Positions 1 to 64,000 of a stretch of 64,000 nucleotides of DNA are shown one piece after another. This DNA comes from Thermodesulfovibrionales bacterium (GTDB lineage Bacteria > Nitrospirota > Thermodesulfovibrionia > Thermodesulfovibrionales > SM23-35). The notes beneath the pieces were generated by a model. The model made no database searches, was not told where the DNA came from, and saw only the letters and a list, made by a program, of their open reading frames with translations. The stretch is taken from assembly GCA_963715195.1 (NCBI GenBank), contig CAVQRT010000002.1:256001-320000 (forward strand), read 5' to 3'. The stretch's first letter is position 1; each line of letters opens with the position of its first letter. Both the position numbers and the translations under genes were made by a program.

Positions 1-1367
1 GCAAGGTAAGGGACGCCCCGTGTTGCTTCTGTCAATGGACTGGCAGTTACAATCTGAAAGCTTCCTGCAGCCGGGTTGATTGTCAAAGCAAGTGACTTCG
101 TTGCCGTGTTGCTTTTGGAATCAGTTACCTGAAGTGTAAAATTATACGTGCCACTCGATGAAGGGGTACCACAGATATCAGTGCAGTCTGACCCGCTTGT
201 GCACGCACAGAGGGAAAGCCCCGGTGGCAGACTTCCTGAAGTCTGGGTCCATGAGGTAGTCCCGGTGCAGACCCCGCCTGCGCGAACGGGGCTTCGGTAC
301 CAGCTTCCGACGGTTCCGTCCGGCAGAGGGCTGATTGTAGTAATCGATACTGCAGCATCATTAATTGTTATCGAATAATCCTTTGAGTCATTATGTTTGT
401 TGATGCACCCTGCATTGTCACAAACCCGAACCGTAAAATAATACGTACCTGATGAAACGGTGGGAGTTCCCGAAATAGTGGTTGACGGGGTACCGGTAGC
501 TGCCATGCTCAATCCACCCGGCAGGCTCCCTGCCGTAATGGTCCACGTATACCCTGACTCGGTGCCGCCGCTTGCCGTAATCGTAGCGGAATAGGGAGTG
601 CACTCCGTTCCGGCAGAAGGGTTGCCCGACGGCAATCTGAGAGGAGGTGCCGCTTCGGCATCCGGTACGAGAAAGTTCACAAACGCTGACAGCAATCCTG
701 AAGAAAAATTCATAACACGTGAAAAGATATCGCTTTCGGCATCCGCTTCTATCGTCGTATTGCAAGGTTTATTGACTGCATACCTCGTATCACTTTCGTT
801 TAATGCAACGAGGGGATATGGAGGGGAATCGAGATATCCACAGGATCCGGGGGTATCATCCTTGATTTCCACATTAGCGTTATTCACGAGGAACTTGCAC
901 ACCCGTGCTCTTCCAAGGCTGTCCCGGTAAGAAAGGGTCTTTTCCCAGGAATTGCTCATGCTGATGAGGGTATTCACATTCGTCTGCCTCGATACAGATT
1001 TCCCTCCCACAAGAATACTTTGAAGGAGGTCGTACTTGCTTGTTGTTGCCCAGTTGAGGAGGTTGCCGGAATAAGCACCTGCTGCGTCTGGTTCCCATCT
1101 GTTGCTGCCATATGTGTACATGATGTTAGGTTTATAGAGGCCCGAATAGGTCTTCGTGGGATCATAGCTGTCGGTATACGCAGCTTCGCCCATGATTGCG
1201 CCGTTATCCATAAGGATAAGGATATTCGGTTTTACATCCCGTTTCACATACGGCGGGATAATGCAGTAGTCCTTCATATCCGCAGCATGGAGAGGGAAAG
1301 GCACTACGCAAAACGAAAAGATTATGATTAACGATAAAAATTTGGCAGCAGTATTTTTCGGCTTCAT
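1..1367 (-). CDS. PilY1/PilC-like type IV pilus adhesin with putative Ig (He_PIG-like) repeats; 5' part only, runs off the left edge
   Basis: Absent from the ORF track because there is no stop in the window. Manual translation from ATG 1367 (RBS GAGG) gives a signal peptide MKPKNTAAKFLSLIIIFSFCVVPFPLHA, then DYCIIPPYVKRDVKPNILILMDN and SGNLLNWATTSKYDLLQSILVGGK (PilY1-like N-terminus), then repeats GSLPGGLS..ISGTPT..GTYYFTVRV / SGSLPPGLSL..GTPSSSGTYNFTLQVTDS. Confidence 0.75.
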   Translation of the reverse strand, partial: MKPKNTAAKFLSLIIIFSFCVVPFPLHAADMKDYCIIPPYVKRDVKPNILILMDNGAIMGEAAYTDSYDPTKTYSGLYKPNIMYTYGSNRWEPDAAGAYSGNLLNWATTSKYDLLQSILVGGKSVSRQTNVNTLISMSNSWEKTLSYRDSLGRARVCKFLVNNANVEIKDDTPGSCGYLDSPPYPLVALNESDTRYAVNKPCNTTIEADAESDIFSRVMNFSSGLLSAFVNFLVPDAEAAPPLRLPSGNPSAGTECTPYSATITASGGTESGYTWTITAGSLPGGLSMAATGTPSTTISGTPTVSSGTYYFTVRVCDNAGCINKHNDSKDYSITINDAAVSITTISPLPDGTVGSWYRSPVRAGGVCTGTTSWTQTSGSLPPGLSLCACTSGSDCTDICGTPSSSGTYNFTLQVTDSKSNTATKSLALTINPAAGSFQIVTASPLTEATRGVPYL

Positions 1368-1431
1368 TATATTACCTCGCTTTTTCTGCATGAATTCTTT
1401 TTGAATGAATGTTTTGCACGTCAATATTGAA

Positions 1432-1447
1432 AGCAAGCATTATGCCA
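1432..1447 (-). promoter_or_regulatory. sigma-54 (-24/-12) promoter for the PilY1-like gene
   Basis: Minus strand TGGCATAATGCTTGCT has exact GG-N10-GC spacing, 65 bp upstream of the ATG. Confidence 0.75.
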
Positions 1448-1571
1448 TTATAAAAGATATTGATTTTAATGCTTTTTTAAAAGCAGGTGGGTAACAGAGG
1501 TAAGAAAAGTATGTAACAGATTACATAGTTTTAGAGAAATTGACGCTGAAAATATCTCGTTTTTGCTGAAC

Positions 1572-2405
1572 TCATGAACTCTTCCTGAAATACCAGATCA
1601 GCACCTTTTCGATATTTGCATCGATACTGTCTTTTGCATTGATTATGAAAACCCTATTCTGTACCTGAAAAAGCTCTTTCTCCATTCTCACAATCTCGGG
1701 AGGTGCAACGGCTCTTTTGAGGTATTCTTCATGAAACATCGGCACGATCTTGTCTTTCATCCTGAGCTCGGTATCTATGAAAAAAATGCTTATTTCCGGA
1801 GAAAGGTCGGATACCCTGTCAAAAAAAGCAGATATCTCATTCTGATATATCTGCTTTGGAGGGGATGACTTGATCTCCATATATAATATTGAACCATCCA
1901 CCTTCGCAATGAGATCATAATCTCCGCCAACCTTCGGCCGTTTGAACCGTATGCCCCATACTGCTTCTGTTGCAAATTCCTTTTTGAAAATTTCCGCAAC
2001 AAACCATTCGAGGGTTTCACCGAAACTTTTTATCGGACCGCGAATCAGCCTGAATCCATCCGATAGCGGTTCAATCAGGCCTACTTCCCTCAGATATTCG
2101 GTATATTCGGCTGTAACTGCAGATGTCGCATATCTCGTGACCTGCTGAACTCTGAAAAATGTTTGGTTCTTGATGACATCTCGGAGGAACAGACGGAAAG
2201 AATATTTCCTGAGCATCTCATAGAAGCTGACAAGAAATCTTTTTTCGGGAAGAAGCAGGTCATCGGCAGGCTCACGTTTGTAGATTCTGAAGCCCCTCAG
2301 TTTCAATAAAACATCCAGAGACGGGGTCAGTTCTGACAGTGATCTTCTGAGCCGCCTTATTTCATTATGGAGGGATTCGATTTCATCAGATGCATTGTCA
2401 GACAT
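1572..2405 (-). CDS. hypothetical protein with PD-(D/E)XK-like motif
   Basis: 277 aa; GETLEWFV...GGDYDLIAKVDGSILYMEIKS resembles the restriction-endonuclease-fold E..D..EXK motif. Confidence 0.6.
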   Translation of the reverse strand: MSDNASDEIESLHNEIRRLRRSLSELTPSLDVLLKLRGFRIYKREPADDLLLPEKRFLVSFYEMLRKYSFRLFLRDVIKNQTFFRVQQVTRYATSAVTAEYTEYLREVGLIEPLSDGFRLIRGPIKSFGETLEWFVAEIFKKEFATEAVWGIRFKRPKVGGDYDLIAKVDGSILYMEIKSSPPKQIYQNEISAFFDRVSDLSPEISIFFIDTELRMKDKIVPMFHEEYLKRAVAPPEIVRMEKELFQVQNRVFIINAKDSIDANIEKVLIWYFRKSS

Positions 2406-2407
2406 GA

Positions 2408-2800
2408 TCAGATGAATTTTAATGAAACTCGCCTGTGCCTCGGTCCGTCAAATTCACAGAAGAAAATCGATTGCCATGTGCCGAGGAGCAATTTCCCCTC
2501 TTCAATAATTACATGCACTGAAGTTCCCACAATCGTTGATTTTATATGTGCATCGGCATTGCCTTCCCTGTGGAAGTAATTCATCTCATGGGGTATCAGC
2601 CTGTTCAGTGAATTCAGGATATCCCGCTGCACGCTGGGATCAGCCCCCTCATTGATGGTTATTCCTGCGGTTGTATGCGGCACATAAAGGATACAGACAC
2701 CCTTAACAACACCGGCATCCTTGACAACGCCCTGGACCATGTCCGTGATGTCAATAAATTCAATCCTTGATTTGCTCCTGACATTTATGTATTTAAGCAT
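2408..2800 (-). CDS. yjbQ: YjbQ family protein (UPF0047)
   Basis: PHTTAGITINE, EGNADAHIKS, LGTWQSIFFCEFDGPR motifs. Confidence 0.9.
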   Translation of the reverse strand: MLKYINVRSKSRIEFIDITDMVQGVVKDAGVVKGVCILYVPHTTAGITINEGADPSVQRDILNSLNRLIPHEMNYFHREGNADAHIKSTIVGTSVHVIIEEGKLLLGTWQSIFFCEFDGPRHRRVSLKFI

Positions 2801-2836
2801 GCTATTACCTCCGCGATTACGTTACATACCTTCTAA

Positions 2837-2908
2837 CCCCTCACCGACCCATCAGGGGAGAGGATTGCTTCAGAGCGCCTCCCTTGATGGAATGGGAGTA
2901 AGGGGAGG
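2837..2908. repeat. intergenic palindromic element (CCCCTCACC...GGGGAGAGG type)
   Basis: C-rich/G-rich imperfect inverted repeats between lpxK and yjbQ. Confidence 0.5.
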
Positions 2909-2927
2909 ATGTTTTATTCGCGCTATT

Positions 2928-3992
2928 TTACAATCGATGAAACACTTCCTCATAAAACCTGTCATCGACATCAAACTCAATCCGCAATACAAGAAGATTT
3001 TCCGGCAATGAGAACTGTTTGAGTCTCATTATATCCTTTTCAGTCGTTACAATCCAAGCTGCTCCGCTTTTCTCTGCATTGCCTGCAATCCTTCGAAAAT
3101 CCGCCTGGCTATACTGGTGATGGTCTCTGAAGACCGTAAATCCCTTTATCTCCCCGGCAAGGGAACGGAGCGTGTTCTGAAAAGAATGCGGGTTGCCGAT
3201 TCCGCAGAAGGCAAACACTCTTTTATCCTTCATGTCTGAGAGAGCGAAAACATCGCCTGATGCTGTTGCAAATGCAGTCGGAGTGTGCCGGGCAAAATAG
3301 AGCGGAGTTGACGCCGCGTATTGCCTTATTTTTTCAGTCAGGCTTTTTACACCTGCCCGTTGGTTGTCGACGCCTTCTCCCTTGCCCGCATCCCCTGAAC
3401 GGAGGCAAGAAGAGGAGATATTCGTTATCAAAATAATATCCGCCCTTTTTATTGCAGAAAAAGGTTCCCGTAATGGCCCGAAGGGGAAAAGTTTTCCGTT
3501 CCCAAAGGGGTTTGTTTCATCGATCAGAAGAATGTCCTTGTCGCGGTGAAGAGCCCAGTGCTGGAATCCGTCATCGAGGATAAAGAGATTCGGGGTTTTG
3601 GAATTTGAGTTTTGAAATGTGAGCTTTTCAAGTGCAAACATCCCTGCCTCGTATCTGTTCTTTCCTTTGATTATTGGAACCCCCTGCACTGTCTCTGCCA
3701 TGAGCATCGCTTCATCCCCTGACTGAGATACATCAATCAACGGGCCTTCACCCCTGCTCACAAAACACGGCCCCCCGGCTTTTCCCTTGTACCCTCGCGT
3801 GAGGATGCACGGATGAAAACCCAGTACCACAGCCTTTCTCGCCAGAGCCATTGCTGCAGGTGTTTTTCCGGTACCGCCAAGTGTTACGTTTCCGATGCTG
3901 ATAACCGGGCATGGAAGCCTTTTCTGGTTCTTCAATGCATGACGCCTTTTTACTGCATAGCCAAGAAAGTAGAGGTATTCAAAAGGCGTCAT
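2928..3992 (-). CDS. lpxK: tetraacyldisaccharide 4'-kinase
   Basis: VISIGNVTLGGTGKTP, LDDGFQH, GPLREP, TTEKD. Confidence 0.95.
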   Translation of the reverse strand: MTPFEYLYFLGYAVKRRHALKNQKRLPCPVISIGNVTLGGTGKTPAAMALARKAVVLGFHPCILTRGYKGKAGGPCFVSRGEGPLIDVSQSGDEAMLMAETVQGVPIIKGKNRYEAGMFALEKLTFQNSNSKTPNLFILDDGFQHWALHRDKDILLIDETNPFGNGKLFPFGPLREPFSAIKRADIILITNISSSCLRSGDAGKGEGVDNQRAGVKSLTEKIRQYAASTPLYFARHTPTAFATASGDVFALSDMKDKRVFAFCGIGNPHSFQNTLRSLAGEIKGFTVFRDHHQYSQADFRRIAGNAEKSGAAWIVTTEKDIMRLKQFSLPENLLVLRIEFDVDDRFYEEVFHRL

Positions 3993-4001
3993 AGGATGGC
4001 T

Positions 4002-4436
4002 TTATGTATTCTTTTCTAACATTCTTTTATTCAGCAAACCTTTAACCAGAAAAAATGATAGGCCGGAGAAAAGGATACCGAGCACGAGACTTCCGAGGAG
4101 TATGGGCACTATATAATGACTCAGATAGCTGATCTCACCGGCAAATCTCATTTCGAGGAATCTCCCGTTCAGGAGCAGGCTTCCTACCTCGGCACTGATA
4201 AGAAGCTGCACCGGAAACGTTAAAGGGTTTGATATCTGTGTGCCGAGCAGCACGATCAGTGTATTAACCCTCAAGAGCGATGCAAGTGCGATTGCGGTTA
4301 GGGTATGAGTACCAAACAGCGGAATAAAAGCGACAAAAATACCCACTGCGACACCAAGGGATATCTCATGCGGTGTCAGCCCTTTTTTGCTGAATCTGAG
4401 TATGTACGCCTTTATCTTCGCAACATATTTCATCAT
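4002..4436 (-). CDS. DUF2062 family membrane protein
   Basis: TPHEISLGVAVGIFVAFIP...SNPLT pattern; hydrophobic. Confidence 0.75.
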   Translation of the reverse strand: MMKYVAKIKAYILRFSKKGLTPHEISLGVAVGIFVAFIPLFGTHTLTAIALASLLRVNTLIVLLGTQISNPLTFPVQLLISAEVGSLLLNGRFLEMRFAGEISYLSHYIVPILLGSLVLGILFSGLSFFLVKGLLNKRMLEKNT

Positions 4437-4469
4437 GATATCTGAATTCGAAAATACACCTGGACTTTT

Positions 4470-5759
4470 TCAGTTAATGTACTGCCCAACAATCTTCACT
4501 GCCTTTTCGACAGCACCTGCATTCTTCTGATACATCTTCTGTGCGCTAAGACCGATTTTTCTCGTTCTGTCAGGAGAGAGAAGCAGCTCTCTCAAAGTGC
4601 GGAACAGTGCCTCCTCAGTCACTTGAATGGCTGCCCCTGCATGATAGAAATCCTGAATGACCGGGAAATTCTCCATGTGGGGTCCGCATACAACAGGTGT
4701 ACCCCAGTATGCCGGCTCAAGAGGATTCTGGCCACCATGTCCTCTGAAGCTTTTCCCGATGACTGCGATTGTGGAGATACCGTAAACTGAGGACAGTTCA
4801 CCAACACTATCAAGGAGAATAATTGTACCATGTATTGCGTCCGGGTTTTCTCTGTTATGAAGTTCTGAGCGTTTCAAACATTGTATGCCTCTCCCTCTGA
4901 GCATATCCTCCACACGTCCGAACCTCTCCGGATGCCTCGGTGCAACGATGAGATTGAGATCCGGGAAATCTTTCCTGAGATCGATATAGACTGATGTGAT
5001 CATTTCATCCTCTCCTTCATGAGTACTCCCTGCAACAATAACCGGCTTCCCTATCATAGAGGCCCATGGAGGAGTCTGCGCCGGGGGATCGGCGTCAAAT
5101 TTGAAACTTCCGGTAATCTGTATTTTACTGTTGTCTGCCCCGAGACTTCTCAGCCGTGCAGCATATTCCTCATCCTGCATTCCGAAAGAATCCACGGAGG
5201 AGAGAACGTTCCTCATGAAGAAAGAAAGCTTCCTGTAGCCGCGGAACGACTTTTCAGATATTCTTCCATTCAGGAGTATAACCGGAATACTGTTTTCCTT
5301 GAATACCCTGAGAAGATTCGGCCATAGCTCCGTCTCGATAACCATGAGAAGCTGGGGTTTCATCCTTTTTATCACTGATTTCAGGATAAAGGGTATGTCG
5401 AACGGGAGATAAATGATCTCTGTCCCGTCTGGCGATTTTTCCCGTGCAACCTTCTGACCGGTATCAGTCACGGTTGAGAGGATTATGCCATAAGCAGGAT
5501 ACGCTGTTCTCAATTCCCTGAGGAGCGGTAAGGCAGCCATCACCTCACCAACCGATACGGCATGAACCCAAAGAAAGGACGGGGGATGGGGGATGGGGGA
5601 TGCAGGATACAATCCAAATTTTTCCGTAAGCCACTTTCTCCTGATTTCCCGCGGCCGTTTAAAATACTCAAAAGGGAGGATGAAAATCAGGGAAACAAGA
5701 TACAGAAGGCTATAGAGAAAGTACATGGCAAAAAAGAATCCGGTTATGAATAAATTCAT
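4470..5759 (-). CDS. waaA: Kdo transferase (start may be 5726)
   Basis: WVHAVSVGEV, ETELWPN, AGSTHEGE, APRHPER, GGQNPLEPA. Confidence 0.95.
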   Translation of the reverse strand: MNLFITGFFFAMYFLYSLLYLVSLIFILPFEYFKRPREIRRKWLTEKFGLYPASPIPHPPSFLWVHAVSVGEVMAALPLLRELRTAYPAYGIILSTVTDTGQKVAREKSPDGTEIIYLPFDIPFILKSVIKRMKPQLLMVIETELWPNLLRVFKENSIPVILLNGRISEKSFRGYRKLSFFMRNVLSSVDSFGMQDEEYAARLRSLGADNSKIQITGSFKFDADPPAQTPPWASMIGKPVIVAGSTHEGEDEMITSVYIDLRKDFPDLNLIVAPRHPERFGRVEDMLRGRGIQCLKRSELHNRENPDAIHGTIILLDSVGELSSVYGISTIAVIGKSFRGHGGQNPLEPAYWGTPVVCGPHMENFPVIQDFYHAGAAIQVTEEALFRTLRELLLSPDRTRKIGLSAQKMYQKNAGAVEKAVKIVGQYIN

Positions 5760-5761
5760 TA

Positions 5762-5895
5762 TGGCAAGGCATAGTATTTGAACGGATTTTTTTGCCGATA
5801 GTCATGAAAACAAATCTGATAGTTAAGAGGCAAAAAACTCGGAAGTCCCGATTGATATCGGGACTGAGAATGAGTGAAAATAGTGTGCCTTGCCA
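5762..5895. mobile_element. MITE-like element, family B, copy 1
   Basis: Terminal inverted repeats TGGCAAGGCATAGTATTT / AAATAGTGTGCCTTGCCA and an internal hairpin AGTCCCGAT..ATCGGGACT; homologous to 12971-13090. Confidence 0.65.
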
Positions 5896-5923
5896 ATCTA
5901 TCATAATTATTGCTTTGTATTTA

Positions 5924-7123
5924 TTATTCCCTTTCTCCCGCCATTTCCATGATAATCTCCGCAACCCGTTCCGATGGGTTTTTATTGGCAAACTGCTCTT
6001 TGATCATCCGGAACTCAGTAATCATATTTTCCCTGTACTGTCTGTCAAACATGACCTTTTTTAATTCTTGTATGATCTCATGAGGATTGGCGCTTTTCTG
6101 CAGAAGTTCCCGGACAACCCCCCTGCCGGAAAGAATATTGACGAGTGATATGTGCTTTACCTGGACAATCCTTTTCCCGAGCTGATATGTCAGGGGCGAG
6201 AGTTTATACATCACGACCATTGGCACTTCGAGCAGCGCCGTCTGCAGAGTGGCTGTGCCTGAGGCAACGACAGCCAAGTCGGATGCAGCAAGCACTCTCA
6301 CCGATTCCCCCTTCCTGATAACCACGCCTTCTCTCTTGAGATCTTCAAGATATGATCTGTATGGTTCTTCATCGGTATTGGGTGCGAGGGGGATGCAAAA
6401 CTGATAGTGCATGGCCGCCGGTATGTCAGGATCACGCTTGAATTGTCGGACGGTTTCAAGAATCAGAGGAAAGTGTCTGTTCAGTTCACTCGGCCTGCTT
6501 CCGGGAAGAATGGAGAGGAGCGGCCGCTTTTCATCAAGGCCAAGGATATTTTTCATACAACCCTTCAGTTCCTGATTGATTCCGAGTGTTGACCGCTGGC
6601 CACAGCCTGTGTCCATGAATACCGCCTCTATTTCCTCCAGCACCGGGTGGCCTACAAACTCACATTCCACTCCGGCATCTCTGTAAATCTTCTCCTCGAA
6701 TGGCAGGATAACCATCATGCCATCCACCGTTTGTGCGATCTTTTTTATTCTGCCTTTGCGCCATGCCCACACCTGCGGACTCACATAGTAAAGGACTTTG
6801 ATGCCGAGGGGTTTTGCCATTTTGGCAACTTTCAGATTGAAATCAGGATAATCAATCGGTATAAGAACCTGGGGCCTGAATTTTCTCAATGCTTTTCTGG
6901 CGCTATTCAATGCAGTTTTTATTTTCCTCAGAGAGGAAACCGCCTCAATGATTCCAAAGGCATCGGATGTATGAGCGATGAGCTCCACTCCTGCATCCTG
7001 CATCCTGCTTCCTCCGATGCCGATAATATGAACATCCTGACATTTGCTCCTTAACGCCTTTGCGAGAAGGGAACCGTACAATTCACCGGAGCTCTCACCC
7101 GCGAGAATCATAACTGTGGTCAT
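5924..7123 (-). CDS. lpxB: lipid-A-disaccharide synthase
   Basis: MILAGESSGELYG, IDYPDFNL, YYVSPQVWAWR, LPGSR, SGTATL; start taken at MTTVMIL. Confidence 0.95.
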   Translation of the reverse strand: MTTVMILAGESSGELYGSLLAKALRSKCQDVHIIGIGGSRMQDAGVELIAHTSDAFGIIEAVSSLRKIKTALNSARKALRKFRPQVLIPIDYPDFNLKVAKMAKPLGIKVLYYVSPQVWAWRKGRIKKIAQTVDGMMVILPFEEKIYRDAGVECEFVGHPVLEEIEAVFMDTGCGQRSTLGINQELKGCMKNILGLDEKRPLLSILPGSRPSELNRHFPLILETVRQFKRDPDIPAAMHYQFCIPLAPNTDEEPYRSYLEDLKREGVVIRKGESVRVLAASDLAVVASGTATLQTALLEVPMVVMYKLSPLTYQLGKRIVQVKHISLVNILSGRGVVRELLQKSANPHEIIQELKKVMFDRQYRENMITEFRMIKEQFANKNPSERVAEIIMEMAGERE

Positions 7124-7160
7124 CGATTCGTGCCTTCGGTTGATTATGACAGAGCAACAA

Positions 7161-8252
7161 TCAGACGATGCTCTTGACTGTTTGACATATCTTCCGGATG
7201 GTTGCCTCTTCAAGCTCCGGATACATGGGCAGTGAGAGAACCTCCCGGGCTGCCTTCTCTGTTGCGGGGAATTCTCCCTTGCGGTAGCCCAGGAATTTCA
7301 TTGCCTCCTGCAGATGGAGCGGGACAGGATAGTAAACCACTGAAGATATCCCTTTTTCTTTTAATACCTTCTGTATCCTGTCTCTCTTTCGGCTCGTTAT
7401 CGTATACTGATGATAAACGTGATATGCGCCTTCTTTTTCAATAGGGCACTGTACTACATTGTGCAAAAGGTCATGATACAGGAGAGCGTTCCGCCTTCTC
7501 TGCTTGTTATACTTTTCAATATACTTGAATTTTATGAGAAGAATCCCTGCCTGCATTTCATCCAGCCTGCTGTTATAACCGACCCTCTTATGCAGGTAAG
7601 ATCCCTCTGAGCCGTGGTTCCTCAGTTCCCGTATCAGGCCGGCTAACCGCTGGTTATTTATGGTCACCATACCGCCGTCACCATATCCGCCGAGGTTTTT
7701 GCTGGGATAAAAACTGAAGCAACCGGCATCGCCGATACTTCCGACTGTGCGGTTGTTGATCCTCGCGCCAAATGCCTGCGCACAATCCTCAATCACTTTC
7801 AGCCTGTGCTTTTTCGCTATCCTGAGGATCTCCTTCATATCACTGGGGTGGCCGAAGAGATGGACGGGCAAAATCGCCTTTGTTCTCGGCGTTATATGTG
7901 CATCTATCTGGCGAGGATCGATATTCATGGTATCGGGTTGGATGTCGACAAAAACGGGTGTGGCTCCAGTATAGAGAATCGCTTCAGCAGTAGCAAAAAA
8001 CGTAAAAGGTGTTGTGATGACTTCATCTCCCTCTCCGATCCCCAGGGCGTCAATAGCAAGATGGAGTGCATCTGTCCCTGACGCAACGCCTATCGCCTCT
8101 TTCACGCTATGAAACTCCGCAACCTTCTTTTCAAACTCCGATACTTTTGAGCTGAGCACATAATGGCTGCTCTCGAGAATCTCGGTCAGAATATCAATGA
8201 TCTCTCCTTTGATTTCCTGGAATTGTCTCTTCAAATCAACCATTGGAATCAT
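7161..8252 (-). CDS. DegT/DnrJ PLP sugar aminotransferase (GnnB-like)
   Basis: SGTDAL, IEDCAQA, FSFYPSKNLGGYGDGG; lies directly upstream of lpxB. Confidence 0.85.
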   Translation of the reverse strand: MIPMVDLKRQFQEIKGEIIDILTEILESSHYVLSSKVSEFEKKVAEFHSVKEAIGVASGTDALHLAIDALGIGEGDEVITTPFTFFATAEAILYTGATPVFVDIQPDTMNIDPRQIDAHITPRTKAILPVHLFGHPSDMKEILRIAKKHRLKVIEDCAQAFGARINNRTVGSIGDAGCFSFYPSKNLGGYGDGGMVTINNQRLAGLIRELRNHGSEGSYLHKRVGYNSRLDEMQAGILLIKFKYIEKYNKQRRRNALLYHDLLHNVVQCPIEKEGAYHVYHQYTITSRKRDRIQKVLKEKGISSVVYYPVPLHLQEAMKFLGYRKGEFPATEKAAREVLSLPMYPELEEATIRKICQTVKSIV

Positions 8253-8262
8253 TCAATATCCT

Positions 8263-9175
8263 TTAAATCCTTATTTTCTCAGTGATCTGCATAACTACCT
8301 TCAGCGCATTTCTCCCTTCGGTAGCAGAGACTTTCGGTCTCTTCCGCTCTTGCACACAATGGAGAAAGTCCTTCAGCTCCTCTTTCAGCGGCTCTTTCTT
8401 CTCGGGTTTTATGATATCAGCTGCTATCCCTTCTTCATTTTTATAATACCGCTTTACCTCCGCACTCTGGTAATCGATAACGATATAGGAATCTTTCTGG
8501 GATACCTTGAGCCTTCTCTGCTTTTCAGGTGACAGACGGCTCACAGTCGCCAACGCAGTACAACCGTTTTCGAACTCAAGCCATGCCTTTGCAACATCGA
8601 GTTTATCGCTCAGCACTTTGGCGCCAACCGCCCTTATCTCCTGAACCGGCGTACCGATCAGACTCAGAATGATATCAATGTCGTGGATCATGAGATCGAG
8701 TGTGACATCAACGTCTGTTCCCCTCCCGAGAAACGGCGACAGCCTTTCTGATTCTATAAACACCGGATCTTTAAAAAAACCGGATGCGGCAAGAATCGCA
8801 GGGTTATATCGTTCAAGATGCCCGACCTGAATAATACTGCCGGAATGTTCTGCTACCTCAGATAAGGTGATCGGCCTCTTCGACCGCAACAGTAATCGGC
8901 TTCTCGATCAGGACATCCTTGCCTGATTTCAGGCAATCGAGGGCGATGGGATAATGGGTCGTTGTCGGGGTGACGATGCTCATCGCATCAACAGTATCAA
9001 GCATATCTCTGTAATCATGCGTCGCCCGGCAGTGATAGGTATGCGCTATGGTGTCTGCCTTTTCCTGGTTGATATCTGCAACAGCAATAAGCTCTGCCTC
9101 CTCTATTTCCGAATAGATTCTCGCATGGTGCTGCCCCAGATACCCGACACCAATAACACCTACCTTAAACGCCAA
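8263..9175 (-). CDS. Gfo/Idh/MocA oxidoreductase (GnnA-like), split by a 1-bp frameshift at ~8860
   Basis: GVIGVGYLG and EKP in ORF 8858-9175; GHLERYNP and DLMIHD in ORF 8263-8889; removing one base (ATC[T]GAG) joins them. Confidence 0.85.
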
Positions 9176-9210
9176 AGACCCCCTCCTGTATTTTGTATGC
9201 TGACTGCGTA

Positions 9211-10223
9211 TCAGATGGCATTGCTCACCCGCTTTACTTCTTCGAGCTTTTTCAACGCCATGCCCGAATCGAGAGAGTCGGCAGCCAAGCCAAATGCCGT
9301 TCTGAAATCATCAGTCTTCTCCGCAACAACAAGCGCAAGCGCGGAGTTCATGAGAACAATATCGCGTTTCGGTCCTTTTTCACCCTTGAGAATCGAGAGC
9401 GTAATTCCGGCGTTCTCTTCTTTGCTGCCGCCGCGGATCTGTTGAACGCTGTTTCTCCATATCCCGAAATCCTCAGGTTCTATACGAAAATTTTCTATGT
9501 GCTCATCCTTGAAACGTGAGACCTTTGTCGCATCGGATATGCTGACTTCATCGAGTCCGTCATTACCGTGCACGACCATTGCATCTATGGCTCCAAGATT
9601 TCCCAGAACCTGGGCAAGGATTTCAGTGAGTCTTCCGGCAAACACTCCAAGAACCTGCCTTTTTGCACCCGCGGGGTTGGTGAGTGGACCAAGGATATTG
9701 AAGATTGTCCTTATTCCCATTTCGCGACGCGGACCGATGGCATATTTCATCGCCGGATGAAATAAGGGGGCAAAAAGGAATCCAAAGCCTGTCTCGAAGA
9801 GGCATTGTTCAACTTTTTCAGGAGGAAGATCTATTTTGACGCCAAGGGCCTCGAGGACGTCAGCACTGCCTGACCTGGCTTGAGACAGACCTGTTTCCGT
9901 GTTTTGCGACCGGGACACCTGCTCCTGCAACAACAAAAGCTGTTGTCGTAGAGATATTGAATGTGTGCGCCATATCTCCTCCGGTCCCGCATGTGTCTAG
10001 GACCTCCTCGGGTGCACTGAATAGCAGCTGCTTTCTGGCGCATAATTCTGGCTGCGCCTGTTATCTCCTCCACGGTCTCGCCCTTCATTCTCAGTGCCGC
10101 AAGGAATGCCCCGATCTGGGCATCTGTGGCCTTCCCCTCCATGATCTCCTGCATGCATGCGGCACTCTCAGGCTCTGTAAGACTGATATTGTTTATGAGC
10201 ATGTTGATTGCTTCTTTAATCAT
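9211..10223 (-). CDS. trpD: anthranilate phosphoribosyltransferase, with two 1-bp frameshifts (~10020, ~9875)
   Basis: N-terminus MKGETVEEI; middle frame reads [27 protein letters not shown]-terminus [21 protein letters not shown]. Confidence 0.9.
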
Positions 10224-10227
10224 GGAA

Positions 10228-10809
10228 TCACGGGATTATTACTGGCCCAATGTGTAAAAAATTCCTCAACAGGTCTTTGCCCACCGCAGTAAGGATTGAC
10301 TCCGGATGGAACTGAACACCTTCGAGCACGAACTCCTTGTGTCTCACGCCCATAATCTCATTGGTATCCGTCCATGCAGTAATTTCGAGACAATCCGGGA
10401 GAGTTTCCTTTTTTATCAGAAGCGAGTGATATCTGGTCGCCTCAAAAGGGTTGGGAAGCCCCGCAAAAATCGTTTTCCCGTCATGGAAAATCAGAGATGT
10501 CTTCCCGTGCATGAGTCTCGGAGCCCCGATAATATCCCCTCCAAAGGCTGCACCTATCGATTGATGTCCGAGACATACACCGAGGAGCGGAATTTTTCCT
10601 GCAAAATATTTGATCACGTCCACGGAAATACCTGCCTCCTTTGGAGTGCATGGCCCTGGTGAAATTACGATCCGCTGAGGTTTTAATTGTTCTATTCCCT
10701 TAATCGTAATTCTGTCATTCCTGTATACCTTAATGTCCTCGCCAAGCTCACCAAAATACTGGACGAGATTATAGGTAAAGGAATCATAATTGTCGATCAT
10801 CAACAACAT
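10228..10809 (-). CDS. trpG: anthranilate synthase component II (glutamine amidotransferase)
   Basis: [26 protein letters not shown]. Confidence 0.95.
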
Positions 10810-10835
10810 AACGCTAAATCCCTAAAATGCATTTA

Positions 10836-10982
10836 AAAAGTGCGGATGTTGCGAAAAAAATATTTTTCGATACCGCAACCTTGAACTGATTGGTTTATGA
10901 ATATTTTTATCCATAGGGCGATGATAGATATTTCAATCAAATCATAGAGTTAAATAATTTTTTGAACAATGTCTGCACTTTT
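10836..10982. mobile_element. MITE-like element, family A, copy 1
   Basis: Imperfect TIRs AAAAGTGCGGATGTT / AATGTCTGCACTTTT; homologous along its length to 46449-46628. Confidence 0.7.
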
Positions 10983-10986
10983 CGGG

Positions 10987-12512
10987 TTACCTTAGTTCTC
11001 TTTCAGCCATGTCAACCGCTTTCATCATGCCCATGGCCTTATTAACGGTTTCTGTATATTCCTTTTCAGGCACCGAATCTGCAACGATACCGGCTCCTGC
11101 CTGAACATACACTTTCTTGCCTTTTATAATCAGTGTCCTGATCGTGATACAGGTATCCATATTGCCTGAATAACTGAGATATCCGACCGCGCCTGCATAA
11201 GGTCCCCGACGGATCGGTTCAAGTTCCTCGATGATTTCCATTGCCCGCACCTTTGGAGCCCCGGTAACGGTTCCCGCAGGGAAACATGCTCCAAGGACAT
11301 CAAAGGCATCCAATCCTTTTTTCAGGGTGCCTTCAATATTGGATACGAGGTGCATAACATGACTGTACCTTTCGACTGCCATCAACTCGGTAACTTTTAC
11401 CGAACCGGTCTCCGCAACCCTTCCCACATCATTCCTCCCGAGATCAACAAGCATGATATGTTCTGCCCGCTCTTTCGGGTCCTTCTGTAGTTCCGCTTCG
11501 AGTGCCCGGTCTTCATCTTCTGTTTCGCCCCGCTTCCGTGTCCCGGCGATAGGCCTTAAGAGAATCTTTTCTCCCTCAAGTCTCACCAGTATCTCGGGAG
11601 ATGAACCGACAAGCTGAGCGTCACCCATATCAAGGTAATACATATAGGGAGAAGGATTGATGACCCGTAACGCCCTGTAGATATTGAACGGATCGATATC
11701 GGACTCTCTCTCGAACCTCTGTGACAGAACAGCCTGAATGATATCTCCTGACACGATATATTCCTTGCACCGCAATACTGCTTCCTCAAACTCATCTTTT
11801 CGGATAAATGAGGATGCATAACCCGAAAATGAAGGATGTTCTATTGAATGCCCGATCGTTGCAAACGACAAATCGCAGCCTATGCTTCCCCTCTTCCTTC
11901 TCCTTGCAGGTCTTGCCTTTTTCAGGGTTGCAATAATCGCCTCTATCTTCTCTTCAGCATCACGATACGCTTCTGTAGGAGTATTATTGTCAAGATATGC
12001 GTTTGAGACAACTTTGATCTTTCCCTTGAGATTATCGAAGATCATAACGGTGTCTGTGCTCATAAGGAACATGTCCGGCAGTCTGAGCCCGGGCTTCTTT
12101 TTCCCGGAATATTCTCAAAAAATCTTACCATGTCATAGCCGATATAGCCGACGAGTCCTCCGTAAAATCTCGGCAGCCCGGACACATCAACGGCATTATA
12201 TGCCTGGATTTCTCTCTTGACGGTCTGGAACGGATTTTCGGTCTTCAGTTTTTGAATGCCGGTTTTTGCATCCTGAATCACTATTTTACTATCCCACCCT
12301 TTGATGATTCGTGAAGGCCGTGAGCCGAGAAATGAGTATCTGGCCCATTTTTCCCCTCCAACCATACTCTCGAGCAAAAATGAAGGCGACCCTCCTAGTT
12401 TCAGGGCTGCTGATACGGGTGTTTCGGTATCAGCAAGAATTTCCCGGTAAACCGGGATGAGATTCCCCTTTGACGAGAGCTCTTTGAAACTTTCTAAATC
12501 AGGATAGAGCAT
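10987..12512 (-). CDS. trpE: anthranilate synthase component I, frameshift at ~12100
   Basis: DTETPVS, FLLES, GGEKWARYSF, then NPSPYM, PIAGTR, FPAGTVTGAPKVRAM. Confidence 0.9.
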
Positions 12513-12513
12513 A

Positions 12514-12543
12514 TTGACAAAATGTGACCTTCCTTTGTACTAT
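12514..12543 (+). promoter_or_regulatory. sigma-70-type promoter for the tRNA-Gly/tRNA-Cys pair
   Basis: TTGACA-N18-TACTAT. Confidence 0.5.
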
Positions 12544-12651
12544 TTTTAATAGTAACGTTCATTATAGCCTATTATTTATCGATAAGTTAAGGGTTAACCG
12601 TTCATGGTTGTTGGTGAAATTTCAACCTTTAACTATTCTATGTGGTAGTAT

Positions 12652-12727
12652 GCGGGAATAGCTCAGTTGGTAGAGCACAACCTTGCCAAGGTTGGGGTCG
12701 CGGGTTCGAACCCCGTTTCCCGCTCCA
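12652..12727 (+). tRNA. tRNA-Gly(GCC)
   Basis: GCGGGAA acceptor stem, anticodon GCC, GTTCGA T-loop, encoded CCA. Confidence 0.97.
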
Positions 12728-12740
12728 AATCCTAATAAAC

Positions 12741-12825
12741 CAGTAGGTAGTAGACAGCAGGTAGTAGATAGGAATAGGATATAACGGTATTTTCCCTGCC
12801 TGTTATCAACCGTCTGCTTCCTACT
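12741..12825. repeat. tandem heptamers (YAGYAGR) followed by an inverted degenerate block
   Basis: CAGTAGG TAGTAGA CAGCAGG TAGTAGA ... CCTGCCT..TCTGCTTCCTACT in the inter-tRNA spacer. Confidence 0.6.
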
Positions 12826-12835
12826 TTTTTACGCG

Positions 12836-12911
12836 GGCGGCGTACCCAAGTGGCTAAGGGAGAGGTCTGCAAAACCTTTATGCAGCGGTTCAAATCCGCT
12901 CGCCGCCTCCA
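12836..12911 (+). tRNA. tRNA-Cys(GCA)
   Basis: GGCGGCG/CGCCGCC acceptor stem, anticodon GCA, U73 discriminator, CCA. Confidence 0.95.
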
Positions 12912-12970
12912 GCAAGAAAAACTGCCTCAGTTTTGATTTATCTTACATGCAGAAATAGACAACAGATATT

Positions 12971-13090
12971 GTATTTGAGCGGTTTTTATTGCCGATAGTC
13001 ATATAAACTAATGAAAAATTGAGAGGCAAAAGACTTGGAGTCCCTATCCCGAATATTTTCGGGATAGGGACCGAGAATGAGCGAAAATAC
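12971..13090. mobile_element. MITE-like element, family B, copy 2
   Basis: GTATTTGAGCGG..TTGCCGATAGTCAT..GAGGCAAAA..GAGAATGAGCGAAAATA shared with 5762-5895; internal hairpin TCCCTATCCCGAA..TTCGGGATAGGGA; followed by TCCGCCGGCGGA. Confidence 0.65.
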
Positions 13091-13117
13091 CGTATCCGCC
13101 GGCGGAAAAAACTTACC

Positions 13118-13528
13118 TTACAACTCCTTGAAGACTTTTGCGAGACTCTCCCCTCCCACATGAATCTTAAATTCATTGAAGTATCCGAAGGGCGTACACA
13201 TAACGGCATATCCTGCATTTTCAAGTTTCGCCGTAGCAGAATATATCATCTCTTCCGAAAATTCAGGAGAGGCCTTGCTCGACGAAAGATGATTGAATGA
13301 GTGGATAACGACATTTTTTGTTTCGAACTTCCCCGCAAGCCATTTTATATTTTTGACCAGCTTATCAAGCAGGCTTTTGCCTTTTTCCTCATCTTCTCTC
13401 TCTGCATGAAAAAAGACGACAACCGTATTGTCCAGTGAACTTTCCCTGTCAACATCATCCACGTGGGGAAGGCTTTTTGAGGCAGTTTTGAACCACCAAT
13501 GATGTGCGTAAAAAAGCAGCAATTTCAT
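13118..13528 (-). CDS. free-standing archaeal-type threonyl-tRNA synthetase editing domain protein
   Basis: MKLLLFYA..VVFFHAE..VVIHSFNHLSSSKA..TPFGYFNEFKIHVGGESLAKVFK matches the archaeal ThrRS N-terminal editing domain. Confidence 0.8.
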   Translation of the reverse strand: MKLLLFYAHHWWFKTASKSLPHVDDVDRESSLDNTVVVFFHAEREDEEKGKSLLDKLVKNIKWLAGKFETKNVVIHSFNHLSSSKASPEFSEEMIYSATAKLENAGYAVMCTPFGYFNEFKIHVGGESLAKVFKEL

Positions 13529-14373
13529 AGGATCTTCTCCCTTGTAATCGCATCGGCGACTTTTGCTACCCTTGCCATCTCCTTCACATCATGCACACGG
13601 ATAATATTTGCACCGTTCATAATGGATATCGCCACTGTTGCCGCAGTTCCTTCCAGTCTCTCTCCGGAGGGCAGATCTCCAAGGATCTTGCCTATGAAAG
13701 CCTTTCTTGATGCACCTATCAGAACCGGTTTTTCAAGAAGGGTAAATTCACGGAGGTTGTGAATAATATTGAGATTCTGTTCAAATGTTTTGCCAAAGCC
13801 GATCCCTGGGTCTATGATGATCATTTTCTCTGCTGCCCCTGCCTCTGAGGCGATCCGTATGCTATCTCTCAGATAATCCAGTATCTCGGGTATAAGAGCC
13901 TCATACAAAGGATTTTTCTGCATGTCCTTTGGTTTGCCTTTGAGGTGCATGATAACCACGGGGACTTTATATGCTGAAACAACCCTTTTCATCTCAGGGT
14001 CGTGTCTCAGCCCGCTGATATCATTGACCATGGATGCCCCTGCATCGAGTGCCCTTTTCGCGACTTCGGCCTTGTACGTATCAATGGATATCGGAATAGC
14101 AAGCTCTCTTGCTATTGTCTCGATGACAGGGATAGTACGCCTCAGCTCTTCTTCAACAGGGACAGGTTCTGAACCTGGCCTCGTCGATTCTCCGCCGATA
14201 TCAATGATATCAGCCCCGTCTTCAGCCATGCGGAGGGCCTGTTTTATTGCAGCAGATTCATTGGAAAAGAGCCCGCCGTCAGAAAAGGAATCCGGGGTAA
14301 CATTGAGGATTCCCATGATATAGGTTTTTTTTGAAAAGTCGAAGGAAAAGTCTCTCCATACCAGTTTCATCAT
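13525..14373 (-). CDS. folP: dihydropteroate synthase
   Basis: MGILNVTPDSFSDGG, IGGESTRPG, DPGIGFGK, SRKAFIG. Confidence 0.96.
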   Translation of the reverse strand: MMKLVWRDFSFDFSKKTYIMGILNVTPDSFSDGGLFSNESAAIKQALRMAEDGADIIDIGGESTRPGSEPVPVEEELRRTIPVIETIARELAIPISIDTYKAEVAKRALDAGASMVNDISGLRHDPEMKRVVSAYKVPVVIMHLKGKPKDMQKNPLYEALIPEILDYLRDSIRIASEAGAAEKMIIIDPGIGFGKTFEQNLNIIHNLREFTLLEKPVLIGASRKAFIGKILGDLPSGERLEGTAATVAISIMNGANIIRVHDVKEMARVAKVADAITREKIL

Positions 14374-14616
14374 TTATTGTATAACAATTTATCCAGCGGA
14401 CTTGTGACATCCATACTATTCTTGCGGCAACATGGGTGTAGATCATTGTCGTCTGAAGATTTGAGCGCCCCCTGAAGTTTTTGGAATGTTCTGATGTCGC
14501 ACCCATTCTCCCATAGATGAATTGCAAAAATATGCCTTAATGCATAAACAGACTCCTCCTGTACCGGGCGCGGACTGCGCCCAATCCGTTGTCAATATTT
14601 TTCATCGAGACATGGC
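14370..14616 (-). pseudogene. intI: integron-integrase-like tyrosine recombinase, C-terminal remnant
   Basis: Read across frameshifts it gives SVYALRHIFAIHLWENGCDIRTFQKLQG/RSNLQTTMIYTHVA/KNSMDVTSPLDK, a degenerate HTLRHSFATHLLE.GYDIRTVQELLGH..V.TTMIYTHV...V.SPLD. Confidence 0.75.
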
Positions 14617-14764
14617 GGGAATGGTATAGAATAGCATTTAGCGCCCGATTCTGGGTATAATCAAAAAATATTAATACGGGCGGAGCAATGGCTTTGAGCA
14701 GGACACTCATTACCCTATCCTTGATTCACACTTCTCAAGCCGACGTTAGGCAAAAATCATATCA

Positions 14765-15520
14765 ATGCCCATGAGCGGAATTCTATCGAAATCAAAAAGC
14801 TTCATTCGAAACTTTCGGCGGCGCTCGAAGCAGGACATGCAGTCAATTCCTAATGAAGCTGTTAATTTCAACAAACAGGTTATTTTTATCGCAGTGCCCA
14901 AAACTGGGACGACGACTGTGCGGAGTCAACTTCGGGAAAAAGGCACCCCATTGATCCCAAATCCTCATTTAAACATCATGCAAGTGCGAGATACACTTTA
15001 TGTCTACTTTCTTAAATGTGTCTTGGGGCGAAATACCAATTTCCCCACTGAATCGGTTCCTGAAGACTCGGGAATTCGCGCACGTGTTCAGGAGGTATTC
15101 GATACGTTCTTCAAGTTCTCCGCTGTTCGGAATCCTTGGGCTCGTGCAGTTTCATTATTCTTCAGACGTGAGGGACTCCAGATAAAGAACAGAATGTCTT
15201 TCGAAGATTTCTGCCACAATCACCTTTATGCCAGTGACACTTGTCGTCAGCCAACGTTACACAAAAATCAGATAGATTGGCTTTGCGACGAAAGCGGGCG
15301 TTGTATCATGGACTATGTGTATAAAGTAGAAAATTTTGAGTTAGCAATAAAAGAGATTGAAGAGCGAACTGAGGGTCGCCTTCGACTTGTCAACAGAGCT
15401 AAAAACATAAATCCGAACTCTCCGTCAAAAAAATACAGAGAACTTTACTCGGATAGAACGCGAAAGATCATTGCAAAAAGATTTCAAAAAGACATCGATT
15501 ACTTCAAATATACTTTCTAA
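14765..15520 (+). CDS. sulfotransferase family 2 protein (cassette-like)
   Basis: FIAVPKTGTTTV (5'-PSB) and FSAVRNPWARAVSLF (3'-PB); preceded by a GTTAGGC core site at 14745-14751. Confidence 0.8.
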   Translation: MPMSGILSKSKSFIRNFRRRSKQDMQSIPNEAVNFNKQVIFIAVPKTGTTTVRSQLREKGTPLIPNPHLNIMQVRDTLYVYFLKCVLGRNTNFPTESVPEDSGIRARVQEVFDTFFKFSAVRNPWARAVSLFFRREGLQIKNRMSFEDFCHNHLYASDTCRQPTLHKNQIDWLCDESGRCIMDYVYKVENFELAIKEIEERTEGRLRLVNRAKNINPNSPSKKYRELYSDRTRKIIAKRFQKDIDYFKYTF

Positions 15521-15612
15521 GGAACCCCTACATTAAAGATAGCCATAGACGTTTATGGGGATTGTGAGCAAACAATGAAATATAAGGTTATCGTTAGGTC
15601 CCCAATATGACG

Positions 15613-17430
15613 TCAAACCTGGACTGCCCCTTTTGACTGAGCTTCCTGGACAAGTGCATCTATTTCAGGGCCATCCATAGTCTCCTTCTCAAGGAGCGCT
15701 CTTGCAAAAGTCTCAAGTATATCCCTGTTTTCTATTAACAGATTTTTTGACGTATCATACGCTTCGATAACGATCCTCTTCACCTCATCATCTATGTCAA
15801 TAGCTGTTTTTTCACTGTAATCCTTATGCCTGGCTATTTCCCTCCCGAGAAAAATCTGCTCATCCTTTTTGCCAAAGGTGAGTGGTCCGAGCTTTTCGGA
15901 CATGCCCCATTCGGTAACCATCTTTCTGGCAAGGTCCGTCGCTCGCTCAAGGTCATTCCCGGCACCCGTAGTCATATGGTTTAAGGCGATCTCTTCAGCC
16001 GCCCTTCCCCCAAGCAGAACCGAAAGGGCCTTCAGAAGATAGTCTTTGGAGTAGGTGTACTTATCGTCTAACGGAAGCTGCTGTGTTACTCCCAATGCCC
16101 TTCCTCTCGGAATAATGCTCACCTTGTGGAGCGGGTCAGTGCCGGGAGTCAGCTTTGCAACAAGTGCATGACCTGCCTCATGATACGCTGTATTCTTTTT
16201 CTCTTCTTCACTAATGATCATGCTCTTTCTCTCAACACCCATCAGCACCTTGTCCTTTGCTGCTTCAAAATCGGATTTTTCGACTTTTGTCTTTGCCTTT
16301 CTCGCAGCGAGCAGGGCAGCTTCATTGACGAGATTCTCAAGATCGGCACCGGAAAAACCGGGGGTCCCCCTGGCGATCTCCTCGAGGTTCACCCTTTCGT
16401 CAACCGGGATATTTCTCGTATGCACTTTGAGTATCTCCAGTCTCCCTTTCACATCCGGCTGAGGGACAATGACCTGCCGGTCAAATCTCCCGGGTCTCAG
16501 GAGGGCAGGGTCAAGGACATCGGGCCTGTTTGTGGCGGCAATGATGATAACCCCCTGATTTGCCTCAAACCCGTCCATCTCGACAAGAAGCTGATTCAGG
16601 GTCTGTTCACGCTCATCATGACCTCCGCCAAGCCCGGCGCCCCTGTGTCGCCCAACAGCATCTATTTCGTCGATAAAGATGATGCAGGGTGCATTTTTCT
16701 TTGCCTGGTCAAAAAGGTCTCTCACCCGTGATGCCCCGACCCCGACAAACATCTCCACGAAATCCGAGCCTGATATCGAAAAAAACGGGACACCGGCTTC
16801 ACCGGCAATAGCCCGTGCGAGAAGGGTTTTCCCTGTGCCGGGTGCCCCGACCAGCAGGACGCCCTTGGGTATCTTGCCGCCGAGTTTCTGGAATTTCTGG
16901 GGATCCTTCAGAAAATCGATAATCTCCTGCACTTCCCCCTTCGCCTCTTCTATGCCCGCAACATCGGCAAATGTTATCTTTACGGACTTTTCCGAAATCA
17001 TCTTCGCCTTCGCCTTCCCGAAGGAGAGCGCCTTGTTGCCGCCTGTCTGCATCTGCCTCATGAAGAATATCCAGATGACAACAAGAAATATAATCGGACC
17101 CCATGAAAAGAAGAGATTCCAGTACCAGGGGTTCTGCTCTTCGGGTTGAACGGTTATTTTCACATTCTGACCCCGCAAGGTCTGAACCATGTCCGGATAT
17201 TCTGCAGCGTAGGTTTTGAATTTTTTCCCGTCTTTGAGCTGACCGGTTATGACGTCGCCCTTCATGACAACCTCTTCAACTTCACCGGCATCGAGCTTCC
17301 CCATAAATTCAGAGAATATCATCTCCTGTTCGCCTTTTTTCGGCGTACTGAGGATATTGAAAAGGAGAATCATCATAACCCCGATCAGGAGCCAGACTAA
17401 TAAGCCTCTGTAAGCATTCAATCGGTTCAT
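15613..17430 (-). CDS. ftsH: ATP-dependent zinc metalloprotease FtsH
   Basis: Two TM helices, [36 protein letters not shown]. Confidence 0.98.
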
Positions 17431-17549
17431 AGCGAATGTAATTCTTTACGTTCCATAAAAGTTCATTGGCAAAATCAACCCCCTTACCCTATCTCATAAC
17501 TTCGGGATAAAAAGGCATGCTTAATATTTTAGCATATTGGGAACCTTTT

Positions 17550-18281
17550 TCAGAAACTGATCATCTCTTCTTCAATATGGAGTTTCTGGATCTTTATCAG
17601 GTTGTTGATACCCTTTTCAGCGAGGTCAATAAGCATGTTGAGCGTGTCTTTCGAAAAAGGAACCCCTTCTGCAGTACCCTGTATTTCAACAAATCGGCCA
17701 TCACCTGTCATGACGACGTTCATGTCAACCTCCGCAATTGAGTCTTCCGAATAACAGAGATCAACCATGGGATTGCCGCGCACAACACCGACGCTGACAG
17801 CCGCAAGATAGTCTCTCAACGGTGATTTTTGGATGAGACCGTTCCTTACGGCATACTTCAGTGCATCCGCCAAGCATATGAAAGCACCGGTGATGGATGC
17901 TGTCCTCGTACCTCCGTCCGCCTGCATAACATCGCAGTCCACCCAGATCGTTCTCTCCCCTATTCCGGAGAGATCAACCACTGAGCGGAGAGCCCTTCCG
18001 ATAAGCCGCTGTATTTCATGAGTCCGGCCGCTGATCTTGCCGGTTGTGGATTCCCTGAGAGTTCTCGTGTGTGTGGCCCTCGGAAGCATGGAATATTCAG
18101 CGGTTACCCAACCTCTCTTCTGATCCTTTAAAAAGTGGGGGACCTTTTCTTCAATGGTAGCTGTACATATTACCCGTGTATTGCCGATAGAAATCAGCAC
18201 TGACCCCTCCGCATTTTCTATAAAATCACGCTGAATCTTGACGCTCCGGATCTCGTTTTCCTTCCTGCCATCAGGTCTCAT
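17550..18281 (-). CDS. rph: ribonuclease PH
   Basis: [34 protein letters not shown]. Confidence 0.97.
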
Positions 18282-18293
18282 TCACCCTCCATT

Positions 18294-19109
18294 CTAATGC
18301 CCCACGATAATCTTCTCAATGTGTTCGATCTGTTGTCCCAGAAAGTGCTCTCCGACTTTCACAAATCTCTCAGGGGAGTCGGTCACATAATATTCCCTGA
18401 AAGAAGGACTTTTCCTGTCCCGTTTCATCCCCAGTTTTTCAAGAATGATTCTGATTTCCTGAGAAATCTCTATCGCTGAGTCAATGAGCCGGACCCCCGC
18501 TCCCATCTCTTCGGCAATCACGTTTTTCAACAGGGGATAGTGGGTACAGCCGAGGACGACCGTATCAATATTCCTGTTTTGCAGGCCCGAAAGATACTTT
18601 TCCGCAACCATAGCCGCAATGTGTCCTTCTGTCCATCCTTCTTCAACGAGAGGTACAAATAAAGGACACGCGAGACCGACAACCTCGATGCTTTCATCTA
18701 GGGCCTGTATGGCTCTTGCGTATGCACTGCTATTTATGGTCGCTTCTGTCCCTATCACACCAATCTTTTTGCTCTTTGTAGCCGCAACAGCAGCCTTTGC
18801 CCCCGGTTCTATCACCCCCACAACAGGGATGGAAACCCTGCTTTTGACTGCACCGAGGCCCACTGATGATGCGGTATTACAGGCAACGACAAGTATTTTG
18901 ATATCTTTGAATGATAAAAATTTCGTATTTTCGAAAGAATAGCGGATAACGGTTTCGGGTGAGCGAATCCCGTAAGGGACCCGCGCAGTATCTCCGAGAT
19001 AAATGGTGTTCTCATCCGGCAGCACCCTCAAGATTTCTTTCAGAACGGTGAGTCCACCGATACCGGAATCAAAAATGCCGATTGGCCGGTTCCTGATATC
19101 ATTGCTCAT
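18294..19109 (-). CDS. murI: glutamate racemase
   Basis: FDSGIGGL, VACNTAS, LGCTHYP. Confidence 0.97.
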   Translation of the reverse strand: MSNDIRNRPIGIFDSGIGGLTVLKEILRVLPDENTIYLGDTARVPYGIRSPETVIRYSFENTKFLSFKDIKILVVACNTASSVGLGAVKSRVSIPVVGVIEPGAKAAVAATKSKKIGVIGTEATINSSAYARAIQALDESIEVVGLACPLFVPLVEEGWTEGHIAAMVAEKYLSGLQNRNIDTVVLGCTHYPLLKNVIAEEMGAGVRLIDSAIEISQEIRIILEKLGMKRDRKSPSFREYYVTDSPERFVKVGEHFLGQQIEHIEKIIVGH

Positions 19110-19665
19110 ACGAAATCATATCCTTTAATGGGTAGAGGAGAAAGAGATGTCCACCCAGCGTCTCAACTTCCTGCCCCTCGATAAGGACTTTTACATCGCG
19201 TAAGTCTTGCACATTGGAAATCAGACTTTCGTATAAACCTTTCAGCAGGAGGAATTCTGCAAAAGCGTCGCCCTGGAAATTTCTCCTGAACTCATCGGAA
19301 AGGTCAAGGTAAAGCACTCCGTCTGTTCCTTCATAGGCACCGAGAAGTCTTGCTCCTGCTGGCAAGTATTGTATTCCCGGTGGTGTAGCAGCAGGCCCTT
19401 TGAGATATTGATCAACAGTAGCTTCAGCAATAGCGGTCGATCCCCTTTCCCTCGGGGCCTTTCTTTCTTCCATCCGGAGTTGAACCCCCACGGGATAATA
19501 CACCCTCAGCGACAACAGGTCCTCACCCTGTGGAGTTGTTGCTGATTTTTCCGGGGCAGCTTTTTCCTGAGAACCCATTTTTGAAAAATAAAGATAACCG
19601 GCGGTAACACCTCCGGTGAAAAGGAGCACGAGGAGAATGATTCCTGATGTCTTCTTAATATTCAT
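19099..19665 (-). CDS. GerMN domain protein
   Basis: N-terminal TM helix, LKGP, LYLDLS, VKVLIEGQEVETLGGH; typical amidase-GerMN-murI-rph context. Confidence 0.75.
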   Translation of the reverse strand: MNIKKTSGIILLVLLFTGGVTAGYLYFSKMGSQEKAAPEKSATTPQGEDLLSLRVYYPVGVQLRMEERKAPRERGSTAIAEATVDQYLKGPAATPPGIQYLPAGARLLGAYEGTDGVLYLDLSDEFRRNFQGDAFAEFLLLKGLYESLISNVQDLRDVKVLIEGQEVETLGGHLFLLYPLKDMISYEQ

Positions 19666-19697
19666 AGAGCAATTTTTCAGCTGATGAACATGGATTT

Positions 19698-20660
19698 TCA
19701 AAGGCCATATACTGTTATTCCGTTGATGATTGCCTGAATCAGTCTCGTCTTCATTCCCTGATCGTATGAGACAATTCTGGGGGATGGATATTCGAGGAAA
19801 ACAGAAGGTGCGCTGACAGAATGAAGAAGAGGAAGTGGCATCCTCCTGCGGATAACCTCGTCCTTGAACTCATCCTTAATCGCCTTTTCGATGCTGTCCG
19901 ACAACATCTTGCTTCTGCCGGCGTATGTTTTCTGGCTTGAAGCAACACGATAGTCATCTGAGCCTTGTTCATCAAAAAGGGGGTCATAAAGAACAAAATT
20001 CCCTGACATTGAAGCGTGCAGGCTGATGAAGATATCCGGTGTCTTCTGATTCACGAATTGAATTCTGTCAAAAATCGAGACATACAGATCTGCCCTGCGG
20101 ATGAGAAAAACTTTTTTGCCTTTGCTCTTTAACGTTGTCCCCAACTCTCTTGCAAGCGCCAGATTGATATCTTTTTCGTTCAGACTGCCATAGCTCAGTC
20201 CAAAGTCATAGCCACCGTGCCCGGCATCAATCACAATTTTGCCTGTGCGGGCTGCGGGAGGTTGTTGGCCGGGTAGCATATCTGTCTGATTCCCATCTTG
20301 AGATTCCTTTCCATGGATATCTATGACGAGTCTTGCAGGAGCAGAAAGCCTGAAGAACTTAATCTCACTTTTTTCCTGAAGGTTTATCACCACCATCTTT
20401 TCTGAGGGTATGATTTCAAAAGGCAGCTGTTTCCTGGACCTCAGATCAAAGGGCTCCGGGAATTCCATCCTGATCTGCGATGATGATGTCGTAACCTTGA
20501 TTTTGTTAATGAAGACTTCCTCGCCCTCGAATACAATGCGAAGCACGCCACCCTCTTTATTGAATTTAAGCAGTACCGACTTCTTTTTCTGAGCGGCAAG
20601 TGGAGCTGCAAGAAGCAATGATATGGCTATGAGAAGAGCAAGTATCCTATTCATAAACAA
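19698..20660 (-). CDS. N-acetylmuramoyl-L-alanine amidase (Amidase_3)
   Basis: Signal peptide; IDAGHGG, EKDINL, FISLHA, SVFLE. Confidence 0.85.
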   Translation of the reverse strand: MFMNRILALLIAISLLLAAPLAAQKKKSVLLKFNKEGGVLRIVFEGEEVFINKIKVTTSSSQIRMEFPEPFDLRSRKQLPFEIIPSEKMVVINLQEKSEIKFFRLSAPARLVIDIHGKESQDGNQTDMLPGQQPPAARTGKIVIDAGHGGYDFGLSYGSLNEKDINLALARELGTTLKSKGKKVFLIRRADLYVSIFDRIQFVNQKTPDIFISLHASMSGNFVLYDPLFDEQGSDDYRVASSQKTYAGRSKMLSDSIEKAIKDEFKDEVIRRRMPLPLLHSVSAPSVFLEYPSPRIVSYDQGMKTRLIQAIINGITVYGL

Positions 20661-20872
20661 AAAAACTCCTTATCCCCTTTCATATACAGGTACTCGATTA
20701 TAATATCAGAAAAAGCCGGCAAGAACAGAATCTTTTACCTGAATCAGGCGGGAGACAACAGGGAAGAAATTTCGAGCCGATCCTCTGATTCAGCCCCATC
20801 ATTTGGCATCGATTCCTATTTGAGGCAACGGGATGGGTAGTTCCGACTTCTCAAACGGCAAGCAGCATCGCA

Positions 20873-21667
20873 TTACCAGTTGTTATCCCGGACATAGCCG
20901 TATTCAACAAGCATATGACCGGCGAGGTCTTTGACAGTCTTCTTTTCTTCACCGGTCATTCTTTTCCACCTGCCTCTCCCGTCAAAGAGGGGTTGATTAA
21001 TTTGCCAATTGCGGTGTTGGCGATGGTATGCTTCATGCGCTGCCGGGGGTTTTGCGATCTCATCGGAATAGTAACGCCTTGGAGTCTTGTGATACTCCCG
21101 CATAGCCGGCTCGAAATCAACCCCCAGAAAAGCCAGAAGAGAATGCATTGAGGAGTCAAAATCCTCTATAAGGCTTTCGTATCGCATTACATGCACATTA
21201 GGGTGTTCCCAGAACTGCCGCCCCGCTTCGTTGTCGTCCATCCAGCGCCTTATCCCGTCTTCAATCGAGCCTGTACGATCCTGTATGGAGCACGCAACGT
21301 CACGGCCGTCTCTGATCATCAGGATGATTTTCGATTCAGGCCTGATGTCCAGAAATTTCTTGATACAGTATATATGTCTCGGGGTTTTTTCTAACCACCC
21401 TGATTTACCCGCACGAACTGCGGTCATGTCAAATAGCCAGAGGTGCAGTCTCATTTTCCATGGCTTGCGGAATCCTACGGAGGTTTCGGTAGGGACAGCA
21501 TACAATTGGGAATGTGTTCCCAGTATTGCCAAAAGGAGAGATGTCCCGCTGTGTCCGCATCCTACAATAAAAGCAGGAGGATACGTGAGTTTTTTCCCCC
21601 TCACCAGTCTGCTGAAAAGATATCCATGTGCGACTTTGAGAATGCTTAGAAGAGTATTGCATTTCAT
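20873..21667 (-). CDS. sulfotransferase
   Basis: FIVGCGHSGTSLL, WLEKTP, IRDGRDVACS, MRYESL. Confidence 0.85.
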   Translation of the reverse strand: MKCNTLLSILKVAHGYLFSRLVRGKKLTYPPAFIVGCGHSGTSLLLAILGTHSQLYAVPTETSVGFRKPWKMRLHLWLFDMTAVRAGKSGWLEKTPRHIYCIKKFLDIRPESKIILMIRDGRDVACSIQDRTGSIEDGIRRWMDDNEAGRQFWEHPNVHVMRYESLIEDFDSSMHSLLAFLGVDFEPAMREYHKTPRRYYSDEIAKPPAAHEAYHRQHRNWQINQPLFDGRGRWKRMTGEEKKTVKDLAGHMLVEYGYVRDNNW

Positions 21668-21736
21668 GGTGGTTTTTTACATCGAGCATACAGCAGAGAC
21701 CGGAGCTTTTCTCCTCAATAGTATCCCAATACATTC

Positions 21737-22087
21737 TGGTGGAGGCGGCGGGAATTGAACCCGCGTCCGAAAGTACTACTCTCAGGCTTCTACATGTGTA
21801 TCCTGCCTATTGATTTTCGAACCCCGGGCTGCCGGCAGGACGGCGTCCCGAAATTCCATCCTCTTGTTTCTCGCCCCGTAGTCAGAGGAATATCTCCGGA
21901 ACCAGCCTGCTTGCTGACGCTGTCTCCTGAAGCACAGGCAACTTCAGGGCAGCGTGCTGCTTAGTTAATTAAGCAGCAAGTGCCAGTTCGTTGTTGGCGT
22001 TTGTGTTTGTTTCCGTCTTTTTTCGTGGTGACGGAGCCACGACATGCAACCTGATCCTCGTAACCCCCGTCGAGCCCTTTCGCCCCC
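21737..22087 (-). ncRNA. ssrA: tmRNA, tag peptide (A)ANNELALAA
   Basis: 5' GGGGGCGAAAGGGCTCGACG; 3' GGACGCGGGTTCAATTCCCGCCGCCTCCACCA; tag GCCAACAACGAACTGGCACTTGCTGCTTAA; adjacent to smpB. Confidence 0.95.
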
Positions 22088-22099
22088 CTTCCCTACATA

Positions 22100-22174
22100 C
22101 AGTAGATGGTCTGTAGTAGGTAGTATTTAGAGTAAAATTCTATCAATTTATACTATCTGCTATTTACTACCTAC
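22100..22174. repeat. inverted heptamer repeat block (YAGTAGR)
   Basis: CAGTAGA..TAGTAGG TAGTATT ... TACTATC TGCTATT TACTACC TACT; same family as 12741-12825. Confidence 0.55.
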
Positions 22175-22620
22175 TTTCTTCTTGTTTTTATGGCTTTTTC
22201 GATTTCTCTTCTTGCTTCTCTCTCTTTTATTGTATCCCTTTTTTCAAAAAATTTCTTGCCCCGTGCAAGTCCGATTTCAACTTTCGCAAAGGAACCTTTG
22301 AAATATAGCTTCAGCGGGATCAGGGTATATCCCTTTGCTTCTATTTTCCCGCGCAATCTGTCTATCTCTTTCCGGTGCAGAAGGAGCTTTCTTGTTCTCA
22401 GCGGTTCATGATTCATGATATTGCCGTGGCTGTATGGACTGATATGACAGTTCAGGAGATATGCTTCTCCCCCTTTGACGATCACATAACTGTCCTTCAG
22501 ATTAGCCCTGCCATCTCTCAGAGATTTCACCTCTGTACCAGACAGGGCAATCCCTGCCTCCAGAGTATCTTCGATATGGTAATCATGGTATGCTTTCCTA
22601 TTCTGCGAGATAATCTTCAT
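22171..22620 (-). CDS. smpB: SsrA-binding protein
   Basis: [28 protein letters not shown]. Confidence 0.97.
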
Positions 22621-22710
22621 CCGAAACCTTCCACAGTTCAAAAAGTTCGGTTATTGGTGCATAGCTGTTTAGTGCTTGTTCCCTGATGAATTCTAAGTGC
22701 TGTTTGGTTC

Positions 22711-22785
22711 TCATTCCGGCTTGGCCGGAATCGTTCCGCTAGTTTCTAGGAAAGATTCCCGACGCGCTTCACTTGCGGGAATGAC
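22711..22785. repeat. REP-like palindrome, family C
   Basis: TCATTCCGGCTTGGCCGGAATC ... GATTCCCGACGCGCTTCACTTGCGGGAATGAC; near-identical arms at 40306-40401. Confidence 0.8.
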
Positions 22786-22827
22786 GGTCTTCTGAATGTT
22801 TTTAGTATCTCATGGAAAAACACATTA

Positions 22828-24129
22828 TTATCCCCTGCCCACGCCAACGTACTGGAAACCCTTGTCTCTCAATTTCTGCGGGTCGTAGACGTTCCGCAAA
22901 TCAAAAAAATAATTCCCTTTCATGAGGTTCGCAAGTCTGTCGAATTCAAGATTTCTGAATTGATTCCACTCTGTCATAATCACGACTGCATCAGCGCCTT
23001 TGACGGTATCATAGGAATCTCTGCAGTACTTTACATTGGGGCACACCTTCGCCGCCTCTTCCATCGAAACCGGATCATATGCCCTGATATTTGCCTTTTC
23101 TTTCAGGAGCGCATGGATGATCGAGATCGACGGGGCGTCACGGATGTCATCGGTATTCGGCTTAAAGGAAAGACCAAGGATAGCGACCGTCTTGCCCTTG
23201 AGCACACCCATTGCACTCATGATTTTCTGAACCATACGTTTTCTCTGCTTTTCGTTGGCCCGCACTGCAGCGCCAATGACACTCAGCTCGATGCCATGCT
23301 CTTCTGCTATCCTGATGAGTGCATTGGTGTCCTTGGGGAGACATGACCCACCGTACCCAGGTCCTGGATGGAGAAATTTCGACCCGATCCGCTGATCCAG
23401 TCCCATCCCTTTCGCAACCGTATGGACATCTGCACCGACTCTTTCGCAAAGCGTTGCCATCTCGTTGATGAATGAGATTTTTGTTGCGAGAAAGGAGTTT
23501 GAGGCATATTTGATCATTTCTGCCGTCTCGACATTGGTAATGACGAATGGCGTCTCGATAAGATAGAGAGGTTTATACAGGTCCCTCATGATTGCAACCG
23601 CCTGGGCACTCTTTGCACCGATGACAACTCTGTTGGGCCTCATGAAATCCTCAAGAGCAGAACCTTCCCGCAAGAACTCTGGGTTTGAAACAATATCAAA
23701 GTCGATCTTTCCATTCAGGTTTCGTGAAATAATGTCTTGTATCTTTTCGCCTGTTCCTACAGGCACCGTGCTTTTTGTAACGATCACTTTATAGCCATCC
23801 ATAGCCTTTGCGATTGCCGTTGCAACATCTTCAACATATTTGAGATCAGCTGATCCGTCTCCTCTCCGGGGAGTACCGACAGCAATAAATATGACCAGGG
23901 ACGACTCGACCGCTTTTTCTACCTTTTTTGTGAATTGAAGCCTTCCCTGCTTCAGATTCCTCTTGACCAGTTCACCGATGCCGGGCTCATAAAAGGGAAT
24001 TTCTCCCTTTTTTAGAAGGCGAATTTTCTTCTCATCTTTGTCAACGCAGGTAACAAACAATCCAAATTCCGCAAAGCAGGCTCCCGTCACCAGTCCAACG
24101 TATCCTGTTCCGATGATTCCTATATGCAT
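22828..24129 (-). CDS. ugd: UDP-glucose 6-dehydrogenase
   Basis: GTGYVGL, KSTVPVGT, SNPEFLREG, GYGGSCLPKD. Confidence 0.95.
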   Translation of the reverse strand: MHIGIIGTGYVGLVTGACFAEFGLFVTCVDKDEKKIRLLKKGEIPFYEPGIGELVKRNLKQGRLQFTKKVEKAVESSLVIFIAVGTPRRGDGSADLKYVEDVATAIAKAMDGYKVIVTKSTVPVGTGEKIQDIISRNLNGKIDFDIVSNPEFLREGSALEDFMRPNRVVIGAKSAQAVAIMRDLYKPLYLIETPFVITNVETAEMIKYASNSFLATKISFINEMATLCERVGADVHTVAKGMGLDQRIGSKFLHPGPGYGGSCLPKDTNALIRIAEEHGIELSVIGAAVRANEKQRKRMVQKIMSAMGVLKGKTVAILGLSFKPNTDDIRDAPSISIIHALLKEKANIRAYDPVSMEEAAKVCPNVKYCRDSYDTVKGADAVVIMTEWNQFRNLEFDRLANLMKGNYFFDLRNVYDPQKLRDKGFQYVGVGRG

Positions 24130-24287
24130 GAGTCCTCCGTAGAGTTATTCGAAAAATGATTTCGCATATTATAATCTATTTTTGAGCCGGCAAGAGTCTG
24201 TATACCACATTCCATATAAAATCTAACATGTTCTGATAGCAATCTTATTCTCTCAGAGATTATACTTATGCGTTTAGAGGAAGCTTC

Positions 24288-26732
24288 ATGAGGGAATCTA
24301 ATCAAAGAATATATTTGTTTCTTATCGGGGGTTTATGCCTTTATGGGTTCACACTTCCTCTTTCGAAGAGCATCAGCACCATCGTCATGGCGGCGGTCTA
24401 CGCAGCAACGCTCGGCATCTTCGGTATGAATACACAGTTCAGGATCAAAATCATGGGATCGTTGCGGCAACCCCTGAATCTCCCCATGGGTTTGTATGTT
24501 GGTGTTCTGTGCACGGGGGTGCTTTTTTCACAAGACTTGAGGGAGGGGATCTCTGTAGTCAAACAGGCGGCTAATCTTTTTTTAGTATATCTGATGGTTG
24601 CCGTGTTACTTGACGCAGAGAAAGAAAATGAAAAAAGGGCCCTTTATGCCCACAACATCCTTTTTTCATTCCTGGCGGGCATCATGGTCCTCGACCTTGC
24701 CGGCCTGCTCACGTACGGAGGTATCATCGGCAACGAACAATACATCCTGCCGGTTAGGCCCTTCAACATGCATCATATATGGTTCGGCAACCTGAGTGCA
24801 CTCGGCCTCTTCGGAGCTGTTTTGCTGCTGCTTTTTCCGCCTTCTCCCATGAAGCCGCTGCAAACCGGGGCACTCTGTCTGATCATTCCCGCTACTTTCG
24901 CGTCCATGGTGCTCTCCATGTCGAGGACTGCATGGCTGGGAGCTCTCTGTTCCGGCATGGTATTGTTCTATTTTCTGGCAAACAAAAAAAGGACCTTTTT
25001 CTTTGCATCGGTATTTCTTCTGGCCTGTTGCATTGCAATCTATTTCGTGAGTGAGATAGTCCAGGCACGAGTAGATCAGATATATACCGATATCTCACTG
25101 TTTCTCGCAGGAAACCCCGATACCTCCCTTGGAGCAAGATTTACGATGTGGAAAGCTTCCATATCAATGTTTCTCACAAACCCTCTGTTTGGCGTCGGGA
25201 CAGGTGACTATAAAGCTATGGTTTCACTGTTCGTCGCTTCCGGTCAGTACCCCAGTATCTTAGGAAAGTTTAACCAGCCGCATAACATGTATCTTTTTGC
25301 TCTTGCTACAAACGGTATAATAGGTTTTTCTGCCCTGCTGTTTATCTTTTATGTAGTTCTGAGTCACGCCAAACATCTCACTTATGCCCCGAAGGGAAAG
25401 AAAATCTTTGGTCTGCTTGGACTATCTGTGGCAGTACATTATCTGGTCGCAGGCATGACGGAATCTCTCCTGAATATTCACCTTTTGCTCTGTGTGTTTG
25501 CACTGCTGACGGGAATTACGGTGAGGATGCAAAAAAATAAGGCGACCGTTAGCACTGCAAAGGACAGAAACGAGAACCCAGGGGGAGAAGTTTCCAGAGG
25601 AGATGCCTGTACCGGCTTCCACCGAGTCAATATTCTCCATGTAATCGTTTCGCTCCCTGTGGGGGGCGTTGAAAATACGATCATACGGATCATAAAGGGA
25701 TATCAACCGGAAAAATATTATCCCATAATCTGCTGCATACGGGAGAGCGGTTTTCTGGCGCAATCACTGATTAAGAAGGGATATGAAGTTATTGTTTTGA
25801 ACCGGATGAAGTCACGCCGTTTCGATTTCATGGCAATTAAAGACCTGTATAACCTTATCAGGTCGAAACGTATAACGATTGTGCGCACTCATCAATATCA
25901 TGCCAATCTCTATGGTCGCATTGCAGCCATCATGGCAAATGTTCCTTGCATTGTCGCTTCTGTGCATAATATTTACACAAGGGACAGAAAGCTGCACCGG
26001 AGAATGATGAATTACATCCTCTCAAAATGCACGGACAGAATAGTTGCGGTTTCGCAAGCCGTTAAGGATGACATCATGAAATATGACAAAATCAGCGGCG
26101 ATAAAATAGTGGTTATTTATAATGGTATTCCGCTCAATGAATTCGACTCCTCTCTTTCCTCAAAAAGAGCAAGAGAAATTATGAACTTTCCCCCAAAAAT
26201 TACGCTCATAGGTTCTGTGGGAAGATTGGTTGAACAAAAAGGGCACCGATACCTGATAGAGGCTGCTCAGAACATGAAAGATTGTTGCATCGTTATCGCT
26301 GGAGATGGTCCCATAAGGAAAGATTTGGAAGCACATTCAGCAAGACTGAACGTAAACGCAATTTTTTTAGGATCCATCGAGCCAAAGACTGTTCCGGTAT
26401 TTCTGAGGGCGATTGATATTTTCTGCTTTCCATCGGTATGGGAAGGGTTCGGAATTGCGCTTGTGGAAGCAATGTCCTCCGGGCTACCGATTGTTGCATC
26501 CGATATTCCGCCTCACAGAGAGGTTATGGCTGACGCAGGCGTATACGTTTCACCCCAAGATGCGGGGCAATTGAGGCAGAGCCTTACCATCGTCATTCAG
26601 GACTTGGCTCTGCGGGAATCGCTATCTCGGAGAGCCCGGAAGAGGGCTCACATTTTTTCTATCGAGCATACAACAGCGTCATATGCAGCGCTCTATGATG
26701 ACATTTTGATAAGAAAAGCAGGTGCTTCGTGA
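24288..26732 (+). CDS. O-antigen ligase (WaaL/Wzy_C) fused to a GT4 glycosyltransferase
   Basis: Multi-TM N-terminal half with SRTAWL, TSLGARFTMWK, NPLFGVGTG, QPHNMY; C-terminal half with GGVE, VGRLVEQKG, EGFGIALVEAM. Confidence 0.85.
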   Translation: MRESNQRIYLFLIGGLCLYGFTLPLSKSISTIVMAAVYAATLGIFGMNTQFRIKIMGSLRQPLNLPMGLYVGVLCTGVLFSQDLREGISVVKQAANLFLVYLMVAVLLDAEKENEKRALYAHNILFSFLAGIMVLDLAGLLTYGGIIGNEQYILPVRPFNMHHIWFGNLSALGLFGAVLLLLFPPSPMKPLQTGALCLIIPATFASMVLSMSRTAWLGALCSGMVLFYFLANKKRTFFFASVFLLACCIAIYFVSEIVQARVDQIYTDISLFLAGNPDTSLGARFTMWKASISMFLTNPLFGVGTGDYKAMVSLFVASGQYPSILGKFNQPHNMYLFALATNGIIGFSALLFIFYVVLSHAKHLTYAPKGKKIFGLLGLSVAVHYLVAGMTESLLNIHLLLCVFALLTGITVRMQKNKATVSTAKDRNENPGGEVSRGDACTGFHRVNILHVIVSLPVGGVENTIIRIIKGYQPEKYYPIICCIRESGFLAQSLIKKGYEVIVLNRMKSRRFDFMAIKDLYNLIRSKRITIVRTHQYHANLYGRIAAIMANVPCIVASVHNIYTRDRKLHRRMMNYILSKCTDRIVAVSQAVKDDIMKYDKISGDKIVVIYNGIPLNEFDSSLSSKRAREIMNFPPKITLIGSVGRLVEQKGHRYLIEAAQNMKDCCIVIAGDGPIRKDLEAHSARLNVNAIFLGSIEPKTVPVFLRAIDIFCFPSVWEGFGIALVEAMSSGLPIVASDIPPHREVMADAGVYVSPQDAGQLRQSLTIVIQDLALRESLSRRARKRAHIFSIEHTTASYAALYDDILIRKAGAS

Positions 26733-26899
26733 GAGTATTCAGAATGAGCAGGCTCTCTTCATCATGTACAACGCTTCCGCGATACCGTGAACAGGCTATA
26801 GATAAAGGATTCGGTTCCAAATAAAAAATGAATACAGCCGGGCACAAGGTACCTTGGGCAATAACAAGCAAACGTTTACTGTATAACAAGCCGTCAGAC

Positions 26900-28549
26900 A
26901 TGCTGAATGTTTTGTTCATTCTGTGCTTCACGGTGATTATTTATGTGCCTTTCCTTGGGCTACCCTCATGGGACGGCCACGAACCTATGCGGGTGATCGT
27001 TTCGGGTTACATGTTAAAAACAGGCAATTGGATAATTCCTATGCTCCACGGGAAGCTGTATCTCCTGAAGCCACCTCTCATGAACTGGCTCATTGCAGCA
27101 AGTGGCATCCTCTTCGGGACCATCAATGAGTGGACATCACGGTTACCCTCTGTGTTTATCGTGGCAATCACGGGATTATCAATATACGTGATGACCGGCA
27201 AATGGCTTAGTAGGAAAGGCAGGCTTTTTGCTGCTGTCGCAACGCTCAGCATGATCGGGCTCATTGAAAAAGGCAGGGAAGCGGATATGGACAGCCTGTT
27301 CGTTTTCTCTGTCGTACTGATATTATTGGTCTGGATAAATGGGTACACGAGAAAGTGGAAACCGTCTTTGCTCTGGAGCAGTTCTCTTCTGCTGTTATCA
27401 ATTGGATTTTTGGCAAAGGGGCCACAGGTTCTCGCATTCTTTTACCTCACTGTTTTCGCCTACCTGCTGCTGAGAAAAGACATATCATTCTTCTTTTCAA
27501 AAGCCCATCTCTTCGGTATCTTTTTTTTCGCGCTGGTTCTCGCGGGTTACCTGTCATTCGTCCTGGAATGGGTAACCTTCAACGAATACATGAAGATGTG
27601 GATTGATCAGATAACCCAGAGGGGCGAAAGCAGGTATTCTTACGCATTCATAAGGCATCTTATTTCATATCCTTTCGAAGCTATTTTCTCCTTCATGCCA
27701 TGGACGGTTCTCATCGTCCCGATCCTTTTCTATAGGGATTCCCGGAAAGAAGCAAGAGAGGTATTGACGAACGAAATCTTCTTCTTCGCCCTTGTGATGG
27801 TAATTGTTAATTTCCCCTTGTACTGGCTGCTGAAAACAGCGCGATTTAGGTATTTCCTGCCTGCCGGACCTTTTATCGCTATCGGAATTGCAGCGCTTTA
27901 CGACAAATATTTAGACGGAATCAGAGAAAATCGAAACACTACCGTTTTTTTAAAACGGTTCTTGGTACTCTTGTCCTGGTTGGTGATTATTGCTGTATTT
28001 ACCCTCATGCCTTTAATCCTTGTGCTGAAGTTTTCATTCTCTCCGTCTTTACTTGTTTTGATGGGATCGCTTGCATTTGCTGCCTTTTTTGTCCTTCACA
28101 AAATAAACTCCCTCAAGTTAATGGGGATGTCTGTCTGCATAGCTTTCTTTTCCGGACTCTGTTTTCTTACCTATACCTATCTCGATATACAACACGACTT
28201 GCAGAAAGATTATAACGCCAAAACCATTGCATACCAAATAAATGCACTATTGCCTCACGACGTTAACACGGTATATGAGATGGGATATAGGCGGCTGCTC
28301 GAAATTACCTGTTATCTGGGAAAAGAGGTCATCCAACTGGATAATTTTTCCCAACTAAAATCTCTCAGTGATAAGGAGGGGAAGATTTATTTTATCTTTG
28401 ATACCGCTTTTTTAAGGACAGGGAATGCAGTTGACAGAAATACATTTTTACAGGAGATCCCATGGAAAAAAGTTTTTTCCTTCTCTGTAAAAAAAGGGGA
28501 GAAAGAAATAGTGATTGGATATCTGGTGAAAAAAACTGATGAACGCTAA
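26900..28549 (+). CDS. GT39/ArnT-like polyprenyl-sugar transferase (start may be 26828)
   Basis: HEPMR..MLKTGNWIIP..KPPLMNWL..EWTSRLPS; LAKGP; many TM helices. Confidence 0.85.
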   Translation: MLNVLFILCFTVIIYVPFLGLPSWDGHEPMRVIVSGYMLKTGNWIIPMLHGKLYLLKPPLMNWLIAASGILFGTINEWTSRLPSVFIVAITGLSIYVMTGKWLSRKGRLFAAVATLSMIGLIEKGREADMDSLFVFSVVLILLVWINGYTRKWKPSLLWSSSLLLLSIGFLAKGPQVLAFFYLTVFAYLLLRKDISFFFSKAHLFGIFFFALVLAGYLSFVLEWVTFNEYMKMWIDQITQRGESRYSYAFIRHLISYPFEAIFSFMPWTVLIVPILFYRDSRKEAREVLTNEIFFFALVMVIVNFPLYWLLKTARFRYFLPAGPFIAIGIAALYDKYLDGIRENRNTTVFLKRFLVLLSWLVIIAVFTLMPLILVLKFSFSPSLLVLMGSLAFAAFFVLHKINSLKLMGMSVCIAFFSGLCFLTYTYLDIQHDLQKDYNAKTIAYQINALLPHDVNTVYEMGYRRLLEITCYLGKEVIQLDNFSQLKSLSDKEGKIYFIFDTAFLRTGNAVDRNTFLQEIPWKKVFSFSVKKGEKEIVIGYLVKKTDER

Positions 28550-29321
28550 TACATTTTACAGGATTATCTGTTTTACCAGATGCAACGTCCCAAAACCGGA
28601 ACCTGAAGAACTATTATCGAAAATTAAAACAGCTGAGGGATCTCCGATAAGCGTGATTAAAGAGACTACGCACCCTGCAGAAATTAAGCGTACCCTGAAG
28701 GTAAAGATTGTTCCCTGGGGAGACCTTTGCCTTCATGAATACAGGTGGAATGCAAGAAGGGTTGCCCTCTCGCCCTTTTGTCTGTCTAGAGCGAAGAGGA
28801 CGTGGAAATTTTACGATGAGATGTTGAAAAATCAAGTTTTTGTCCCGGAACCGGTAATTTTCCTGGAGATGAAAAAATTGATTTTTGTTGTGAAAACCTA
28901 TCTGGCCACGCGGTGGATTGATGGAGGATTCAGCTTACACCGGCTTGCTCTTAAAAAAGATATCCCTTACCCTTTTGATTTCCTGACAATTCTCTGCATA
29001 TGTGTCGATACATTGGTCAAGTTTCATAAGGCGGGTTTTATTCATGGAGACCTGAAATGGTCAAACCTGCACTATGTCAAGAATCAGCATCCCCATATCT
29101 TATTAACAGACTTTGATGCCCTTCGACAAACCTCCTCACTCCGGTTGCAGGGCAGAGATTTCGCGAGATTTCTTATCGCCCCGGAAAAGTATCACCTGAA
29201 AAAGGAAAGCGCTGAGCTCCTAATAGAGAGGTACCTCACGGCGAGATCTTCTTGCCGGCCTCCACTGGAAAAAGCTATACGGAAATATCTGGCAAAGAAG
29301 CTCAGTGGTTTATCCCGATAA
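28539..29321 (+). CDS. LPS kinase (Kdo/WaaP/InaA family)
   Basis: SRAKRTW, VPEP, FHKAGFIHGDLKWSN, LTDFD. Confidence 0.8.
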   Translation: MNANTFYRIICFTRCNVPKPEPEELLSKIKTAEGSPISVIKETTHPAEIKRTLKVKIVPWGDLCLHEYRWNARRVALSPFCLSRAKRTWKFYDEMLKNQVFVPEPVIFLEMKKLIFVVKTYLATRWIDGGFSLHRLALKKDIPYPFDFLTILCICVDTLVKFHKAGFIHGDLKWSNLHYVKNQHPHILLTDFDALRQTSSLRLQGRDFARFLIAPEKYHLKKESAELLIERYLTARSSCRPPLEKAIRKYLAKKLSGLSR

Positions 29322-29331
29322 TTTTTACGGC

Positions 29332-30468
29332 ATGCGGATTGCAATAATCAAAAGTAATTTCACACCGTACGGTGGTGCTGAAAAGTACACGACCAGATTG
29401 ATTGGGGCCTTTCTAAAGAATAATTTTTCGGTAGATGTCATCACAACTGCCCACAGCGACTGGAGCAGCACGGATCTGAAGTTGAGACAGATAGTCCTCA
29501 AACAGTGCCACTGCACTAACCTCCTCAGACTCATGACTTTCCATGCATCCGTCAAACAATACTTGCAGAAAGAACCTTATGATTGCATTTTAGGGATGGA
29601 ATGCACAGGATATCATACGCATATACGAGCAGGAGGCGGTTGTCATGCAGCATGGATCCGGCGCAGGTGTGCTGAAAGCTCCTGGTTACGATGTTTGAGT
29701 TTTAGGATGAACCCTTTTCATAAAGCGATGATGGCGTTAGAGAAAACCGCTTTCCTCTCTGATAGGCTCAAAAGAATTATTTGCAACTCTCATCTTGTCG
29801 AGAATGAGATTGCATCTTTTTATCCCCGGGCGAAAGACAAGGTCACGGTAGTGCACAATGGAGTTGAATGGGACGAAGTCGCTAATGCATTTGAAACCGG
29901 ACTCAAGAAAAGAGATGACATTGTGCGGAATCTTCACCTGAATCCGGATAGGTTTTTTTTCCTGTTTGTAGGCAGTGGATATGAAAGAAAAGGACTTGCA
30001 AAAGCTATTAGGGCGCTTCTTTTTCTCCCCGACTATGCCGACCTTATCATTGTGGGAAAAGACAGGCGTCAAAACTACTACGAAGGACTCTGCAAAAAAT
30101 CAGGGCTCGCAAAACGTGTCCATTTTCTTGGCCCTCAAAAAAATATCATCCCGTTTCTGCAGGTTGCTGATGCATTTGTGCTCCCTACGATTTACGACCC
30201 ATTCTCGAATGCATCTCTGGAGGCTCTTGCAATGGGCGTATATCTGGTAACGAGCAATGCCAATGGCTGTTCAGAGGTCATGACAGAAGGATCCGGCTTT
30301 ATCATAAGAAATCTTAGCGACACACATTCTGTCGCAGAGGCTATGAGGACGGCTCTCGAGCCCCACCTGCCCAAAAAAGAAATCCGGGAAACGGTACGGC
30401 ATCTTGATTTTGAAAAACAACTTCAAAAGATTGTTGATAGCTGCATTGCGGATATGCAAAGAGGTTAA
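29332..30468 (+). CDS. GT4 LPS core glycosyltransferase (WaaG-like)
   Basis: FTPYGGAEKY, FVGSGYERKGL, YDPFSNASLEALA. Confidence 0.85.
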   Translation: MRIAIIKSNFTPYGGAEKYTTRLIGAFLKNNFSVDVITTAHSDWSSTDLKLRQIVLKQCHCTNLLRLMTFHASVKQYLQKEPYDCILGMECTGYHTHIRAGGGCHAAWIRRRCAESSWLRCLSFRMNPFHKAMMALEKTAFLSDRLKRIICNSHLVENEIASFYPRAKDKVTVVHNGVEWDEVANAFETGLKKRDDIVRNLHLNPDRFFFLFVGSGYERKGLAKAIRALLFLPDYADLIIVGKDRRQNYYEGLCKKSGLAKRVHFLGPQKNIIPFLQVADAFVLPTIYDPFSNASLEALAMGVYLVTSNANGCSEVMTEGSGFIIRNLSDTHSVAEAMRTALEPHLPKKEIRETVRHLDFEKQLQKIVDSCIADMQRG

Positions 30469-30473
30469 AGCCG

Positions 30474-32102
30474 GTGGGGAAACCAATACACATATTGCTT
30501 GGAGGAATTTTCCTGCTCCTCGTCTTCAGTCTGCTTCTGAATCTTCCCTACATGCACCTGAGGGAGTTTCAGGGTGAAGAAGGTAGGCGTGTGATTATCG
30601 CACAACATATGCTTGAAACCGGGGAATGGATCGTCCCTTATGTCGAAGGAAGGGTATATTTGAATAAGCCGCCCCTCTTTAACTGGGCCCTCGCATTGAT
30701 ATTCCAATTTACGGGGGTGATATCGGAAGCATCAGCAAGGATGGTATCAGTAATCGCTGCTTTTTTGTGTGCCGTAAGTTTGAGTCTGTTCTGGAAAAAC
30801 ATAACCGGGATTCATTCGCTATGGTTTATTCTGCCGGGCCTGATCTTCCTGACCTTTACCGATGTCATGGATAAGGCAATAAGGGCGGAGATTGATATGA
30901 CGTTCACCTTTTTTGTAACCATTTCTTTGATATCCTGGTTTTATTACTTTGAGATGAAAAAGAACGAGTATGCTGCGTGGATTATCGCCCTCTCTCTCAT
31001 CAGTCTGAGCACTTTAACAAAAGGTATTCAGGCACCGGCCTTCTTTTATTGTGGTATCATTCCTTACCTGTTCTATAAAAGACGGATACAGAAAATGTTT
31101 TCTCCAGCCCATTTCGCCGGACTGGGGATTTTTCTCTTTATCTTTGCAATATGGTTCGTCCCGCTCACCGGCAAGGTGAATCTCACTGATGTATCCCGTG
31201 CATGGTTTCGTGAAATTCTCGCACGGCAAGAGCCTCTCAGGGACGGGGGTTTTCTGAGACATCTCATAGAATTTCCTTTTCAATATGTTCTTGCTTATCT
31301 TCCCTGGATGCCCCTGCTTCTGTTCTGGTACCGGAAGCCCCTTGAAAAAGAACCCGAAATCATGAAAGACCTCGCTCGCTATTGTCTGTTTTTTTTGCTT
31401 GTCTCTTTGCCGATTTACTGGATTCTGCCCGGTGCAAGGCTCAGATACGTTATGCCGCTTTCAGGAACCCTGGCAATTTTGCTGACGATGCCGGTTCATG
31501 CGATGATAAGTGGCAAAATAGAATGCGGAATATTGGGTAACAGATTTTTTCAGATACTTGGCCTTTTGGTAACTCTTTTTGTAATATCTTCTCCTTTTTG
31601 GGCAGAGCAGTTTGCGCTCTTCCAAAAACCGGTTTCCGTTGTCTTGCTCATGCTACTGTTATTCATGTCCTTTTCCCTTATACGGAAGAAGACAGCAATA
31701 CAAAAGCGAATTGTCTTCTTGTTGCTCGTCGCTCTTCTGCTCAAGGTGTGCTGGGCATCTTTTTATTTCCCTTACCATGCCGATCATCGGAGTCATTACA
31801 GGAACGCGGCGAAACGAATAAATCAGTTCGTGCCACCTGATGCACACCTCTATGATTTTCAGGTTAATAACGGACATCTTGCCTTCTACCTTGGGAGACC
31901 CGTCACCTTGATAGAATCCCTGGAGAACCCCGTTATGGAGGATGGTTCTTTCGTATTCATGGAAAAGAAGAAAGCACAGGGTCTCGTCCTGAAAGGACTC
32001 TCTCTTGCAGGCACGGTCAAAGCGCGAAGCGTAACGTTATTTCTGTACAAAATCGACCGCGGTATTTCCAAACATGCCTCAAGACAGACATGTTTGGCAT
32101 AG
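30474..32102 (+). CDS. GT39/ArnT-like polyprenyl-sugar transferase
   Basis: EEGRR..MLETGEWIVP..NKPPLFNW; paralog of 26900-28549. Confidence 0.85.
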   Translation: MGKPIHILLGGIFLLLVFSLLLNLPYMHLREFQGEEGRRVIIAQHMLETGEWIVPYVEGRVYLNKPPLFNWALALIFQFTGVISEASARMVSVIAAFLCAVSLSLFWKNITGIHSLWFILPGLIFLTFTDVMDKAIRAEIDMTFTFFVTISLISWFYYFEMKKNEYAAWIIALSLISLSTLTKGIQAPAFFYCGIIPYLFYKRRIQKMFSPAHFAGLGIFLFIFAIWFVPLTGKVNLTDVSRAWFREILARQEPLRDGGFLRHLIEFPFQYVLAYLPWMPLLLFWYRKPLEKEPEIMKDLARYCLFFLLVSLPIYWILPGARLRYVMPLSGTLAILLTMPVHAMISGKIECGILGNRFFQILGLLVTLFVISSPFWAEQFALFQKPVSVVLLMLLLFMSFSLIRKKTAIQKRIVFLLLVALLLKVCWASFYFPYHADHRSHYRNAAKRINQFVPPDAHLYDFQVNNGHLAFYLGRPVTLIESLENPVMEDGSFVFMEKKKAQGLVLKGLSLAGTVKARSVTLFLYKIDRGISKHASRQTCLA

Positions 32103-32218
32103 GTGCAACGAACCCCCGATCAAAATATCACGTTCAAACGCAGACCGAGGGAACCTGAAGAAATTCAGGGAAAAGCAAACGGAAATCCGTTATTATATGG
32201 GAGAACGCAGAGGGGGAC

Positions 32219-33178
32219 ATGATCGGAGATCTTAAAAGGATACTTGTTACAGGAGGAGCCGGATTTCTCGGTTCCCATTTGTGTGAGAAACTCCTCGAAA
32301 AAGGTCACGAGGTGCTCTGTGCCGATAACTTCTACACAGGCACTAAAAAAAATATTGCCCACCTCCTGACAAATCCCTATTTTGAAGTCATCCGTCATGA
32401 CATCTGTTTCCCTCTTTACCTTGAAGTCGATGAAATATACAATCTGGCCTGTCCTGCCTCACCTATCCATTATCAGTTTGATCCTGTTCAGACAACTAAG
32501 ACATCTGTTCATGGAAGTATCAACATGCTCGGACTGGCAAAACGCATTAAGGCAAAGATCCTTCTTGCGTCCACCAGTGAGGTTTACGGAGACCCGCAGG
32601 TGAGTCCCCAGCCCGAAAGCTACTGGGGGAATGTGAATCCAGTCGGGATCAGGGCCTGTTACGATGAGGGCAAACGGTGTGCCGAGACTCTTTTCTTCGA
32701 TTATCATCGCCAGCATCATTTAAGGATCAAGGTAGCAAGAATATTTAATACCTATGGCCCGAGGATGCATCCGAACGACGGCCGGGTTGTGAGCAATTTT
32801 ATCGTACAGGCTCTCAGGGGAAAAGACATCACCATCTATGGAGATGGGAACCAAACGAGGAGTTTCTGTTATGTGAACGACATGATAGAGGGACTGATTA
32901 AACTGATGAATAGTCCTGATGATTTTACCGGGCCGGTCAATCTCGGCAACCAGTCTGAATTTTCAATTCTCGAACTTGCAAAAATCATCATTCGACTGAC
33001 AGATTCTCTATCGAAGATTGTTTTTCAACCACTGCCACCCGACGACCCAAAGCAACGGCGGCCTGATATCACCCTGGCGAAAGAGCGGCTGGATTGGCAC
33101 CCTTACACTCCTCTGGAAAACGGACTTGTGAAGACCATAGCCTACTTCAGGGGAGTCATTGCGGGGGATGTGCAATGA
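32219..33178 (+). CDS. UDP-glucuronate decarboxylase (UDP-xylose synthase-like)
   Basis: [41 protein letters not shown]. Confidence 0.92.
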
Positions 33179-34170
33179 TCCTCGTTGTTGGCGGTGCGGG
33201 ATACATTGGTTCTCACGTTACCAAGCTTCTGAACAAGCGGGGGTTTAGAACCGTTGTGTTCGATAATCTGGTTCGCGGCCACAAGGAGTTAGTGAGATGG
33301 GGCGAATTTGTTTTTGGCGATCTGGCCGACCGCGATCAGATCAGGATTTGCTTTGAGAAATATCCGGTTGAGGTTGTAATGCATTTCAGCGCCTTCGCAT
33401 ATATAGGCGAATCGGTTATCCATCCCGCCAGGTATTACCTGAATAATGTCGCGTATACCCTGAATCTCCTGGAGGTGATGAAAGAATTTCACGTGAGGCA
33501 TTTTATTTTCTCCTCGACCTGTGCAGTCTATGGCATCCCTGGTGAAATGCCGATTGTCGAGGACCACCCTAAAAATCCTGTCAATCCTTATGGCAGAAGC
33601 AAACTGATGATAGAAGACATCCTCAAAGATTACGATCGGGCGTATGGGATCAAGCATGTCAATTTGCGGTATTTTAATGCAGCAGGCGCTGATCCTGAAT
33701 GTGAAATCGGTGAGTGGCATGAACCGGAAACGCATCTGATCCCGCTGGCGATATACGCTGCACTGGGGATCAATAATCATGTGCAGGTCTTCGGAACCGA
33801 TTATCCGACAAAGGATGGCACCTGTATACGGGATTATATCCATGTTCTGGACCTGGCAGATGCCCACATTCAGGCAATCGGGTATCTCAAGTCGAACGAT
33901 GAAAGTGATTGCTTTAACTTGGGCAACGGTACGGGCCATTCAGTAAAAGAGGTGCTTGACACGGTAAAAATCGTAAGCAAGAGAGATTTCAAGATTATTG
34001 AGTCGGATAGACGCCCGGGAGACCCGCCTGTTCTTGTCAGCAGCTATCAGAAGGCAGCAGATATGTTAGGATGGAAACCACACTATGCAGATATTGATTC
34101 GATTATAGAGACTGCATTCCGGTGGCATTCAAAAAAATCTGTAGACAACTCATCTGTTCTTGCCGGATAA
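33175..34170 (+). CDS. galE: UDP-glucose 4-epimerase
   Basis: [37 protein letters not shown]. Confidence 0.93.
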
Positions 34171-34908
34171 ATCCCAGATCTGCACATATTTCCAAAATAT
34201 TGCATATGTTGCCCCAACCGCTACAATGAAACCACGGAATCCGTCGAGGAATCCTTTTTTGACAAAATATGTCTCGATGAACTTCCAGAACGCCTTGAGC
34301 GGAATGATATATGGGGCAACCCTTTTGCCCGAAGAGAACAACTCTCTTGCCGATATACTTGAATACATGTTCTGCTTTGCTAAATATTGTGATAGGGATT
34401 TATAGGTATGGTGAATAATAGGGATCTTGAGCGTGGCAACGTTACTGGTTTTAATAATTACCTTGTCATGGGGGTTAATGCCTCCGAAATACCCCCGATC
34501 TTTTCTGAACAACCTCAGGACATGGTCAGGATACCATCCGCCGTGCTTGAGCCAAACTCCGAGGAAATAATTCTGCCGCGTAAAACGATACCCGTCATAC
34601 GCTGGATTTTGAACCTCTTGGAGAATAAAGAGCCGTACTTTCTCTGTTGCCCGTTCATCCGCATCGATGCTGAATATCCAGGTATGTGAAGCCTTTTCAA
34701 CGGCATATTGCTTCTGTTCCTTCATGCCGATCCATGGATTGAAGAAAACCATATCGGTAAATTCCCTGCAAATCTCAACCGTGCGATCAGTGCTTCCGGA
34801 ATCAACAACAATTATCTCATCTGCCCATTGCACACTCTCGAGACAAGCGCGGATATTCTCTTCTTCATTATGGGTAATGATCGTAACCGATATTTTGCTG
34901 CGCTCCAA
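34150..34908 (-). CDS. GT2 LPS glycosyltransferase (WaaE/KdtX-like)
   Basis: NEEENIRACLESV, DSGSTD, IDADER, GGWYPD..RLF. Confidence 0.85.
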   Translation of the reverse strand: MERSKISVTIITHNEEENIRACLESVQWADEIIVVDSGSTDRTVEICREFTDMVFFNPWIGMKEQKQYAVEKASHTWIFSIDADERATEKVRLFILQEVQNPAYDGYRFTRQNYFLGVWLKHGGWYPDHVLRLFRKDRGYFGGINPHDKVIIKTSNVATLKIPIIHHTYKSLSQYLAKQNMYSSISARELFSSGKRVAPYIIPLKAFWKFIETYFVKKGFLDGFRGFIVAVGATYAIFWKYVQIWDLSGKNR

Positions 34909-34946
34909 CAGTAACCTCCGATCACTGTGCTTTCATCAAAAACATC

Positions 34947-36656
34947 TTATGAAAATACCTGATAGAGTTCCCGGTATATAACATTCCGGGCAATGAGTTC
35001 TTCGTGAGTGCCTATATCCATGATCCTTCCTTTCTCGATTATGAGGATCCTGTCGGCATGCTCTATCGTCGAAAGCCTGTGTGCAATGACAATGGTTGTT
35101 CTGCCTTTCATCAGGGTATCAAGCGCCTTCTGAACGAGCGCTTCAGAGACGGAATCGAGGGATGACGTCGCCTCATCAAGAATCATGATGGGAGGATTCT
35201 TCAGGATAGCCCTTGCTATGGCTATCCTCTGGCGCTGACCGCCTGACAGCTTCAGCCCTCTGTCTCCTATGACCGTGTCATATTGTTCAGGCAATTGCCG
35301 GATAAATTCATCGGCATATGCCAGCTTTGCCGCCTGAACGATTTCCTCCCTGGAAGCATCCGGGTTGCCGAAGGCGATATTTTCTCTGACGGTATCATGA
35401 AACAGAATGATATCCTGACTCACGATACCTACCTGCTTCCTCAGGGATCGTATTTCGATCTCATTGATATTAATCCCGTCAATGGTCAAAATACCGCTCG
35501 AAGGCGTATGGAATTTCGGTATCAGATCGGCAAGCGTTGACTTGCCCACTCCGCTGCGTCCGACGATTGCAACAACTTCTCCGGAGCGGATTTCCAGATT
35601 GACATCTGAGAGCACCGGGATGCTGCTTCCGGGAAATGTAAAAGAGACATGCTCGAACCGTATCGATTCGCTAAACCGCTCAATCCTGAGTCGGCCTTTT
35701 TCTTCCTGTTCCGCATTCAGTAATGTGTCGATTCTTTCAAGATGTGCACGGGACTCCTGGAGACCACTGTATGCCTCCCCGATTTTCTTCACCGGTGAGA
35801 ACATCATGTAAATAGCTACGAGCACGGATGCGAAAACCCCGGCAGTGATGGTCCCTTGAATAACCAGGGTTCCTCCGTACCAGAGAACAACAGCGATTCC
35901 GAGACCAGTTATTGCATCTATGACAAGTTTGGTGAACTCTTTGAGGCGGATCACCCGCATGAATTCGCGATAATATCTCTGGTTGTCCTCCTGAAACTTT
36001 TTTTCCATAGCCTTTTCACTGCTGAATATCTTGATTATTCGCGCTCCGAAAACTGTTTCTCCGATTCTCTGTGTAAGAAATGACAGGTTCTTCTGGGTTT
36101 CCTTGCGCTTCTTCTTGATTCCCTTCCCGAATTTTCTTGTGCTGTAAGCGATAAAGGGAAGCAGCATGAGGCTCATAAGCGTCAGGTCCCACCTCCTGTA
36201 AAGCGCTACACCGAGCAGAAAACATATTGTGGGAACTTCGACAACAAATGCCCGGAGGTAATCAGAAACCATTGCATTGAGTATATCCACATCATTCAAT
36301 ACTTTCGATATGATGACGCCTGAGGATTCCTTATTGAAATATCCGACCGGCATACGGAGGATATGATGATAGAGCCTGTTCCGGGTTTCCCGGACTAATT
36401 TCAGGCCCGAAGATCTTAACAGGTATGCCTGAAAGAAACTGAGCAGTCCCTTTGCAGAAAAAAGAAGGAAAATGATAACCGGAAGCCACGCAAGATACTC
36501 ATATTTTTTTCCGACAAGAACTTCATCGAGCGCTGGCTTTACCGCCCATGCTATAGCACCTGTGATGCCGGATACCATAACGCCCAGGATAATGCCGGCG
36601 AATATTCTGGGCCAGTAGGGTTTTGTAAGCTGAATAATTTTATGAACTGTCCTCAT
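34947..36656 (-). CDS. msbA: lipid A-core flippase ABC transporter
   Basis: TMD plus GRSGVGKS, LSGGQRQR, LDEATSSLD; LPS context. Confidence 0.85.
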   Translation of the reverse strand: MRTVHKIIQLTKPYWPRIFAGIILGVMVSGITGAIAWAVKPALDEVLVGKKYEYLAWLPVIIFLLFSAKGLLSFFQAYLLRSSGLKLVRETRNRLYHHILRMPVGYFNKESSGVIISKVLNDVDILNAMVSDYLRAFVVEVPTICFLLGVALYRRWDLTLMSLMLLPFIAYSTRKFGKGIKKKRKETQKNLSFLTQRIGETVFGARIIKIFSSEKAMEKKFQEDNQRYYREFMRVIRLKEFTKLVIDAITGLGIAVVLWYGGTLVIQGTITAGVFASVLVAIYMMFSPVKKIGEAYSGLQESRAHLERIDTLLNAEQEEKGRLRIERFSESIRFEHVSFTFPGSSIPVLSDVNLEIRSGEVVAIVGRSGVGKSTLADLIPKFHTPSSGILTIDGININEIEIRSLRKQVGIVSQDIILFHDTVRENIAFGNPDASREEIVQAAKLAYADEFIRQLPEQYDTVIGDRGLKLSGGQRQRIAIARAILKNPPIMILDEATSSLDSVSEALVQKALDTLMKGRTTIVIAHRLSTIEHADRILIIEKGRIMDIGTHEELIARNVIYRELYQVFS

Positions 36657-36718
36657 GATCGCTCATAGTATATACAATTGAATTGCATGAACAAAATGGA
36701 AGGGTTCATTAATATCTT

Positions 36719-37537
36719 TTAGTAGAGGCCCTTAACAAGGGTTGCTGTGATGGAACCGATCGCCACCTTCGTCTGCATCTTTACCGGGATATGTTTCTCA
36801 TCATCGGTAAGCCATACGAATATTTCACCCTTACGGTAGAATATCCCCTCCGACTTCATCAAAGGTTTAACGAGTACGGTATTAACCGCACCCGCTGGAA
36901 GGGTTATTTTTTCTTTCCTCAACACCTGCACCTCGACATTCCAGACTTTTTTACTGTCAAAGATCGTGATATAGACCGGTTGCCCAACGGAGAGTTCCAG
37001 TGACCTGAGATAGTAAAAACCTGACAATGGGTCAAAGACCGGTAGGGTAATTTCAATGTGCTTTCTTTCATTCTTGAGGTGATCAATATATATCGCCATA
37101 TTCTTGTCATGATCAAAGAGAATCTCTTTATCCCTCCTGTGTCTCCCCTCCCTGATTTTGAGTTTGTATTGAGATGGCTGCAAATCCATTTCCGGGGACT
37201 TTCTTACCAGCGTGCTTTCTGCCCGATCTTCGACAGTATAAAAAACTGAAACCCATGATGCCGATTGTGCAGTTGAAAGAATTTTCACCTGATCTCCATC
37301 ATTTTTCAACTCAAGGGAGGCTTTACCAGCCTTTATGCCGGTCCATCTCAGGTCATAGATAAATTTTTCAGGCACCGCAGCAGAAGCGGCATACGTGCTC
37401 AGGGGAAAACAGATCTGCAATATAGCGACAAAAGCAATCCCAATAAAAAACGCCCTCCATATCCTGTCATCTGATACCCTTATTGCTTGACCTGCCGATG
37501 AGCTCCCTTGTTTACCTGTGTAAAAGTTCATAAGCAC
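36719..37537 (-). CDS. DUF3108 family protein
   Basis: EKFIYDLRWTGIKAG..FDPLSGFYYLR..VWLTDDEKHIPVK. Confidence 0.75.
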   Translation of the reverse strand: MLMNFYTGKQGSSSAGQAIRVSDDRIWRAFFIGIAFVAILQICFPLSTYAASAAVPEKFIYDLRWTGIKAGKASLELKNDGDQVKILSTAQSASWVSVFYTVEDRAESTLVRKSPEMDLQPSQYKLKIREGRHRRDKEILFDHDKNMAIYIDHLKNERKHIEITLPVFDPLSGFYYLRSLELSVGQPVYITIFDSKKVWNVEVQVLRKEKITLPAGAVNTVLVKPLMKSEGIFYRKGEIFVWLTDDEKHIPVKMQTKVAIGSITATLVKGLY

Positions 37538-37564
37538 TCGTTTTTATTTATGGTATATTAATCA

Positions 37565-38293
37565 ATGCTCGTTATTCCAGCAATAGATTTAAAGGAAGGC
37601 AGTTGTGTGCGGCTCGTTCAGGGGAAAAGAGAGGCCGTTACTGTTTATTCACATGACCCTGCAATGACCGCGAAACGGTGGGAATCCTGCGGAGCAAAAC
37701 TCCTTCACATTGTTGATCTTGACGGCGCCTTTTCAGGGAACCAGAAAAATATGGGTGCCATCCTGAAGATCAGGAAATCGGTCAAAATGGCGCTTCAGCT
37801 TGGCGGGGGGATACGGAATATCGGGAATCTGATAAATCTTTTCTCAGCGGGTATTGACCGGCTCATTGTGGGGACAGCGGCCATAGAAGATCCCGAATTT
37901 CTCGTGCAGGCATGCAAACAATATCCGGGCCGGGTTCTGGCCGGCATCGACGCCAACGATGGGATGGTTGCAATTAAGGGGTGGGAAGAAGTCACCTCAA
38001 TTCATGCATACGATTTGGCAAAGCGCCTGGAGATGGTCGGCATAGCAGGTATTATTTATACCGATATCAAACGGGACGGGATGCTCTCCGGCCCTAACAT
38101 AGAAGCAGTCCGTGAAATGGTGAACCACGTCATGATTCCTGTTATTGCTTCCGGTGGCATTGCGAGCATGGAAGATGTCAGGAACCTGGCACAGATCAAA
38201 AAACTCTGGGGGATGATAACGGGAAAAGCAATCTACTCAGGTGCTCTCAATCTCAAGGAAGCCATTCAATTTGTGAACATTCAAGCATGTTAG
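37565..38293 (+). CDS. hisA: ProFAR isomerase
   Basis: [35 protein letters not shown]. Confidence 0.96.
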
Positions 38294-39201
38294 CAAAACG
38301 AATCGTACCTTGTCTGGATGTTAAAGACGGACGGGTAGTAAAGGGTGTCAGTTTTTTAAACCTGCGCGATGCCGGGGACCCCGTCGAGAATGCGAAATTT
38401 TACGATGAACAGGGGGCGGATGAGCTTGTTTTCCTCGATATAACTGCCTCCCATGAAAAGAGAAAAATCATACTTGACGTGGTTATGAAAACCGCGGAGG
38501 ATGTTTTCATGCCGCTTACGGTAGGCGGAGGCATTAAGAACCTCCATGATATCAGGGACCTTCTGAATGCCGGATGCGACAAAGTATCCATCAACACAAC
38601 TGCGGTGAAAGACCCTTATTTCATCAGCAAGGCAGCGGAGCGCTTCGGCAGTCAGTGCATCGTCATCGCCATCGATGCAAAGAAAGTAAACACAGATATG
38701 TCGAAGGCAACCGGAGAACCGTGGTTTAATGAGCCATATTTAAAAAATGTTTGTCTTCAACCTGGGGATATAGCCCTCCCTATCCACCTTTCACCAAAAA
38801 GGAATGACTCAAAAAAATTCCCCCCTTTTTTAAAGGAGGGCAAGGTGGGATTAAGATGGGCAATATCGACTCACGGGGGAAGACAGATGAAACGCATCGA
38901 TGCCGTTCAATGGGCAAAGAAAATGGAGGAACTTGGGGCAGGCGAGATCATGCTCACCAGTATGGATATGGACGGCTCAAAAGATGGCTATGATATTGAA
39001 CTGACCCGTGCAATATCAGAAGCTGTAAGCATCCCGGTAATCGCTTCAGGTGGTGCCGGAACCCTCGCTCATCTGTACGAGGCTTTCGCTCATGGCAAGG
39101 CGGATGCTGCCCTGGCAGCATCAATATTCCATTACAGGGAATACACCATAAGAGAAGCAAAGGAATATCTGAAGGCCAGAGGAATACCCGTCAGGCTATA
39201 G
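38287..39201 (+). CDS. hisF: imidazole glycerol phosphate synthase cyclase, with an internal insertion
   Basis: [36 protein letters not shown]; 304 aa versus roughly 250 aa typical. Confidence 0.95.
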
Positions 39202-40237
39202 CCTGAACGCTTGTTTTATTCTTTTCTATCCTTATCGCATCAATCATCTCATCACTTGCAGGGAACGCGTTGATGATAAATGTTTTGCGGTTTCGGACAC
39301 CTTTGACCAAAACTTTATCGAGATGCTGCACATCTGAATATCGTGCGCAGATGCCGGCAGCAAGCCTCAGAGACTCATCGGTAATCTCACCCGTGACAAG
39401 TGTCGTCGGGCTTCCATAACACTCTACCCGCAGCAGACAGTCATTTTCCTGAGCCAGGGACTCAATGATTTCGTTTTCAGATTTGTTCCTGCCGACAATA
39501 ATCTTACACCGGGGTAAAAATCTGAATTGCCTCCCAGTTTTCAAGAGATCAATATCCCTCATTCCAGGATTAGGGTCATGAACTAATAAGTCTTTGAGCC
39601 TCAGAGCGAAATTCGGTTCAGTCAGGAGACAGCCCCCCGCAGGGGCAGGATACTCGTTCAGGCCGAATTCCCGGGCAAGAGCCATCTGCGCTTTTCTCGA
39701 CCTGCCGCTGAAGGCATAGAGCACCTCCCTGTCAACGATTCCGTTTTGTTCAGGAATTGTCATTCTGAGCAGCTTCGCACTGAGAGGCCTGAGAACAATA
39801 TCTGTAACGCCGGCCTCTTTGTCAATATGATAGAGCATATCTCTTCTCTGACTCATCGGTCTCTGCCCGAGCACCTCACCGGTCACCAGAAAATCTGCAT
39901 CAATCATATCCATGAACTGTTTAGCCTCTTTCAGCATGAGGATTCTGCAGTCGATGCAGGGGTTCATATTTTTTCCGTGGCCATGCTTCGGGGTTTTTAC
40001 AATATCGAGCATTTTATGCCTGATAGAGCGAACTGTAATATCAAAGCCCCATTTTTGTCCCAATGTTTCATACTGTGCGGCAATGGACAGACGATCAGCA
40101 TTGTCTGTGTCAAATGGGGTCGAGAACCGTATTGCACTCACTCGTATCCCCTGCCTGAGCATGGTAAGTACCGCCAGCAGACTGTCAAGACCGCCTGATA
40201 GAAGCACTACAGCTTTATGTGACGCAGATTTTGTCAT
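39191..40237 (-). CDS. PP-loop tRNA thiolation-like protein (ThiI/MnmA-like with DUF814-like C-terminus)
   Basis: [44 protein letters not shown]. Confidence 0.7.
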
Positions 40238-40305
40238 AGGAGATTTGTAATGAAAACTTTTTTTCTTCCGAAAAAAAGTTCAAAAAAACGTTTTTATGAA
40301 TAAAA

Positions 40306-40401
40306 TGTCATTCCGGCTTGGCCGGAATCTTTCTTCTTTGTCTGGCCATATATCCTATTATTCAGAAGGATTCCCGACGCACTTCGCTTGCGGGAATGAC
40401 A
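40306..40401. repeat. REP-like palindrome, family C
   Basis: TGTCATTCCGGCTTGGCCGGAATC...GATTCCCGACGCACTTCGCTTGCGGGAATGACA. Confidence 0.8.
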
Positions 40402-40429
40402 ATCATTTCAACAGAAACAGCATCCATAG

Positions 40430-41428
40430 TCAGGGTTTGTGGGATGCCGTAATTCTTACTGCACGATTTTTACTCAATGACTTACGCAGTTGCTCAGGTA
40501 TCACTATAGCCGTTCCGACTTCACCAACGACGATCCCCGCAGCGTGATTCGCAATAACAGCAGCCTCCTCCATTTTTGCACCTGCTGCGCGGGCAAGAGT
40601 GAATGCAGCGATAACCGTGTCACCCGCTCCGGTGACATCATAGACATTTTTTGCTGCTGTGGGGATATGCACAACCGTGTCTTTACGGAACAAACTCATG
40701 CCCTGCTCTCCCCGCGTAATGAGTACCGCATCGCACGACAACTTCCTTAAAAGCAACCGCCCTGCTTCCAGGAGAGATTTCTCATCTTTTATGTCAATTC
40801 CTGATGCTATGGATGCCTCATGGACATTTGGGGTAATAAGGGAAACGTGCCGATAGCAATGGAAGTGGCCAACCTTCGGATCAACGGAAAGAAATATCTT
40901 CTTCGGTCTTGTCTTTTTCAGAATTGCTTTCACCAGTTCGCAGGATATAACTCCTTTTTTATAGTCGGATAAGACGATGGCGTCGTGCCCGGACAGCACA
41001 TCTTCCACATATTCGAGAATTCTCCCGAGCATTCTCCCGTCCACCCTGGTCTTGTCCTCGCGGTCAAACCGCACTACTTGTTGATTATGGGCGATAACCC
41101 GCGTCTTTACGGTTGTTGCCCTTGATCCCCAGAAAATACCATCGCAATGAATACCCTTCTCCTCCATCATCGTTTTCATGATGTCGCCACCTCTGTCTTT
41201 TCCGGTAATACCGACAATTGTGGCGTGTCCTCCAAGCGAGACAATATTGTGTGCGACATTTGCAGCGCCTCCGAGGAGAAAGTTTTCATGCGAGACCTCA
41301 ACAACAGGCACAGGGGCTTCTGGCGATATTCTATTCACCTTGCCCCATATATACCGGTCGAGAATCAGGTCTCCGATAACAAGAACCTTCCTTTTCTTGA
41401 ATACCTGAAGGATCTTACTGTATGTCAT
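40430..41428 (-). CDS. rfaE1: D-glycero-manno-heptose-7-phosphate kinase (HldE kinase domain)
   Basis: RISPEAPVPVV, LSDYKKG, VYDVTGAGDTV. Confidence 0.92.
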   Translation of the reverse strand: MTYSKILQVFKKRKVLVIGDLILDRYIWGKVNRISPEAPVPVVEVSHENFLLGGAANVAHNIVSLGGHATIVGITGKDRGGDIMKTMMEEKGIHCDGIFWGSRATTVKTRVIAHNQQVVRFDREDKTRVDGRMLGRILEYVEDVLSGHDAIVLSDYKKGVISCELVKAILKKTRPKKIFLSVDPKVGHFHCYRHVSLITPNVHEASIASGIDIKDEKSLLEAGRLLLRKLSCDAVLITRGEQGMSLFRKDTVVHIPTAAKNVYDVTGAGDTVIAAFTLARAAGAKMEEAAVIANHAAGIVVGEVGTAIVIPEQLRKSLSKNRAVRITASHKP

Positions 41429-41467
41429 GACTCAGTTGTCAATTAGAATCTCTATAGAATTATATTG

Positions 41468-41544
41468 TGTCGTTGTCCGGATTGACCGGACAATCCAGAA
41501 AATATTCAAAACACTGGATTCTCCGATCAAGTCGGGGAATGATA
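41468..41544. repeat. REP-like palindrome (family C variant)
   Basis: TGTCGTTGTCCGGATTGACCGGACAATCCAG...CTGGATTCTCCGATCAAGTCGGGGAATGATA. Confidence 0.7.
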
Positions 41545-41615
41545 GCTTTTAAAAGATTTAGTCAATAAACGAACACCAAATAAAGTTTATCAAAAAGAAG
41601 CTCTCGATAACAATA

Positions 41616-41642
41616 AAAAGGGCGGTTCTATCGAACCGCCCT
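41616..41642 (-). terminator. rho-independent terminator after the porin gene
   Basis: AGGGCGGTTC-GATA-GAACCGCCCT followed by TTTT. Confidence 0.85.
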
Positions 41643-41669
41643 CAAGGTTATTTTTTTCAGATATTTTTC

Positions 41670-43129
41670 TTAGAATGTGAGCGCGAGACCGTGGACAATC
41701 TGGGCAACTCCCTTATCCTCGCCGCCCAGAAGTACGTTGGTGTCCTTATAAAAATCGCCTGCGTCAAACCAGCCTGCTTCAACAAAGTACGACAGGTTCT
41801 TCGTAATTGTGTAATTGAGCTTCGCATCAACTTCCCATCCGAGGCTGATCGTCCACGCTCTGTCTGTCTCCTGTTTCATCTTCGATTACTCGTTCCCAGC
41901 CCTTCGTCTCTGAAGCATACAGAAGGAATCCGTCGAGAGAGAGGCTCAGGTCTTTCATCGGGGTCACATCCACGCCTAAGTTATAATATGTGGTGTTTGC
42001 GATACCAGTATTCGTGGTGTTGCCACCAGGTGTTGTAGTAAGTTTCGCAAGCAAGGACGCTGTTCTGACCGTCCGCTCATAAATCTGCGTATAGTGGACG
42101 AGCCGTGCAGTTGCACCGTAGTCAGGCCCCTGCTGGGTCTGGAATTCTTCACAATCTTTATCAAAGAGATCATCATCACCGCTGCCATATGCAAAGGATG
42201 CCCTGATGTTTACAGGATCAATCATATAGCCCAGTTTCGCAAATACAGCCCATCCTTTCGGCTTGATGTCACTGTCTTCCAATTCATAGTTCTTAATTTT
42301 TCCGAACTGCATATCACCCTCTGCCGCATAGCTCAGACCGGAAATCATGCCTTTGGCATGGACACCGACATTTTGGAAATTGAGCTCGTCAACGTTGTTC
42401 TGCAAATAAGCAGGCACCGGCTCAAAGTCTTCATCTACTTCACCAGTAGTCAGTGGACGGACAGTTGCCGTCGCTGTGTACCCAAACATAATTAACACCT
42501 ATCATGTTGTCCTTGTCCCACTGGTATGTGGCAAGAGCAACATAACCGTCGAGGTCATCGGTGTGATTTAATACATCGCCCTCATTTAACTTTACGGTAC
42601 CTACAGCGATATGAAGTTCCTTCATCGGATCGGTCCAGAGGAGCAGTGCATCATCGCCGAATCTCTCATTGTTGAGGTATATCTTCTCGCCGAGGCTGAT
42701 AGGCATATGGCCGATCTTTATACCGGCTGGTACACCCATCAGCCCTGTCCCAGCATACTGAATCCATGCCTGCCTGATGAGGATATCTGCATTCGGTTTG
42801 GAATCATAACCACGTGCCTTATCACCCCAGTACCAGAGTCCGCTATTGGCGCTTCCGCCGCTTGCAGTCTCTAATTCAATCATCCCGCGAAGGCTATCGG
42901 AGACTTTTGCATCGACTGTGAGATAAACATTTTCATGCCAGAATGCATGGGAATTTGTATCCGCAGGGACTTCATTCTGTCCAGATAATCCGGATACATC
43001 CTGGACCCACCAGCCTTTAACCAGAATCTTACCGCCCAGTGTAATTTCCGGTTTGTCTTCTGCAAAGGCAGAAAACGCAAAACTTAATACCAGAAATACA
43101 CCTAACAATACTGCCAGATATTTCTTCAC
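41670..43129 (-). CDS. outer-membrane beta-barrel porin (alginate-export-like), with two 1-bp frameshifts (~42455, ~41848)
   Basis: Signal peptide ...AFSAFA, amphipathic strands, LGWEVDAKLNY, C-terminal LALTF; the three ORF pieces join if single extra bases are removed. Confidence 0.75.
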
Positions 43130-43337
43130 GTGTTAACCCTCCTTCTTTATCTAATGGTTCTATTCCTCTCAATTCCCTGAGCCGCAAACAGCGGCTATAC
43201 TGCTTTCTATATGCTTTTTGTTAACTTCTCTGTATCACCTCCTCCTCATAAAGATTTCAGCCTTCAATGAAGGCCCCCTTTCCTTTACATGCTCTAACGC
43301 AATCTTTCTTATTTCACTTTTCAAAAAAAACTGCGAT

Positions 43338-43367
43338 TTTATATCATGCATCATACAATCTTGTCAA
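43338..43367 (-). promoter_or_regulatory. sigma-70 promoter of the porin gene
   Basis: TTGACA-N18-TATAAA with TG extension; implies a leader of about 200 nt. Confidence 0.55.
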
Positions 43368-43656
43368 GAAAAACGACCCATCGCATGAGCGCAATTATCA
43401 CATTTCAGACTCCTGATTGCAAAAATAAGACCAGGAGCAGAAAAGAAGCTCGTGTGCGTGCAATATACTATAGAACTGCTTGAAAACACTATAAAAAAAT
43501 GTGTTGCCAGAGATTCCTACCAATATTCAGAGGGGAAATATATCGTGATGCGTTGAGATGATTTCTGTATCCTTTTTACAACATGCATGTAGTTCTTATG
43601 AGTCAAAAAGAGCTCTGCTTTTTCACTGTGCCTTCAGTATTGTGATAGAATGGTAA

Positions 43657-44847
43657 ATGCCCGACCTGGTAAAGGTATCCGTCGTCTTTGCGCTGATTCT
43701 TGTCCTGCTGAGGAAAAAACTGAATATCGGCATCGTGATGTCGATTGCTGCCTTTACTCTGTTCCTTCTCTACCAGATGTCACCCTCTTCAATCTTCCAA
43801 ACGTTCAGGGGTGCTGTATTGAATGATGTAACACTCAAACTTGTCTTTGCACTATCGTTTATCCGCATGTTTGAGCTCATACTCAGGGAACATAATGTCC
43901 TCACAGAGATGATGGGTGCGGTAAAGGCTCTGCTGAAAAACAGAAAACTGGTTACGATCTCGATGCCGCTCCTGATTGGTATGATACCGTCAGTCGGCGG
44001 CGCATATTTCTCTGCCCCCATGGTTGCAGAAGCAACCGGTGACATAAGCATGAGCCCCGAGGAGAAAGGATTCGTGAACTACTGGTTCAGGCATCCCTGG
44101 GAATATATCCTGCCGCTCTACCCGGGCATTCTCCTTGCAGCAGCCATTTCAGGAGTTGAACTCCATAATCTCATTACCGCAAATCTCTCTTATGCAATTC
44201 TTGTTCTCATAACAGGCTTTATCTTCGGAATGAACAGCCTGAAGGGGTCAGCAAGCTCAGAGAAAAGACTCTCGAAGAAGGGATTGTGGAGTTTTGCCCC
44301 GATTTTTATGGTCGTTGTGTTCGTTCTCTTCTTTCATATCGAATTACAGTATGCCCTGATTGCTCTCGTCGTCTTCTTATTCCTATTTTACCGTTACGAT
44401 GTGAAATCAGTATATGCAGCATTCAGGCATGGCTTTGCCCTTGATGTTATTATCCTCATTCTTGGGGTTATGTTCTTCAAGGAGGCAATGGAGAGTTCAG
44501 GAGCGGTAAAAAACCTGAGTACATTTTTTATCGAGCAGGGAATCCCCGCGTCACCCGTTCTTTTTCTCCTGCCTTTCGTAACCGGTTTGATCACCGGTAT
44601 CACCCTGGGTTTTGTAGGAAGCACGTTTCCGCTCATTATCCATATAGCAGGGAGTGCTTCCATTGCAGCCATATCGTTCGCTTTCGCCGCAGGATTCCTG
44701 GGCGTTCTTCTTTCCCCTGTTCACGTCTGTCTTGTCCTGACAAGGGAATACTTCAAAGCTGATCTCTGGGGAATGTATAAGATGATGCTGCCGGCCTGCA
44801 TCATCATTTTTGCAGCAGCAGTAATACAGTATATGCTATTGAGTTAG
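43657..44847 (+). CDS. DUF401 family membrane transporter-like protein
   Basis: MPLLIGMIPSVGGAYFSAPMV, NYWFRHPWE, LSPVHVCLVLTREYF. Confidence 0.8.
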   Translation: MPDLVKVSVVFALILVLLRKKLNIGIVMSIAAFTLFLLYQMSPSSIFQTFRGAVLNDVTLKLVFALSFIRMFELILREHNVLTEMMGAVKALLKNRKLVTISMPLLIGMIPSVGGAYFSAPMVAEATGDISMSPEEKGFVNYWFRHPWEYILPLYPGILLAAAISGVELHNLITANLSYAILVLITGFIFGMNSLKGSASSEKRLSKKGLWSFAPIFMVVVFVLFFHIELQYALIALVVFLFLFYRYDVKSVYAAFRHGFALDVIILILGVMFFKEAMESSGAVKNLSTFFIEQGIPASPVLFLLPFVTGLITGITLGFVGSTFPLIIHIAGSASIAAISFAFAAGFLGVLLSPVHVCLVLTREYFKADLWGMYKMMLPACIIIFAAAVIQYMLLS

Positions 44848-44878
44848 TGACTCATAGCAAACGCTATTCTATATGGTT

Positions 44879-44942
44879 GTCATTCCCGCCTGCCGGGAAT
44901 CATTCCGAAAGCCAAGAAAGATTCTGGCCGAGCAGGAATGAC
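44879..44942. repeat. REP-like palindrome (family C variant) between convergent genes
   Basis: GTCATTCCCGCCTGCCGGGAATC...GATTCTGGCCGAGCAGGAATGAC. Confidence 0.7.
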
Positions 44943-44964
44943 GGACTTGGAGACTTGGGTTATA

Positions 44965-46410
44965 TCAGCCTTTTATCACTCCCATCGGCCTCAACCGCGC
45001 AACCTTCCGTGAAATCCCCGCTTTATGAACCACATCGACAACATTGGTAATGTCTTTATACGCTTCTGACATTTCTTCCGCAAGTGTTTCACGCCCTGCA
45101 GACCTGACAATAATCCCTCTGTCCTCCAACTCTCTCCAGATCGCACGTCCCTTTGCCTTTTTGATCGCCTGATGCCTCGACATCACCCTGCCTGCGCCAT
45201 GACAGGTCGATCCAAAGGTCTCCTTCATCGCTCTTTCAGTTCCCAGGAGGACAAATGATGCCCTGCCCATGTCACCCGGAATCAGCACCGGCTGTCCGAG
45301 CGGTCTGTAAATCCCGGGCAATTCGGGGTGATTCGGGGGAAAAGCCCTTGTAGCGCCCTTCCGGTGAACTATCAGTTTCAGTCTTCTACCGTTCACCTCA
45401 TGCTCTTCAATTTTGGCAATATTATGAGCAACATCGTATATGAGACTCATGCCGAGTTGCCCCGGTGACATTCCAAATACGCTGATAAACGTCTCCCGCG
45501 CCCAGTGCATAATGCATTGTCTGTTTGCCCATGCATAATTAGCAGCCGCCCGCATTGCAGCGAGATAATCCAGGGCCTCGGGGCTTCCGACAGGTGCACA
45601 GGCAAGTTCCTTGTCCGGGAGGTCGATCTTATATTTCCTTACCGCCCGTTCCATAACCTCAAGGAAGTCGGTGCATACCTGATGACCAAACCCCCTCGAA
45701 CCGGTATGGATCATGACCGTGACCTGATCCCTGAAAAAGCCTAAACCGTTTGCTGCCGCCTCATCGTAAATCTCGTCGACGTACTGCACCTCAAGAAAAT
45801 GATTGCCTGATCCGAGAGTCCCCTGTTGAGCCCTGCCGCGTTCAAATGCTTTTGCACTAATGAGAGAGGGGTCTGCACCGTCTATGCATCCGCCCGACTC
45901 TGTTTTTTCAAGGTCTTCGGCATATCCAAACCCCTGCTCCACAGCCCAGCGCGCTCCTTTGAGGAGGAGTTTTCTTTCGGCTTCAGCATCGAGGCGTATT
46001 TTACCCTTTGAGCCGATACCCGATGGTATTTGATTCTGAAGGACCCCTACGAGGTCTTTGATCCTCGGGGCAACCTCAGCCCTTGTGAGGTTGCTCCTGA
46101 GGAGACGAACCCCTCAGTTTATGTCATAACCAACGCCGCCAGGCGAGATGATGCCGTCCTGCATATCAAAGGCTGCCACCCCTCCAATAGCAAAACCGTA
46201 GCCCGTATGGATATCAGGCATCGCCAGCGATGATTTCACGATGCCCGGGAGCATTGCGACATTCGCTACCTGATCGATTGCTTGCATTTCAAGCTCCTGT
46301 TCCAGAATATCATCGACATAAATGACACCGTTCACCCTCATCCCCGGCTTGAAATCAACAGGGATTTCTATCTTAGTACCATCAATTCTCCTCAGTTTCT
46401 CTATTGCCAT
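44965..46410 (-). CDS. rtcB: RtcB 3'-phosphate/5'-OH RNA ligase with an in-frame TGA (codon 99, 46114-46116) at the catalytic Cys; probable selenoprotein, 481 aa
   Basis: ORFs 46114-46410 and 44965-45942 share one frame and the gap between them is open: [50 protein letters not shown] and STCHGAGR are all intact. Confidence 0.88.
46062..46103 (-). promoter_or_regulatory. putative bacterial SECIS hairpin downstream of the rtcB UGA
   Basis: UCCUC-A-GG-A-GCAACCUCA [CAAGGGC] UGAGGUUGC-C-CC-GAGGA; starts at nt +11 after UGA; perfect 9-bp upper stem. Confidence 0.7.
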
Positions 46411-46448
46411 ATTGACCTCCGGTTCAGGTTATCACAAAAAATACATCC

Positions 46449-46628
46449 AAAAGTGCGGATGTTGTGAGAAAAATTATTTTTCGATACCGTAGTGTACACT
46501 GAACCGATGGTTAAGTGCATATTTTTACCCAGAGAGCGATGAAAGATATTTCAATCAAATCATCGGGTTAAATAATTTTTTGTCCGCCTCGGCGGATTCG
46601 CAGAGGCAAAAGGGATGTCTGAACTTTT
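46449..46628. mobile_element. MITE-like element, family A, copy 2, with a nested TCCGCCTCGGCGGA palindrome
   Basis: Homologous to 10836-10982, with about 30 bp extra near the right end. Confidence 0.7.
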
Positions 46629-46631
46629 GGG

Positions 46632-47096
46632 TTATATATCAAAAATAATCTCAGTCTCCCATATACGATCTTTTTTTTCTATTTTCAGACGGTGATAGGT
46701 GGCAGCCTTAATGAGCAGCTTTCCTTCATGGCGCTCCGAATCGAACTCCTCGCCATATACGATTGCCGTGATTCTGAAAGCCTCACCCACGAGCAGACCT
46801 CCTCCTCGAGTGGGGAGGGTAATGGAGGTGGTGAATTCAGTGATAGTAATTTTTTTGCCGATAAATCCGTAGGTGTCAAAATGAAAAATCAGCTCATTCA
46901 GCCACGAAACAAGGAGGCCATCGAGCGAATGACTTTCGACCGAAACTGTTATCGATTTTTGATCGGTGAGCAGATCGGTATTCGTAATGAGGCTGTACAT
47001 TCCCAGCGCAGCATGAACGAAGAGATCCTGTCTGCTCTTTCCGAAAGCCCTTATCCCGGCATCACCCGCAACGTCAAGGATTTCAAACTTTTCCAT
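46632..47096 (-). CDS. archease (RtcB activator)
   Basis: FEILDVAGDAGIRAFG, LLVSWLNEL, IKAATYH, C-terminal IIFDI. Confidence 0.92.
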   Translation of the reverse strand: MEKFEILDVAGDAGIRAFGKSRQDLFVHAALGMYSLITNTDLLTDQKSITVSVESHSLDGLLVSWLNELIFHFDTYGFIGKKITITEFTTSITLPTRGGGLLVGEAFRITAIVYGEEFDSERHEGKLLIKAATYHRLKIEKKDRIWETEIIFDI

Positions 47097-47124
47097 AAAA
47101 CCATTTGATTACAATGAAACCCCC

Positions 47125-48048
47125 TTACTTCTTTTCCGGTGCTTCTCCCTTATTGCCTTCGGGTTCGCCATTTGACTCTTCTTTCTTCTCTCCAGTTGCT
47201 GAGAGTTGTGAGACCGCCTCCTGGTTTATCTGCACGGTGTAGGTTTTTTTCAGGTCCTCGATGTACGAGTCAAAGAATTCTTTCTGTCTCTCTGCTGAAA
47301 CACGCTGGAAGAGCATACTCTTGATTTTTTCAAATTCAACAGGCTTCCCCTTCTTTTTGTCGGTAACCTTGATGATATGGTATCCGAATTTTGTCTTGAT
47401 CGGTACACTGCTGACTTCACCGGTCTTGAGTTTTTCAGCAGCAGCTTCGAATTCGGGGACCATCTGGCCGGGGGAGAAGTACCCGAGGTCTCCGCCGTTC
47501 CGGGCAGAACCAGTATCAATCGAACTCTTTTTTGCAATCGCTGCAAAATCTTCACCCTTCTTCAGTCTCTCCAGGATGTTCTTCGCCTCTTTCTCTGTTT
47601 TGACCAAAATATGGCTGGCTCTTATCTGGCTTACAGCGGAAAGCTCGTCCTTATGCTTGTCATAATAGTCTTTCACATCCTGCTCGGTGACCTTTGCCTT
47701 AAGCTCTATCTCCTTTTCAAGGAGCTGTCCGATAAGGGTAAGTTTCTTGAATTCTTCAAGTTTCTGCAAATATTCAGGGTCCTTTTGGAGTCCTTTTTTC
47801 ATGGCCTCCTGATACAGCAGCTCCTTCTTGATCATTTCATCGAGAAACTTCTCCTTTCCGGCAGTCCCCTCGAAAAGCTTCTGGGCAAACTCGGGCAGGT
47901 TCCTGAGGTCTCTTTCAAGATCATTTAGGGTTATTGTCTGGGAGCCGACTTTTGCAAGATACGGCCCTTTCTGCTCTCCTTTCCTGGCACAAGATACCGA
48001 TGCACAGAGGACAGCAAAGAAGAGTATCAAAACGAAAACATTTTTCAT
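47125..48048 (-). CDS. parvulin-type peptidyl-prolyl isomerase lipoprotein (PrsA-like)
   Basis: Lipobox-like [35 protein letters not shown]. Confidence 0.9.
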
Positions 48049-48150
48049 GGAATCCTCCTGAGGTTGAATTTTACTTTTATAGCATAAGATGCATTCTTTT
48101 TGACACACAAAATTTATTGTGATAGATTACAAGAATCTGCTGAGGCGCTT

Positions 48151-49437
48151 GTGGAACGGCAAAAATCAAATCACCTTTACAAGATTGCGTCCGAACTCAT
48201 TCCGGGCGGAGTCAACAGCCCTGTGCGCGCCTTCCGCGCAGTCGGAGGGAATCCGGTATTTATTGAGCGGGCCCGGGGGTCAAAGATTTATGACGTTGAC
48301 GGGAATGTTTACATCGATTATGTCCTTTCGTGGGGTCCTTTGATACTCGGCCATGCCTGTCCGAAAGTCATCAATGCCCTTAAAAAAGCAGCGGAGAAAG
48401 GCACCAGTTACGGAGCTCCAACATCACTCGAGATTGAACTTGCGCAGCTTGTCCTGAAGGCTTACCCGTCTATGGATAAAGTCCGGATGGTCAACTCCGG
48501 TACTGAAGCAACAATGAGTGCAATCCGTGTTGCACGGGGTTTCACCGGACGGGACAAGATAATCAAGTTCGAGGGCTGCTATCACGGTCATGCAGACGAA
48601 ATGCTCGTTAAGGCCGGTTCAGGAGCCACAACCTTCGGAGTGCCGGACAGTCCTGGAGTGCCGAAGTCCTCTGCAAAAAACACCATTACGATTCCCTACA
48701 ATGACAGTGCTGCATTGAAAACAGCAATTACGAAAGAGTGGAAATCCATTGCGTGCGTAATCATTGAGCCAGTCGTGGGAAACATTGGCTGTGTATTGCC
48801 GAAACCCGGTTTTCTCGAAACAGTAAGAAAACTGACAGAACGCAATAATATCGTGCTCATTTTCGATGAGGTAATGACAGGGTTCAGGGTAGCCCGTGGC
48901 GGTGCACAGGCACACTATGGTATCAGACCTGACATGACGTGTCTCGGAAAGGTTATCGGTGGCGGTTTGCCTGTTGGCGCTTACGGGGGGAAGAAAGAAA
49001 TCATGTCCATGGTCTCCCCTGAGGGCCCTGTTTATCAGGCAGGCACCCTCTCAGGAAATCCGCTCGCAATGACAGCTGGGATAACAACCCTGAAGATACT
49101 CTCGAAAGATGGCATATATGACAAGCTCGAGCAGAAAGCATCCCTGCTCGAGAAAGGGCTTCGCGAAGCATCCCGTAAGGCGGGAATCAAGACTCGCTTC
49201 TACCGCGCCGGAACCATGTTCTGCAGCTATTTCACCGATACCGACGTTGTTGATTACAAAACAGCGAAGACTGCTGATACGGAAAAATTCGCCCGATTTT
49301 TTAAGGCGATGCTGAAAAGAGGTATCTATATCGCACCTTCCCAGTTCGAGGCTGGATTCCTCTCATTAGCACATGCAGACAACGACATCGAAAAGACTGT
49401 CAGGGCTGTATACGAATCACTGAAAGAAATCAAATAG
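48151..49437 (+). CDS. hemL: glutamate-1-semialdehyde aminomutase
   Basis: [38 protein letters not shown]17-TAGATT at 48100 favours the GTG start at 48151. Confidence 0.96.
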
Positions 49438-49451
49438 ATTCTCCGAACTGT

Positions 49452-49697
49452 ATGGCTGAGAAATCATTCTTCAGAAATCTCCTCGAGGCAAGTACGGTCG
49501 GCCTGAATCTCGTAATCGCTACCTTTATCGGTCTCGCAATGGGATACGGGCTTGACTATGCTATGGATAAGTGGTTTGGCTGGCATACCAAGCCATGGCT
49601 GACAATCATCTTCCTTTTCCTGGGAATCGTCTCAGGGTTCAGAGAACTGTTGAGGATGGCAAAAAAGGCAAGCAATGAATCTCAAAAGAATCTATAA
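49452..49697 (+). CDS. AtpZ/AtpI family protein
   Basis: STVGLNLVIATFIG..DKWF..TKPWLTIIFLFLGIVSGF. Confidence 0.85.
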   Translation: MAEKSFFRNLLEASTVGLNLVIATFIGLAMGYGLDYAMDKWFGWHTKPWLTIIFLFLGIVSGFRELLRMAKKASNESQKNL

Positions 49698-50079
49698 GCA
49701 GGGAACGATCATTCTTCTCTGCCTTTCGGCTGCTTCTGTTTTTTTCGACTGGAATAAGTTCCCTTTAAGTATTCTCATCGGGGGCCTGCTCGGGCTGGCC
49801 AATCTCAAGGGTCTTGCCTGGGGTTTGCGTGATTTTGCTGCATCCAGACCGACCGGACGGGTTATTTTCTGGAGCATGGTCAGGTTTTTCCTGCTCGGCC
49901 TGATCCTTTTCATCCTAGCATTGCTAAAATTGATCAATTTTATCGGCATTCTCATTGGATTCACGGTTGTTTTTATCCTGATTTTAAAAGAGGGGCTACA
50001 GACTGCAAAGGAATATTCTGAGACAGGGAAAGGCGATCAAACAAAACAGTCAATCAATTCCGCGGACGCGCAGAAATAA
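49675..50079 (+). CDS. atpI: ATP synthase protein I-like membrane protein
   Basis: Four TM helices, SILIGGLLGLANL; overlaps the atpZ-like gene. Confidence 0.7.
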   Translation: MNLKRIYKQGTIILLCLSAASVFFDWNKFPLSILIGGLLGLANLKGLAWGLRDFAASRPTGRVIFWSMVRFFLLGLILFILALLKLINFIGILIGFTVVFILILKEGLQTAKEYSETGKGDQTKQSINSADAQK

Positions 50080-50134
50080 CTCTCTTCCACAAGGGATAGA
50101 GCTTCTGCATAATTTCGGGAGGAGGAAAATATCA

Positions 50135-50695
50135 ATGGACACTCAGGAACTTTTAAGACAAGCGCAGTTACTTTTTGCTGAAGGAAAAGATACGGAAAGC
50201 ATTGAAGCCTTCACGAAAGCGCTGGAGGCAGGGGCAGATCCCTACATTGCCCATTTGAGCCGCGGTGTTGGATATGTGAAGATTCAGGATATTGATAATG
50301 CACTTGCTGATTTCGGCAAAGCAATCAACCTGAACAAGCAGAGTGCGCGGGCGCACTTCTTCCGCGGCATGGCTTACATGATGAAAAACGAATTCGAGAA
50401 TGCAGTTTCAGACTTTACCCATGCACTGGAATATAAGAAGGATTACGGCATGGCCAAGTTCTGCCGCGCTGTTTCGAACGCCCGTTTGGGCAATTTCGAG
50501 GACTCCTCAAAAGATATGCTTGCTGTTCTGCCCCAGATGGAGGAGAATCTCCAGAGTTTTGCCGATACGTATGGCATTGTGAGAACCGAAATGTGGAAAG
50601 TAATGGCTCAATTATCAGGGGAGGCAAAAACCCCTACCATCGAATTACCAGAAAAAGATATCAGCACGCTGAAGAAATGGCTTGAACAGGAATAG
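50135..50695 (+). CDS. tetratricopeptide repeat protein
   Basis: Repeating AHLSRG/AHFFRG..A..DF..A helices; RBS GGAGG. Confidence 0.8.
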   Translation: MDTQELLRQAQLLFAEGKDTESIEAFTKALEAGADPYIAHLSRGVGYVKIQDIDNALADFGKAINLNKQSARAHFFRGMAYMMKNEFENAVSDFTHALEYKKDYGMAKFCRAVSNARLGNFEDSSKDMLAVLPQMEENLQSFADTYGIVRTEMWKVMAQLSGEAKTPTIELPEKDISTLKKWLEQE

Positions 50696-50712
50696 CGTTC
50701 ATCGGGGGCGAA

Positions 50713-52140
50713 TCAAGAAACCAAATGAAGCTGCCTGAGCATCCTAAGCCGGTAAGGATGCTTGAGTTTTCTCATCGCTTTCACCTCGATTTGCCGGACT
50801 CTTTCCCGCGTGATGGAGAGTTGCTTGCCTATTTCATCGAGGGTATGGTCCCTGTCAACACCGATGCCAAATCTCATGCGTATGACCATCTCCTCTCTGG
50901 GGTTCAGCGTTGTCTTGAGGATTTGCAATAAGACTTCCGTTGTCTTGTTCTTTTCTGTATCGTCATAGGGAGAAAAACTGCTGTCGCCGATGAAATCTTC
51001 CAGTGTCGCCTCATCATCTCCGATCGGGGTTTGCAAAGTCACCGGATCCTGAACAGCTCTCAGAACGGCTTCTACCTTCCGGACGGGCATGCCGATTTTT
51101 TGTGCAATCTCCTCGGTACCCGGTTCCCGCCCGAATTGTTGCGTCAGTTCCTTCGAGGCATTGTTTATCTTGTTATTCAACTCCATCATGTGAACCGGCA
51201 CCCGTATGGTCTTTGTCTGTTCCACCAGAGCCCTGGTAATCGCCTGCTTTATCCACCAGGTAGCGTAGGTGCTGAACTTGAATCCCATGGTATAGTCAAA
51301 CCGTTCTATAGCTTTCATCAGCCCGATATTTCCCTCCTGAATGAGATCAAGCAGGGAAAGACCCCTCCCGATATAATGCTTTGCAATATTGATGACGAGC
51401 CGCAGGTTATGAATAATGAGTTCATTTTTTGCTTTGGACACAACTTCACGTGCGAGCGCAACCTGATGGTATTCCTGCTTCAGTTCATCTATCGCAATGC
51501 CGACCTCAGATTCAACCCGTTTCTGCTCTGCTTCCAGTGCTTCCGGAAACCGGCGAAGCTTCGCCGGTTTCTGCCCTCTTTTCTTCCTTTGCGGCACCCC
51601 TGTTTTGCATTTCCGAAGGTTTTCGCAATGGAAGTATTTTCGCTCGGTCACAGCAATTTCTTCCATAAGATCGTCAAGTCTTGCCAGGCTCTTTCTCAAT
51701 GCTTGCTCTGCCATATCATCTTCGGAGCCATCATATTCCTCGAGTTCCCGCGAATCAAGCAGATCAAGGATATTCTTGTATAAGGGAAGAACGGTAATGG
51801 TTTTCTTAATAACCTCGTTACCCACCTCTATTCTCAGTGCAAGTCCCGTTTCTTCATCCCTTGAAAGGATAGAGATATCACCCATGGAGTGGAAATACGC
51901 CTGAATGAGATCATCACTCTTTTCGTGTGATTCCTTTTCCTCAGGAATGTCTTCTTCGCCCTGGGCACCCTCGGTATTTACCACCTTTACGCCCATATCC
52001 TGGAGAAGAGTCATAAAATCCTCCAGTTCCTCCTCGGCAATAAAATCCTGCGGGAGAGCATGCTGAATTTCATCGTGGGTAAGAAACCCGCGCCTCTTCC
52101 CCAGATCAATGACCTCTTCAAAAATATCCCACTCTTTCAT
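50713..52140 (-). CDS. RpoD-like sigma-70 factor (paralog, not next to dnaG)
   Basis: Region 1.1 GFLTHDEI, region 2 NLRLVINIAK..DLIQEGNIGLMKA..FSTYATWWIKQAITR, region 4.2 TRERVRQIE. Confidence 0.9.
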   Translation of the reverse strand: MKEWDIFEEVIDLGKRRGFLTHDEIQHALPQDFIAEEELEDFMTLLQDMGVKVVNTEGAQGEEDIPEEKESHEKSDDLIQAYFHSMGDISILSRDEETGLALRIEVGNEVIKKTITVLPLYKNILDLLDSRELEEYDGSEDDMAEQALRKSLARLDDLMEEIAVTERKYFHCENLRKCKTGVPQRKKRGQKPAKLRRFPEALEAEQKRVESEVGIAIDELKQEYHQVALAREVVSKAKNELIIHNLRLVINIAKHYIGRGLSLLDLIQEGNIGLMKAIERFDYTMGFKFSTYATWWIKQAITRALVEQTKTIRVPVHMMELNNKINNASKELTQQFGREPGTEEIAQKIGMPVRKVEAVLRAVQDPVTLQTPIGDDEATLEDFIGDSSFSPYDDTEKNKTTEVLLQILKTTLNPREEMVIRMRFGIGVDRDHTLDEIGKQLSITRERVRQIEVKAMRKLKHPYRLRMLRQLHLVS

Positions 52141-52191
52141 GCCGTTGCCTTCATATGACTGATCTTTACCCTAAGATCGCATGGTTGCGGT

Positions 52192-52365
52192 TCAGGACTT
52201 GCGATTCTTCTGTCTATGCTCTTCCTGGGACAGGAGAGAAGAAGCTTCATACCCTATTTCGTCGATGGTAAACGAATTATTTCTCGTTATCCCTTCCTCC
52301 GGTTTGGAGTCAGGTTTGAGTCTTATGCCCTTCAGTTTCCTGAAAATTCGCTCTATGCGGAACAT
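52192..52365 (-). CDS. small hypothetical protein (57 aa) upstream of the sigma factor
   Basis: ATG downstream of the sigma-54 motif; AAGGAG lies somewhat far (15 nt) upstream. Confidence 0.35.
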   Translation of the reverse strand: MFRIERIFRKLKGIRLKPDSKPEEGITRNNSFTIDEIGYEASSLLSQEEHRQKNRKS

Positions 52366-52416
52366 ATTCTCTGAGTGTTTCTCCTTGAATGTTATCAACA
52401 AATATATTGATAATTA

Positions 52417-52432
52417 AGCAATATATATGCCA
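52417..52432 (-). promoter_or_regulatory. sigma-54 promoter upstream of the small ORF and the RpoD-like gene
   Basis: TGGCATATATATTGCT, GG-N10-GC. Confidence 0.75.
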
Positions 52433-52480
52433 TTATTCCCGTAATGGAGATGAAAAAACTGGGGGCTGATCAGGAACTGA

Positions 52481-53407
52481 TTACTCTTTGAACAAATCAG
52501 TGCTCAGGTAACGCTCTCCGGTACTCGGCAGGATGACAACGATCTGTTTCTCTCTGTTTTCAGGCCGCTTGGCAACTGTAAGTGCTGCCCATACAGCAGC
52601 ACCTGAGGAGATTCCGCACAGGATCCCTTCCGTTTTCGCGAGAGACCGGGCCGTTTCAAAAGCATCTTCATCCCTCACGGTAACAATTTCATCAAGAATT
52701 GATGTATTGAGTACCTGCGGGATAAAACCGGCTCCGATTCCCTGGATTTTGTGAACTCCGGGATTCCCTCCCGAGAGGACCGGAGATCCGGTAGGTTCAA
52801 CGGCAACGGCTTTCACCCCGGTTTTTCTCTCTTTGATAACCTCTGCAATCCCGGTAATAGTCCCCCCGGTTCCAACACCGGATACCAGGATATCAACCCC
52901 ACCTGCAGAATCCCGCCAGATCTCCTCAGCAGTCGTTCTCCGGTGAATTTCAGGATTTGCCGGATTACTGAACTGATCAGGCATGAATGCTCCCTGTGTC
53001 TGTGAAACTATTTCTTTTGCTTTGCGAATAGCGCCGATTATTCCCTCACCTCCCGGTGTAAGAACTATTTTCGCCCCGAGGTGTTTGAGGAGCTTCCTTC
53101 GTTCGATACTCATCGTCTCCGGCATTGTCAGAATCAAACGGTATCCCCGGACAGCGCAGACGAACGCAAGGGCTATTCCTGTGTTGCCGCTTGTGGGCTC
53201 AATGACTACGGTATTCCTGTGAAGAAGTCCCTGAGCTTCCGCAGCCCTTATCATGGCAAGTCCGACGCGGTCTTTTACGCTTCCAAGGGGATTTTTTGAT
53301 TCGAGCTTGCCGAGAATCGTTGCATTGATTCCTCGGCTGACATGGTTGAATCGCACCAGAGGAGTATATCCTACAGTTTCAGTAATGTCGCGGAAGATTT
53401 TTGCCAC
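52481..53407 (-). CDS. cysK: cysteine synthase A
   Basis: [37 protein letters not shown]. Confidence 0.96.
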
Positions 53408-53409
53408 TC

Positions 53410-54357
53410 TTACGGTTTAAAAACCAGTTCAGGTTTTTTCAGAAAGACTTTCGTATCTGGGGGCACCGACTCCGTAATCCAGACATTCCCGCCAACTACA
53501 GACCGGGCACCGATCACAGCCTCTCCTCCTAATATCGTAACTCCGGCATAGATGATAACATCATTTTCGATGGTCGGATGGCGCTTTTGGCTCCTGAGCT
53601 TCTCAACAGTGTCTTTCGGCAGGGACAGAGCACCAAGAGTAACGCCCTGATAGATCCTCACCCGGTTGCCGATCTCTGTTGTCTCCCCGATAACAACACC
53701 GGTACCGTGATCAATAAAAAAACTCTCCCCGATGCTGGCACCGGGATGGATGTCAATTCCTGTCATGTTATGGGCATATTCTGTCATAATGCGGGGAATG
53801 AGTGAAACGCCTTGTTTGTAAAGTTCATGGGCAATCCGGTAAACCGTGATCGCAAAAAGACCGGGGTAACTGAAAATGATTTCGTCAAACCCCTTTGCTG
53901 CCGGATCGCCTTCATACGCGGCGCGTATATCTTTTGCGAGGAGCCTTCTAAGACGCGGGAGTTCCCGCATAAAATGAATCGCTATCTTCTGGCCCCGACC
54001 CTCACAGTCTATGCATACCATGTGGTGACGACGGCACTCATGCCGGATTGCAAGGGTAACCTGTTCTGAAAGTGCCTCAAACAGGTGCGTCACCTCCTGC
54101 CCGTAATAATAGAGCAAATTCACCGTGTCGATGCGGGTGCGGGAAAAGTATCCCGGGTAGAGTACCCGGCACGCCAGGTGGATGATTCCGATTATAGCCT
54201 CTTTGGAAGGCAGCGGTTCGATGTCGACATGATCGAAACAGTCTCCTGTTGTACAGGATTTAACCAGATCATCCACGATGCCCGGTATCTCTTCACGAAA
54301 CTCTTTGGTATCTTCCTTTTTAACCTTACATTGCTCAAGTTTAGATTCGTCCATCAC
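53410..54357 (-). CDS. cysE: serine O-acetyltransferase (long N-terminus, EpsC type)
   Basis: [31 protein letters not shown]. Confidence 0.92.
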
Positions 54358-54526
54358 AAGTCTTACCTCACTGAGGGTCTTTCACCATGAATGGTGTTTC
54401 CGGCATGAGACACGCCGTTTCAGCTATTGTAGCGCATCCCTGCCACCGCGACAAGAGGACTGTCCAGAACAGGCGGTTTCCGTGGTATACTTTTCATCGG
54501 ATAAAAGATATAATGTGTTGTTTTGA

Positions 54527-54823
54527 ATGGAGAATTTGAGCGGGATGTTTATTCTGAATGATTTCGAAGGAACAGCGGTCGGCATCGATTTTTGCGACGG
54601 AGATTTGCAAACCGTACTCTCACTTTTAGCGGATGCAGCCCGTTTTGACGGATTTCTTATCATTGTGGACAGACAGATTAAAGGCAAAATCCAGATAAAA
54701 ATGGATGAACCATGGAACCTCATCCTTGTTGAGATATTGGCAGGTGTCAACTTCGCAACAACCGTCGTGAAAAACAGCATTATCATCTCATACGATCTTT
54801 CATGCAGCAGTCAGCCCAACTGA
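54527..54823 (+). CDS. hypothetical protein
   Basis: 98-aa ORF in an otherwise empty gap; no recognisable motif. Confidence 0.35.
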   Translation: MENLSGMFILNDFEGTAVGIDFCDGDLQTVLSLLADAARFDGFLIIVDRQIKGKIQIKMDEPWNLILVEILAGVNFATTVVKNSIIISYDLSCSSQPN

Positions 54824-55016
54824 TCAGCTCCGGACAATGAATAACTTTCACGGTTTTTTCATATTTTCTTCATCATTTCTTCATAAGTTTCAGATACTAT
54901 AAAACCAAGTAAGGTGCAAAACAGCATACCATTTGTGCTATTCTGATTGATGCACCAACCCTCCTGGCAGCCAGATTCCCCCTCTGGCTGCCTTTACTTC
55001 ATTTCCTGTAAGTATG

Positions 55017-55613
55017 CTATTGAAGCAGGGTGTTGCTCTGCAGTTCAGCAATTATTACCGGCACAAACGAACGGATAACCACTTCAGCAGAACCTTCAAA
55101 AATTGTTTCCGTAACCGCTGACCATATCAGCCTGTCCTTTTTTGCATCAAAAATCCTTGTCTCGATCACTACATTGCGCCCGATTGAAACGATCTGGCAG
55201 CATTGGAGATAATAACCATAAGATCCGCTTCCCTGTCCGGTTACTGCCGGATAAGTCTCATATATCCCCGTATCAGCAACATCTTTCAGTGTCGCGATAA
55301 GGAGAGCATCTGCCTGCAATTCGCTCACTTTCGATGCAAAAATCCGCTTGTCAAGCATTTCCTCTTCCGTAAAAATGCGATAGCTCCGAATCGCCTCTGC
55401 TCCACCTGCATTGAGCTGTTCACCAAATTCGTCCTCCAAAAGCTTCCTCACGGCATCACTCCGGTCGACACCGACAATGAGGATCTTTTGCAGATGGCCT
55501 CCGCGATACGCATCATCCTTCCATACCTGTTTCAGTGTTGTCGGAGCGCACGCAGTAAGCACCGGCAGCAGTATAAAAATAAAAAGCTTGATACAGGATC
55601 CTTTCCATGCCAT
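55017..55613 (-). CDS. putative lipoprotein
   Basis: Lipobox LTAC; C-terminal ETRIFDAKKDRLIWSA (DUF4136-like). Confidence 0.7.
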   Translation of the reverse strand: MAWKGSCIKLFIFILLPVLTACAPTTLKQVWKDDAYRGGHLQKILIVGVDRSDAVRKLLEDEFGEQLNAGGAEAIRSYRIFTEEEMLDKRIFASKVSELQADALLIATLKDVADTGIYETYPAVTGQGSGSYGYYLQCCQIVSIGRNVVIETRIFDAKKDRLIWSAVTETIFEGSAEVVIRSFVPVIIAELQSNTLLQ

Positions 55614-55763
55614 TTCCTTACCCTCCCCACTATGCTTTGTTTTCCTATAATACCCGAATCCTGTGAGAACCAACCGGTTCGGCACACACAATGCTCTTTC
55701 ATTATAATTTTTTTTGCTCCATACTAATTGACTTTGTGAGGTGCATCCGGTAAAGTTTTATCG

Positions 55764-57069
55764 ATGTCCAAACAGGTTAAATCGGCCAAGCCTCCGATCA
55801 TCGAAGAAATTCGGGCCAAATTGCGCCTCCTGAATCTTAGTAGCGGCCTTTGTCATCTTTACCCTTCTCGCCGTTATCCTCAGATATCTTTTCAAACCAT
55901 TGAACGAGGTGCTCGATTTCCTCCCGGATATTTCCATTACGCTCATAATCGTCATCATCCTGATCCTTACCATCGCCGGGTTTATCGTGTGGCGTTCAGT
56001 CTCAAAAAAAATTATACAGAGCATAGAAAAATACCGGGCGAGGCTGGACACAATTTTCGCCGTGACGAAGGACATGCGTGAAGAGCTTTATGGTGACATC
56101 CTGCTGGACAAAATAATATCCCATGGCATTTCCCTTACTCAGTCTGAAGCAGGGTTTGTTCTGCTGAAACAGGATGGCAATTTCGTCTTCAGGATCGTTA
56201 AAGGTCCGGCACGGGATATCCTGATGGGAACGCCGCTGCCGAACGGCAGAGGAATTGCCGGATGGGTGCTGAAAACTGGCAAATCTCTGAATATATCAAA
56301 CGTGATGACCGATAAACGGTTTGATGCTGCAGTTGATGCCCTTTCCGGTGATCAGACGGCATCCGTTCTCTCGATGCCTTTATCAACAAAGAACGGCATT
56401 ATCGGCGTCATAGAACTGAGCCGTCGGGGAGGTGCTTATGATGACAAAGATGCTGAGTTGATCGGCTACCTGGGGGACCAGGCAGCAAGCTCCCTTGTAC
56501 AGGCACAGTTCCATGAAGACCAGAAAAACTATGAAATCCATATCACGGATATTCTCCTGAAGGCCATTGATGCGCACATCCCGGAGAAACGGGGGCATTC
56601 GCACAGAGTGGCGAAGTACAGCAACATAATCGCAAAGGCCATCAATATGCCCGAGGAACAGAAAAAACATCTATATCTGGCAAGCCTGCTCCACGATCTT
56701 GGGTTTCTCCGTATAAAGGCTGAGGAAATGCTCACCCGTGAAGACTGTATCAAGCATTCTGTCATCGGGTACGAAATGATACGGCCGATCAACTTTTATG
56801 CGGATATCGCGCCCTTCATCCTCCACCATCATGAACGTTATGATGGTGGAGGATATCCGGCAAAACTTCAGGGAACGGCAATTCCTCTTGAATCAAGAAT
56901 AATAAGCATTGCCGAAGCATTTGATGCCATGACAAGCGGATCCTACTACAAGACGCCCATCAAAGCGGAAGAGGCGGTCAGGGAACTGGAGGAAAATGCC
57001 GGGACGCAGTTTGACCCCGCACTTGTTCAGACCTTCGTCAAAAATATCCGCATAGATCATCCTCAGTAG
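55764..57069 (+). CDS. membrane-anchored GAF/HD-GYP phosphodiesterase (1-bp frameshift at ~55833)
   Basis: GAF (GIAGWVLKTG..IIGVIEL), HSHRVA, LLHDLG, HHERYDGGGYP; the N-terminal ORF joins by removing one A (CTG[A]ATC). Confidence 0.85.
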
Positions 57070-57105
57070 TATCCCGGCAATCCTTTCCTGACAGAGGCGG
57101 CCGGA

Positions 57106-57729
57106 TCAGATGAGGCCCAGCATGACCAGACCATTCTTAACAAACAGAACCGCAAAGATTGCCAGAATGACCCCGGTTGCTCTGATGACATACAGGTATG
57201 TCCTGCTTTTCAGAAATTTCTTTGATCTGTTGACAAGAAGCGCAATCAGAATTTTCGAACCAATAAGGAGAATATAGAATCCGGCTATGAATGACAGGGC
57301 GGAAAACTTGCCGGTCCGGCAGGCTTTCAGGATGATGGGAGAACCAATTGTTAACCAGAAGAGGTAAGGATGGGGACTCAGGAAATTTGTTATCACCCCT
57401 TTGCGGAGAGACTGCGGCTTCACGGAACGAAGACGAGGATGCACGTCCCGTATCATGATGTTCCGGTAGGCAAGAGAGGCGAGGAATGATGATCCCGCAA
57501 GGGAGATGAGCCCCAGAAGAAAATCAGAGTGCGAGATTCCTGAGAGGATGAACACACTTGCCCCAATGATCGGCACATCAGTCAGTACCGGCGCAACCGA
57601 TACCAGAACTCCTTCCTTCCTGCTGTGTATGAGGGTTTCTGATATGACAAGGGCAAGAAGAGGCCCGGGGGAAATCCCCGCAGCGAATCCCAGCAGAATA
57701 CCCGAAACAAAATAGTGCATTGATTCCAT
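57106..57729 (-). CDS. LysE family translocator
   Basis: GISPGPLLALVI, NFLSPHPYLFW. Confidence 0.85.
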   Translation of the reverse strand: MESMHYFVSGILLGFAAGISPGPLLALVISETLIHSRKEGVLVSVAPVLTDVPIIGASVFILSGISHSDFLLGLISLAGSSFLASLAYRNIMIRDVHPRLRSVKPQSLRKGVITNFLSPHPYLFWLTIGSPIILKACRTGKFSALSFIAGFYILLIGSKILIALLVNRSKKFLKSRTYLYVIRATGVILAIFAVLFVKNGLVMLGLI

Positions 57730-57781
57730 CAGGCCCAGATTCTTGACACCCGAAAACGCAAAAGTGTAAAGTTAAGTTTGT

Positions 57782-57857
57782 GGGCAGTTAGCTCAGTCGG
57801 TAGAGCAGAGGCCTGAAAAGCCTCGTGTCCGCAGTTCGATTCTGCGACTGCCCACCA
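57782..57857 (+). tRNA. tRNA-Phe(GAA)
   Basis: GGGCAGT/ACTGCCC acceptor stem, GAGGC-CTGAAAA-GCCTC anticodon arm, CCA; TTGACA promoter at 57743. Confidence 0.95.
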
Positions 57858-58078
57858 TCCCGTTGTCAACATCCGCTCACCATGTCTTGCCATTCCGGAT
57901 ATTATCTGCCCAGATACCGGATAAACGTTTATCGTATGTGAAGAAAATAATGACACAGTTGGAAGAGAAATCATTCTACAATCAGTTTTTATTCAATAGG
58001 AAGACATCGTGTTCATAATTATAATAAATTCACTTTTTTCTTGACAAAACAATTAAATTTCGCCGAAAATTGACAGGT

Positions 58079-59341
58079 ATGATCAGGCACATACCGTACA
58101 TTATACACATACTCATACTCGTCTCTTCCTTCCCTCTTTATGCATCTGAAGTCATTCCCAAAGCACAAATCTCTCAGCCTGCAGTTTCCGATTTTACCCA
58201 AGATGAAATCAGGAGTAGTCCGGAAATTGTCGAAGAATATCTTGGCAATCAACTCGCTGCCGCTGCTGTCAGCAAGCAGATAACCCTTTATACAGTAAAA
58301 ATCCGCGAGAAATTCTCTCTGTGGCTCAGCAGGTCGGGTAAATATCTTGAACTGATGAAAGGGATATTGAAAGAAAGGGATATCCCGGAAGATATGGTCT
58401 TCCTGCCTCTGATCGAGAGCGGATTCAATCCGAATGCATACTCGCCTGCAAAGGCAGCGGGATACTGGCAGTTTATCGCGTCGACGGCAAAGCGGTACGG
58501 ACTTCAAATCAACTGGTGGCGCGATGAACGGAGAGACCCGGTTAAATCTACAGTGGCTGCAGCAAACTATCTCAAAGACCTCTACGAAATCTTCGGATCG
58601 TGGAATCTGGCCATGGCTGCGTATAACGCGGGGGAAGGCAAGATAATAAGGGCTCTGAAAAGGACAAAGGCTGATGATTACTGGTCATTGTTGCCGACCA
58701 ACCAGATCAAAAGAGAAACAAAGGACTATGTTCCGAAGTTTATAGCTGCGAGTCTGATCGCGTACAGTCCGGAAGATTATGGGTTTGATAATCTTGAATT
58801 CCATCCGCCGCTTAGTTATGAGACTGCGACCTTGAATTTCCCTGTCGATCTTGACGTTGCCGCAGACTGTGCGGAAACATCCCTTGATATAATCAGGGGA
58901 TTGAATCCGGAACTGAAGAGATGGTGTACACCTCCCGACCTTAGGGAATATCCCCTCAGGATCCCGGAAGGGAAAAAGGAAATCTTTTTCGAAAACCTCT
59001 CCCGGGTTCCCGAAAATGAGCGTTTTACCGTTGATGTATATACTGCGAAGAAAAGGGATACCTTTAAAAGCATTTCGAAGAAGACCGGCGTTCCTGTGGC
59101 AGTTATTCTTGATTTGAATGACATGGAGAAGATCATGCCCCTTTCGGCCGGAACGAAAATCTATCTCCCGCCAAAGGGAAAATTTGTTCAGGACAGGCAG
59201 GAACGTGCAATCGTCAAAAAAGTATCTCTGAAAAAGAAGAAATCTGGCGTGAGGGGCAAACGCGCCAAATCGAAGAAGCCCGTTGCGAAGACATCATATA
59301 AGCAGAAACGGGCACCGAAGACCAGCCTGAAAAAGATTTAG
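58079..59341 (+). CDS. lytic transglycosylase with LysM (MltD-like)
   Basis: LPLIESGF, AAGYWQFI, AAYNAGEG, ETKDYVPKF; LysM-like segment and a basic tail. Confidence 0.88.
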   Translation: MIRHIPYIIHILILVSSFPLYASEVIPKAQISQPAVSDFTQDEIRSSPEIVEEYLGNQLAAAAVSKQITLYTVKIREKFSLWLSRSGKYLELMKGILKERDIPEDMVFLPLIESGFNPNAYSPAKAAGYWQFIASTAKRYGLQINWWRDERRDPVKSTVAAANYLKDLYEIFGSWNLAMAAYNAGEGKIIRALKRTKADDYWSLLPTNQIKRETKDYVPKFIAASLIAYSPEDYGFDNLEFHPPLSYETATLNFPVDLDVAADCAETSLDIIRGLNPELKRWCTPPDLREYPLRIPEGKKEIFFENLSRVPENERFTVDVYTAKKRDTFKSISKKTGVPVAVILDLNDMEKIMPLSAGTKIYLPPKGKFVQDRQERAIVKKVSLKKKKSGVRGKRAKSKKPVAKTSYKQKRAPKTSLKKI

Positions 59342-60039
59342 CCTTCTTTTTTCTCTGACACTTTCAACTGCGCCTCATCTTTGAAAGGAGAGGTGGGAAA
59401 TCTTGTGATCAGTTCCTCATATTTTTTTCTGGCTTCATCAGACTTTCCTTCCTCTTCCAGAAGTTTGCCATATTCCATGAGAGCAAAATCTTTGTAAATA
59501 TCACCTTTCAAATTGTAGAGGGCATCGAGCGTCTTTTTTGCCTCGCCCGTATCGCCTTTCCGCATGTAAATCGTCGCCATTTTCCGGTAAGCGAGCGGCA
59601 GGAATTGTTCTTCGCCTGAATACTTCCGGGAAAAATCTTTCAGGGTTTTCAGTGCCTCGTCATATTTGCCGAGTTCATAGGAGCAGGCAGCAATATAATA
59701 GAGCGAAATGGGTGATTTTTTCGTTTCATACGCTTTCTTGAATACATCCAGGGCTTTTCTGTATTGATCTTCCCTGGTATCCGTCTGTTGAGAGCCTCTG
59801 CTGTAGTAAATCCTGTAGGCTTCGTACTCGAGCTTCTTTGCCCTGGACTCAGCAGTATACGAATAAACCAGCAAACTTATGACAACCGCAATGAGAACCA
59901 CGATACCAATACCGATTTTCAGAGCAAGACCCTGCCGCTGCTGAAAGGCGTCCTTCAGGGTCGAAAGTTTTTCCTGTACTTCTTCCTCAGGTGTATCACT
60001 TTTTTTCGGTATTCTTTTTTTGATTGCCTTGGGCATCAA
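59338..60039 (-). CDS. TM-anchored TPR protein (YfgM-like)
   Basis: Single TM helix followed by TPR helices. Confidence 0.7.
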   Translation of the reverse strand: MMPKAIKKRIPKKSDTPEEEVQEKLSTLKDAFQQRQGLALKIGIGIVVLIAVVISLLVYSYTAESRAKKLEYEAYRIYYSRGSQQTDTREDQYRKALDVFKKAYETKKSPISLYYIAACSYELGKYDEALKTLKDFSRKYSGEEQFLPLAYRKMATIYMRKGDTGEAKKTLDALYNLKGDIYKDFALMEYGKLLEEEGKSDEARKKYEELITRFPTSPFKDEAQLKVSEKKEG

Positions 60040-60692
60040 TTCCTCCCGTGAATTTTTTCTGTGAGCGCCTGTGCATGATTAAATATGGTTTCGATGCGGT
60101 TCGGTTCTATTCCTGCAGCAAGGAGTATTTTTCTTGCCAGGTCCCGCGTGATCAAATCTGACGGGCTGTGTGCATCAGTATTTATGCAGAGCGGAACACC
60201 AAATCGTATTGCTTCTTTTGCCACATAGCCGTTCGATAATGAATGCCCCTTGCGGGCTGTTATCTCGAGCGTCACTCCTTTCTCCTTTGCAAAGAGAAGA
60301 TCATGCTCTGAGATCAGGCCCGGATGTGCAAGGATATCGGCCTCCGCTTCAATAGCTGCCCTGTTCGTTCCGGGTGCAACCGGCTCGACGATCGTCTCCC
60401 CGTGCACGATAACAATTTTAGCGCCTAAGTACCGTGCCTCTTTCACGATGTCGGGGATCATCTGCGGCGGGACGTGGGTTATCTCAGCGCCGGGGATAGC
60501 ATCGATTGAAATATAGTTCTTCATTTTTTCGACCGCCTTGGCAACCCGCGGAACCACAAAATCAATATTCGACGAATCCACGTGGTCCGTAATCGCGATC
60601 GCCTTATAGCCGATTGCCATAGCCCGCCTGATTAGCTCCGAAGGCACAAGCTCACCGTCGCTGAAAAAGCTGTGTGTGTGAAGATCAATCAT
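60036..60692 (-). CDS. PHP-domain phosphatase (histidinol-phosphatase-like)
   Basis: DLHTHS, ITDH, NTDAH. Confidence 0.85.
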   Translation of the reverse strand: MIDLHTHSFFSDGELVPSELIRRAMAIGYKAIAITDHVDSSNIDFVVPRVAKAVEKMKNYISIDAIPGAEITHVPPQMIPDIVKEARYLGAKIVIVHGETIVEPVAPGTNRAAIEAEADILAHPGLISEHDLLFAKEKGVTLEITARKGHSLSNGYVAKEAIRFGVPLCINTDAHSPSDLITRDLARKILLAAGIEPNRIETIFNHAQALTEKIHGRN

Positions 60693-60750
60693 GGTTCTGA
60701 GTGGATTATTGTATCAGAATAATTATTCTTTTTGCACGACCACCGGCTCT

Positions 60751-61482
60751 TCACAGCAATGGTGCCCGGGCGAGGGCGAGCACGGCAACGTCTTTTGCAC
60801 CTGCCTTCATGAGCATTTTCGAACACTCTCGCACAGTTGCCCCGGTAGTAATTACATCATCAATGAGCAGGAAACTAAGCTTCCTGATATCGCCGCGGAC
60901 CTGGAATGCATTCCTGAGATTAACGAGGCGCTCCCTGGCAGATAGTCCTATCTGGGGAGGCGTGTCTTTTGTTTTGACGAGAGCATCAAGGGACAGGTGC
61001 ATTCCTGTATGCTTTGCAATGACCTGTGCAATTAAGAGGGACTGATTGAACCCTCTCTTGATCAGGCCTTTCTTGCTCAACGGAACAGGAACAATCACCT
61101 CTGCACGGGGGATGTCAAGGCGGAGCAGCAAAGTAGCCAGCGGTTTGGAGAGTCGTCTCACTCCATGAAATTTGAACAGATGAATTGCCTCTGCGAGAAC
61201 TCCTTCATACAAACCGTATGGGGTGATCCGAGAGAATGGGGGTGGTTTTTGCATGCATTGCCCGCATATCCTCGTGTACTCTGAAGAAACCGGCAGCGCG
61301 CATGTTGCGCAGGACGGACCTGAGTACCTCTGGATATGGGACCAGCAGGCGCTGCATATCGGAGAATGAGCCCATTGATCAGATGGATCTGAACAAACAG
61401 GGCACCGCGAAGGATAGAGAATATTCAGCAGTCTGGAGATTAAGGCATGTCTGTGATAAGCAGTGTTCCGCATCTGCCGCAC
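60751..61482 (-). CDS. comF: ComF family protein
   Basis: Double zinc ribbon, RGFNQS, LIDDVITTGAT. Confidence 0.9.
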   Translation of the reverse strand: MRQMRNTAYHRHALISRLLNILYPSRCPVCSDPSDQWAHSPICSACWSHIQRYSGPSCATCALPVSSEYTRICGQCMQKPPPFSRITPYGLYEGVLAEAIHLFKFHGVRRLSKPLATLLLRLDIPRAEVIVPVPLSKKGLIKRGFNQSLLIAQVIAKHTGMHLSLDALVKTKDTPPQIGLSARERLVNLRNAFQVRGDIRKLSFLLIDDVITTGATVRECSKMLMKAGAKDVAVLALARAPLL

Positions 61483-61927
61483 TTGGGCTCCCGGGAGAGC
61501 TTTTCAGAAGATACTTTATTTTTTGTTCCGCACCCGGCGCAGGCGATAATCTGAAAATCTTGCATGGCCTCTGCGGCAGGCAGTTCTTTCGTGTCGATTC
61601 CCTGCTCATGGAGAACTGTCTTGACGAACTGTATATACGTCTCATCCCATTCAGTCAGCTCAATACCCATGCCGTTTTTCGCGGGCGTTACCGGCGCCTT
61701 TACAGTTCTTCTCACAATCCCCCTGAGAGATGATATTTTATTCCCGGGCATCATAACTTGAACATTTACAGCGGTGCCTGGAGCGAACCCGCGATTTGTC
61801 CTGATAAACAAACCATTCGCTGACAGGTTGCTTAAAATACCCTTATAACTCAAACCTCCTGAACTGAACGTTATCTCAAGCCTCCTGGTGAATCTCGGAT
61901 GCCTTTGATATCCTCTTGTGCGCGCCA

Positions 61928-61928
<1 letters not shown>
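61440..61928 (-). CDS. PilZ domain protein with a C-terminal zinc ribbon
   Basis: QRHPRF (RxxxR-like), NLSANGLFI, then CAGCGTKNKV..PKCGRC. Confidence 0.75.

Positions 61929-64000
<2,072 letters not shown>

Follow-up and report, generated by a model that had tools for sequence, protein, structure and literature searches.

The window, a stretch of 64,000 nucleotides from a Thermodesulfovibrionales genome, carries on its minus strand a long-type rtcB gene with a single in-frame TGA, two hairpins in the coding sequence behind that codon, and an archease gene upstream (Table 1). Positions behind the codon are given below as nucleotides counted from the UGA.

Table 1. Features of the rtcB locus in window coordinates
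Feature	Position	Strand	Basis or proposed role
rtcB, archaeal/long-type RNA 3'-phosphate/5'-OH ligase, 481 aa, Sec (U) at 99 (putative)	44965..46410	-	Frame, alignment, Pfam
In-frame UGA on the metal-bridging Cys98 site of P. horikoshii RtcB	46114..46116	-	Alignment, contigs, relatives
Long hairpin, +11..+52; 9-bp core 46094-46070; stem conserved and covarying, loop variable	46062..46103	-	Proposed spacer
Distal 6-7-bp hairpin, +58..+72; GUA triloop 46050-46048	46042..46056	-	Proposed SelB-binding SECIS core
Archease, RtcB activator, directly upstream of rtcB	46632..47096	-	Pfam PF01951, E 2e-35
Dispersed repeat of ~135 bp between archease and rtcB	46449..46582	.	27 further blastn matches in the genome

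The rtcB gene and its surroundings

Gene calling had yielded two rtcB fragments (46410-46114 and 45942-44965), which the original prediction took for one frame broken by a single TGA. This proved correct: both belong to one minus-strand frame that, translated with TGA as U, runs for 481 residues with its sole internal TGA at codon 99 (46116-46114). The translation aligns end to end and unbroken with P. horikoshii RtcB (E 1e-186), placing the TGA on Cys98, and a profile search covers Pfam RtcB (PF01139) in full (1-426 of 426, 590 bits, above cut-off). The remaining ligand motifs are intact, as had been noticed: D96, N203/H204, H235, H329 and H404 are present, as are K351 and K480. In place of the Cys98 that bridges both metals in the family the codon is TGA, where selenocysteine (Sec) at position 99 would, by alignment, substitute for the bridging Cys. 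The genome has no second rtcB match, and the first in-frame Met after the TGA lies 134 codons downstream. The N|C junction of the protein holds no intein (NF038162 scored 778 bits against a cut-off of 1150, with no insertion), and Rfam gave no match at gathering level around the gene.

Read support for the TGA was checked in contigs from DNA runs X1, X2 and X10, one of which may be the source sample; they span the codon at a depth of about 7-10 and keep the TGA, with no difference listed there. RNA run X20 gave two 151-base pieces only, both downstream of the codon. TGA is elsewhere an ordinary stop, as had been predicted, ending 359 of the 984 long open reading frames in the genome as well as rtcB itself, and a global reassignment of UGA is therefore ruled out.

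In 69 of 80 TGA-rtcB loci an archease-like gene lies no more than 1.5 kb from the codon. The repeat between archease and rtcB is probably a later insertion, and inside it a terminator-like hairpin (46462-46443) stands about 33 nt before the rtcB start. A second dispersed intergenic repeat, with 41 further blastn matches in the genome, flanks rtcB at 44877-44942. No promoter of the sigma-70 type was detected for the archease-rtcB operon on the minus strand. At 41827-43129 on the same strand, two consecutive overlapping open reading frames in different frames look like one frameshifted outer-membrane protein.

Two hairpins downstream of the UGA

The strong hairpin that had been proposed to start at +11 was confirmed: a perfect 9-bp stem, GCAACCUCA/UGAGGUUGC at +20..+44, grows to 16 bp from +11 to +52, with a z of -4.3 against shuffles. 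It is far weaker in Cys-encoding orthologues, with -23.1 kcal/mol in 14 TGA genes and -8.4 kcal/mol in 42 Cys genes (intein-bearing G046 left out) and synonymous-codon z of -4.2 and -0.45, respectively; the regions compared differ in GC (0.59 in TGA and 0.44 in Cys genes), for which the codon-shuffle control allows. In this hairpin 10 sequences show a swap of one particular pair, brought about by synonymous changes on both sides. Across both helices taken together, 8 of 23 pairs show two-sided changes and none of 500 shuffles scored as high, although the relatives are not independent, which makes P values and shuffle control too favourable.

The hairpin, which the original prediction had proposed as SECIS-like, is real and covarying, but its loop is not conserved, and it is probably only half of the signal, the other half having been missed. 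The window's clade contributes 39 TGA genes, placed in it by tree or from sequence other than that of the hairpin region; among these the loop occurs as 36 different sequences, one of them without any G. The bacterial SECIS consensus, as described in section 5 of PMC13188914, has a G in the first two loop positions and a loop 16-37 nt after the UGA; the loop in the window, CAAGGGC at +29, has no G in its first two positions.

The second, distal hairpin carries the motif GACCUC-GUN-GRGGUC, which was defined on 14 same-order TGA genes (14/14, versus 3/42 Cys relatives) and then tested on held-out genes. It recurs in 21 of 25 held-out Sec genes of the clade, the other four folding the same stem, and in none of 90 Sec genes of other phyla or otherwise outside the clade. 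Loop positions G64 and U65 are invariant in all 39 clade genes. The hairpin is conserved mainly by sequence, with few two-sided changes, and it overlaps a coding motif: the peptide there is DLV[GE][VA] in 29/29 Sec proteins and varies in Cys proteins. The long hairpin is retained as well in the three Cys genes that have the distal one, which is what recent reversion would predict. RNAalifold recovered the distal hairpin and not the long one, and its preferred fold pairs the UGA.

Outside the clade the arrangement is canonical. In 88 of the 90 distinct TGA genes there, a short hairpin whose G-first loop lies near +22 passes a simple bacterial SECIS test. Two registers of this element occur; one of them shows two-sided pair changes (G-C/C-G, A-U/U-A), accompanied by changes in the encoded peptide (KTSLV, RTGLV, RSGLE). 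The 39 clade genes lack it and share the long and distal hairpins instead, while a crude test finds some G-bearing hairpin in the canonical interval (+16..+37) in 23 of them. In the window itself the GUA loop stands at +64, 63 nt from the UGA, beyond that interval.

It is possible, if doubtful, that the long +11..+52 hairpin acts as the SECIS in its own right, bound by a loop-tolerant SelB, with the distal hairpin as a helper or pause element. The long hairpin begins at +11 like the upper stem of the E. coli element (PMC8659212), is very stable and covaries, and the G-bearing loops of some kind in 23/39 clade genes fit as well. Its variable loop and the failure of the window's loop to follow the G rule count against this, as do the invariant G64 and U65 and the tighter pairing of the distal hairpin (97% versus 84.5% of cells); moreover, other TGA-bearing genes of this genome have candidate SECIS elements with short G-first loops that resemble the distal one. 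On balance we favour the long hairpin as a spacer and the distal GUN loop as the SelB site, because the distal G comes to lie at +22 (64-42) once the long hairpin's 42 nt are subtracted, and +22 is the place of the G in the SECIS of other phyla. A ribosome at the UGA would hold +1..+10 in its mRNA channel, +11..+52 would fold as the long hairpin and shorten the path to the distal loop, and SelB could then bind the GUN loop, held at about the canonical loop position, and deliver Sec-tRNA.

Spread and history of the codon

As had been anticipated, relatives carry TGA at the same codon. An rtcB match was found in 58 of 61 genomes of the order, and the 58 loci examined have TGA in 15 and TGC or TGT in 43; in the 57 that could be parsed the codon is exclusively TGA, TGC or TGT (14/26/17). 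In the phylum sample TGA is confined to this order, being absent from the matches of 58 outside genomes, a few of which are partial. A pattern scan of GTDB recovered the same TGA in at least 120 species from several phyla, the matches listed including Nitrospirota, Thermodesulfobacteriota, other deltaproteobacteria, Acidobacteriota, Binatia, Eisenbacteria and Gemmatimonadales. Long flanks were available for 80 TGA loci: in 71 of these a full frame of 378-383 aa follows the TGA, in six the frame runs off the locus, and in three it is interrupted. Around one deltaproteobacterial genome, 37 of 46 rtcB matches contain a single TGA. The best 120 full-length database proteins all have Cys and none has U.

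All 15 same-order TGA genomes have selA, which is near-universal in the order (56/61) and therefore does not separate Sec from Cys genes; among 50 TGA-rtcB genomes tested, 48 have a selA match, 45 of them over cut-off. Several features by which bacterial selenoproteins are recognised are present: an in-frame UGA on a conserved Cys, a frame conserved on both sides, selABCD, and Sec/Cys orthologue pairs.

Several genomes deserve separate mention. G055 has one Cys and one Sec rtcB copy (L067, L069), and G120 has two TGA copies. In G012 and G024, which carry Cys-rtcB, the only selA matches are fragments with stops (loci L025, L026, L033; G012, G024, G032), a pattern that suggests that part of the family is losing the Sec trait. 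The RtcB of one family in the order has an intein exactly at its Asn|Cys junction (L078, L250 and L251 in G046 and G217), so that the codon recoded here is elsewhere the +1 nucleophile of an intein. A metagenome scan with the pattern His-Asn-TGA-GVRL, which would reveal an RtcB intein with Sec at +1, gave six matches; none was rtcB, and no form with both Sec and intein was found in this way.

In both trees, which excluded partial, duplicate and intein-bearing loci, Sec stands near the base of the window's clade and Cys is scattered through it. For the 72 proteins of the clade the Fitch count is 13 changes, whereas a single gain would entail 18 losses. Cys-only lineages part the clade from other Sec groups (SH-aLRT 95-99, quick tree), and since its SECIS differs as well, a separate gain of Sec in the window's clade is the simpler reading. 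Many selA-bearing relatives have reverted to Cys and the advantage of selenium is therefore modest; frequent reversion says that the gain is small or conditional.

Such switching also bears on the idea that the UGA is mainly a selenium-sensing switch, by which inefficient Sec insertion ties the ligase level to selenium supply with no catalytic benefit. The 13-18 Sec/Cys switches imply that Cys works, and the retention of both copies in G055 agrees with this idea. However, the recoded codon is exactly that of the catalytic ligand, and Sec has been kept in most genomes of another lineage (the 37 of 46 matches above). We regard the idea as improbable, although it is compatible with decoding of the UGA as Sec, the reading preferred here.

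Decoding of the UGA and relation to known systems

A search for selA, selB, selC and selD had been proposed, and all were found: the genome carries selA, selB (one over cut-off), selD, itself with an in-frame TGA, and one canonical tRNA-Sec (73 bits). This is the sole UCA tRNA found and has an 8-bp acceptor stem, a 5-bp T stem (8/5 type) and G73; the 4237 calls of a relaxed ARAGORN run were treated as noise.

Some ten other genes in the genome show TGA where a Cys would be expected, followed by short G-first hairpins near +20 to +30. Further in-frame TGA candidates lie at G000 C3:45305, C10:5473, C14:10236, C3:283983, C31:75637, C30:111617, C6:5873, C30:257346, C31:143571 and C7:413649. Judged by motifs, these would comprise FdhA, two DsbA-like proteins, a DsbG-like protein, an arsenite methyltransferase-like, a DsrE-like and a DUF1573-like protein, two secreted A-A-U-A-G-S-K proteins and one without a label. 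A gene for a NuoB-like 20-kDa subunit (PF01058; G000:C33:44863-45381, minus strand, L263) has TGA at the first Cys of GLA-CC-AIEM and a short GUG-loop hairpin, and is a candidate for a second uncatalogued selenoprotein. Across 31 same-order genomes one TGA occurs in 8 of 33 matches to this subunit, its position having been examined in G000 alone; the 119-family selenoprotein table of a 2026 review lists only subunit E.

The original prediction also allowed for SECIS-dependent recoding of the UGA to Cys, whereby a selC*-type tRNA-Cys(UCA) and SelB would make an ordinary Cys-RtcB by an unusual route. A second, short CysRS-like gene is present (G000:C7, L274:6081-7307; 408 aa, divergent from tyrS, catalytic domain alone detected) and speaks for such a system, but two of its positions that we take to be Zn ligands are altered, no tRNA or Rfam match was found within the 14 kb around it, and no selB copy lies near it. 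Genes for selC* tRNA-Cys, of 8/4 type with U73, are described from Thermodesulfovibrio, Nitrospirae and deltaproteobacteria, some with UCA (PMC5389517). The UCA tRNA of this genome, the sole one found, is instead 8/5 with G73, a single selB exceeds cut-off, and the set that marks selC* systems (an 8/4 U73 UCA tRNA-Cys, a second selB, an adjacent cysS*) was not found. The genome is 98% complete and a tRNA may therefore have been missed, yet little in it supports this route, which we consider very unlikely. Least credible of all is a true stop through pseudogenization, gene splitting or assembly error: the Cys-only database proteins and the three interrupted loci would fit it, but independent contigs carry the TGA, in at least 120 species the stop is without exception a TGA, sits at a single codon and is followed by an intact frame, RNA structure is selected in TGA genes only, and a product restarted at the next Met of this sole rtcB would be without the metal ligand.

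We put the probability that the UGA of rtcB is decoded as Sec at roughly 0.92, the residue being putative at the protein level. The single frame, the codon position, the Sec machinery and the RNA structure selected in TGA genes only are observed directly and, with the Sec/Cys alternation among relatives, support the Sec-liganded RtcB first proposed. Very likely the product would be a full-length RtcB in which Sec bridges two catalytic Mn(II) ions, to judge from the residues that align. In P. horikoshii RtcB, Cys98 ligates both Mn, with Asp95/His203 and His234/His329, and His404 is guanylylated (PMC10630183). Archease activates RtcB for GTP/Mn-dependent sealing of RNA 3'-phosphate and 5'-OH ends, and the two genes form an operon (PMC3973293). 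By analogy, the RtcB of the window would be guanylylated on H404 with the aid of archease and carry out this GTP/Mn-dependent ligation, sealing 2',3'-cyclic-phosphate or 3'-phosphate to 5'-OH ends of broken or spliced RNA as Cys-RtcB does. The active-site Cys of human RTCB is sensitive to metal-induced oxidation, which inactivates the enzyme (PMC12263435), and resistance to over-oxidation is the benefit of selenium proposed for [NiFeSe] hydrogenases (PMC13188914 section 7). Selenium might likewise provide a metal ligand of low pKa, resistant to irreversible over-oxidation at an oxidation-sensitive site, and this would be the likeliest gain.

The gene is very probably a Sec-containing variant of a known enzyme, and the SECIS layout of two hairpins is probably new. 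RtcB is absent from the whole of Table 1 of the 2026 review (119 families); full-text literature searches, whose coverage leaves out most subscription journals, returned no report of a natural Sec-RtcB; passage searches of the main texts of deep-Sep and BSepDB gave no match for RtcB or ligase; and NCBIfam (June 2026) returned no seleno-RtcB model. With slightly better than even confidence we propose a widespread but uncatalogued family of RNA-repair selenoenzymes with a selenolate bridging two Mn(II). In this order's branch a covarying 42-nt spacer hairpin would set a GUN loop, bound by SelB, at a distance of 63 nt from the UGA; such a long-range SECIS, natural to bacteria, would be overlooked by distance-limited searches and probably evolved separately from that of other phyla.

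Catalogued prokaryotic selenoproteins are mostly redox enzymes or carry redox motifs, and a Sec-liganded RNA ligase would extend selenium into RNA repair. Natural U/C pairs, some within one genus, exist at the site whose oxidation inactivates human RTCB (PMC12263435), and why Sec is used thereby becomes testable in a non-redox enzyme. Standard gene calling splits rtcB in the at least 120 species concerned. If confirmed, the two-hairpin signal would relax the bacterial SECIS distance rule, imply further missed selenoproteins, and allow the SECIS to be moved away from Sec-adjacent residues in recombinant work.

The known systems closest to this one are the Cys-type RtcB proteins (P. horikoshii PH1602, PDB 1uc2, 4dwq, 4dwr; T. 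thermophilus TTHA1785, 2epg; human RTCB), which match over the full length (E 1e-186 to 1e-147) with the same ligands and guanylylated His404, but have as bridging residue a Cys (Cys98/Cys122) where the window's gene has UGA. Like the archease-rtcB operon described in PMC3973293, the window and 69/80 TGA loci have archease upstream on the same strand; the window differs by its Sec codon and by the dispersed repeat between the genes. With SelB/SECIS-dependent genes (PMC13188914 section 5) it shares the UGA at a Cys column, selABD with tRNA-Sec, and a G-U-loop hairpin in the coding region, whereas the conserved G-U loop of this order lies at +64 behind a 42-nt hairpin, outside 16-37 nt. FdhA and the [NiFeSe] hydrogenases (PMC13188914 section 7) use selenium as a direct metal ligand, as proposed for this RtcB; they are redox enzymes with Mo/W or Ni, whereas RtcB catalyses non-redox nucleotidyl transfer at a two-Mn site.
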